Source of the DNA: the human T2T-CHM13v2.0 reference genome, Homo sapiens
Direction: 5' to 3' (one strand)
Length of the DNA: 64,000 bases
NCBI RefSeq assembly: GCF_009914755.1
Contig: NC_060932.1
Shown here: piece after piece, positions 1 to 64,000 of the stretch
Position numbering within the stretch: the first letter of the stretch is position 1
Layout of the letters: every line of letters begins with the position of its first letter
The notes under the pieces: model-generated
What the model was told of the DNA's origin: nothing
Database searches by the model: none
Seen by the model: only the letters and a program-made list of their open reading frames with translations
Made by a program: the position numbers and the translations under genes

Positions 1-335
1 GATTTTTAAAATAAAATTATTACAGGATTATAAGCGAATATTGTTTGACATAGTCACTAAAGCATACTATTAGAATGTTCATCATAAGGCTACTTGCTTC
101 ATGGACTAATGAAAGGACAGCACTGGCTACACACTCAACATGATTTTAGCAAATGAAAAACTAAATTATACATATGATGGTGATGTTTGCCTACGATTAA
201 GAAAAAATCATGCAACCTTTGTTTGATTCCCATGTTTAATTAACAAATATTCTGGCTGGCCTTCACTGTGGTGAGTATAATTCATCTTTCACCTTTACCA
301 TTATGCACCAGCTGTGAAGGGCTAAAGAGACTTAC

Positions 336-408
336 TTTCAAAGTCCAAGAAAAAATGTGCTGCATTGTGGTCTATGTCCCTGGTTAGCACCTTAATGAGA
401 TTACCCAT
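336..408 (-). CDS. CYRIB: Alternative first coding exon of CYRIB/FAM49B (exon 336-418; CDS 408->336), encoding [24 protein letters not shown] + 1 nt
   Basis: Minus strand reads ...ccatttttatttttag|GTTTGCTGGC ATG GGT AAT CTC ATT AAG GTG CTA ACC AGG GAC ATA GAC CAC AAT GCA GCA CAT TTT TTC TTG GAC TTT GAA A|gtaagt. It has a pyrimidine-rich acceptor, a consensus donor and a strong Kozak context (GGCATGG). The peptide matches the CYRI/FAM49 N-terminal pattern MGNL.KVLT...FFLDFE(NAQPT). Confidence 0.88.
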
Positions 409-2875
409 GCCAGCAAACCTAAAAATAAAAATGGCAACATCATTTAGTTCCAGTAAAAAATTTTAAGCAGAGGCCTGGGATTTGGCAAAGGCTGGCTTGC
501 TCATAATTATCAACAGGTGCAGGTTTATATGCTTTTGGCATTGAGAATTTGGAACAACAAAAGCACATTTGGCTCTGAGTTTATAGCTCCTGTCCCTCTT
601 TTCCACATATCAAAAAAGTTACATAAAGCAAGATGGGAAAAAAGATTAGATTTTGACATATAACTTGCAATATTTACATTTTATTACTATCTATGTTAGT
701 GTTACTCCTTTAAAATTTTTGAGGCATATATTTCTCAATTTAACAGCAAAACTAGATTTCTCAAATAAGTAACTATAGAAACCATTTTTTTAAATAATAG
801 GGATATTTTCCTTCTTGCAGAGTCAAATCCTATTGGGAACACAAAGAAGAAAGTATTCAAACCACATTTAACCATTAAAGCCTAAAGAAAGTTATCAATT
901 AATGACCCATCTAAAAAAACTTTACCACACATAAAATGTTTTTGATATCTTCTGTCTCCTAAGATTAATCAAACTTATTATTTAACTCTTAGACTGAATA
1001 ATCAACTATACACAACTATACCATGTATGGAACTTAAAAGTTAACACAGCAAACAGGGAGCCAGCAATTATCACAACTTAGTAGGTTTGCGGAGGACAAA
1101 AAGTGAAAATACGGCATTGGCATAAATGTTGCCCAAGATTTCCATAATGCAGTGAGGATGAAAGTGGGAAATGGGGTCAGAAACATCCAGGAAACCAGGT
1201 TCAAACCTGGAAGGTAGAGTAACAAAAGGGGAGGCAAACTATGGTATCACGGCTACCCACATCCTCCTCCCTCCAACTGCTGTACTTTTCCTCCAATTGC
1301 TATGTGTTTTTCTCCAAAGATCCCGTTGCTGGCAAATGTAAATAAGGCAAAACATAAAACAATATTTTTATTAAGAAAAAAGACAACTTGCCACTCACTC
1401 TCATTATAAGAAGCTTGAAAAAAGTTAGCACTTCCCGTCACCTGTGGCATCCCCCTCTTCCACCTACTCTCCAACATCAGCATATGTTTCTAACTGTAAG
1501 CTTCCCATGAGGAAATACAAATAGCTATTTGCTTTAGAGGTCAAAGTCTGATGTACGGAAACACAAATTTCTTATAAAATGTTAAAAGCAATCCAATTTA
1601 TTCATATATGGTAAGTACTGAATGGTTCTTCCCTTTTGAAACAATATTCCCCCAATGGGGGAGGTGGAGATCTATCTTCTTCTTATATTAACATTTCTAT
1701 TACACAGAATTTCAATGGTCTGATTTTGTACAATACTTTACACAAGTGGATTAGGTGACATTAAGCTAAGAGGGAAATATTTAATATTTTGACTTAATTA
1801 CTGTATACATTGTAAAACATTTAATAATACCAAGCTTTTATATTAAAGGAAAAGATAAACATTTTTCCTAAATCATCACACCCAAATAATTATCTCAAAT
1901 TGGTTACTAAAGTTCTTCAATAGATGTTGGAAGAAACCATTTGGAAATAGCATATTTCACAGCTTTAATTTTTAAAAGCTTTCCAACATATATGGAATGA
2001 CTGTATCCAAACATATATAAATTTTCTCACTAACAAGAACTGAGACCAAATACACAAAAAATTACCTAGTGGTATCAAAATTGCAACTACAGATGAAAAA
2101 TATATCATGAGAAAGGACTATAATTATTTTCAGTAGGAAAAAGGCAGCACACCATTTGGTTTTAGGAGTTTAATCTATGGAATCAAACCAGAAATTCGAC
2201 TCTAGCTTACTAGCTGTTTGACCTTAAGGATGGTAGTTAACCCTTTTGGGGACTCATTTCTTGATTGGTAAAACACAGGTAATTATAGTAAATATCTTAA
2301 ATTCCTATTATGAGGGTTAAATTAGATTAAGCACTGACTCAGTGTCTGGCACACAGAAAACATTTAATAAATATTGGCTGTTGCTGTAATTAAAACCTAA
2401 ATATCACAAAATAACCTTTTAAAAGTAATAATGGCTCTATTTCTTTTAACATAAACCTGAGTCCTTATCAACACATTCCAATGTTATAAATCAGAATGAA
2501 GCCCATATTTATCAAGAATATTGCTGAAATGTCCTAAAATTAGTTCTATTAACATCATCAGGTATGCATGGAGAAGAGGGAGATTAGGTTTCCTTACCTT
2601 TTTACGTGTATGCACACAGTCCAACCTTGGGGAAAATTTTGGAACTAGCCATGTACGTCTGCTCCATTTTCCTACAGCTCGTTCTGTAAACTTCTTCCTC
2701 TGTATATGGTTCTTCTTTCCAGGCACCCGAGGCTAATGTGATCCTCCCCTCCTCATACTTGGGAGTATGACCACTACCATCAGACTTGGTCCTGACCTAT
2801 TTGCTCTCATAAGGATTGAGAATTTCTTGCCTATTTATCCCATACACAAACACTTAGTTTGAAAATGGCTCAGTT

Positions 2876-3099
2876 GGCTGGGCGCAGTGGCTCACGCTTG
2901 TAATCCCAGCACTTTGGGATGCCAAGGTGGGTAGATCACAAGGTCAGGAGTTCGAGACCAGTCTGGCCAACACAGTGAAACCCCGTCTCTACTAAAGGAG
3001 GCGGCAGTTGTAGGGAGCCAAGATCACGCCACTGCACACTCCAGCCTAGGCAACAGAGCTAGACTCCCTCTCAAAAAAAAAAAAAAAAAAAAAAAAAAA
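2876..3099 (+). mobile_element. AluS with internal deletion
   Basis: Alu 5' end and poly(A) tail; jumps from ...ctactaaa to ggaggcgg...; near-identical TSD gaaaatggctcagtt / ggaattggctcagtt. Confidence 0.9.
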
Positions 3100-3123
3100 G
3101 GAATTGGCTCAGTTTATCTAACA

Positions 3124-3338
3124 CAGTGTTTCTCAGTCTCAGCACTACTAACATTTTGGGCTGAGGAGTTCTTTTGTTATTGGAGTCTGTCTCACATTGT
3201 AGGAAATACACCAACATCTTGGGCTTCAATCCACTAGATACTAGCAGCTACCCCCCATACAAGCTGTGACAATCAAAAATGTCTCTAGATACCGCCAAAT
3301 ATCTCCTGGGGGCAAAATCACCCGACTGAGAATCACTA
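3124..3338. mobile_element. MER20 (hAT-Charlie DNA transposon)
   Basis: cagtgtttctca...tgtgacaatcaaaaatgtctctaga...gggggcaaaatcacc...tgagaatcact matches recalled MER20. Confidence 0.75.
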
Positions 3339-3624
3339 CAACTGTTGTCCAGCGCAAAAATTCGCTCTACCACATAGCACACAGGACAGATGCTACATAG
3401 GCAGCTCATATCACAATGTCTCTTTGAACAAAAACTCATGGAAGTTTTCAAAGCTCTAAAAACAGTCCCATTATAACATTATCGGTTCTCCTATCCTTTA
3501 TAAGAATAAACAAAAAATTAAAACCATAACCCTATCTTGCTATATTTTAACCTGGCCAAAAACCAAACAAACAAACAAACAAAAAAAACCCCTGCTGTCC
3601 TCTCACTGTGACTGTTTTCAACTA

Positions 3625-3860
3625 ATATAACAGTGGTTAATCATCAGCTTAGGTGGGACCAGACTGCCTGGGTCTGAAACCCAGCTGTGCCACTTCCAAA
3701 CTTTGTGACTTCAGTCAAGTGTTTTTTAACTTCTCCATTCCTCAGTTTTCTCATGTGTAAAAGGTGCATATTAATAATATCCACCTCAGAGGGTTCCTAA
3801 AATCATTAAATGGGTTAATAAGCACCACATTTAGTGCCATACCTGGCAGTTTATTTACTA
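3625..3860 (+). mobile_element. MIR SINE
   Basis: Core ...ccagactgcctgggtctgaaacccagct...cctcagttttctcatgtgtaaaa. Confidence 0.7.
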
Positions 3861-4254
3861 TTACTGTTGCAGCTGTCAGAGCAACCTAACTAGGGGCTCT
3901 GTTCCCAGCAGCAGAACTTATGGAATGTGAGGCGTGGGCGGATGTGGCAGTCATACTTCCTGCCCTAGAGGATGGCAGTCTATCACAAGAGAATGAACCA
4001 ATATTACAGTGCAAGGTCTCAAAGAGTGTCCTGGAGTCATTAATTTCCTTCCATTCATTCCCGAGTTCCAGCTGTCACTTCTCTCAGTCCAGCTGCTTGA
4101 TTTTCCTCTGGTTTTAAGATACCCTAGTTTTTTTAAACTAATACCCCTTTAAGCTGTTGAGTTGGATTTCTGCCATCTAAAGGAGACTAGTAAGATTTCT
4201 AAGTTTCGGATGAATAAATACATTTGATATGAAAGATACCAAAGGATTTAAGAT

Positions 4255-4543
<289 letters not shown>

Positions 4544-5452
4544 GGATTTAAGATTTTAAAGCAGACCCAAAACACTATTGATATATTTTAGAGGTAACAA
4601 ATATTATCATTTAGAATAATAAACTAAGTCTTACTATCTGAATTTAGAAGGGAAAAGCTAAAGAATCTTCTTTCAAATTATTTTCTATCGTAATCCTTGG
4701 ATTTAAACTAAATATTGTATTTACTAAATAAGCTAAAAATAAATTTAACACAGATTTAATACACAGAAACCAGACATGGTTTACCTCAGGAGTTGTCCTA
4801 TTTCTGGTGGAATTTTTTTTACTATGAGCCCTTACATTAGACATTTGTTTCCACGTTGACAACTTATCTGGAAAGGAACACGCCCTTCCTGGCCGGTAGT
4901 CTGTGGAATGTATTTTTAAGCTAACAAAAGGCACTTAAATACATTAGACCATTTTCCCATAAAACATTTGAAAAGAAGTTTCCTTACAGAATAATAGCCA
5001 ATAGAAACAACTATACCCTACAATTACTATAATATTTCCTCTATCTTTCTAGAAGCTTCCTAAGAGATGCTGTTACTTCACTTACTTTTTCTCCTCAAGG
5101 TACTTTTTAATTTTGTCTCCTCTTCCTAGAATGCTAGTCCCAAAGATTTTCCCATGACTGGCTTCTTTCCATCCTTCAGGGCTCATCTTAAAAGGCATCT
5201 CTTTGAAGAGGCCTTTCTCTGCCAACCTTCTCAAAGGAGTTGCACCGGTTGCAACTTCTAGTGATAATCTTCTACCTACCTCTTCACTCAACTTATTTCT
5301 TAAGCATATTTATCACAATCTGAATTTCTCTTGTTTAGTGTCAGTTTTCCTCACATCCAGCTTATAAACGTATTAAAGACTTGTGACTGGCCAGTGAGAA
5401 GGAAGGGGAAGAAAGAAAAGTAACAAACACACTAACCAGCTTCACTTTAAAT

Positions 5453-5670
5453 CAGGGTTTCTTAAACTCAGCAATACTAACATTTGAACTGTACAATTCT
5501 TTGCTGTAGGGGACTGTCTAGTGCCTTGTAGGTTGTTTAGCAGTATTCTGGGCCTCTGCCCACTAGATACCCCTTATCACCTCTGCTCCCAGCTGTGACA
5601 ACCAATAACACCTCCAGACACTGTCAAATGTCCCCTAGGAGGCAAAACTGCCTGTTGTTGAAAGCTGCTG
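5453..5670. mobile_element. MER20, second copy
   Basis: cagggtttcttaaactcagca...gctgtgacaaccaataacacctccagacactgtcaaatgtcccctaggaggcaaaactgcc. Confidence 0.75.
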
Positions 5671-5689
5671 CTTTTAACATATGACCACC

Positions 5690-6970
5690 AACCTGAAGTG
5701 CAGCCTCAGTTTTGCTACCTCACTCAATCTCCTCTCCCACTTTCCCAGGTGATTATTCCACACATTAAAAAAAATTCTTACCTTTCTCATGATCTCTTAA
5801 AAAAAAAAGAAGAAGAAAACCACAAAAACCCAACAACCCATCCTCCATTCTCACTTGCAGGAAATGACCTCACTGTATCTTTCACACACAAAACACATAA
5901 GCATCTATCTTTTCTACCATCCTTTCTTCAGTAACCATACACCCACCCTCTGTACCTGTTTTCCTGAAGGACAACCTTTCTTCTGGGGCACTACTTCTCC
6001 TGCCTGCTTTTGTCTCCTCAAGGACTTCATGTGCCCTCTACTACAACATCATCTTTCCTGTCCTCTTTATAGCAAGACTTGTCAAATGAACTGTCTGTAG
6101 CTGTTTCTTTCCACCTTTCAAACTCCGATTCTTTCAACTCATTCCAGTTTGGCTTTTATGCCCACTACAATAAACCTGTGCCTGTCAAGGTCACCAAAAC
6201 TTGCATTTGGCTAAATCTAAAGGACAATTCTCACACTTCAACTTACTGAACTAGCAGCTCTTGACCCAGTTATCACCCACGCCTTCCTGAAAACACTTTC
6301 TTCAAAATTTGACATTCTGAACAATACATTATCTTGAGTTTCCTTCCTACTTCAGTTTTTCTTTTTCAGTACCCTTCTGTTTGGCATAAATACATTTATT
6401 TCTTCCATCTTAAAACATAAACAGAAATGTACCTTGATTCTATTTCCCTCACCAGCTCCCACCCTATTCCCTTGCTTCTCTTTGCAGCAAAATTCCTTAA
6501 AAGGAATAATCTAACACTCAGCATCTTTTGTTTCTCTCCTTTCGTTCTCTATTAAACCCACTGCAATGTGGCTTTTATCCCCATCCCACACCACCAAAAC
6601 TGCACTGGGAAGGCCATCAGGTAACTTCCACGTTGCTAATTCCAGTGTCAATACTCAGCCCTCACACCTTACCTTGCCTGCCAGGAGCATCTGCCCTGAC
6701 ACTCCCCTCATCCTCCTCAACACACTTTTATCATTAGCTTAAAGGGCAGCACGTCTCACCTCCCCCACTGCCACACCTCCCTACTTCTTGCTACCCTCAC
6801 TTCCTGCTAGGGTTGCTGGTCTCCCTGTTTCCAACCCAGCCTCCTCCTACAATCTCTTCCACATATAAGAGGCAAAGCACTCTTTTAAACATATAAATCA
6901 TCCTTTCTCTGCTCAAAGCCATGCAATGACTCACTAACACACTCAAAATAAAATCCAAATTCTTTACCAG
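5690..6970 (+). mobile_element. L2 LINE fragments (continuing at ~8380-8745 after the MaLR insertion)
   Basis: Pyrimidine-rich L2-type motifs (ctctgctcaaagcc...ataaaatccaaattctttacca); 3' end cttagaacaatgcctgg...attaagtatttgctgaa. Confidence 0.6.
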
Positions 6971-6972
6971 GT

Positions 6973-8376
6973 TGATATGATTTGAATTTGTGTCTCCGCC
7001 CAAATTCAATGACAAATCAAAGACAATGGGGAAAATGCCTTGAAGGCATCTCAGAGACCTTTGTGGCAGCCCCTCCCACCACAGACTCAGAGGCCAAGAG
7101 GGGAAGAATGGTTTCACAGGCCAGGCCCAGGGCCTGGCTGCCCTGGGGACACTGCTCCCTGCATCCCAGCCACTCCAGCTCCAGCCACGGCTAAAACAGT
7201 CCTAGATTATGTCTCAAGCTGCTGTTCAGGCAAGTAGAAGCCATAAGCCTTGGCAGCTTTGATGGGTGTTAGGCCTGCAGGTGTGCAGACAGCAAGAATT
7301 GTTGAGGCTTGGGAGTCTCTGCCTAGATTTCAGAGGATGTATGGACATGCCTGGATGTTCAGGCAGAAGGTACACTGCAGGGGCAGAGCCCTCATGGAGA
7401 ACCTCTACTAGGACAGTGCACTGGGGAAATGTAGGGTTGGAGTCCTCACTGAGGCACTGCCTAACATAGCTGCGAGAAGGGGGCCACCATGCTCCAGACC
7501 CCGGAATGGCAGATCCACCAACAGCTTGCACCATGCACCTGGAAAAGCCACACTCAATGCCAGCCCTTGAGAGCAGCCATGGGAGGTAAGCCCTGCAGAG
7601 CAAGAGGGGCAGAGCTGCAAAAGGCATTAGGAGCCCACCCCTTACATCAGTGTGGCCTGGATATGAGACAAGGAGTCAAAGGAGATTATTTTGGAGCTTT
7701 AAGATTGAACAACTGCCCTGCTAGGTTTCAGATGTGTATGAGGCTTAAAGCCCCTTTGTTTTGGCCTATTCTGCCCTTTTGGAAGGGGAGTATTTAAACA
7801 ATGCCTGTACCCTCATTGTATCTTGGAAGTAACTAACTTCATTTTGATTTTAAAGACTCATAGGTGGAAGGGACTTGTCTCATCTCAGGTGAGACTTTGG
7901 ACTGTGGACTTCTGAGTTAATGCTGAAATGAGTTAAGACTTGAGGGACTGCTGAGAAGGGCTGATTATATTTTGCAATGTGAGAAGGTCATGAGATTTGG
8001 GAGGGGCCAGGAACAGAATGATATGGTTTGAATTTGTGTCCCTGCCCAAATTTCATGAGTGTTGGAGAAGGAGCCTGCTGGGAGGAGACTGGATCATGGG
8101 AGTGGACTTCCCCCTTGCTGCTGTTGTGATAGTGAGTTCTCATGAGATCTGGTTCTTTTAAAGGGTGGGGCACTTCCCCATCTCTCTTCCTCCTGCTCTG
8201 GCCATGTAAGACGTGCCACCTTCCTCTTCGCCTTCCGCCATTCAAGGTTTCCTGAGACCTTCCCAGCCATGCTTCCTGTACAGCTTGCAGAACCATGAGT
8301 CAATCAAACCTCTTTTCTTTAGAAATTACCCAGTCTCAGGTAGTTCTTCATAGCAATGTGAGAACAGACTAAAACA
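6973..8376 (+). mobile_element. MaLR MST(A/B)-type element: 5' LTR stub, internal region and 3' LTR (8019-8376)
   Basis: TGATATG(A/G)TTTGAATTTGTGTC starts at both 6973 and 8019; ends ...acagactaaaaCA; 5-bp flanks caggt / gaggt. Confidence 0.85.
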
Positions 8377-8766
8377 GAGGTCCCACAAAATCTTACACAA
8401 TCTGCTCCGACACACTCTGGCCTCATCTTTCTTTACTCTCCACTGCACACATGCGCATCTAACCACAAAAGCCTGCTTGCAGTTTCTGCTGCTCAGTAAG
8501 GCCTCACCTCTTCAGAGAGAATCCTTGAGCTACCTACCCACCTATAAATGCCCCTTCCATCCTCCTCTCTATCCCCTTCCCAAACTGATGGTTCGTACCA
8601 TCTAACACACATTCCTGTTACTCTTATCTATTTACTCTGTCTTCCTCTGAGTAGGCAGGGGTTTTGTTTTGTACACTACTCTATCCTGAGCACTTAGAAC
8701 AATGCCTGGGATGTAGTTGGTATTCATTAAGTATTTGCTGAAAAAATACATGATTAAAAATAGAGA

Positions 8767-9065
8767 GGCCAGGTACAGTGGTTCATGCCTGTAATCCCAG
8801 CACTTTGGGAGGCCGAGGTGGGCGGATCACCTGAAGTCAGGAGTTTGAGACCAGCCTGGCCAACATGGTGAAACCCCATCTCTACTAAAAATACAAAAAT
8901 TAGCTGGGCAGGGTGGCAGGCGCCTGTAATCACAGCTACTCAGGAGGCTGAGGCAGGAGAACTGCTTGAAGTAGGAGGCAGAGGTTGCAGTGAGCCAAGA
9001 TCGCACCACTGCACTCCATGGGCAACAGAGCTAGACTTTGTCTCAAAATAAAAATAAAAATAAAA
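8767..9065 (+). mobile_element. AluSx-like
   Basis: Full dimeric Alu with A-rich tail. Confidence 0.9.
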
Positions 9066-10447
9066 TCCTAGGACCCTTAAGAATTATACTACATCCACTC
9101 TGCCTGTGCTCTCTAAATGGTACAACAAAGCCTAGATGACAGCATATCTGTTTACAGCATGGTGTACTCAATATTCTAAGCCCACCATTGAGCCCTATTC
9201 CTCAGAAAAAAAATATTCGTTTCAATAAATTACTGCTCACTGATAATGCACCTAGTCAATCAAGAACTCTAATGGAAATGTGTAAGGAGATTAACGCTGT
9301 TTTCATGCTGCTAACACAATATCCACTCTGCAGCTCATGGATCACAAAGTAATTCTGGCTCTTAAGTCTTATTATTTAAGAAATACATTTCTTAAAGCTA
9401 AACCTGTCATAGATATGGATTCTTCTGATGGATCTGAGAAAGTAAATTGAAAGCCTTCTGGAAAGGATTCACCATTCTGGATACCGTTAAGAACCTTTGT
9501 GATTCATGGGAAGGGGTCAAACATCAATAGGAGTTTGAAAGAAGTTGATTCTAACTCTCACAGATGACTGTGAGGGGGGTTCAAGACTTCAGTGGAGAAA
9601 TGGCAGATGTGGTGGAAATACCAAGAGAACTAGAGTAGAAGTTCATCTTAGAAGGGCCTTTAAGATGTGACTGAATAGCTGCAATCTTATGATAAAAACT
9701 TGAGTGGATGAGGAGTTGCTTCTTATGGATAATCAAAGAAAATGGTTTCTTTCCTTTTTTTTTTTTTCTTTTGAGACAGAGTTTCCACCTTGTCATCTTG
9801 GCTCACTGCAACCTCAGCTCTCGGGTTCAAGCAATTCTCGTGCCTCAACCTACTGAGTAGCTGAGACTACAGGCACAAGCCATCACAGCCAGCTGATTTT
9901 TTGTATTTTAGTAGAGATAGGGTTTCACCATAATGCCCAGGCTGGTCTCAAACTCCTGAGCTCAGGCAATCCACCCACCTCGGACTCCCAAAGTGCTAGG
10001 ATTACAGGCGCGAGCCATTACTCCCAGCCGAAAATGGTTTCTTGAGATGAAATCTACTCTGGTGAAGATGTTGTTTAGACTGTTAAAATGAGTATCACAT
10101 GAACACAGCTGATAAGCACTGGCAAGGTCTGAAAGTACTGCTTCCAATTTTGAAAGTTATACTGTGGGTGAAATGTTACCCAACAGTATCATATGCTACA
10201 GAGAAATCTTTCATGGAAGTGTCAACTGATGTGGCAAACTTCATTTTTGTCTTATTTTAAGAAATTGCACAGCCACCCAACCTTCAGCAACTACTACCTT
10301 GATCAGTCTGAAGCCATTAACATCCAGGCAAGACCCTCCACTAGCAAAAAGGTTAAGACCTGCTAAATGAAGGCTCAGATAAGTGTCAGCATTTTTATCA
10401 ATAAAGTATTTTTAAATTAAGGTATATACACTGTTTTTTAGACATAA
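9066..10447 (+). mobile_element. Tigger1 (TcMar) fragment, interrupted by an antisense Alu at ~9753-10029
   Basis: Tigger1-like text (aatcctaggacccttaagaattat..., gccacccaaccttcagcaactactaccttgatcagtc); Alu TSD gaaaatggtttctt. Confidence 0.8.
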
Positions 10448-10556
10448 ATCGTATCAATAATCTCAGTAACCCTTCTGAAAATATTCAAGGCACCACCCTC
10501 ATCAAATATTGCCCGAAGTCTGCTTATTGAACGGCTTCTAAGAAACTGTACCATCA

Positions 10557-10905
<349 letters not shown>

Positions 10906-10984
10906 GAAAGCAAGCAATGTCACCAAAAGGAAATGAAAAGGTGGGAAGAAGAAAAACAAAGGGATCTTTCAAGTCCTGTCATAA

Positions 10985-11310
10985 TTTCTTCCAGCAGTAA
11001 GACAGCTAGGGTTCCAAGCTCTAGCTTCTTGTGGAACTCCCAGCAGCAGTGCATTATCTGGCCCCCTTCAAAGGTCTGAGACTCCAGGCCTATGGGGTTC
11101 TTCCTTCAGGCTCCTAAATTCTCCCAAATCCATCTCTTCTCTTTTGTTCCCTCAGCCCTAAAAGTAATTGCTGCTTCTTGTGGTTTCTATTAATATCTAA
11201 GTTACCTCAGCAATCTCTTTTGGCTCAGGTTTCCAACACTTGTGAACTAAATACATATATTAAAATCCCTCGTTTTCTTTCTGCTTTCCTGGTTGGAATT
11301 TGACTGATAT
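10985..11310 (+). mobile_element. Old ERVL LTR fragment (LTR33-like)
   Basis: Ends ...ttaaaatccctc...tttcctggttggaatttgactgata, like the LTR33 3' end. Confidence 0.45.
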
Positions 11311-14300
11311 CGGAGAAGTTCTAGAGAACAGCTTAATCCTTAACCTTACTAACACTATCTAACTCACTGCTATCAAGTACTAGTTTAGCTATTAATAAAG
11401 TGATGCTTTGATTCTCCATCTTTTGTGAAATGTAAAGGAAGAGACAGAGAGATTAGTACAACAGGATTCAGGTATTCCTGGATGCCAGTGTTAATATCAA
11501 CATAGTAGTACTAAAATCTCCCCATGAAGCCCTAGCAAATGTTAAGATCCATATATTTTAATTTTAGCTACTAAATTACATGCAGTTAACTCACTTGACT
11601 TAAAGAAATGTGATATAACAATGGATTAAAAATTGGGAGACTTGATTTCTAGTCCTGACTCTATCATAAAATGCGTGCCTTTATACAAGTCAGTTTACTT
11701 GTTAGACTAAATCTCTTACTGAGCTTCTGGCTATTATTCTACATCCATTCCACTCCATCTTGCCTAATGCTGACATCTAGTGGATGGATACACTTAGACT
11801 TCATATTATAGAATGAAAAATCTTATTTCACCTATTTCTGTTGGGCCATGTGCAATGGATATAATAAATTAGGAGACCAATACTGTTCCTTACATGGAAG
11901 TGAAACACAATAAAATAGTATTAGATCAGATTGTCATGGTATCTTTGAATCTGATTCAAAGATTACTGGCACTCTTCCATGATTCCAGCCATTAAATGTT
12001 AAAAAAACCTCTATTACAGGAGGTAGGAAAAGGAAGAGTTTAACCACCAATGCAAATTACTGTCAGAGCCACATATTTAGACCATGAAAGCACAGAAACA
12101 CATCCTGCTACAATGGTTTGCATCAAGTACAGACAAAGAGTATGAGAAGGGCTAGTACAAAGGCTCAAGGCAAGTAATACAGAAGTTTCTGGAATGGAAT
12201 ATGATGGAAATATGCAAAACAACTCAAAATGACCTATTTTATAAGGACTTACTATGAAAGTTTCTCTTGAAAATACGTTATCATTAGACAAATATAGTAT
12301 TCTGAATTCATTTTGCAAACATTATTTTAAAATCTATGAATGCAAAATGAATTTTATTTCATGTCAACAACTCAAAAGAAAAGCCTGGTCACACAAGTCC
12401 ACTGTCACATTTAATTACCAAAATTGTCAGAATTTTTTTTTTTTGTGGAGTAGCATTCTGCTTTTAACTATGGCTTTCTTTATATATCATGCTGTAAAAT
12501 AAATATATGCCAATAGTTTCAATGATTACTTCTGGAAATATTTTATTTTAGAAAAGTTTCATTTCATTATATATTTCAAAATTACACTAGGCTGATGTAA
12601 AACGCAAGAGCAATGGGCACAATTGGGTGGAAGTGTAAACTACTATGAGAAGTTTGGGAAATTAGTCTGACATTCCTTCTGAAGTTCATGTGCAATATTC
12701 ACATAATGAACTATAATACTGTGCAAACAAATTAACTCCAGCTACATACGATAAAGATGAATAAGAGAACTATAATGCTATCGGCAAACTGTACACAATA
12801 TAATACCATTAAATCAAACATCATATTAAAGATACTGGTTATTTATACAGGGGGAGACAATCATAGGATTGGGCAACTTTAAAAACCTGAGAATTATTCT
12901 AGTTCCTCAATTAGCGGCGGATTTGTGGGAGTTTTATTTTTAGGCTTCACAATTTACAAATGAAGTATGCACACTCTTGTATGAATCAGTAATTTTGAAT
13001 GTTTAAAAATGTAAAGCCATTGATGCTCAGAGAACACGTATGTCTCACTGAAAGATGCCCAACAAAAAAGCTTAGAATGGAATTCAGGTACCTACCTCTT
13101 TCTAATACACATGCTACAACGCATGGATGATCAGTTTTTTAAAATGTATCATTATATAAGCCTCAGATACTTCTATATATTTAGCTTTTACAGTATCAGT
13201 GGTGGTAGTCGTTTTAAATCAAACAACATTTACTTAGCACCTGTCTGCCAATGGCTATGATGAATACTGAATATCTGGTGCTGAGGAATTCACAGACAAG
13301 TGGAAGAGACCAGACAAGCAAGTGTGGGTATGCTTTCATAAAGAAAAAAGCAAAGGGCATTCTGAACACACAGAAAAAAGAATACCTAACCCAGTCTTGG
13401 TAAAGTAAATAAAAGCTTCCCAGAAGGGCTGATTCTTAATTCTTTCTTGTTTGCTATTTATTTAAATTAGGAAGTAATTCCAACATAAAGTATAAAAAAA
13501 AATACTATTCACAGTCTGTCACCCAGATTAAAACTATAACAATTTAGCAATAGTTGCTTCAGATGGGCTACTTTTTTGTGTGTGCAGTTGACCTCCCAAC
13601 CTCTTTCAATCAACTTTCCTCCCCTCCTCTCTCACTGAAGATAATTAGTATCTTTTTAAAAAAATTATTAGATAGAGATGGGTTCTCGCTATGTTGTCCA
13701 GGCTGGACTTGAACTCCTGGCCTCAACCGATCCTTCCACCTCTGACTTCAAGTGCTGAGATTATAGGCATGAGCCATCACACTAGGCCTTTTTTTTTTTT
13801 TCCAGCATGGTTTCCTTGCCAAACATATTTTAAGATTTTTTACTCCAAAGGTATATATTCATCATAAACAATACAGTATTGTTCTGCTTTTCAATTTGCA
13901 TACGTGATATACTGTGCATTCTTTGAAAACTGGATTTTCTCACTCAATAGTTTTTAAAAATTATTAATATGTTCATTGTAGCTATTACATACTATTGGAT
14001 TATTCAAAGAAACCAGTTTATTCATTCCTCTACTGATTGACAATGAGATTATTTTCCACTTTTAAATATTAACAGTTATGCTTTACACCTCCATACACAC
14101 ACTACATATACTTAAGCTCATGTACAAGAGTCCTATAGGACAGCTGTCTGAAAATGAAAAGGCAACTGTAACTTTAATACATGGTGCTAAATTGCTCTCC
14201 CAAGTGCTTCCATCAATTCTGTTCCACAGGTACAAAGATTTCCTATTTCCTGTCCTCCAAAACCTCAAGTTTAATTTTTAGAGTCTGAAATGTCTCACTG

Positions 14301-14419
14301 ATGTTTAAATTTGTATTTTCTTATCAGTAAAAATGTGCACCTCTTTGTATTATATGTTTATGGGCCATCTGTGAAGTGTATATGCATTTCCTTTGTCACC
14401 TATGGTCCTTATTTTTCTG

Positions 14420-14840
14420 TTGTTTCGCAGCCCCACTCCTACCTTTCTGCACTGCTGGGGCTGAGAATGCAAATGACATTTCCCAGACATCTTTGCCAGC
14501 TGGGTTCCTGTTAGGAGGAACTGGAGGGTGAGAAGACAGGAGGAAGAGAGAAGTTACTGATTAGAACAGGCTAGCAGTTGTTGCAGGAGCAGTGTGAATA
14601 GTATCCAATACCCTAATTAGGGACAGGTGCAGCCTGTAGGTTCCAGCCTAGTGGTGGCAGCAGCTTGTCTCTGGTAAAAGCAGCATCATAATTTCTTATT
14701 TTATTTTTGCTACTCTGTTCTCTCCCTTGTTCCTTTTGCTCTTCCAGCTTTTCTAGTATCTTTGTAACCAATCTTCTATATTAAATTGTTTGAAATATCC
14801 AGAGTGGTAAGTTTTCCTAACTTAACTTCAACTGTCATAC
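14420..14840 (+). mobile_element. LTR33-like ERVL LTR
   Basis: catttcccagacatctttgccagctgggttcctgttagg...tatattaaattgtttgaaatatccagagtgg. Confidence 0.55.
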
Positions 14841-14899
14841 CACTCTTTTTTCAAACTGAGTGTTAGAAATATATATATATATATATTTTTTTAATTAAT

Positions 14900-15260
14900 T
14901 TATTTTTTTGAGACAGGGTCTTGCTCTTTTTCGCCCAGGCTGGAGTGTAGTGGTGTGCTCACGGCTCACTGCGACCTCAACCACCCTGGCTCAATCGATC
15001 CTCCCACCTCTGCCTCCTGAGTAGCTGGGACTACATGCCCGTGTCATCATGCTAGTGTGTGTCGGCGGGGTTGGGGTGGGGGTGGGGGTGGGGGTGGGGG
15101 CAGGGGCAGGGGGAATACTGTTGTTGTTTGTTTTTTTTTGTAGAGACAGGATCTCATCGTGTTGCCCAGACTGGTCTCAAATTCATGGCCTTAAGCAATC
15201 CTCCCCCACCCTGGCCTCCTAAAGTGCTGGGATTACAGGCATGAGCCATCATACCTGGCA
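14900..15260 (-). mobile_element. AluJ with a G-rich tract in its linker
   Basis: Diverged Alu arms separated by (GGGGGT)n at ~15065-15115. Confidence 0.85.
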
Positions 15261-15390
15261 GCTTTAGAAATTCTGGATACCACCCTTTTAATGCTTATAT
15301 ACAAGGCAGATACTTTCTTCTAGGATCTAACATATCTTAACTTTGTTTATGGTGTTGTTTGTCATAACAGTCCAGTTTTTCATTTTTCTT

Positions 15391-15702
<312 letters not shown>

Positions 15703-17026
15703 TCATTTTTCTTCATGGTCTGTGCTTACTGTTTAAATAATAATTCTTCAAAATTGCCTTATTCTTGCCCTTTTATTCACTCATGTGATTGTCAAATTCT
15801 ACAAAAAAATTCTGATGGGATTTTGATTTGATTTTGCATTAAATATATAATTGCCATCTCTATAATTTCAATCATTTTGTCATTTAATCTATGAATATGA
15901 CAGATTACATAAATTCATTTTCTGTTGCTAAACCATTCTTGCATTCCTGAGATCAAGTCTGCTTGGTTGGTTATTTATTTATGTATTTATTTATTTATGA
16001 ATAAATGAATGAGGGTGAATGAATAAATTTGAAACACGGTCTTGCTCTGTTGCCCAGGCTGGTCTTGAACTCCTAGGCTCAAGGAAACCTCCTACCTCAG
16101 CCTCCCAAGGTGCTACAACTACAATTACAGGCGTGAGCCACTGCACCTGGTTTATTTGATCATTTAAAAATATATATTCCTAGATTTGGTTTTGCTAACA
16201 TTTCACCTTGGATTATTTTGTAAGACTGACCTGTAATTTTTTTCTCTGTTCCTGTCTGGTTTTGCTGTCAAGCCTATTTTTATACATAGATTTTTCTATT
16301 ATTTAGAACCATTTATAAACAATACAATGTGTCAATTACTCAGTGAGTTTTATAGGAAAGTTCTTCCAAACATCTAAGAAGTCTACATCTGTTTCATTTT
16401 TGAAACTCCAGCCTAACAGACATTCTGTCACACAGCCAGTACTCAATAAATATTTGTCAAATTAATAAATGAACAATTCAAGTAAAAAGCAGCTTATTTA
16501 TCCAAAAAGAGAATACCTAAACTAAGGGCATCCCATAAAAAGAGTAGGTTTAGGTCAAATTAAACAAAGTGCAACTTAATAAATTAGGGACTAAGTTTAT
16601 GGAATAATCCCTTAGTCTTACCTACGAAGGGATAATTCAAATACAAGATCTATAAACATCAAGAAAATCAAGGACAAGGTTAACAGGCAAAGGTTTACTG
16701 CTAAAACATTAAAGCTGGCCTGGACAGCAATGATATTTTCCCACAATACTCTTTACCACCTCTGAGCTAATCTTCAATGGTGTTTCCCATGTTCTTATGC
16801 ATTATCGCAATGAGAGTTCAAATCCTTAAAAATCCTGATGACCAACAGTCATCTTCAGAAGTAGCAATTTTAGTTTTCTGTTTTTGCACAGAGAATAACT
16901 AAGGGCTACAGAGACATTCTCATCCATTACTTATAAACATGCCACCCACCTCCCCAGAGTGAGAGTCTCTGGTGCCTCTTCCAGTCACCAAACAGCAGCA
17001 AAAAAGCAAGGAACTTAAGGACCTAC

Positions 17027-17132
17027 TGCCAAGTAAACAGGCCTTGTGGCAGTGAAAGGATAAACTGTCCATCATTCTTTCTTCTCCTCGGAGATTTCAC
17101 AGGAAAAGGAGAAAGCGCAGGAAACAGGAGGC
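17027..17132 (-). other. Candidate 106-nt cassette 5'UTR exon
   Basis: atttcctttcaattgtag|GCCTCCTGTTTCC...TTACTTGGCA|gtaggt, in non-repeat sequence between the 39-nt exon and the coding exons. Confidence 0.4.
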
Positions 17133-17929
17133 CTACAATTGAAAGGAAATCTGCCAGAATTTGGCATATAGAAGTAAAGTGTCATTCCTAGTCACCTCAC
17201 TATGACTGAAATGGATAAGAGATTCTTAAAAATTGTTCTGCTTTCTCTCATAATTTGAGTTAAAAGATAAGGTATTCTCTGAAGTTAAGTATCCCTTAAT
17301 TTCTGGGGTTGACTAGGGGCTCTTCTCAACACTATAGTCACTGTGAAGAGTGAAAGACAACAGGCAGAATGGCTTTATATCCCATTACCAATAAATAAGA
17401 GAATCTCAGACCAGGAAGGGACCATTCACGGTCAAATGGAAGACTCACCCTTGACTATTTAACCTTAGTATGAATCTATTCTACAACATATCCACACCAA
17501 GTAGCCATCTCACCACTGCTTAAATACTCTACATGACTTAAATTTTAGACTTTGGTCAATTTTTAGAAAAATTTGTAGAAACTTAAGACAATGACTGAAT
17601 AAGCACAATTAAGACATGAATTCTACCCTCGAAAACCATACAATCCTTGTATTAAACTGAAATTCACCCATTTGTTAACATCTCCTCCTTGGTTTAAATT
17701 CTCTTTGGCCTCCTAGAAATAAACTAAACACAATCCCTGTGCTACTTAACAAACCATTAAATATATGAAGTATCTTACAACAACAGTCAAATGAGGTCAA
17801 AATAAAGTTACCCATCAGATTATGTATGTTCACATTTGCAAAGGTACAAACAAGACATCTCCTATCTAGTAATGCCAGCCAAGAATTTAGCTTCTGAGTA
17901 GAGTTTATAAGTGATTTTCTAGGTAGGGA

Positions 17930-18341
<412 letters not shown>

Positions 18342-19149
18342 CCAATCTAAAAATTTTTTTTAAGTTTTTTTGTTTTTTTTTTTTAAAGGAATACTCATCA
18401 CAAAGACCTTGTTAAACATTATAGGCTAAAGAACCAAGGGCAGTGGAAACTTTTTTCCCTGTGATCTTAACTTCTGTTTCCAAAGCACCCTGCAGAGGGC
18501 TTTGCATGACGTTAGTGCTAATGTTAAGTTAATAAATGAACGTTTATTGTGGCACATACAATTCATCCAAAAACAATTAAGAAAAATTTCAAGTGTTCCT
18601 AAAAGAAATTAGTACTAAAACTTCTAAGTTAGAAAAAAAATTTCACTGGAAAAAACTTTTTTAAGAAAAGCAGTAAGTATGTTATGGATGGTTGGATGCA
18701 GAAGCTAAAAGTAAAATAAATTTAAAAAAGAAAAATGTATGCTTATTAGGAAAAGAAGACGGATGTTAAGAAATGTTCTTAAATAGTTTTCAACAGTTTG
18801 TCAGGTCTTTCTGTTTGAGCCTTGTACACTAACGGAATTTAATACAAGTGAAATTACAAAAGGCACAAATGTTTTCCTGGTTCTTGAACTTAATTTAACT
18901 GAACTAAAATTAAAATCATTCTCTTAAATCTATCTCCTCCAGGCTTATCATAACCAAACAGAATACAAAAACATATTTTTCTTCTCTTGGTAATAGAATT
19001 TTAAAGATATGTACTTGAATAATTTTCTACATTAATAAATCAGTATCTCTTACAGTGCTAAAAAGAGTCCAGCAGAGGTCATTCATTTACATTCTGATGT
19101 TGCCAAGGAGGTGGTAATTATAACTGAATATATACAGTTTTACTTTGCC

Positions 19150-19444
19150 TTTCTTTTTTTTTTTGGAGTCTCACTCTGTCACCCAGGCTGGGGAGTGCAG
19201 TGGCAGGATCTCGGCTCACTGCAACCTCTGCCTCCCAAGTCAAGTGATTCTCGTGCCTCACCCTCCCAAGTAGCTGGGATTACAGGCATGTGCCACCAGG
19301 CCCGGCTAATTTTTGTATTTTTAGTAGAGACGGGGTTTTGCCATGTTGACCAGGCTGATCTCGAACTCCTGACACCTCAGGTGATCTACCTGCCTCAGCC
19401 TCCAAAGTACTGGGATTTACAGGCATGAACCACTGCACCTGGCC
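19150..19444 (-). mobile_element. AluS
   Basis: Antisense dimeric Alu. Confidence 0.9.
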
Positions 19445-19861
19445 TTTCATTATATCATTTTTTAAAATACAATTTTACTTCAGAAAGAAGTAAAATTTTA
19501 CAGCAGAAAGAGATCCCCCTCAGTAAATTTAAAAAGCAGGTCCCATAATTATTTTCAAATGACAAATGACAAGGCCAGGTATCTTTGTAAATAATTTTGC
19601 AAAAGCTGGTTTGTTTTATTTTAAAGGCTGATTTATATAAAATAGGAAGAAACCTATGTTTTCTTAATACTGTGGAATAAGCTAATTGTAAATGAAATGT
19701 TGAGATCATTATTAGGACCAAATGCAGTATGTGCATATCATATAAATTTTTTTAACTAAGTATGCCATTAATTATTACACCTTCTAGTTTCACAAAGCAT
19801 ATAAAAAGGAAATGTTTATATAAAGCAAAGTTCAAATCACTAAACCACTTTGAATTTTTAC

Positions 19862-20299
19862 TGTCAACCTACATAACAGAGAGAGGATCACAAAGAAAAG
19901 ATGTTTATTTCAGAACAGAGCATTGCAATAGGAATATGCATAACATAGTAAACTATGCCATACATATTCAGGGAGGTAAAGGAAGACAAAGGTTTTTAAA
20001 GGAGAAACAAGGGTTATATAATAGTTTTGAAATAAATATCCTTAGCTACAAAGATCAATAACAAGGGTGACACCAGTTGGAGGCTGAACAGGCAGTTGCT
20101 GGGCAGATGTCCTTGCAGAAGTACTATTTTGTGTAAGGTGGTGATGGCCTTTGTGTAAGGATATGGTCTTTGTAGTCTCTTTCATTATCAGGCATACAAG
20201 TGTGAGAACACTCTCTTCACAGCCTTCCCTGGCTCTGTACACAGCTTCCCTGGGTTTCCTTAACATTAGTAACTCCATTTTGATTCTGAAGACTTTCAC
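19862..20299 (-). mobile_element. MER34-family ERV1 solo LTR
   Basis: Minus strand begins gtgaaagtcttcagaatcaaaatggagttactaatgttaag and contains cttctgcaaggacatctgcccagcaactgcctg. Confidence 0.7.
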
Positions 20300-20967
20300 T
20301 ACCACATGTCTAAAGGTGCTAAAAAAACGGAGAAAGGGGATGACAAAGGATAGAAAATCTGAGCCCAGACTAAAGGGTTTGTGAAATGACTTGAACGAGC
20401 TCAACTCCCTAATTTTATGAAAGAAGGGAAATAAAGACTAGAGCAACCTGGTGACTTGGACAAAGCAGCAAATGAGTAAAAAAAAAATGTGGGGCTTAAT
20501 CCACTGACTCTGGCAGTGCAGCTTTTGAGAACCTCTTTAAAACATGGCATCAGGGCCAGATGACATCAAAAGAATTAAGTACCACCACAACAAAGGAAAC
20601 AAAAACGAAAGTCACGTTCCCAACTATGTCCCCTTTGAAATGATTGTTAATGCTGTTTTTGCTGTTAATCAAACTTTAACAGACCTGACATTCAATTTGT
20701 AGTCAGTGTCAGCTGCTGGGCAAACACTGGGATTCGGGGACATCATTCTAGGCTCTTTCTAGATCAGGCTGAAACTTACCACCGTACAGCTTATACTACT
20801 GATGGAACTGCAAAACAGCTGGTGACTTTCTGCAAGTCTCTACCTTTTTCTTGTTTTCAAAACACAATTATCAGAGCACTACTATTCGTATCTTTCCTAT
20901 GGCAATGATGGCGTTTCTCTTCTTAAAATTTTGGTGTCTCATACTGATATTTGGGTTTTGGGAGGGT

Positions 20968-21792
<825 letters not shown>

Positions 21793-21879
21793 GTAACTAC
21801 TTAAGATTAGTCATATAGAATGTGAAAAACTACGCTTACTGAAGTATGATGGAGAAAGGTCTAGCTGAATTTTCACTAA

Positions 21880-22390
21880 CTGAGGTTCTTAATATGGGGA
21901 GTCCATAGAGAATTCAGGGATCTGTGAATATGGATGGGAACCTTTTCACTAACCTCTATACAAAAATTAACAATTCCTTCAATCAAGAATATTAGTAACA
22001 AACTACAGTAGTATTAGAAAACCTATGAATTTGTCATTAATAGAAACCATGGGTATTTTTGTATTACAATTTTTGCACACAACATCTATTTAAAATTATG
22101 ATATATAGTATATTTACTCCTAATGCTTATTCTCTAACATGAGAAACACACATATTAATGTAGGAAGCACACATATTAATGTAAGAAGCACACATATTAC
22201 TTATCACAAATTTGTATTTAGTATTTGTTAATGGCTTTTCAATGTAACGTTTCCTTCTTAATCCTATGTAGTTTACTTCATACAATCATGAATCATTATT
22301 AGAATCATTATTCTGAGGCAGGATTCATAGGCTTCATAAGATTGCCAAAGAGGTCCTTGGCACAAAAAATACTCGTTAAGAACCTCTGAA
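21880..22390. mobile_element. Charlie4-like hAT DNA transposon
   Basis: Termini gaggttcttaat / gttaagaacctctg; contains three copies of a ~20-nt unit (agcacacatattaatgta) at ~22140-22200. Confidence 0.55.
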
Positions 22391-22474
22391 CTGTAAAATA
22401 CAGAGTAAGCAAGGTGATAACAATTCTGAAGGACTGTCATAGAAGTAACTGTTGTACCAGCTCTAATAAAATGA

Positions 22475-22917
<443 letters not shown>

Positions 22918-23590
22918 GATGAGCTAGTTTTGAAAAAATATACTCTGTTTATAACTAAGAAGAACACGGAAAGGGATTTTAAGCTAGTCATTTTCACTTA
23001 AGAACACAAAATCTGCCTGTAAAAAAAATTACATTTTGAATACTTAATAACTTGTTATAATTAAAACAACTGCAGGATTACAAATGTTTCAGTACTCAGG
23101 ACCCTTTAACAGTAACTACCTTTTATGGTAACGATTCTTTGTTTCTAAAAAATTTTTTTTTAAAAAAAGGACCAAAACCAGTAACAGATAGAATTCTTAA
23201 GATTATGTGTAAAGTGTCTTCCCTTCTGTTTTCAATGAAAAAAAATATATATGTACACATATATACTTTAAACTACTAAAATTATGGCTTAGAACTTTCT
23301 TGATCAACTATACTGGTGACAGCTAAAATGACTTAATTCAAAGGAAAACACATACCTCTCCTAAAGAAAGAAAGCTGTTAAAAAAAGTTCTAATTAATTT
23401 ACATTTTCCCCACCAGGTCCTATTCTAAGCCAAAAACTAAACAATCAATATTTCCTAACAACATTTTTAGCAACTCAATATTGTGTATAGAACATTTCCC
23501 TTAAATTATATATAGTTAATATAAGTTTTTATTGAAATCATAACTTTTCATTTATATTTGAATAATCATTTCCCCCAAAGACATATTTAC

Positions 23591-23629
23591 CTTCAGCCAG
23601 TGCTGGTGATTCTGTCCTTGTCCTTCTAT
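23591..23629 (-). other. CYRIB: 39-nt 5'UTR exon of CYRIB
   Basis: ttttttctttccttaaacag|ATAGAAGGACAAGGACAGAATCACCAGCACTGGCTGAAG|gtaaat. Canonical splice sites; matches the recalled FAM49B mRNA segment just upstream of the ATG exon. Confidence 0.88.
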
Positions 23630-24479
23630 CTGTTTAAGGAAAGAAAAAAAGGAAGAAAGTCTAAAACATTATTATACTTTAAAACAAGTTTTTATTACAG
23701 TTAACTTTAAAGTTTACGAATGCCATCATGCACGTGCACATTTTATACATACACACATATATTTATTTATTTCCTTGGATTAACTCAACCACCATTTATG
23801 GAGGACCTATTTAGAGTAAGGCATCATATTAAGCCCTGGAAACAACAATAGGTAAGACAACCCAGTTGTCACCGTCAACATACTCAGAGAGTAAAAAGTG
23901 TACGAAGACAAGTACACAATTCTCATCATAGCTTATTAAGCAAAGGGTAAGAAAAGGAAAGTTAGTTATTCCTCTTTAGTCTTACAGCAGGGGCCTAAAA
24001 CTATGAAAAGAGGCATATTTATATTTCTTATCACAGTTTAAGTTCATTCAGTTTCAATGTATTAATAATCAGTTTTACTCAAGGTATTAAAATCCTTATT
24101 CCGTGACCATAACCTATTATTTGCCAGGGACACATTTGGCAAAATTCAAGTGAACCACAAAGCCCTCTCTAGGATTGGTTTTATTATTTCACTCATTCAT
24201 TCATTCATTTCTGCAGAGAGAGGGTCTCGCTATTTTGCTCAGGCTGGTCTCCAATTCCTGGTGCTCAAGTGAGCTTCCTGCTTTGGCCTCCCATAGTGCT
24301 GGGATTACAGGCATCAGCCACCATGCCGGGCTTGGTTTTACTATTTCAAACACACAATTTTAGGTAAAATGGAATCTTCAGAATGAGTATAACTTTGCAA
24401 ATAAGGTTATAAGAAGCAAATAAAGACATTAACCCCTTGGAGAAGAAGGTATGGATCACTCTATCAGGAAAAAGCCTCA

Positions 24480-24920
24480 TGTTTTCACTCTAGCTGAGGT
24501 ACCTCCTCCCGATTGTACTATCTGTGGTTCACTTTCTGCTCTGGGGCTTTGCAATAGGAGACGTCTACAGGAATTCTTCAGCTATCCAGAGATATAAACA
24601 AACCTGAAAATTTGAAGGTGTTAACACCATGGGCAACCCTTGACCAACGAGAGATGGGATCTAGCAAATAAATACCACCTTCTTCCCAGCAAAAGGCATA
24701 TCTTTATTGCTTTCTCACAGGGCTTCCTCAGGATCAAGCCCCAGTTGCTCACAGAAGTGAGCAGCTCAATAACGCACCCTTGGATTGGCGTTCCCTCTTT
24801 CCTAGTTCACTTGTTCCAGTCCTTCAACTTCTGTTTCTTGCTAACAGGTGTGCAAATGAATTACCTGTAAGAAAGCACCCATCTCAGTTTCTGCTTTTGG
24901 AGTGAAACTAGGTCAAGACA
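24480..24920 (+). mobile_element. LTR16-type ERVL LTR
   Basis: ggcaacccttgaccaa...aagccccagttgctcacag...ctcaataacgcacccttggattggc...ctcagtttctgcttttgg...aagaCA matches the recalled LTR16 layout. Confidence 0.65.
24778..24864 (-). other. CYRIB: 87-nt alternative 5'UTR exon of CYRIB, within an antisense LTR16-like element
   Basis: gctttcttacag|GTAATTCATTTGCACACC...GGAACGCCAATCCAAGG|gtgcgt. No ATG; resembles sequence recalled from some FAM49B mRNAs. Confidence 0.7.
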
Positions 24921-25439
24921 CTTGATTTCCACAATACCATAATCCCTTTTCATCCTACCTCACTGGATGCTCCTTCTTAATTTCGACTACGCTTTCTTGC
25001 ACACCCCATATTCCACCCAAACTCTCACTACCTAAAATCCTTGTGCCTACTATCTCCTACTAACTCAAGGCAGAAGATTCTGTTGCCTGAGCATTATCAG
25101 ATCTACTACTACTTCATATTGAAGAGACTAGAACAGAGGTTGCAAAAATGCATATGGAGTTGGCTGGCTGAGGCCACCTTAGGTAAATGTTAACCAGGCA
25201 AATAAACGTGTGTGTTTATCTAAATGGTGCCACTGCTATCAACATGCCATGCTAAAAATACAGGTGATACAGAGCTCAATATCCATGTAAAACAGATTTT
25301 AGACATTAGCAACTAATGAAATAAGTCAGACACTCAACAGGCCAAATGAAACAGTCTAAGGGCTATACGTGCATGAACCACCAGTTTGCAACTTCTGCTC
25401 CAGAACCTCACGTTGTCTACAATTTATTTTTTAATTAAT

Positions 25440-25777
<338 letters not shown>

Positions 25778-26196
25778 TCTTTCACTTTTCTCTATGAGTT
25801 AGTTCACAAATGGGAGTCACGTTCAAAGCCTAACTGTTCTAGCTTTTCTCAAAAGCTTGCCTTGGATCAATATTACTAGAAGTGAAATGAATAAACACTT
25901 TTTTTGCTTTTTCTGCCGAAGATAAAACTTCCTTCCCTAAGGCCCACTGCAGGCTCCCAGAAATAAACAAAACAAGTGGCTTGACTGACCACTTTTATAA
26001 ACCACAGCAGAAAAACCAGTGCCACTTTGCATAAAATCATGGGGGAAAATTCAATTATTTATTCTTAATAAATCAAGACACAATAAAACACTTGTAACTG
26101 TATTCACCCTTAGAAATCAAATATCAGGTCATAAATAGTAAATATTAATTAATATTTAAATTGGATCATCCAGGCACCTAAAATCTACAAACCTAG

Positions 26197-27902
<1,706 letters not shown>

Positions 27903-27998
27903 AAAATTTGCTGGCCTCCAGCAAGACATGAGTTATTACTTCAGACCATTCTGTCAACCATGTTTACAGCTCTGTAGTATTTCAAATGATGGTACCTA

Positions 27999-28331
<333 letters not shown>

Positions 28332-30761
28332 CTAAGACAGACCCTTCTCAAACTATACATTACACATGGATTTGAGTTTAATTTCTCAAAACTAAATCTC
28401 AGAAAATAGAACAAAGAATCTTACTTATCTTTGGAGGAATAATATGCTAAAATATAAAGCACTATAAAAAATTTAAAATGGAAAGATGAATCAATCATGT
28501 AAAAATTAAAGATAAGGGATACCAAAATGTCTTAAAATAGTTCATGGGAGTGTATATAAATCACATGAAGACAACAGAAAAAAATAAACGATAATTTGTA
28601 ACAGGGAGGCAAAACAATAAATTATGAAAAAAATGTATACTCCCTAATAATAAAAAGCAAATATGGTAAAATGGTTTAGAGAACTGGTTCTGAAATCAGG
28701 CTTGGGTTGCATTTCCAATTATTTAAATTATTAAGTTATTTGAGCATCTTTATTTGTAAAATGCAGATTTTCACTTATTTAAATTAGGTTATCTATGCAT
28801 CCTTTTCCTTTGTAAAAGAGCAAAAATAAACTCAAAGTGTGTAGATTAATGGAAATGCTAGTTTTGCTGAACATGGTCATTACCTTTTGTATTTAATATT
28901 TAATATTAAAATTACAATAATATGTATCTCTCTACTGACACTAAATCTCAAGTACAGTACTCTTAAGAAAACCATGTCTAACAGCACCAGAACTCAAACA
29001 CCTGAGGATTCCTCTATGTCATCCTACACCATGCTTACTACCACAAAATAGTTTGATCAGAAGAAAGCACAATGGTTACATTAAGAGCCTCCCTCCTTGA
29101 TATACCTAGAACTACATTTTCTATATAAAAACAAATACCAAGGCATATATGATACATATAAATCTTAATACTGCGCAAATATTAATACTAAATATTAACA
29201 CAATATCAATACATTCTTTTTTTATAAAGATTTTAAAAAAAATGTTTTTAAATAAAATAGAGATGGAGTCTTGCTATGTTGACCAGGCTGGTCTTGAACT
29301 CCTAGCCTCAAGCAATCCCCCCATCTCAGCCTAGCAAAGTGCTGGGATCACAGGCATGAGCCACCATGCCTGACCAAGAAATTCTTAATCTCTATTGTAA
29401 ACCCATGCTCCAGAAGATTTGAAATACCAACATTTCTAATTATCTCTAAAGTTTTTTTTTAATTACCTCCAGGAAAAAGTAAATTGCAGTAACAGTTGCC
29501 TAGGTAATGCCAGGCTTTCAGAACATGACTTGATTTTTGTAGAGTCTAAAAAGTTTTTACAATCTTAATTTTCCCCTTTATTATAAGGGTAAAACATGCT
29601 CACTACACAAAATACATAAAGAAAGTGGAAAGAAACAAGTACCACTACCTATAATCCCACAACCAAAGCTTTAACAATTTATTCTCTTCTAATTTCTTTT
29701 ATGTATATTTTTATACAATTTAACACCCTTTCTTTGTATTTGTACTGCTTTTTATCATTCACATCATGAGCAATATTTTCACATCATTAAAAACTCTGCC
29801 AAAATACCACTTTTAGTCTTTACATACCAACTCATCATATGGTTGTACCACATTTTTTCAAGCATTTTCTCACTGCTGGACATTCAGGTTTTTCTAACCT
29901 TTTGCTCTTTTAAACGATGCTATATGCCCAAGACTTCCATAAGCACATAAAGACTTTGTGAGATTAGAAGAAGTTATCCCAGTCTAATATAAAAACGTTT
30001 ATGAACTATTATTTTATTACACAACCTCAACAACTACACAATATAGCTCTGCCTGGGTTGGGGTTTAAGAACCCCAGCAAGCAAACACCCTGGCTGTGCA
30101 TACACATGCCCCTGCACACAAGGGTCACGCTCTTGCCTACTGACAAACATAATCCCTGAACATTAAGGCACATAAACATACCTAAGCCAGTGCCAGGCAC
30201 CCTTGCCCCAAATTTCTCAAATGAGACTACCAGATCAGTTTCTGTCAGACTGGAGTGGTGGGCAAGTTAGCGAAAGACATCACCTCAGGGGATGCCTGGA
30301 GTCTGGAGCTCAGTCTGGACAAGACCATGCTGTAACCACCTGCATGGACAGAGTGTCCTCACAGGAGCTCTCCAGAGTCTTCGCATGCCATAGGTGCTAG
30401 TATGGGTTTATGTACCAGGCAACTTACTGTAACCTGGAACTCCTGGCTCCAAGATGTGGCCAGAAGGCCCAGAATCCCTTCACTCACCCACGGTCTTCTC
30501 AAAGTGACATGTCTATCTCATGTCTGATACACCCACAGGTGTGGCACCCCTTGTGCAGAGGACCATGTGAACACCTTGAATAATTATCTTAGCTATGAAC
30601 ATATATCTTTGTTGAAATAACTTAAAAATGTTTAGGATACATCAAGGTCTTTATACCTAGTGCCAAATTGCTGTCCAAAGATACATTCTAATTAACACTA
30701 CCATCAGAATGATGCACTGGCCAACTTCACAGCATCCTTGACAAGTGGTGCCTTCTTTCAC

Positions 30762-30793
<32 letters not shown>

Positions 30794-31240
30794 ACAAGGG
30801 CCAGGTGCAATGGTTCCTGCCTATAATTCCAACGCTTCAGGAAGCTGAGGTGGGAGGATCACTTAAGACCAGGAGTTTGAGAACAGACAAGACAACATAG
30901 CAAGACCATATACACACAAAAATTAAAATGAACAGCCAGGTCTAGTAACATACAACTGTCGTCTCAGCTACATGTGTGGCTGAGACAAGAGGATGGCTTA
31001 AGCGCAAGAGTTCAAGGCCACAGTGGGCTATGAGTGCCACTGCACTCCAACATGGGCAACAGAGCAAGACCCTAATTCTAAAAACAAACAAAAGAAACAC
31101 GGTCTCGCTCTGTCGCCCAGGCTGGAATGCAGTTGTACAATCATAGCTCACTGTAACCTTGAACTCCTGGCCTCAAGGTGTTCTCCCTCCTTGGCCTCCA
31201 AAAGCGCTGGAATTATAGGCATGAGCCACCTTGCCCGGCC
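30762..31240. mobile_element. AluJ (+, ~30799-31095) nested in an antisense Alu fragment
   Basis: Poly-T/gagaca lies on the left and ggtctcgctctgtcgcccagg continues on the right of the plus-strand Alu. Confidence 0.75.
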
Positions 31241-31802
31241 TCTCTCCCATTGTTTTGTTAACTACTGAGGCCAGCTATTTTTTCCTCCACAATTGTGTAA
31301 CTTAGTCCTTCCCATTTTCTATCAAGGCCTTATGTATTTTTAAGGAAATAACTATCAAATCTGAACTTCCTTGATCAGATACTCAATATAAATGTATAAA
31401 GTGAGGTACAGTCTTTTAAAATTGTCCCTTTCTACTCAGCTGCCTTTTTCTAAGTACTTCCTATGTTTTAGACACTGTACTGCATGATATATTTCACATA
31501 AGCCTGTGAACCTAATAGGTTAAAATTAAACCCTTTTCATTGATGAGCAATCAGAGGCTTTAAAAGGTTAAGTAGTTTGTCCAAGGTCATGACTAGAGGG
31601 TAAGGAATTGGGAAAAGGAGCGGAAGGGACAGAAATGAGGAAGGGAACAGAGGGAGAAAATTACTTTTCAGGAAACAATCTTGTTCAATATTTATTATAA
31701 TATTCCTTTCTGTAGATGTGATTTCTTGTAAAACAAATACTACTTTTCCACTAACTTCTTTTATTGTAAAATTAAAAATGATTCTTTAAAAAAATAACCC
31801 AC

Positions 31803-31990
31803 GGCCGGACGCGGTGGCTCACACCTGTAATCCCAGCACTTTGCGAGGCCAAGGTGGGCGAATCACGAGGTCAGGGGTTCAAGACCAGCCTGACCAACAT
31901 GGTGAAACCCTGTCCCTCCTAAAAATACAAAAATTAGCCCGACTGTGGTGGTGTGCAAAAAAAAAACAAAAATAAAAACAAACAAAACCT
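31803..31990 (+). mobile_element. Alu left arm (partial)
   Basis: Alu 5' half followed by an A-rich tail. Confidence 0.85.
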
Positions 31991-33254
31991 ACAACAGCAA
32001 TAATGCTGTTTTCAATTATGAAAAACCTGAGGCAAGGGCTAAATTAAAAGGCTCACCAGGCTTTGAGGACATTATACAGAACCTTCTTACTTCTGGATCT
32101 CCTGGTTACTGTCAATATCTTGCCCTGATTACTGACCATCTACAATGGGACTTTTCTGATACTTCAACTCAGCTAAGTTTTGGAACATACAGCCATGGAG
32201 AGACTGTAAAATGCATTTTTGATGGCAGGTGCTGCAATCGTGCTAACCTAAAGATTCCACAGGTTTAAGATACGTTCTGTGAAAACAAGTAAGTACCTTA
32301 TTTTGCAGCTCTATAAGCTCAAACTCTGTAAAATTAAATGCTAGTTAAAAGAAAGAATTTTTAGTGTTCATTTAATCTACCCCACATGTTCAAACCCCCT
32401 TATAACATTTACACACATAATTTTAAAGGAATGGTAAATACAAACAGAGGTAATAACATAAGGCAAATAAAGCTTTACAGTTTATATATATACACGCTCC
32501 AAATTTACCCCAGGTTCGATTTCATAAAAGATCAAATAGTTGAATTTATACATCCTGCTAAATATATATATATATGCTCCAAAATTATCTGAAGTTGCAA
32601 ACTGCACTAGCACTGAAATGACCATTCCTTCCAGCTTCTCACCTGCTTCACCACTCCCCCAGTACCACTCTCTCCACCTCTAGTCCAATGCTGCAGTTAT
32701 CTGAAATTACAAAGTTTTTTTTTTTTTTTAATTATGACCAAGTTTGGCTTACCTGAGAAGTGCAAGGTTGGTTCAGAATACCTACTGTTTTCACCACCCT
32801 AACAGATTAAAAGAAAAAAGCCATATAATTACCTCAAAAGATGCACAGATGCACTCTGGGGTTGGGGGAAGGGGAGGACTGGGAACAGAGAAGGTGCATT
32901 TCAATGAAAACAAAGACTTGGGTTTTTTAAATTTGCCTTTATTTTTATTTTTTTATTTTAGAGACAGGGTCTTATTAGGATGCCCAGGCTGGGGCTTTCT
33001 TTTCTTGCAAGTCATTTTTTTTTCAAACAATTCTATATGATAATCAACAGGATGAACTAATGAAGGCATATTAAAGAGTGGTTCAGGTAAAATGATTCAG
33101 TGAATTCCTAATCTGTGTGTCATGTTTACGGTGACAGAAAACAAGTGTGTTCCCTACTGCTGTTAAAGTTATCTCTACTGCTGATAAATTTAAATACAAA
33201 GCGCAAAAGTGAATCCTACAATGCAATACCATGACTTTCAGGAATCTGCTTCAC

Positions 33255-33547
<293 letters not shown>

Positions 33548-34329
33548 GGAATCTGCTCCACTTTCAAAATCATGCCTACATAAGCAGAAGCTCTTGAGAT
33601 AAACCTTGTCTTTCCCCACAGTGTTGTAATTACAGTAAAAGCTTTTCCATAATAATCAGAACTAGAAGTTGTTCAATTAATTGCAATTATTGATAGAAAC
33701 ATTTAAAATACATACACGTGCATTCATTAGCTAATCCTTTTTTAAGAAAACCAAAGCACATTCTTCAATGACAAGCCATTGCTAGAGTATTTTCCAGCCA
33801 CTATGATCCAATGTTTTTGTAGAAATTACCAGAGGAGAAAAATATTTAATTTTTAAAAACTTACAAAGTGGAAATTCCAATTCTTCACAGACTACGTGTG
33901 AACAGTTCATGGACCAGTGCTGGTTTGCAAAGTGCGCTTTGAGTAGCACTAGTATAAATAAAGCACGGGCTCTGGAGCCAAACTGTGAGCCTCACCCTTG
34001 GACAAGTTTCTCTCTCTCTAGTGGGGATAATATTAATACCTACCACCTAATTGGGTTATTATGAAGATTAAATAAGAATATGTCTAGCATTTAAAACTGT
34101 CCCTGCCAGATAAGGACTCTATAAATGAAAGTTGATGTTATTATCATTATTACTATTGTATAGACCATAACCATAAATACACTTTTTCTAAAATGTCTAG
34201 TTTTTGTCTTTTTTAAATGTAATGAGAAATGAAGGTACTGAAAATACAGAATTCTTTATAGTTTTATCCTTTTCTCCAATTTTTTATATCCTGATCCATG
34301 ACCAATCATATCACTTCTTTTAAAGTGAG

Positions 34330-35120
34330 TCACTAGTCACTGCATACCTGTTATTCACTAAATGTACAGGCTGCAGAGCAGTAGCTGTCCTGTGTTACTT
34401 CCCTGTCCCCAGTGACAAATCCATGAGATACTTTTTTTTTAAATGGGCAACTGAAGGAGAGGATTTGCCAACAAAGACGAAAGTGAAGCAAAGAAACAAA
34501 AGCGATAATGCTGGAAATAAAATTCTAATGGAATATAAATGGAGTTACAAAAGAAAGAGTTGACTGTGAGAATGGTGACACCGCTGCCAACAGGGAGACT
34601 AAATATGCAGCCAGAGGAACCTTCTGAAGGTAAACTGATCAACATAAGAGAGTGGTTATGGTGAAAAGGATGACAATGTCTCAGAGGAAGTCATGCCAGC
34701 AAAAATCCTTCATATTAAAGGAACTTTTACATATACTTCTTGATATTCACAATGTAATGGATAAAATGTTTGAAGCTGATTCAAATTTAGAAGTATTAAC
34801 AACTTGTCCAAGGCCTAGAAATGATGCTCACTCCACACTGTACAACAGGGAAGAAGAAACCAGGCACAGTTCTAATTACTCTTGAAAAGATTTTTACAAA
34901 TAAATAAAACACTTTAGTTTTCAAGGTTTAAATTACACTGTACTAAGTAAATACTAGTTTTACTGTTTTATCCATTTCCCTATACATTTTGCAACAATGA
35001 GAGTTATGTTTTGACGAAAATTTCTAAAAATCATGAACAACATAATTTCTAAGATTGCTTTGCAAAATTTAAGTCTGCACAAGTATTTTTACATTCCACA
35101 GCACAAAATGAGAACTGCCT
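34330..35120 (+). mobile_element. Tigger13a-like DNA transposon
   Basis: gccaacaaagacgaaagtgaagcaaagaaac...atgcagccagaggaac...cagaggaagtcatgccagcaaaa matches recalled Tigger13a. Confidence 0.6.
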
Positions 35121-35124
35121 GTAT

Positions 35125-35985
35125 ACACAACTTTCACAACCTAAGAAGGAAAGCAACTGAATCTAAAAACAGGCAAAAGATTTCAACAGATAATTCACCA
35201 AAGTTAAATGGACTGCAAATAAGCACTTGAAAAGATGCTCAACACCATCGGGCACTAGAGAAATACAAACTGAAAACATACCAGATGGCTAAAAAAATAC
35301 TGTAAATGACCATACCAAGGGCTGGTGAGAATACAGTGCAAATGAATTCCTATACACTTGTGCAAAGCCACTTTAAAAAGTTAAATATACACCTTCAATA
35401 TGACACAGTCATTCCATCTACGTATTCATCCAAGAAAAATGAAAGCATTATGTTCATACAAGGAATCATACACTAATGTTCATAGCACTTTACTTGTAGT
35501 AGTCTCAAACTGCAAGCAACCCAAATGTTCATCAACAAATGAATGGACAGACTGTGGTATTTCCATATGCTAGAATACTATTCAGCAATAAAAGAAACAA
35601 GCTACTCACACATCCAACAATAAATATAAATCTCAAAATCACTATGCTGAGTTGAAGAAGCCAGATATAAAAGAATATATATTGTATGAGTCCTCATATA
35701 TAAGATTCTAGGAGTTAAGTCTGGGCAACACAGTGAGACCCTGTTTCTAAAAAAATTAATTAATAAAAAAGTAAGATTCTAGGAAACGCAAACTAATATA
35801 AGGACAGAAAGGGCACAGGTGGTTGACTGGCGTCTAGGGGCAGGTAGGGTGGATAGATTTGAAGCAGGCAGGAAAAAACTTTGAAGGTGATTATGTTCAT
35901 TATCTTGATTGTGGTGATGGTTTCATAGGTGATTAACTATGTTGAAGCTCCACAAACTGTATGCTTAATAAAACTTTTAAAAATG
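35125..35985 (+). mobile_element. Old L1M 3' fragment
   Basis: gaaaagatgctcaacaccatc...caacccaaatgttcatcaacaaatgaatgg...cttgattgtggtgatggtttca. Confidence 0.75.
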
Positions 35986-37860
35986 GTCCATGGACCATCT
36001 GCATCTGCCAAAAATGTGGATTCTCAGGCTTGCCACAACCCACTAAATTTTGTGGGTCAAGCCTGAGAAATTGCATTTTCCAAGATCCACATTACTCTAA
36101 GGTATGTATTTACTCTGTAATCTAGAGGATCTAATGCCTAGAGTCTCCAGAAGAACTATCTCACTCAAGCTTTAGAACTTAAGACATCTTATTACATTCG
36201 TATTTATATTTTAACTTTGAAATCTGATATATAGGTGATCTCTGAAATAGTTCAATAAAAGAAAAAAGCCCATAGAGACAAAAGTTTTAAAGCTAAAAAT
36301 AAGCTTTATGATTTCAATTTAAAATCATATCTTGTCCCAATTCCATTTCACAAATGGGAAAGTTGAGACCCAGAAAGGTTAAATTTGGGCAGAGTCAGTA
36401 ATAAAATGCAAATCTTCTATTCTACTTTCTTCTGAAATGAAATTCTATCCAACTTTCTTCTACAAAGGCTTCTATTCCTCTGCTTTCAATTTCTCCTAAA
36501 TTCATATTTATTCTTTGTCATTTCCGTAGCTCAGATTTTTATGCTCTCACTCCTAACTACTGCAATAATCTCCTAAATGGTTAACCTACTTCTGTAGTTC
36601 TCTCCCCACTTTATTTCTATCACACAAATACCTGAGTACCTAATATTAGTCAAGCACTATAAGAGACACTAATTTTATCTCATCACTGCTCTATTAAAAA
36701 AAAAAAACTTCTAATAGCTCCCAATACTCTTCAGGATACATTCTCAAACTGGCACACTTAGGAATGAATATCCATTCTGATTTCAGGCTACTCCTAATAA
36801 ACATGCTACTAGAGCAGAGCCCCCTAACAGCCTATGCCCATTCCAGTACTGAAATCTGTTTCCTCCTAAAAAGGCATTCCTTTCTTCCTTCTAAAAAGAT
36901 TCTTATCCTTAAAGGGCCAATTTAAAGCTATTCCTGCTTTCAACAGGCTTTTCCCGAGGACTCCAGCCCACATCAATCCCTATAATTCTAAAGCATTTTC
37001 ATCCAATAGTACACTGCTACTCATTGGCTGCAGATGTTAGTTGTATAACTGAGGGAAGATAAAATTTGTTTCTCAAGTCTTTTGTACCCTATTTAATATG
37101 CAGTGCTTAAGTATTTTACAACGAAGGGAAACAGCATAGCATATATAGGTAGAAAAGTTTTAGTCTAGAGGCTTTGAAACCAGTCAAATACCAGTTTGAA
37201 TCCCAGTTCTGACAATTACCATAACTCAGGATCACACAGCTAGTAAGCATTAGTTTCCTCATTTGTCAAATGGAGTTAACAGACCTTACAGCACTGTTGC
37301 AAGCATTAAATAAGATTCAATGAGAATGCATGTTTACTGCTTAGGAAAAATCACAAACATTCACTTAGTTGTAGCTATTATTAGCAACACAGATCAAATA
37401 TCCACCATGCGGCAGATATTGTACTAGGTTCTAGAAACACCAAACTGTTTAAGATTTAAGCGCTGATCTTAAAGAAGTTTATGTATTAATACATACCAAT
37501 ACCATTCATCCATCCAAGTTAGAAAACACCAGTCATCATTCTTACCTGTACTGTAAGACCTGAAAAACCTGACCATTCTATTTCCTGAAGACCTCTACTC
37601 ACACAACCACTGAACTAGCAGTTCAAGCCAGGACTCCTACTATAGCCTATTTGGGTCTCACTACTCCACCTCTAATCTTTTCTAACTAATTCTCCATAAT
37701 GTTATTAGAATAATCCTTCTAATGCAGAAACCTGATCACATATCTACACATCATCCTTCCCATTAGTCTATATCTGTAATTGTAATGGCATAGGACACAA
37801 AGATCTCAGGCTGACTCAATTCTTAAAAAAAAATTTCCAAGATTTCTCTTAAATATCTTG

Positions 37861-38184
<324 letters not shown>

Positions 38185-41100
38185 TTAAGAAATTTAATTA
38201 TTTCTTTAAATACTTCAGTTGTAGTTTTATTAGAAAATCCACCCTACTACTGCAGTGATTTAATAACAAAAAAATTGGAAAAAGAAAATCCACCCTAACT
38301 CGTATTACTTCATTTTCACGTGTTTACGAGTGACCACTGGCCAGTACGTACTATCAATAATGGCTGCCCACCACAATTATCCATGGACCACCACCACCCT
38401 GTTTTTAACTATGCATGCCACAGAGCTACCACAGCAGATTCTTATTCACCAAGCCTACGGTACACCATGGTATTTGTTTTTTTAAGAAGCCACACAATGT
38501 TTCTAATATATAGCCAGGATTGCCCAATCCCAGATTGAGAAACTTTACATAGAAAAGTGACCAGATATGATAATATTGCTTTGTCTATCTAAAGCAGGGG
38601 TCTGCAAACCACCCACAGACCATGCCTAATCCCATGGCTTTTTGTTCTACCCGCACACTAGAATGCTTTTTACGTTTTCTAAGGGTTGAAAAAAGAAAAC
38701 AACAATCTTTATCCTGAAAGTAGTTAATGACTTCCTGTGGAAATAATACTTGCATATATAAAAAGTAACGAATTCATAATAATTCTGTCAACACCAAAGT
38801 ATTGTTACAGACTACAATTACAACAGAAATTTAGAGAACAGGACAGTGTGAGATAAAGGTATATTCCATGTGTGAGTTAAAAATCTTCTCTGTAGGCCTC
38901 ACAGCACATCATATCACTCATCAAAACGCTGGACCCTTTCCCATGACTCAAAGTGGCTACCACAGGCTGTTCATTGTTATCATACTCTGCTCTGCACTAA
39001 GCACAATGCCTGAAACATCACAGTCTCCAAAGTATAGATGCTGAATGAGTGAATAAGCAAACATCATAAATAATATAAGTACATTAGAATAAATGCAACC
39101 CGTCTAAAGTTAAGGTTCCAAAAGGCTGTCATTCTGCTAAAATGATTTGTTTGGGGAAAAGAGAGATAAGGAGAGGTCAATGTATCGTTAGCAGAAAACT
39201 GGTAAAATTTAGAAAAATATGTAATTTCTCCTATTAAAAATTAAATAAAGAGACTTCAAATGAAATACTCTAAGGTGTGTCCACCACCGTTTTACAGATA
39301 GTTTTTAAATTATTTTATTTTACTTATTTTTTTAAGAGATGGGTTTTTGCCACGTTGGCCAGGCTTGTCTCGAACTCCTGGCCTCCAGTGATTGGCCTCG
39401 GCCTTCCAAAGTGCTGGGATTGTGGGTGTGAGCCACCGTGCCCACCCAGCCTACAGATAGATATAGTTTTTCTGGACTGATAAAACTCAGTTGCACCAAT
39501 AGGCATAGATAACCACTTTGGAGTGATATTATATATCTGATATGTGGTAACATATATTACCGCATGTCTTGGTAGCAATAGAACAATAGATTTTAAGACT
39601 ATGAAAAATACTTTTGTCACATAGTGTTAAAAACGTCCTCAAAACTCAACAAAGATCAGTTACAGACTCCCAATAGGCCAGACATTCTATGTATGGCAAA
39701 GTACAAAATGCTGTGTAAAAACAAGATCTGCCCTCATAAAGCTCATAGTCTATGAGATGACATGTAAACAAATTACTACAATACAGTACAATTAAATAAA
39801 ATGCTATGCTGGAGTTCTGTGGTTAAACTGCTATGGGAAAACAGATGAGGGAGTAATTTCATTATGTCTAGAGGAGAATGTCAGAGAAAGCTAGAGAAGT
39901 GAGATGTCTGGGTGCCTTACATACTTAAAAAAACACCAGTACTACTAACAACTTCCAAAGACATTTTTATATGCTTCAAATTAAGTCAAATAACTTAATT
40001 TTAAGATTTATGTTAGCATATACACTAAACTGGAAAAGGAAAATCTTCTCCTATACAAAGCATTTTAATTACTACCTATGATTGTTAACAATGGGGTAAC
40101 ATAATAAAATAATACTAAAATCCTTAAGAAAAAGGCTTTATTAAACTGAGACTGAGACAACTCCAAGAATTCAGAAGAACACCGGGTAAGATTTTTCAGT
40201 CCTAATAAATATAAAACTGCACTGATTTATTCAATAATTTCTATCCCGTTTGCTATCCATGTTTGAACCTTAATCTGTTTGCCCTTCTGTTATTTCTATT
40301 TATTGGATAGCTTATATAATTCCAAATTTGGACTATCAAGTCTGAACTTACAAACCAAATCAGGGGAAAACACTTTCAAAAAAAAAAAAAAAAGTACTAT
40401 TCTAAAAATTACTCTTTCATGGTCAGAGTATATATTTATGTAGTAAACCTTTATCTTTAAAACACGTAAGTCCAGCCTGTTAAATGTCCTATGAAGTGGT
40501 TCTTTCTTGTCTATCTTCTCCTCTTTTAAAAACTACCTTACATGTCTTATGAGCTTTTCTCCCAAGTGCTCATTAGTAGCCACATGGAATCTAATGGGTT
40601 CAACAGACAAGACATCAATACACACAACTATAAATATATCATATCAGATAGGTTCATTTCTCAAAAGAGCTCATAATTCTTCAGTAGAAGAACTTTATTT
40701 TTCCTAACATTTAGAAGTTTCATAGAGATAATTAAGTAGAAATCATTCAGTATTTTCAGATTTTGGCTATTTCTTTATTTCCTAGACTTAAACATCTTAG
40801 TTTAAATGATTTTTAACAGATAGTCACCCACAAACAGAATGAGTGCCATAACTGTACTTCAACTGCTATGTAACAGACTTCCATATCATCAGTAATTTTT
40901 AACTAGGTATTTCAGACTGGAAAAGATAAATAAAATTTGATTTTAAAATAAATTCTGAAACCATTAACTCATAACATCCTGGATGTTTTACCTTCTGCTA
41001 CCCTACTCATTCACTAATTTAATACCTTACAAAAACCTGTACAGTTTAGAAATTCCCCTATCCCCTTTCATTTGATTTCCACCAAATGTAGGAGCACTTA

Positions 41101-42864
41101 CGTATTCTAGATTTCACTGTTTAGTTTACTATTTGCAGTATCTAGGAATTCATTTTATCTACAGAGATAGATTTCTTGAACAAGAGACAAAATTTTAGTC
41201 ATTTGGGAAGTAGACCTTGCTTCCTTGAATTAACAGAAAAAATATTAAAGTGCAAGAATAGGAAAAAAATTGTAAGTACTAAAACCACAAAAATGGAGAA
41301 AAATGTTGATCTATGCTAAATGATGTACAAGAAAATACTGATCACCGAAGTGAACAGATCATCAATATTTATTTTAGCCATTTCTTTCAGCCTTCTTCCT
41401 AATGTACCTTTTACTCAGACATAAGTCTTATCTATTAAAAAATAAAAGTTAAATTGTATGTAGCCATCATTTGTCACCTTTGCAGTCCATATTGGAGAAT
41501 GACTGTTAATGCTTCTTTTCAGAATTTGAGATTCATAACAATTTACTTATCTTTCCTCTACACTATTAAAAACTGAAACTAAAACAGGAAGGTTTTCTTC
41601 TTCCCTAACTTCTTGATAATAACTAATAGCTATTATTCAGATATACATTAACAGCCATTATTTGAGTGTATGTCCTCTCCTATGTTAGGCTACTCAGTGA
41701 AAAGTTTTGGGCAACCAGATATTCACATGGTTTCAAAGTATCACCAAACCGAGACCTTTTACAAGGTCTCACTCTCTCGCCTAGACTGGAGTGCAGCGGC
41801 ACGATCACAGTTCACAGCAGCCTTAATCTCCCAGGATCACACCACCACACTCAACTAATTTTTGTATTTTTTTTGGAGAGACAAGGTTTCAGCATGTTGC
41901 CCAGGCTGGTTGACACCATCTTAATTGAAGGATAAAATTTAGTATCACCAAAAATGTGACAGACATTATATGCCTGATGATGTAATGCAATGGGATGTAT
42001 TCAACATTACCCTATGTAATAAACTTGTCAGGTATATATAAACTGATTCTATTTATCAAGAAACAAAGCAGACAAATCTTGATTATGAAATATTTTCTAT
42101 CAGACAGCTTGCCTGGATGAAAAGGAGCAGGTGTGAAGATTAAAAAAAGAAGAGGAGTTCAGTTTTGGACATGTTAAATTTGAGAGGCTTATGAGCCACC
42201 AATCTGAAGATGTTGAGAAGGCAATGATGGATACAGAAGTATGGAGTTCAGGGAAGAGGTCAGATCACAAATACTTTATCTACACCCCAGGACTTTGTAT
42301 CCAAAGACCAAGGACACTTGAAATGGTTCACAGTGGCAACAGTAAGAGACCAGTGGCCACACTGCACTAACCACACTGTTATGGTAACATAATCTGGGCA
42401 GTATTTTCTTGCTGCTCATCTGCCTCTGGTTATTGCTCATTTTGTGAAGCTGGGTTCCCACTCTCTCCATCAATTCTGTAACCTACCTGTCATCATCCCA
42501 ACAAATTCCTTTTATGTCCAAATTACCTAGTCAGTTTCTGCTATTTGCAACCAAGGACCCGTTAATGAATTATGAAGAATATTCCAGTCTCGAATAGAAA
42601 ACTGTAATTTCCTTCCCAATTTAAAGCCATTCCTACAAACAAGCAGAATTTATGGTACAAATATAACTCTAAAGTATAAATACACATAATAAAGATATTC
42701 AAAAATTAAAGACGGTACAGATCAGTTTTTTGAGATATTTAAGAGGTCCCAGGATAATTAAAAAGAAAACTTTGTTTCAAAACAAAATTTGAACATTATT
42801 ATAAAAGTAGAACACCCAGAAAAAAATGGCAAAACACCAAGATCATTTAAAAAATATCTAATAA

Positions 42865-43878
<1,014 letters not shown>

Positions 43879-44293
43879 AAGTCAACCTTTAGTCTCTTAT
43901 TTCATACACTTCCCTCACACGTCAGTAAAACTACTTTTCATTCTTTCTAAAAACTTTTCACATTTCAAATCAAAAGTATAATTGTTGGCTATACTAAAGA
44001 TTAAACATTTCTTACATCCTTGATAGTACACCATTTATGTACTAAACTCCCTACCTCCGTTTAGTATTTTTAAGGAATACATTTTGAAGAAGTAAAACAT
44101 GAAAAAGAGTAAAAACACTTAATAGGGAATATTTGCTTTAAGGAGGAAAAAAGTACGAACATATGTGAATATCTAGTATGTACCATGCATTCTGCTATAG
44201 ATGATAATTTTTTTTTTAAAACACTGCAAAACCGGTGATGTTACCTTTTTACAAAAAGTAAATGAGGAAAATGAATTTCAAACACTGGTTTAG

Positions 44294-45720
44294 GCCAGCT
44301 GCAGTAGCTCATGCCTGTATCCCCAACACTTTGCAAGGCTGAGGCAGGAGAACTGCCTGAGCCTAGAAATTTGAGACCAGCCTGGGCAATCAGTGAGATT
44401 CTATCTCCACCCCAAAAAAAAAAAAAAAATTAGCCAGGTGTGGTTGTACATGTCTGCTGTCCCAGCTACTCATGAGGCTGAGATGGGAGGACTGCTTGAG
44501 ACCAGGTCAAGACTGCAGTGAGCTATGATCATGCCACCACACTGCAGCCCAAGCGACAGAGTGAGACCTGCCTCCAAAAAAAAAAAAAAAAACCGGGGGG
44601 GGGGGGGGGGTGGTGGCGGGGAGGGTGTTACTTACCTCACATCAGTGCTAATAAGAGGTCAGTGTCAATAAGGGGTAGATCTGTTTCCAGAACAGATCTG
44701 CCTATCCCAAAGTTGATGCCACTTTATTCACAACAAAATGCCTCCATGAGCACATTCTTCGAAAAATTCATTCTCATTAATTTTTTTATTAGAAAAACAA
44801 TTGTAACCATTATACTGAACAAGCCGAACCCGTGGGATGTAACTATAAAAAACAATTTTTTGTCCACGACTAGCCTTTAAAGTTACTCTGTAGCCATAGT
44901 TAATGTCCCTGAACTTTCATTTAGGCTAATGATCATGACTTTGGTCACTCCCAAGTTATAAAAACAATCTGACTTTTAAAACTGAAAGATCCAGCTGGGC
45001 ATAGTGGCTCCCACCTGTAATCCCAACAATCTGGGAGGCTGAGACAGAGGATCACTTAATCCCAGGAGCTGGAGACCAGCCTGGGCAACATAGGGAGAAC
45101 CCGTCTCTAAAAAAAAATTTAAAAAAATAAAAAAACTTAGCCAGATGTGGTGGTGCATACCTATAGTCCCAGTTACTTAGGAGGCTGACGTGGGAGGATC
45201 ACTCAGGCCTTGGAAGTCGAGGCTGCAGTGACTGAAAGATCTTTAGTATAATCGTCAAATTTTTCTCATTTAAAGTTAGTTTCTCTGCTTTCCCAGCTCA
45301 GCCCTACACAGTACAAGAGCACTACACGCTTTTACTCCACTCCTTTCCACCTTGCTAACCTTGGGTGGGGCAATTATGTGCTATCAGAGAGCTTAGACAC
45401 TTTCATGACTCAAAAAATGTTTAGGCCGGGAGCGATGGCTCATAGCTGTAATCCCAGCACTTTGGGAGGCCGAGGAAGATGGATCACGTGAGGTCAGGAG
45501 TTCTAGACCAGCCTGGCCAACATGGTGAAACCCCGCCTCTACTAAAAATACAAAAATTAGCCGGGCATGGTGGTGTGTACCTGTAGTCTCAGCCACTCAG
45601 GAGGCTGAGGCACGAGAATTGCTTGAACCAGGGAGGTTGCAGTGAGCCAAGGTCATGCCACTGCAGTCCAGCCTGGGTGACAGAGCGAGACTCCGTCTTA
45701 AAAAATAATAATAATAATGA
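44294..45720 (+). mobile_element. Alus at ~44294-44592, ~44993-45232 and ~45423-45720
   Basis: Plus-strand Alu sequences of J and S types. Confidence 0.88.
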
Positions 45721-47309
45721 TGACAATAAAGTTTAAAGCTGATTCTGTTCAGGAATGCTTTCAGGGGTTCCTTGAAAGTTGGGAGCTCTCACTCCAATTC
45801 CTGTAATGCATCTCCTCTGGGAATCCAGCCTCCATCCTGTCCCCCTTATACCTACTCTTTTGGGTTTTCCCTCATGTGGTCTCACTTCTCTCAGGTGGCC
45901 CTCATGTGATCTATGGGAAACACAGATCTCTTAGTCCAAAAAACTTTGGGAGCACTGGCAGTCCATCTACACAGCAACCTTGCTTTCTTTTGCTGTGCTG
46001 CCAAAGCAGATAGTCTCTCTTTCACCCCTGAAAATTTCCAGGTATGAGTTAGACAGACATCAATTTACTGTGTCCACCAAATTGCAGGAGTTACACATTA
46101 AGTTCCCCAAGTGGTCACTATAAAGCCCTTCTATCTTTACTGGAGGGGGAGTACTCCCCATCCCTCCAACAAAGACAGAGGAAAGAGGTTAGGAAAGACT
46201 CCTAGAATACCAACAACTGGGTTAAAAAACGTTTCCAATTTCTAACAACACGTGTCAAAAACTCTTTTCCAATTTCCAACTTTCTGAATGAAACCTTTTA
46301 CAACAACAGATGGATACATATTAGAAGTCACGATCCATTTTCTGGCTCTCTTTTGAACACCCACATGGTGTCCTTAAAACTCACTTTAGAAATATGCATC
46401 TGTTGACTTAGGGTCAAACTCAGAATACAAGAGTTCCACCCATTTTAGCACCTTATTTCGTATTCTGTATTTTCTAAATTTTCCATGAAAAGCAGGAATA
46501 AAATAAAAATCCACAACCTTACCACTCAGCCACGGTTAACACTGTCCCTTTATGCCACTTAAAAATGTAAGTTTATATTTTTTAAAACCTTGTACAATAA
46601 CACTTCATTTATATAATTTCATTAAGCAATCCAGTTTATCACCTAATTTAAACACATTACCTTTTTCAAGCATCAAATTTCCACTGAACTAGTGTGCTGC
46701 TCTTTCTAAAATGTGTCTCACTGTGCCACTCTGAAGTCCAAACCCTTTAATGGCTCCCTACCAGAGATTAAACTTCAGTCTTTTAAATAGTGTAATCTAC
46801 AGTCTCCTAGAGCTGTTACATCTCTAAATATGATTTTGAACCATGTATGCACCATATAAAATCATACTACAAGAAAAATGCAGGTGTCAGAGGAGTTCCT
46901 AATAATGGGATGTGATCTACACTAGCGGAGAGAAACATTTCAGAATTTGCGAATTCAACCTTGTAACCCCTCAATGAAGCTGGATCCTGAGATATTTTCA
47001 ACAGGAACTGGGACCAAATTCTGAAATGCAAAAGAACAAAGGTGGCTATTTCTTTATTAGCATGATAAAACTAAGCTTGCAGTGGGGATCAGTCCTCACA
47101 TGATTGCAAATAAAATTCTGTATCACTACACATATATCTACTGGCTCCACACTCATTATCACCAACTGCCAAAAAGTTAATCTAATACTCAAGAGCAGAT
47201 TTATAAAAACTTTAAATGCCTAAAACTGGATTTGGGAATTAATTTTGTTGTAAGTTCTACACATAATGTGCTGCATTCATAGAGCACACATTTAAAAAAT
47301 TGTCTTAGA

Positions 47310-47818
<509 letters not shown>

Positions 47819-48059
47819 TCAAAAAAGTACACAAGAACAATGAGCGTAGGCAAATACGGATATGTCTCTATGAATAAATGTGGAGAGTATGTGTGTGTAG
47901 TCATCTAACATATATATATGCATAAAGATGGCTGGAAAGATGGTCACCAAAACAGCGACTACCTAGGTGGTGATTTTTGCTTTTTTCTTTTACTACTCTA
48001 TATTGTTTCAATTTTTTTATAAATATGAGCATGTATGTTTACAAGAATTTTCATTATTA

Positions 48060-49850
48060 AAATACAGTATGAAAGCTACAGTAATCAAGCCATGTGGTAC
48101 TAGCAGAATGATAGATCAATGAAACAGAAATAAAAGTCTATAGAAAAACCCAAACATTTGTGGTCAACTGATTACCAACAAAGACATCAAGGCAATTCAG
48201 TAGAGGAAAGGATAGTCTTTTCAAAAATGGTTCGGAGACTACCGGAAATCCACAGGCAAAAAGTTGAACTTAGTAACTTACACCATAAAGTTAACAAAAA
48301 TGGATCATAGACCTAAATGCAAGGACCAAAACTAGAAACCTTTTAGAAGAAAACACAAGAGTAAATCTCATAATCTTTGGTGAGGCAAAGATTTCTTAGA
48401 TATGACACACACTGCACCATTCTTAACAGCAAAAAAAAAAAAAAGTTAAACTAGACTCTACCAAGTGAAAATGCTTACACCTCAAAAGACACCGTTAACA
48501 GCCAAGTGTGGTGGCACACGTCTGTAGCATCAGTTATTAAGGAGGCAGAGGCAGGAGGATTACTTGAGCCCTGAGTTTGAGTCTAGCCTGGGCAACACAG
48601 CAAGACCTCGACTCTGAACCCCATCTCTTAAGAAAAAAAAAAAAAAAACACCATTAAGAAAAGGACAAGTCACAGATTGAGAGAAAATATTTGCACATAA
48701 TGTATCTGACAAAGGACCTGGATACAAAATATATAAAGAACTCTTACAACTCTGTAAGAAGACAACCCAATTAAAAATGGGCAAAAAGACCTGACAGACA
48801 TTTCACCGAAACAGATGGAAAAAATGGCTTGGTGCTGCATGCCTGTAGTCCCAGCCCTTTGGGAGGCTGAAGCAGGAGGATCGCTTGAGCCCAGGAGTTC
48901 TAGGCTGCAGTAAGGTGTGATTATGCCACTATACTCCAGCCTGAGTGACAAAGTAAAATCCTTTCTTTAAAAAAAAAAAAGAAAAGAGAAAAGAAAAGAA
49001 GAAAATGGCTTGAAAAGATGCTCAACATCATTAGTGATTAGGGAAACTCAAACCACAATGTATACTACCTCCCACCCAGTAGAATAATTATAATCAAAAA
49101 GATAATGACAAGTGTTGGGAAGATTCAGAGAAACTGAAATCCTCATACACTACTGGTAGGACATAAAATAGCACTGACAGTCTGGTTTTGGCAGTTTCTT
49201 TAAAAATTATATAAGTTTTCCATATGACCCAATAATTCTATTCCTAGGCATCTATGCAAAAGAAAACATATGTCCACACATATCTGCATACAAATGTTCA
49301 CAGCAGCATTATTTATAACAGCCAAAAACTGTGAACCATCCAAACACCCATCAACTGGTAATGAATAAACAAAATGTGGCATATCCACAGAATGGAATAT
49401 TACTCAACAATAGAAAGGAACAAATTACTGATACACTCAACATGCATGAACCACAAATTAAATGAAAGAAGCCAGACATAAAAGATACTGTATGTTCCAT
49501 TCATAAGAAATGTCCAGGAAAGAATAATCAAGCAAAAGTGAGAGAGTGAGGGAGAGAGTGTGAGAAGGAAAGAGGGAGACACGGGGAGAAGAGAGAGAGG
49601 GAGAGGGAGAGGGAGAGGAAGGGAAGGGCAGTGTGTAAGAGCTAGAAGATAGGAAAGTGGATGCCTGGGGCAGGGGGTAGTATGGAAGATGAATACGATT
49701 TCAAGGGATCTTACTGGGTTAACAGACAACATCCTAGACTATGGTAATGGTTGCAAAGCTGAATAAACTAACTAATAATCAGTGAATTGTGCATTTGAAA
49801 TAGATGAATTTTATAGTGTATAAAGTATACCTCAATAAAATTGTTTTTAA
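48060..49850 (+). mobile_element. Old L1M 3' portion, interrupted by Alu monomers (~48500-48650, ~48826-49000) and a GA-rich tract
   Basis: aaagctacagtaatcaag...ggaaaggatagtcttttcaaaaatgg...gagaaaatatttgcacataatgtatctgacaaagg...tacctcaataaaattg. Confidence 0.8.
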
Positions 49851-50238
49851 AAAGATGGTGAAAAAAACTTAGTATATAATTATGTTTACTGAAGGAATGA
49901 TTAGGTTTTTCTAGATGCCAAAGCCAAAAACCAGTGAGAAAACAAAACATTTTAAATGAAAACATAAATTAAAATAGCATACCAAAATGGCGTACATACC
50001 ACTTATCCCCATTATATAAGTGATTTTCACTTTCTGCCTTTTAGTGGAATACTTCTAAGGGTCATGATTAGGTACAGGAATTTGCTACAAGACTTTATGT
50101 GCAATGTAACCTGGATACAGTGGCTAAAACTACCTGGAATAAATTGTTTTAGGGTACCGGTACCTGTTTAGCCCTACTTTATGACTTAGGACAGTTTCTA
50201 TAATACAGTTAACCAGTTATGCGTTTAAAAACAAAACT

Positions 50239-50547
<309 letters not shown>

Positions 50548-50671
50548 TCATTCATCTCTTACTTATGAGACCCTAACAAGATCCTAGAAGGGATCTGAGA
50601 GACAAGGGGCAGTAAAAGAATTTCACAAAAAGTTCCACTTGCAGACCTCAACTAGGAAGAATTGTGAAGTG

Positions 50672-50675
<4 letters not shown>

Positions 50676-50720
<45 letters not shown>
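50676..50720. repeat. (TA)n microsatellite
   Basis: About 22 uninterrupted TA units. Confidence 0.95.
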
Positions 50721-50723
<3 letters not shown>

Positions 50724-51943
50724 AATTATTTAAATCCATAGGCTACCCTCCTACCCAAACTAGGCATACTGAAAATGGTTTAAAAACTTTAGTTTTAATA
50801 AAACACTGTTTTTAAAAGTTGCTTATAAGGCATGAACAATGAAAATCTGCTAAAACTAAGTTCTTAAAAGACACACATTTAAAATGTTAATAGACTACTA
50901 AGAGGTCAGTGCCACATACCAAAGACTGAACACTAGCCAGTTGTCACCATCGCACATACCATAATGGAACTTTGGCAACCCATTTCAAAAGGTTGCCAAC
51001 CAGGCTACATATTTTGACTACTGCTTCAACATACTGTTCTATAAATAAAAAGACAAAGCTTTAGTTTAACTATATTCACATTTTAATACAGGCAGTTCCA
51101 AATATCAAAAAGACTTTCCAAAATGCTTCATCCCTCATTTTCAGGGATCCACCTGCTTTTACCCACTGGCAACTGAGAACTAGCTCCACAGCAAGAAGAC
51201 TGTTTTAAGTTTCCAAGTCTCTAAATTCACGTATGCTTTAACCCAAATGAATGGAATAAATGAAGTTGACTTCTCCATACTTTTGAAAAAAACTCGGTAA
51301 ATATATTTACTAAATACCAGGACACATTTAGTATCTAACATTTAAATAAAAATAAATTCAAATATAACAAATAATATTCAGCAAGTTAGCTTTCAAAATA
51401 ACATTTTTACAAGACTTGTTTACAGAAAATAACTGGAAGGGAGGATAATTTATAAGATGCTAATAAATAAAATGGAGCCCTACTCCCCTAAAAAAAAAAA
51501 GAAAGAAAGAAAAATTGTGAATTTGAACATTCCCTTCACTAACTATGCTAGCCTCTCATTTACCTAAATCTACACATATAAAGGGAAAGAAGCCTCCCTG
51601 AAAATGTTCTTAATTTACATCATTTAGTTTGTTGGAATTTGCCAGAATTTAAAGTAGAGAACTGTGGTTTGATATAAAGAAAGCAAACTAATCTCACACC
51701 TTGCATCCCAAGATGGTTTTCTCATATTTCACTTAAATTCAATGTCCTTGAAATTCTTAAAACCCTGTAATCTCTTTCAAATTGAAAGACGTATGAACAT
51801 GTCAGTCATTACTTTTTGAGTAAATGTTATTAAAGTGACCAACTCATCTTTGAGAAAATTAATCTCAAATTTCCACCAAGGTCATTACATATAACTTTGC
51901 CCTCAAAAACAGATTAAAAAATGAACAGCACCAGTAATAATAA

Positions 51944-52265
<322 letters not shown>

Positions 52266-52306
52266 ACTTCTTTAAATGTCAGATTTAATGAGGTATAATT
52301 TATATA

Positions 52307-54740
<2,434 letters not shown>

Positions 54741-54815
54741 TAAATTATAATATCACATTATGATATGTCATATCATGATAGGTCATAATATATATTATGA
54801 TACATCATGTCATAT

Positions 54816-55460
54816 TGCGGCAGGCCAGGTCTCACTAATGCAGGCCTCCACAACAACTGTTTCAGTACTGAGTGGTTAAATTAAATATTAAAAGCCAGTG
54901 CCCTTAAACAAAGCCTGGGATTAACAAAAGCCCATCATGAGTTTTGCCTAGGCCTTTCCTAGGCCTTAAAGCATGACAAAATAATGAAGGAATTCTTAAG
55001 AGGACCCATTTAGGATTAAACAAGTTTTATTATGGGTCTGAAGAAACTCCCTAGGCCTCCACTAACAAGTTTACTGGGGGTCCGAAGGAATTCCCCAAAC
55101 CTTCATGATTTTGCAGGAGACAACATAAGGGTAATCACCCCCAGCAACTGGACCCGTTTAGATTAAGTAAATTTACTGAGGGTCTGGAGGAGGCTCTTCA
55201 GGACTTAGACCTTAGTTATAGATTAAAAGAAGTTAATCACTTATGTATTTAGATGAATGCACACTTACGCATAGACATATAGCTTAGAAGGCATAGAAGC
55301 TCTGGAAAACTTTGTAATTTTGAGTTGGTCTGGCAATAATTTCCAGGCCTTCTCCCTATAACTGGTTGCAGAAAATAAAAACTCTCTTCCTCTCCAGTTC
55401 ACCTGCATCTCGTTATTGGGCCACGAGAAATAGAGTGATCCTCACTTTGGTCCGAGAACA
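54816..55460 (+). mobile_element. ERV1 solo LTR (LTR15-like)
   Basis: TGcggcaggccaggtctcactaatgcaggcctcc...aataaa...tttggtccgagaaCA, ~645 bp. Confidence 0.7.
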
Positions 55461-55620
55461 GTATGACATATTACGTCACATTATGACATCCGGGACTATG
55501 TCATAATTTCTTTCTTAGCAAGTGTTTTCTGAAAATGCTTGACCTAAAGTAGTATTCAGGTTAATTTGGATTATCTGAAGACATACCAATGTATGATTGG
55601 AAGGAATAAATATTCTAGAT

Positions 55621-55933
55621 CAATGGTCCCCAATCTTTTTGGGACCAGGAAATGGTTTTGTGGAAGACAATTTTTCCACGGACAGGGCGACAGGGGGAAT
55701 GGTTTCAGGATGAAACTGTTCCACCTCAGATCACCAAGCATTAGATTCTCACATGGAGCACAAAACCTGGATGCCTCTAATGCACAATTCACAACAAGGT
55801 TCATGCTACTATGAGAATCTAATGCTATCTCCGCTGATCTAACAGGAGGCAGACCTCAGGGAGTAATGCCGCTCACCTCCTGTGGTGCAGTCCAGTTCCA
55901 AACAGGCCACGGCCCAGGGGTTGGGGACCCCTG
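55621..55933. mobile_element. MER1B (hAT-Charlie)
   Basis: TIRs caatggtccccaa / ttggggacccctg; 8-bp NTCTAGAN flanks ttctagat / ctctagac. Confidence 0.88.
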
Positions 55934-57016
55934 CTCTAGACACAGTAGAAAGGGTCTGTATCAATCTAGAATTTAATATATATCATACATAATGCATCAA
56001 CTAAAATATACCAAGAAGAGATTACTGCATTAGCAGAAAATAACTGTACAGGACTCAGGCTTCACAGTGTCACATACAATAGTACCTTAATGTTGATGAT
56101 CAATCTTTTCAAAATGAATAGCTACAAAAATATATCTCTGCATTAAGTCTTCTACTTCAACAAAATCACACAATATCTTTGAAAGTAGTCATTCTGACCC
56201 ATGGTACCATTATCGAGATGTGAAGGTGTGTTGCAAGAAATGTTTATATTTAAATAATCAAAATTCTAAGAATGATTTCTTTGTTTAAAAAGTTTACAAA
56301 TGTGACTCATTTGCATTCTAATTACTTGCATAAGTGGGAAAGGGGTGAAGCTATAGCTGTCAATCCTGTATATGCTTACAGGAGAGTACAGAACAAGTGA
56401 ACATTATCCATCCTCCTTGGCAGCTGAAAAAGAAAAAGTTTTGAGATTTGCTGTTTTAAGTATGTTTTACAAATACTTAATATAAAATATAAGACCTCAA
56501 ATTAGTAGGTTGAAATAGAATTTAAGTAAACGTGATGGGTTCAAATGCCAGTCTTCAACGTCTCCCACTTGGGAGTATACTTGAACAAGTATACCTAATT
56601 GGAAATATTTAATTATGATTAATGGCATACCTAAGGTCTCTGAGCCTTACTTTCCTAATGTTAATTAGAAATTAAATAGAAGTTAACCTACACATTACAG
56701 AGTTGTTATAAAACTAACCTAATGGTTATAAGGAATCTGGCAAACAGTAGGTGTTCAATACTACAGCGTAATTAAGAGCCAGGATTTAGTGAACTGATCA
56801 TAATATAGAATGAGTTCACACATCCAAGAACATTTATGTATAATTGTAGAAACTCTAAATGCCCAATAAATTATTTGAATTCACTGTTGTTCATGAATGC
56901 TGACAAGATACATATATCAAGTGCCCATTCTAAGCAAACAAATCCATTCTATGAACTAAAGTATAACACAAAATCATGTCTATACTTCCTCACCCAAAGA
57001 TCTCAAAGCAAATTAG

Positions 57017-57337
<321 letters not shown>

Positions 57338-59379
57338 AGCAGTCTTAAAAATATACAAGATACCTGAAAAAACTACAGCTCAGGGCAATCAACATCTTTA
57401 TCAAAATTTTTTGCCACATAATTACAAAATGCTGTTACAGTCTAAGATTCTTTGACCTTGCCATTAACTCAATTGTTCAAAATATAATTATTGAGTATCC
57501 ACTATGCACCAGGCAGGCACTGCGCTAAACTCTGGTGTAGTTACAGAAAAGAAGAGACCAAAAATAGGAGGTATGTCACAAAGCTATTTCCAACTATTAT
57601 AGTCTTGTTTTCCTTAAACAATGTAAGAGAAAATTGTAGGTTCTCACAGTTGAATGCATTAATACTTAGAAAGAGTCAAGTAACCTCAAATAAGTGACAA
57701 TCCAGTATCTTCCCCCATGGAGACTAGGAGTAAAATAAGCACCCCTCTATACTTCTCCATCAATTGTTATTTACTATGTAAAGATAAATGACCATTTCAA
57801 ATATCAGTCAAATAATCTCAAGAGGGACACTAATTTAACCTGTAAATTTTTAAAACCCGTTTATTCCTGGAGAGTTCAGAAAAATGAATTTTAAGTTCGA
57901 TTAAGTTAAACGTCAATCAAAAATCTATCAAAAATAAACTGCATTCACTTAGTTTTACTCAACATCTGAAATTATACTTTTTCTGGGGCAGCTAGAATTA
58001 ACTTACTAACCACGCCTCCCTCTGATCAACCAACCACTTTCTTGGGAGACAAAAATCTAGCCTCTACCCAATTATATAATCTAGAATTCATACTATATAT
58101 CCTAGAACATTTTACAAAGCAAGAGTTCCCTGACAAACAGCTACATCACTATTAAAGTTTTAAAGAATTCTTAAACATTATTATCTAGCAAAACTGTTCT
58201 GCAAATACACATTCTCTCTCTCTCTCTCTCTCTCTCATGAGTTAGGAAATCTTACTACTGAAGTGGTTATCCAAAACCTAAGCGGGGACAAACAGCCAAG
58301 TACCTTTTTAACACCAAGCTCCCCAAAAACGAAGCTGTTAGAAAATGCTGCCATAAATACTTACAGCAATAGCACCATCATAATGATATGCAGGTAGGTG
58401 TACTTTAGGACTAAGAGCCTCTCGTTCGTTATTATGGATATGAAAGTCACATGAAAAAAAAAAGTGCTGTCATTTCATTTTATGAATGCTGATTAGGGAG
58501 TTTCAGTTAACTGCAACACTTTGCAAACAGGCTATCAAATAAACCCCAGTTATCAAGCAGTTCTAGACACAAAGCTTCTGTTTCTATTACTAAATACAAT
58601 TAAAGAATTAAAAGGATCAGTGTGTTTTTCTTGAGGTATATTAGTCTAAAATAATTTGCGATAGTAAGTCACCAAACACCCGAGTGACTGAAATTCTTTT
58701 AGCTATATAAAACACTCCTTTGGAATGCCGATCTCCCACACCGTAAGACTTAAAACACACAAAATTCACTGACATACATTTTTCACATAGAGATTAAGGG
58801 GTAAAAAGGTGGCAAACTCAATACACTTACACAGAAGTAGCAAAAAACGTGTAAGCAAATTCCAAAAACCTTTGTCTTATCCAGAATGGCACTTTGTGGT
58901 ACTCCAAGGATTCAGGCATTTCATCAGTATTCCGCACATAGGGGTACTCAAACAATGTTGCTGACAGATGAGACAACAAAGTCTCACCAACAAACATTTC
59001 TACAGCAATGTATTAACAGGTAATGTTGCAAATCAGTCAAGGGGCCAAGTGAGGAGGAATCCAGAGGAGTAGAAAGAATACTAATTTTCTGCCAAATTTT
59101 ACACTCAGAGGAAATTAATCCATCATAGAAGTCTTCCATGAAAAAAATAAAAAAGGTACTCAGTATGACCCAGAATAGCCATGAGGTTAAAACACATACA
59201 CACACACACACAGCAATTGCCACTTCCACTAGAGTTTGACAGTTATAGATTTGGGTAATTATAGTAGAAATTGCGCGTTTGGAAACACACTAAGACCACA
59301 CCCTAAGACTGAGAATCTGGACTTTAAACGCTGATCATTAATTAAAAGGACAACGCAGTATCTAAGTTGGAAGATCTGG

Positions 59380-60740
59380 CCGCGCAGGTGGAAGGCGAAG
59401 TGATGGGGAGCGATAAAGACACCAACTTCAAAACCAGGGACCAGGAGGGCTGGGTGTCGAGGCGAGGCGAGGCGAAGCCCGGGGGATAAGGGGGTGTGGA
59501 GCTGGGGACGGGAACAGGGGATGAGGAGAAAAAGCGGCCGCGAAGAGGAAGGAGTGGTGGGAGCCAGGATTGGGGAGGGGGGACAACGCCGACACGGGAA
59601 GGGACGAGCCAACGAGCCAGGAGTCACTGGCGGGCGCAGGATCTGGGGTGGGAGGGGGCGGCGAGAGCGCGCGTGGAGGTGCCAATGGAAGGAAGGGGGC
59701 GGAAGAAAGGAAGACCCGAATGAATGAGCGCCGGGGGCAGGCCGGGGCCGCGGGGCCACAGAGGAAGCGGGCCCGGGGCGTCGCGGGGCCGGGGGCGGGC
59801 CCAGCGCGCCTGGAAAGGAGGAAGCCCCGCGCCAGCGCGGGCCCCGCCGCACCCGCCTCTTCGCCAAAATGGGGTCGCAGAGCAGGAAAGCTAGGAGTGT
59901 GAAGGAAGAGGGGAAAATGGCAAAAACCAATCACTCACCCTCCGCTCGAGCCTCCAGGCGCTCTCAGTCCCGCTCCTGCGCCCTCCTGGAGCCGCAGAGG
60001 CGGCTCCTCAGCGGCGCTAGGGGGAGCCCCGGGTCCGGAGCGGGGGAGCGGCGGCAGCCGGACCGGGAGCCCCTCAACACCTGCCCCTGTGGCAGAGCCG
60101 CGACAAGCCAGGCGGCAGCTCCGAGCGGGGAGGGCAAGTGACCCGGATGTACAGGGTAACGACGGGGAGGGGGAGGAGGGAATGCCAGGAAGTGAGGGCG
60201 CCGCGGACCTGTCCGGCCGTGCGCATGCGCCGCACGCCCGCCCCGCAAGGTAAATCCTTAGCCTATCTTCTCCGCCCCTCATCCCCGCCCCTCCCGAAGG
60301 GGCGGGGCGAAGCCAGAGACAGGTGGTCGGCGGGCGCGGCGTGCAGAGGAAGGAGGCGTGGCCACCCCCTTGCACCCCGGCCTCCTTAAAGGGGCAGCAC
60401 CTTCGCAAATATCGCGCCGAGATAGCTTCTGAGTGGGTTGGGGTCTTCCAGCCTTCCAGATGTACAGATGGGAAACGGAGGTTCAGAGGTGGCGGTGACC
60501 TGCCTCTTGTCAGCGGGCTTGGAAATGGCAGGAACTGGACCTCGGGACTCGATGCTGAGCCCTGCGAAGTTGCCATATTCCCCCCACGCCTGGAACCGCT
60601 AGGCTGCGGGCGCGCCTCTCCCCTTTGGGTCAGGTACTGAGCCTCGCCCGCGATTCCCGGCGCGGCACGTGTTCCTGGCAGGCGCCCAGCGCCAGGAGAC
60701 TGTACTGTTACCGCCTGCGATGGTATCGCGGAGACGCCCT
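59380..60740. promoter_or_regulatory. CpG-island promoter of CYRIB
   Basis: Abrupt rise in GC and CpG content. NRF1-type TGCGCATGCGC at 60220-60230, ETS-type CAGGAAGTG at 60186-60194 and CCGGATGT at 60143-60150, GC boxes at ~60283 and ~60299-60308. No obvious TATA box. Confidence 0.9.
59939..60195 (-). other. CYRIB: Non-coding exon 1 of CYRIB (5' boundary approximate)
   Basis: GC-rich and inside the CpG island; ends ...GCTCGAGCGGAGG|gtgagt (consensus donor at 59938-59933); no ATG on the minus strand. Confidence 0.8.
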
Positions 60741-61598
60741 TGGGTGGTGAAAAATGATCATTCTGAGAACAAAAATTAGACTCCACTTACAACACTCTCA
60801 GATATATCAGACCCCTGTTCTGGGGTCGACTCTGGGCAAAAATATCTAGTGGGCAGAAACTTGGATGTGACAGAGGGCACAGCCTCTTAATTACTTCCCT
60901 AATTCCCCTTTCACTCTTTGAACATAAATGATCCCTTTCCCTTTACAGACAAAAACAGAACATCCCATCTAGCTAGCTTCTCCTAATCCTGTTATAAAGC
61001 TGAATTTTTTTTTATTAACATTAAAGGGGAAAAGATGACAATGTTATCTCTCCCAGGGTTGTTTTCAGTTTGACAGCTGAGCAGATCACTAAGATGGAGG
61101 TAAATGATTATGAACATTTTGCAGTCACAGGCCCAACTGAAAATACTGTAACAGTATGGACTTTTCCCCCCGGGAAAATACAGACATGCACACACATTTG
61201 CATAAAATTTCAGGAGTTTCATGCAACCAGGGAGCCTATCCATGAAATCCTGATTATGAACGAAGCTCTAGTCAAAGAGCTAAGGTTCCGGTAACTATCT
61301 GCGCCTTACTCTATGGGGCCAAGAAATCACTCCTTGCCACAAAACACAGAAGGGCAGCCCTTACCTTAGCCTTTTTGTCTTCCTCTTGAGTTATGTAGAA
61401 ACCAAATGGTATGTAACATGGTGGGCATATTACTTAGAAACGTGTTGAGTCATGGAGAGATGAAGTGGCTTTTTCAAGGCACACACTAAGGGCAACATTC
61501 CTAGGCCTCAGACTTTTACCTTAATTATCATACTTCAGGAGGATTCAGGGATTCTATATTGTAGCTATTATAATTCTGGTCAATTTCAATGAAACTGA

Positions 61599-61905
<307 letters not shown>

Positions 61906-62391
61906 TGGAGATGATGTTTTACAAATGTTGATGCTGATAGAAAAGTCCTCCTAATCCAAGAAGCTTGGTCCACTTGTCTGACATACTGACGTCCAACCTC
62001 AGATAACCTGGGTCCAGATGGATCACTGTCCTCAATGTGAACAGGAGGAGGAGTTCATACATGTGCAAAGTCCCTTAGATATGAGCTCTGAGTAACCACA
62101 CACCTCTAACCCTATCTCCCACCAGAAGCAGAAATCTTTCATATTATCTTCAACACATGAATATCTAGTTCAGCTCCAATATCTCCAACTACAGGGAGCT
62201 CATTACTGCAATCATCAGCCTTTGATTGTGAGGAACCTCTTTTACACTAAGCAAAAATCTGATGCACAACAATTTTCATCCACTGGTCGTAATTTTCTCT
62301 ATGGAGAGCAATATAGACATGACGCTGGCCTAGGGAGCTTACAGTCCAGCAAAGAAGCAGTCCACTGAGAAGTGATAATAATAAAATACTG

Positions 62392-62690
<299 letters not shown>

Positions 62691-63648
62691 AATACAATGA
62701 GTCCTGTGAGGAACACGGAATACCCCTCTCACATGCACCTTTCTCCTTAGCTGCCCTGGGTCCATTCCTGCCATGTACAAGAACTCACAAGTAAGTTCTT
62801 CCATTACCCCACATGGGAATTCCCTAAAAGAGGGAGCTGGCTCAGAAAACAAGACTCCTATAAGAAGTGCTGAATTTATTCTTCTATAATCCTTTCTTCA
62901 TCATTCTGCATGAATGTGATCATATTTTTGCCGAGGGCAAAGCTTTCAAAGACTTATGTTGAAAAATTGAACAAAAGGATGCAAAAAAAAAGGGCTTACA
63001 TAAGAGCACTAGTCTCTTAATGATGATTTACGCATTGTGGCTAGCTGTATTTTGTGAGTCCTTACAATGTGCCAGGCACTGTACTAAGCTCTACGCTCTT
63101 GACTTGTTTTCTTCTTTTGCTTTTTCACAGCCATCCTATATGGTACTATTATCAGGCCCATTTTATAAATGAGGCAACCGAAACTCCGTATGTGACAGAT
63201 GCAGGATTCAAACCCAATCTGTCAACTTCACAGCTTCTATGGACACTGCATTGTCTCTGTCTACTTTTTTAAATTTCACAAGGTCCTGTGGCTTTCCTTC
63301 AGTGCTGTTTTCTTGGAAATTTTTATTTATTATTAAATCAGTTTTAAAACCCTATAGAGAATAAATGGTTTCACTCAATCATTGATTCACTCAATCAACA
63401 CACATTTTTGCACCGCCCACCCCCCCGCCCACCCGCCCCCCGCACTGTGTCCTAGGCATCAGGCTGAGGGTCTGGGAAGAAGGAGAGTAAGACACCAAGT
63501 CCCTGCTCCGGAGGGGCTGAGAGTTTAGTGAAAGGACAGGCTGTCATCTTGCACTTAAAACAAAGCATGACTCGTTGTAATTCAGAAGGGTAGAGGAAAC
63601 AGCTTTCCCTGGGACAATTGTGAAGGCTTCAGAAAGAATGGGACCTTT

Positions 63649-64000
<352 letters not shown>

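What the first reader, a model, noticed from the sequence alone, without database searches (positions are those of the whole stretch)
336..418. Tandem-duplicated alternative start exon of CYRIB giving a CYRI-A-like, Cys10-less N-terminus
Seen: an 83-nt exon with strong splice sites, 10 nt of UTR, a Kozak ATG and 73 coding nt (phase 1), encoding [24 protein letters not shown]; it is too short for the ORF track. Recalled: canonical CYRI-B starts [29 protein letters not shown] and CYRI-A starts [28 protein letters not shown]. CYRI proteins bind active RAC1, oppose WAVE-complex activation and are Gly2-myristoylated; Cys10 of CYRI-B is a proposed palmitoylation site. Inference: this is an old exon duplicate of identical residue count and phase, used mutually exclusively with the canonical exon expected just left of the window. 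It would swap the membrane-targeting segment (myristate plus possible palmitate versus myristate only). It may already be annotated as a minor isoform; I know of no functional study but cannot check.
Basis: partly seen in the sequence, partly recalled or inferred. Interest (0 to 1): 0.88.

Follow-up and report, generated by a model that had tools for sequence, protein, structure and literature searches.

The report
Known alternative start exon of CYRIB
This is a real, very old second start exon of the human actin-regulator gene CYRIB, already annotated and mentioned in print, which swaps a short stretch near the protein's front end and removes the cysteine where a fat molecule can be attached.

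Summary
On the minus strand, window 336-418 is an 83-nt exon: AG acceptor, 10-nt leader, GGCATGG start, 73 coding nt, GTAAGT donor. It encodes [24 protein letters not shown]. The canonical start exon lies 904 nt downstream, outside the window at -569..-651, with the same 10+73 nt layout. Including both exons gives a stop after 11 more codons, so productive mRNAs carry one or the other.

It is not new. RefSeq annotates it (hub table). Genes 2022 cloned "isoform 3" from HEK293T cells. NAR 2021 calls it a homologous 5' CDS conserved in sharks and missing from GENCODE.

- The peptide is identical (24 of 24) in birds and mammals and 23 of 24 in sharks. The whale-shark CYRI-B crystal 6YJJ carries it.
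- The exon is closer to the CYRIA start exon (62 of 80 nt) than to its neighbour (47 of 83).
- Both exon types occur in all three vertebrate CYRI paralogue clades and in lampreys, so the pair predates the gene duplications.
- Acyl-RAC data mark Cys10 of the canonical exon as S-acylated, and this exon has no cysteine.

The proposed lipid-anchor switch is plausible but untested.

The parts
336..418 (-). Alternative ('R-type') start exon of CYRIB, 83 nt: 10-nt leader plus 73 coding nt. Encodes [24 protein letters not shown] and the first base of codon 25.
   Evidence: hub RefSeq table; PDB match; identical peptide in 13 of the 16 named proteins fetched.
406..408 (-). Start codon in the context GGCATGG. 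Gly2 follows it, the residue where N-myristoylation of CYRI-B was shown.
   Evidence: Myristoylation of Gly2 was shown for CYRI-B by click chemistry in the Fort et al. preprint 10.1101/164905 (passages).
409..418 (-). 10-nt leader GTTTGCTGGC, 9 of 10 identical to the leader of the CYRIA start exon on chromosome 2.
   Evidence: Its in-frame reading 'FAG' precedes the Met in bird, whale and pipefish gene models.
419..448 (-). 3' splice site: pyrimidine-rich tract (…gttgccatttttattttt) and AG at 420-419.
330..335 (-). 5' splice site GTAAGT (consensus).
1..335 (-). The in-window part of the 904-nt intron that separates this exon from its partner. The partner lies OUTSIDE the window at window -569..-651 (genome C8:131005349-131005431). 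It is the canonical ('C-type') start exon, also 83 nt: leader GTACCTTAAC plus 73 coding nt, [24 protein letters not shown] with Cys10. Its acceptor is gacag|G and its donor is gtgaga. The report form takes no coordinates under 1, so the partner exon is described in this row.
   Evidence: loci L001, L003, L008.
23591..23629 (-). Upstream non-coding exon of the selected RefSeq transcript. Its donor is the likely partner of either start-exon acceptor.
   Evidence: Hub RefSeq table only; junction use was not testable here.

Best explanation
Window 336-418 (minus strand) is the functional alternative first coding exon of CYRIB (FAM49B), giving RefSeq isoform 3 (324 aa). It is one half of a tandem pair of homologous 83-nt start exons 904 nt apart, used in a mutually exclusive way. 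Each exon carries its own leader, ATG and 24 codons and ends in phase 1. Including both puts a stop 11 codons into the second exon. The pair is older than the vertebrate CYRI gene family. The 'R/K-type' exon (this one, and the only start exon I found for human CYRIA) and the 'C-type' exon (the canonical CYRIB one) both occur in the CYRI-B, CYRI-A and 'CYRI-A-like' clades and in lampreys.

The swap changes residue 5 and residues 10-18. In the whale-shark crystal, residues 10-18 form the loop between helix alpha1 and helix alpha2. The flanking residues stay the same: MGNL-KVLT on one side and FFLDFE on the other.

Inferred mechanism: both isoforms are Gly2-myristoylated, but only the C-type has Cys10, which can also be S-acylated. 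Isoform 1 would therefore be doubly lipid-anchored and sit stably on membranes. Isoform 3 would have myristate only and bind membranes transiently, as CYRI-A does.

Shown: exon anatomy, homology, frame logic, deep conservation and exon-type distribution. [quoted passage not shown] Inferred: that the exon choice sets acylation and membrane dwell time. My odds: real coding alternative exon about 0.95; pair predating the paralogues about 0.75; lipid switch as the main functional difference about 0.5.
For: Anatomy.

Same length and phase, 47 of 83 nt and 14 of 24 aa identical; joint inclusion reads ...FLDFE-STLTWGIFLKF-stop.

Conservation:
- 13 of the 16 named proteins fetched carry the identical 24-aa peptide (4 birds, 9 mammals). 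Callorhinchus has 23 of 24.
- PDB 6yjj (Rhincodon typus CYRI-B per PMC7543656) has 23 of 24.
- Bird gene models P0009 and P0010 hold both exons in the order R then C, and each exon is identical to the human one.

Orthology of exon types:
- Alternative exon versus CYRIA exon: 62 of 80 nt, leader 9 of 10. Versus the canonical exon: 47 of 83 nt, leader 4 of 10.
- A whole-genome search with the peptide finds only itself and the CYRIA exon.

Trees built on residues after the start exon (45 rows):
- B clade: 5 R-type and 8 C-type of 13.
- A clade: 5 R-type and 11 C-type of 16.
- Third clade: 6 K-type and 4 C/Y-type of 10.
- Same-taxon or same-class pairs are identical downstream: Callorhinchus P0038/P0075, Anser P0141/Anseriformes P0169, whale P0018/human P0063.
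- Lampreys: Petromyzon P0377 is C-type and Lampetra P0144 is K-type.
- Five unnamed genomic read-throughs hold a CYRIA-type R exon followed by a C exon.

Literature:
- Isoform 3 (324 aa, start in 'exon 12' versus 'exon 14') was recovered as an equal-length RT-PCR clone, and a residual ~37 kDa band remained in an exon-14 knockout (PMC8872254 passages).
- 'Homologous 5' CDS conserved in sharks' (PMC8373072 passage).

Lipid switch:
- Acyl-RAC peptide [27 protein letters not shown] carries carbamidomethyl on its Cys, which is Cys10 (PMC9004782 supplement). In that design the tag marks previously palmitoylated cysteines.
- Fam49b is listed with the number 10 in a frequency table of palmitoyl-proteome hits (PMC5468251).
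- Cys10 is present in 9 of 12 C-type variants (49 of 54 proteins) and in 0 of 15 R/K-type variants.
- P16-GFP-CYRI-A is dynamic (50-100 s) while P17-GFP-CYRI-B is 'much more stable' (PMC8236918).
Against: - No transcript or junction data could be examined here. Mutual exclusivity and expression rest on RefSeq and on one paper in one cell line.
- Isoform 3 appears to be minor in HEK293T ('a small amount'). Tissue use is unknown.
- The Acyl-RAC evidence is one peptide row (plus protein-level list entries) in a supplement. That method also tagged disulfide-forming cysteines in the same study. No CYRI paper I read mentions palmitoylation: 0 occurrences.
- Cys10 is not universal in C-type exons: it is Tyr10 in the sauropsid third paralogue and absent in P0201. 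The K-type exon of the third paralogue has a Cys15, so 'C-type means acylated, R-type does not' is not a clean rule across the family.
- GFP inserted in this loop preserved function, so the loop tolerates change.
- The pre-duplication origin rests on cluster representatives and gene models that I selected. Exon conversion between paralogues is not excluded.
Confidence: 0.55

Rival explanations
1. The exon swap matters through the protein loop itself, not through lipidation. Residues 10-18 (the alpha1-alpha2 linker) would tune packing of the N-terminal amphipathic helix, dimer autoinhibition, or a partner contact. Cys10 acylation would be incidental.
For: - The changed residues map to the alpha1-alpha2 loop in the full-length shark structure (PMC7543656).
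- CYRI proteins form autoinhibited dimers whose regulation is unknown (PMC7955166).
- Both loop versions are frozen over more than 300 My (24 of 24 between human and birds for each). That is more constraint than one cysteine needs.
- Cys10 is replaced by Tyr in some C-type exons.
Against: - GFP inserted after P16/P17 in this loop still rescued function.
- The loop lies outside the RAC1 interface.
- Site-level capture of Cys10 by Acyl-RAC.
Confidence: 0.25
2. The exon acts mainly as a dosage regulator. When spliced in together with the canonical exon, its strong upstream ATG opens a 35-codon frame that overlaps and blocks the canonical start and ends in a premature stop. That would lower CYRI-B output, with possible nonsense-mediated decay.
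For: - Joint inclusion gives a stop 11 codons into the canonical exon.
- The alternative ATG has G at -3 and G at +4.
- Both exons have good splice sites.
- One low-quality bird CYRI-A model (Rhynochetos, P0165) reads the R-type exon followed by part of a C-type sequence (LLKVLTC), suggesting both exons in one model.
Against: - Amino-acid-level conservation of the peptide: 24 of 24 in birds, 23 of 24 in sharks.
- It serves as the N-terminus of the crystallised shark protein.
- One teleost CYRI-B subclade shows only R-type starts (10 of 10 rows).
- An equal-length isoform 3 clone was recovered.
All of these point to a translated product.
Confidence: 0.1
3. A decayed or unused exon copy that RefSeq models include by prediction only.
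For: It was absent from GENCODE as of the 2021 paper and from the tandem-exon and mutually-exclusive-exon material I could search. The selected RefSeq transcript skips it (hub table).
Against: Intact frame, consensus splice sites, deep peptide identity, RT-PCR clone and residual protein.
Confidence: 0.02

Closest known systems
CYRIB (FAM49B) RefSeq isoform 3, as described in Genes 2022 (PMC8872254) and noted in NAR 2021 (PMC8373072)
   Same: It is the same object: 324 aa, differing from isoform 1 only within the first 25 residues, with the start codon in an exon upstream of the canonical one; a homologous 5' CDS conserved in sharks.
   Different: Nothing differs in the object itself. Those papers do not discuss Cys10 or lipidation, the relation to the CYRIA exon, or an origin before the paralogues split (in the passages I saw).
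Start exon of human CYRIA (chromosome 2; L002)
   Same: Same exon type: 62 of 80 nt identical, leader 9 of 10 identical, GTAAGT donor, phase 1, Arg10 followed by an acidic residue, no cysteine.
   Different: It is one codon shorter (23 aa). It is the only start exon I found for human CYRIA. No C-type partner appeared in 21.5 kb downstream or genome-wide, although birds, frogs, coelacanth, teleosts and sharks have one.
Rhincodon typus CYRI-B crystal structure (PDB 6YJJ/6YJK; PMC7543656)
   Same: Its N-terminus is the R-type peptide, 23 of 24 identical to this exon. It is therefore in effect a structure of the isoform-3-type N-terminus, with residues 10-18 forming the alpha1-alpha2 loop.
   Different: It is a shark protein. 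The authors compared it with human isoform 1 and read the 10-18 differences as poor conservation, rather than as a comparison of different alternative exons.
N-terminal tandem-exon-duplication substitutions catalogued in human genes (for example ATE1, ASIC1 and ASIC2 in the PMC8373072 supplement)
   Same: Homologous adjacent exons of matching phase that substitute for each other and are ancient.
   Different: CYRIB is not in that catalogue (0 hits, controls found). It is mentioned only in the Discussion as unannotated in GENCODE. Here each copy also carries its own leader and start codon.

Membership tests
CYRI/FAM49 protein (Pfam PF07159, DUF1394) start exon | Met-Gly-Asn N-terminus (Gly2 myristoylation site) and the FFLDFE motif at the exon end | tested here: met
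   peptide; both motifs are shared with PDB CYRI-B chains and with all vertebrate variants tallied.
CYRI/FAM49 protein (Pfam PF07159, DUF1394) start exon | The peptide continues in frame into the rest of a DUF1394 protein | tested here: met
   In 10 of the 13 exact carriers fetched the peptide runs directly into [12 protein letters not shown].... The database's precomputed Pfam label is PF07159 for 12 of the 13 (all but P0016). The human next exon reads ...AQPTESEKE near window -8543. I did not run a Pfam scan myself.
Tandem-duplicated, mutually exclusive homologous exon pair | Two adjacent exons, same strand, same length and phase, detectably homologous | tested here: met
   83 nt each, 10+73 layout, 904 nt apart, 47 of 83 nt and 14 of 24 aa identical.
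Tandem-duplicated, mutually exclusive homologous exon pair | Joint inclusion is non-productive | tested here: met
   Read from the first ATG, the joined exons give a stop after 11 extra codons. The intron is long (904 nt), so steric exclusion does not apply. Both introns are GT-AG.
Tandem-duplicated, mutually exclusive homologous exon pair | Mature transcripts carry one exon or the other | not testable with these tools
   No RNA data here. Literature: an equal-length RT-PCR clone with 'exon 12' in place of 'exon 14', and a 324-aa RefSeq isoform 3 (PMC8872254).
Tandem-duplicated, mutually exclusive homologous exon pair | Both copies conserved under coding constraint | tested here: met
   Each peptide is 24 of 24 identical between human and birds (P0009, P0010). 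Both types occur in Callorhinchus CYRI-B. Nucleotide-level tests (PhyloCSF, dN/dS) were not possible.
Dual-lipidated (N-myristoyl plus S-acyl) versus myristoyl-only N-terminal switch | Gly2 in both isoforms, and a nearby cysteine in only one | tested here: met
   Cys10 in 0 of 15 R/K-type variants and in 9 of 12 C-type variants.
Dual-lipidated (N-myristoyl plus S-acyl) versus myristoyl-only N-terminal switch | The cysteine is actually S-acylated, and this changes membrane behaviour | not testable with these tools
   Literature only: Cys10 peptide captured by Acyl-RAC in mouse brain (PMC9004782 supplement); CYRI-B is more stable on membranes than CYRI-A (PMC8236918). No isoform-specific experiment was found.

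The most novel reading that the evidence does not exclude
The CYRIB start-exon pair is a surviving copy of a lipid-anchor switch more than 450 million years old, present before the vertebrate CYRI paralogues split and before lampreys diverged. One exon gives a myristoyl-plus-palmitoyl (Cys10) anchor with long membrane residence. The other gives a myristoyl-only anchor that depends on RAC1 for transient recruitment. Lineages then sorted the pair differently. Human CYRIA shows only the R-type. The two teleost CYRI-B subclades sampled show one type each. Human CYRIB kept both. [quoted passage not shown] That isoform escapes guides and reagents aimed at the canonical exon and was missing from GENCODE in 2021.
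Probability: 0.35. Interest if true: 0.55.

Novelty: already known. Interest (0 to 1): 0.33.

Why it matters
The exon itself is annotated and mentioned in print, so the finding as stated is not a discovery. It still has practical weight for people who work on CYRI proteins.
- Knockouts or guides placed in the canonical start exon leave isoform 3 intact, as seen in HEK293T.
- The published statement that residues 10-18 are poorly conserved compares different alternative exons. Each version is in fact almost invariant.
- The exon choice offers a simple, testable explanation for stable versus transient membrane binding within the family.
- The locus carries a splicing QTL that colocalises with Parkinson's disease risk. 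Which junction it affects I could not check.

Tried and rejected
- Competing RNA structures as the exclusion mechanism. An inverted-repeat scan of the 3-kb region around both exons gave 15 short pairs; the best perfect ones are 12 nt. One pair (I10) joins the region just upstream of the canonical acceptor to a site about 380 nt upstream of the alternative exon. My rough estimate is that perfect 12-mers are expected by chance in 3 kb of AT-rich sequence, and no other species' DNA was available to test conservation. No conclusion.
- A C-type exon remnant in human CYRIA. A whole-genome peptide search found none. A permissive tblastn over 21.5 kb downstream of the CYRIA start exon gave only short hits at E of 0.01 or worse. 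That stretch did not reach the next CYRIA exon, so the intron was not fully covered.
- A literature search for the peptide strings gave 0 papers.
- The broad palmitoylation search was unspecific and gave nothing on CYRI.
- Tandem-exon and mutually-exclusive-exon sources: 0 hits for CYRIB or FAM49B in the held supplements of PMC9741552, PMC8373072 and PMC5740500, and 0 in the main texts of PMC9741552 and PMC5740500. Only some supplementary files are held.
I used the window's 46-aa open read-through instead.
- Structure and complex prediction were not run. A solved shark structure already shows the R-type N-terminus, and a model would not settle lipidation.
Full report
**Observation.** Read on the minus strand, window 448-326 is a pyrimidine-rich tract ending in AG, then the exon, then GTAAGT. 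The exon is GTTTGCTGGC ATG GGT AAT CTC ATT AAG GTG CTA ACC AGG GAC ATA GAC CAC AAT GCA GCA CAT TTT TTC TTG GAC TTT GAA A. It spans 418..336 (83 nt), with a 10-nt leader, an ATG at 408-406 in the context GGCATGG, and 73 coding nt ending in phase 1. Translation gives [24 protein letters not shown] (P0001). The hub's RefSeq table lists 336-418 as an exon of non-selected CYRIB transcripts.

**It is a CYRI start exon, not a chance frame.** A search of solved structures returned 2 distinct sequences at E up to 10.
- The chain of 6yjj/6yjk, named CYRI-B (FAM49B), matches 23 of 24 residues, E 1.2e-10.
- The chain of 7ajk carries the canonical N-terminus and matches 14 of 24, E 0.22.

Passages of PMC7543656 show that the crystallised protein is whale shark (Rhincodon typus) CYRI-B. 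[quoted passage not shown]

**The partner exon.** The window's genome is held. A script over 46 kb to the left of the window (loci) found one more MGN start on the minus strand, with its ATG at window -579. Read directly and measured, this is the canonical exon at window -569..-651.
- Its acceptor is ...cttgtcttgacag|G and its leader is GTACCTTAAC.
- It encodes [24 protein letters not shown] plus one base, and its donor is gtgaga.
- It is also exactly 83 nt with the 10+73 layout.
- The intron between the two exons is 904 nt.
- The exons share 47 of 83 nt (43 of 73 coding) and 14 of 24 residues. The differences are at residue 5 and residues 10-18.
- Joined in one mRNA and read from the first ATG, they give ...FLDFE-STLTWGIFLKF-stop. 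A transcript with both exons therefore cannot make full-length protein from the upstream start.
- The next coding exon (…AQPTESEKE…) lies near window -8543.

**Already known.** Passages of PMC8872254 (Genes 2022) describe four RefSeq protein isoforms. Isoforms 1 and 3 both have 324 aa and differ only within the first 25 residues. Isoform 3 starts in 'exon 12' and isoform 1 in 'exon 14'. In a HEK293T line mutated in exon 14, the authors recovered an RT-PCR clone of unchanged length that matched exon 12, and they saw a small residual band of about 37 kDa. [quoted passage not shown] It adds that none of three earlier studies reported it and that it was not yet in GENCODE. The gene is absent from that paper's catalogue table: 0 hits, while control genes ATE1, TPM1 and SCN8A were found. 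It is also absent from the held supplements and main texts of PMC9741552 and PMC5740500.

**Conservation.** The peptide alone was too short for the protein search. I therefore used the window's 46-residue open read-through (P0002). This gave 57 proteins at E up to 10 among 58 candidates. I fetched the 16 that carried organism names.
- 13 hold the identical 24-residue peptide: Melospiza, Columba guinea, Columba livia, Phasianus, Saguinus, Camelus, Eschrichtius, Balaenoptera, Pteropus, Tupaia, Cricetulus, Smutsia and Galeopterus.
- Callorhinchus has 23 of 24.
- The other two are other paralogues: Nerophis CYRI-A, and an Egretta protein annotated CYRI-B whose start exon is of the third-clade type.
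- Two bird gene models (P0009, P0010) read through the genome and contain both exons in the order found in human. Each exon is identical to the human peptide.

The unnamed hits at 100% identity over the read-through look like vertebrate DNA in metagenome-derived protein sets. I did not use them as evidence of conservation.

**Which exon is like what.** A six-frame search of the human genome with P0001 found only itself and the CYRIA start exon on chromosome 2 (78% identity). The canonical peptide likewise found only itself and, weakly, that CYRIA exon. At the DNA level:
- Alternative exon versus CYRIA exon: 62 of 80 aligned nt, and 9 of 10 in the leader.
- Alternative exon versus the canonical exon 1 kb away: 47 of 83 nt, and 4 of 10 in the leader.
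- Canonical exon versus CYRIA exon: 48 of 80 nt.

**Age of the pair.** I collected homologues with a whale isoform-3-type protein (P0018).
- The word-indexed search gave 1915 proteins at E up to 1e-20 among 4710 candidates, with 120 listed.
- The representative library gave 1942 at E up to 0.001, with 150 listed.
- A third search, centred on a C-type exon from an unnamed CYRIA-type read-through, gave 113 of 115 candidates.

I extracted every recognisable start-exon peptide. I then built trees only from the residues after the start exon, so the exon itself cannot drive the grouping. Rows were chosen by me from proteins with a recognisable start exon and a long enough remainder. The many N-terminally different gene models without such an exon (for example P0074 and P0076-P0099) were left out. 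In the 45-row tree (quick IQ-TREE, SH-aLRT support only) three gnathostome clades appear:
- CYRI-B: 13 rows, support 86, with 5 R-type (TRDID…) and 8 C-type (TCTDLEQ…).
- CYRI-A: 16 rows, support 93, with 5 R-type (TREIENYPH or similar) and 11 C-type (TCTEL[ED]QGPN, TCTEFDQGPN). The C-type rows include Molothrus, Nanorana, Latimeria, five teleosts, Callorhinchus and Scyliorhinus.
- A 'CYRI-A-like' clade of sauropsids and fishes: 10 rows, support 99, with 6 K-type (GKDLENCPH) and 4 C/Y-type (TYNELDQGPN, TYNDLEQGPN, ACAELEHGPI).

Pairs with identical or zero-distance downstream sequence but different start exons occur in Callorhinchus CYRI-B and in Anser/Anseriformes (third clade), and the whale R-type row (P0018) is identical downstream to the human C-type row (P0063). 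Five unnamed genomic read-throughs hold a CYRIA-type R exon followed by a C exon in one frame (P0012, P0013, P0316, P0317, P0320). Lampreys show both types: Petromyzon P0377 has a C-type peptide identical to the human canonical one, and Lampetra P0144 is K-type. These have different downstream sequence, so they are probably different genes.

C-type exons from different genes resemble each other far more than they resemble the R-type exon of their own gene. The simplest reading is one exon duplication before the paralogues split. Conversion between paralogues is not excluded.

In the larger 71-row tree, teleost CYRI-B falls into two subclades. One has 8 of 8 C-type rows and the other 10 of 10 R-type rows. 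This looks like partition of the pair between gene copies, though cluster representatives could hide minor isoforms. In human CYRIA I found no C-type exon (the intron was only partly covered).

Non-vertebrate representatives are variable. Several have Ser/Thr/Ala followed by Arg/Lys and then Asp/Glu after the first helix (P0202, P0234, P0196). This weakly favours the R/K pattern as the older one.

**How it probably works.** Both isoforms keep Met-Gly-Asn, and Gly2 myristoylation was shown for CYRI-B by click chemistry (preprint 10.1101/164905, passages). The swap is confined to the end of the amphipathic helix and the linker, and it removes Cys10.

Evidence bearing on Cys10:
- In the supplement of PMC9004782, the mouse brain Acyl-RAC peptide table lists [27 protein letters not shown] of FA49B with carbamidomethyl on its cysteine.
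- In that design free thiols are blocked first, and carbamidomethyl marks cysteines that had carried an acyl group.
- The same study also found such marks on cysteines that form disulfides, so the tag is not fully specific.
- In PMC5468251 a frequency table of palmitoyl-proteome hits lists Fam49b with the number 10.
- Across the sequences tallied before the last search, Cys10 is present in 9 of 12 C-type variants (49 of 54 proteins) and in 0 of 15 R/K-type variants (105 proteins). The regular expression missed the ACAELEHGPI variants, which also have Cys10.
- Exceptions: Tyr10 in the sauropsid third paralogue, no Cys in P0201, and a Cys15 in the K-type exon of the third paralogue.

PMC8236918 reports that loop-tagged CYRI-A (R-type N-terminus) flashes on macropinocytic cups for 50-100 s from a diffuse pool. 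Loop-tagged CYRI-B (C-type) is 'much more stable' on tubules and vesicles, and the authors note a possible difference in membrane kinetics.

Putting these together, I propose that the C-type exon gives a dual lipid anchor and long residence, and that this R-type exon gives a myristate-only, transient anchor. This step is inference. None of the CYRI papers I searched mentions palmitoylation, and no isoform-specific experiment was found.

**What enforces exclusivity.** The sequence shows only this much. The intron is too long for steric exclusion. Both introns are GT-AG. Joint inclusion is non-productive from the first ATG. Skipping both exons removes the normal start; some predicted models in other species do this and start upstream (P0085, P0077). 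A scan for complementary intronic segments gave only chance-level pairs. Whether regulated factors choose the exon cannot be addressed here.

**Verdict.** The feature is already annotated and already described in print as a shark-conserved homologous 5' exon.
- the exact anatomy of the pair;
- the closer kinship of this exon to the CYRIA start exon;
- evidence that the pair predates the vertebrate CYRI paralogues, with later sorting between gene copies;
- a literature-supported but untested link to Cys10 acylation.

In searches I found no paper making the last three points. The library is limited, and bioRxiv and PDF supplements were not visible.

Noticed in passing
window 409-418; L002 (CYRIA exon leader); window -569..-578: The 10-nt untranslated leaders are conserved. 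The alternative exon's GTTTGCTGGC is 9 of 10 identical to the CYRIA leader on another chromosome. Read in frame, it appears as 'FAG' before the Met in bird, whale and pipefish CYRI-A gene models. The canonical leader reads 'YLN' in both human and bird models. The reason for constraint on a 10-nt leader is unexplained (start context, splicing enhancer, or something else).
   Followed up: partly
PDB 6yjj versus window 336-408: The statement in PMC7543656 that residues 10-18 are poorly conserved between shark and human CYRI-B compares a shark R-type N-terminus with the human C-type one. Compared like with like, the shark peptide is 23 of 24 identical to the human alternative exon.
   Followed up: yes
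proteins P0109-P0139 (teleost CYRI-B), tree: The two teleost CYRI-B subclades each show only one start-exon type (8 of 8 C-type, 10 of 10 R-type). This suggests the exon pair was divided between gene duplicates. It is based on cluster representatives only.
   Followed up: partly
proteins P0138, P0141, P0150, P0168, P0169, P0172, P0174 and others: A third vertebrate CYRI clade (annotated 'CYRI-A-like', or as CYRI-A in birds and fishes) has the start exons GKDLENCPH and TYNELDQGPN/ACAELEHGPI. No mammalian member appeared in my samples. In sauropsids its C-type exon has Tyr10 while its K-type exon has Cys15.
   Followed up: partly
window 17026-17133, 23589-23633, 32748-32798, 59959-60144: N-terminal extensions of predicted 'isoform X1' models (human P0063; macaque P0077) are encoded by these upstream exons. 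In P0063 they read in frame through the canonical leader into the normal Met. Mouse and macaque predicted models (P0085, P0077) skip both start exons. These extended forms would lack an N-terminal Gly2, so they are probably prediction artefacts or non-myristoylated forms.
   Followed up: partly
CYRIB locus as a whole: PMC10705658 cites a splicing QTL in FAM49B/CYRIB (monocytes, microglia) that colocalises with Parkinson's disease risk.
   Followed up: no
CYRIB locus: An EST-based study (PMC2941758, table) lists FAM49B with a cassette exon specific to normal CNS. The exon is not identified in the passage, and it could be this one.
   Followed up: no
proteins P0003-P0008, P0014: Unnamed proteins from metagenome-type sources match at 93-100% identity over most of the query (67-98%), intronic flanks of this human exon included. 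This suggests that vertebrate host DNA is translated as ORFs in such collections.
   Followed up: no
L002, L009, L010 (human CYRIA, 21.5 kb downstream of its start exon): No remnant of a C-type start exon was found in human CYRIA, although birds, a frog, the coelacanth, teleosts and sharks have one. It was probably lost in the mammalian lineage. The intron was not fully covered.
   Followed up: partly
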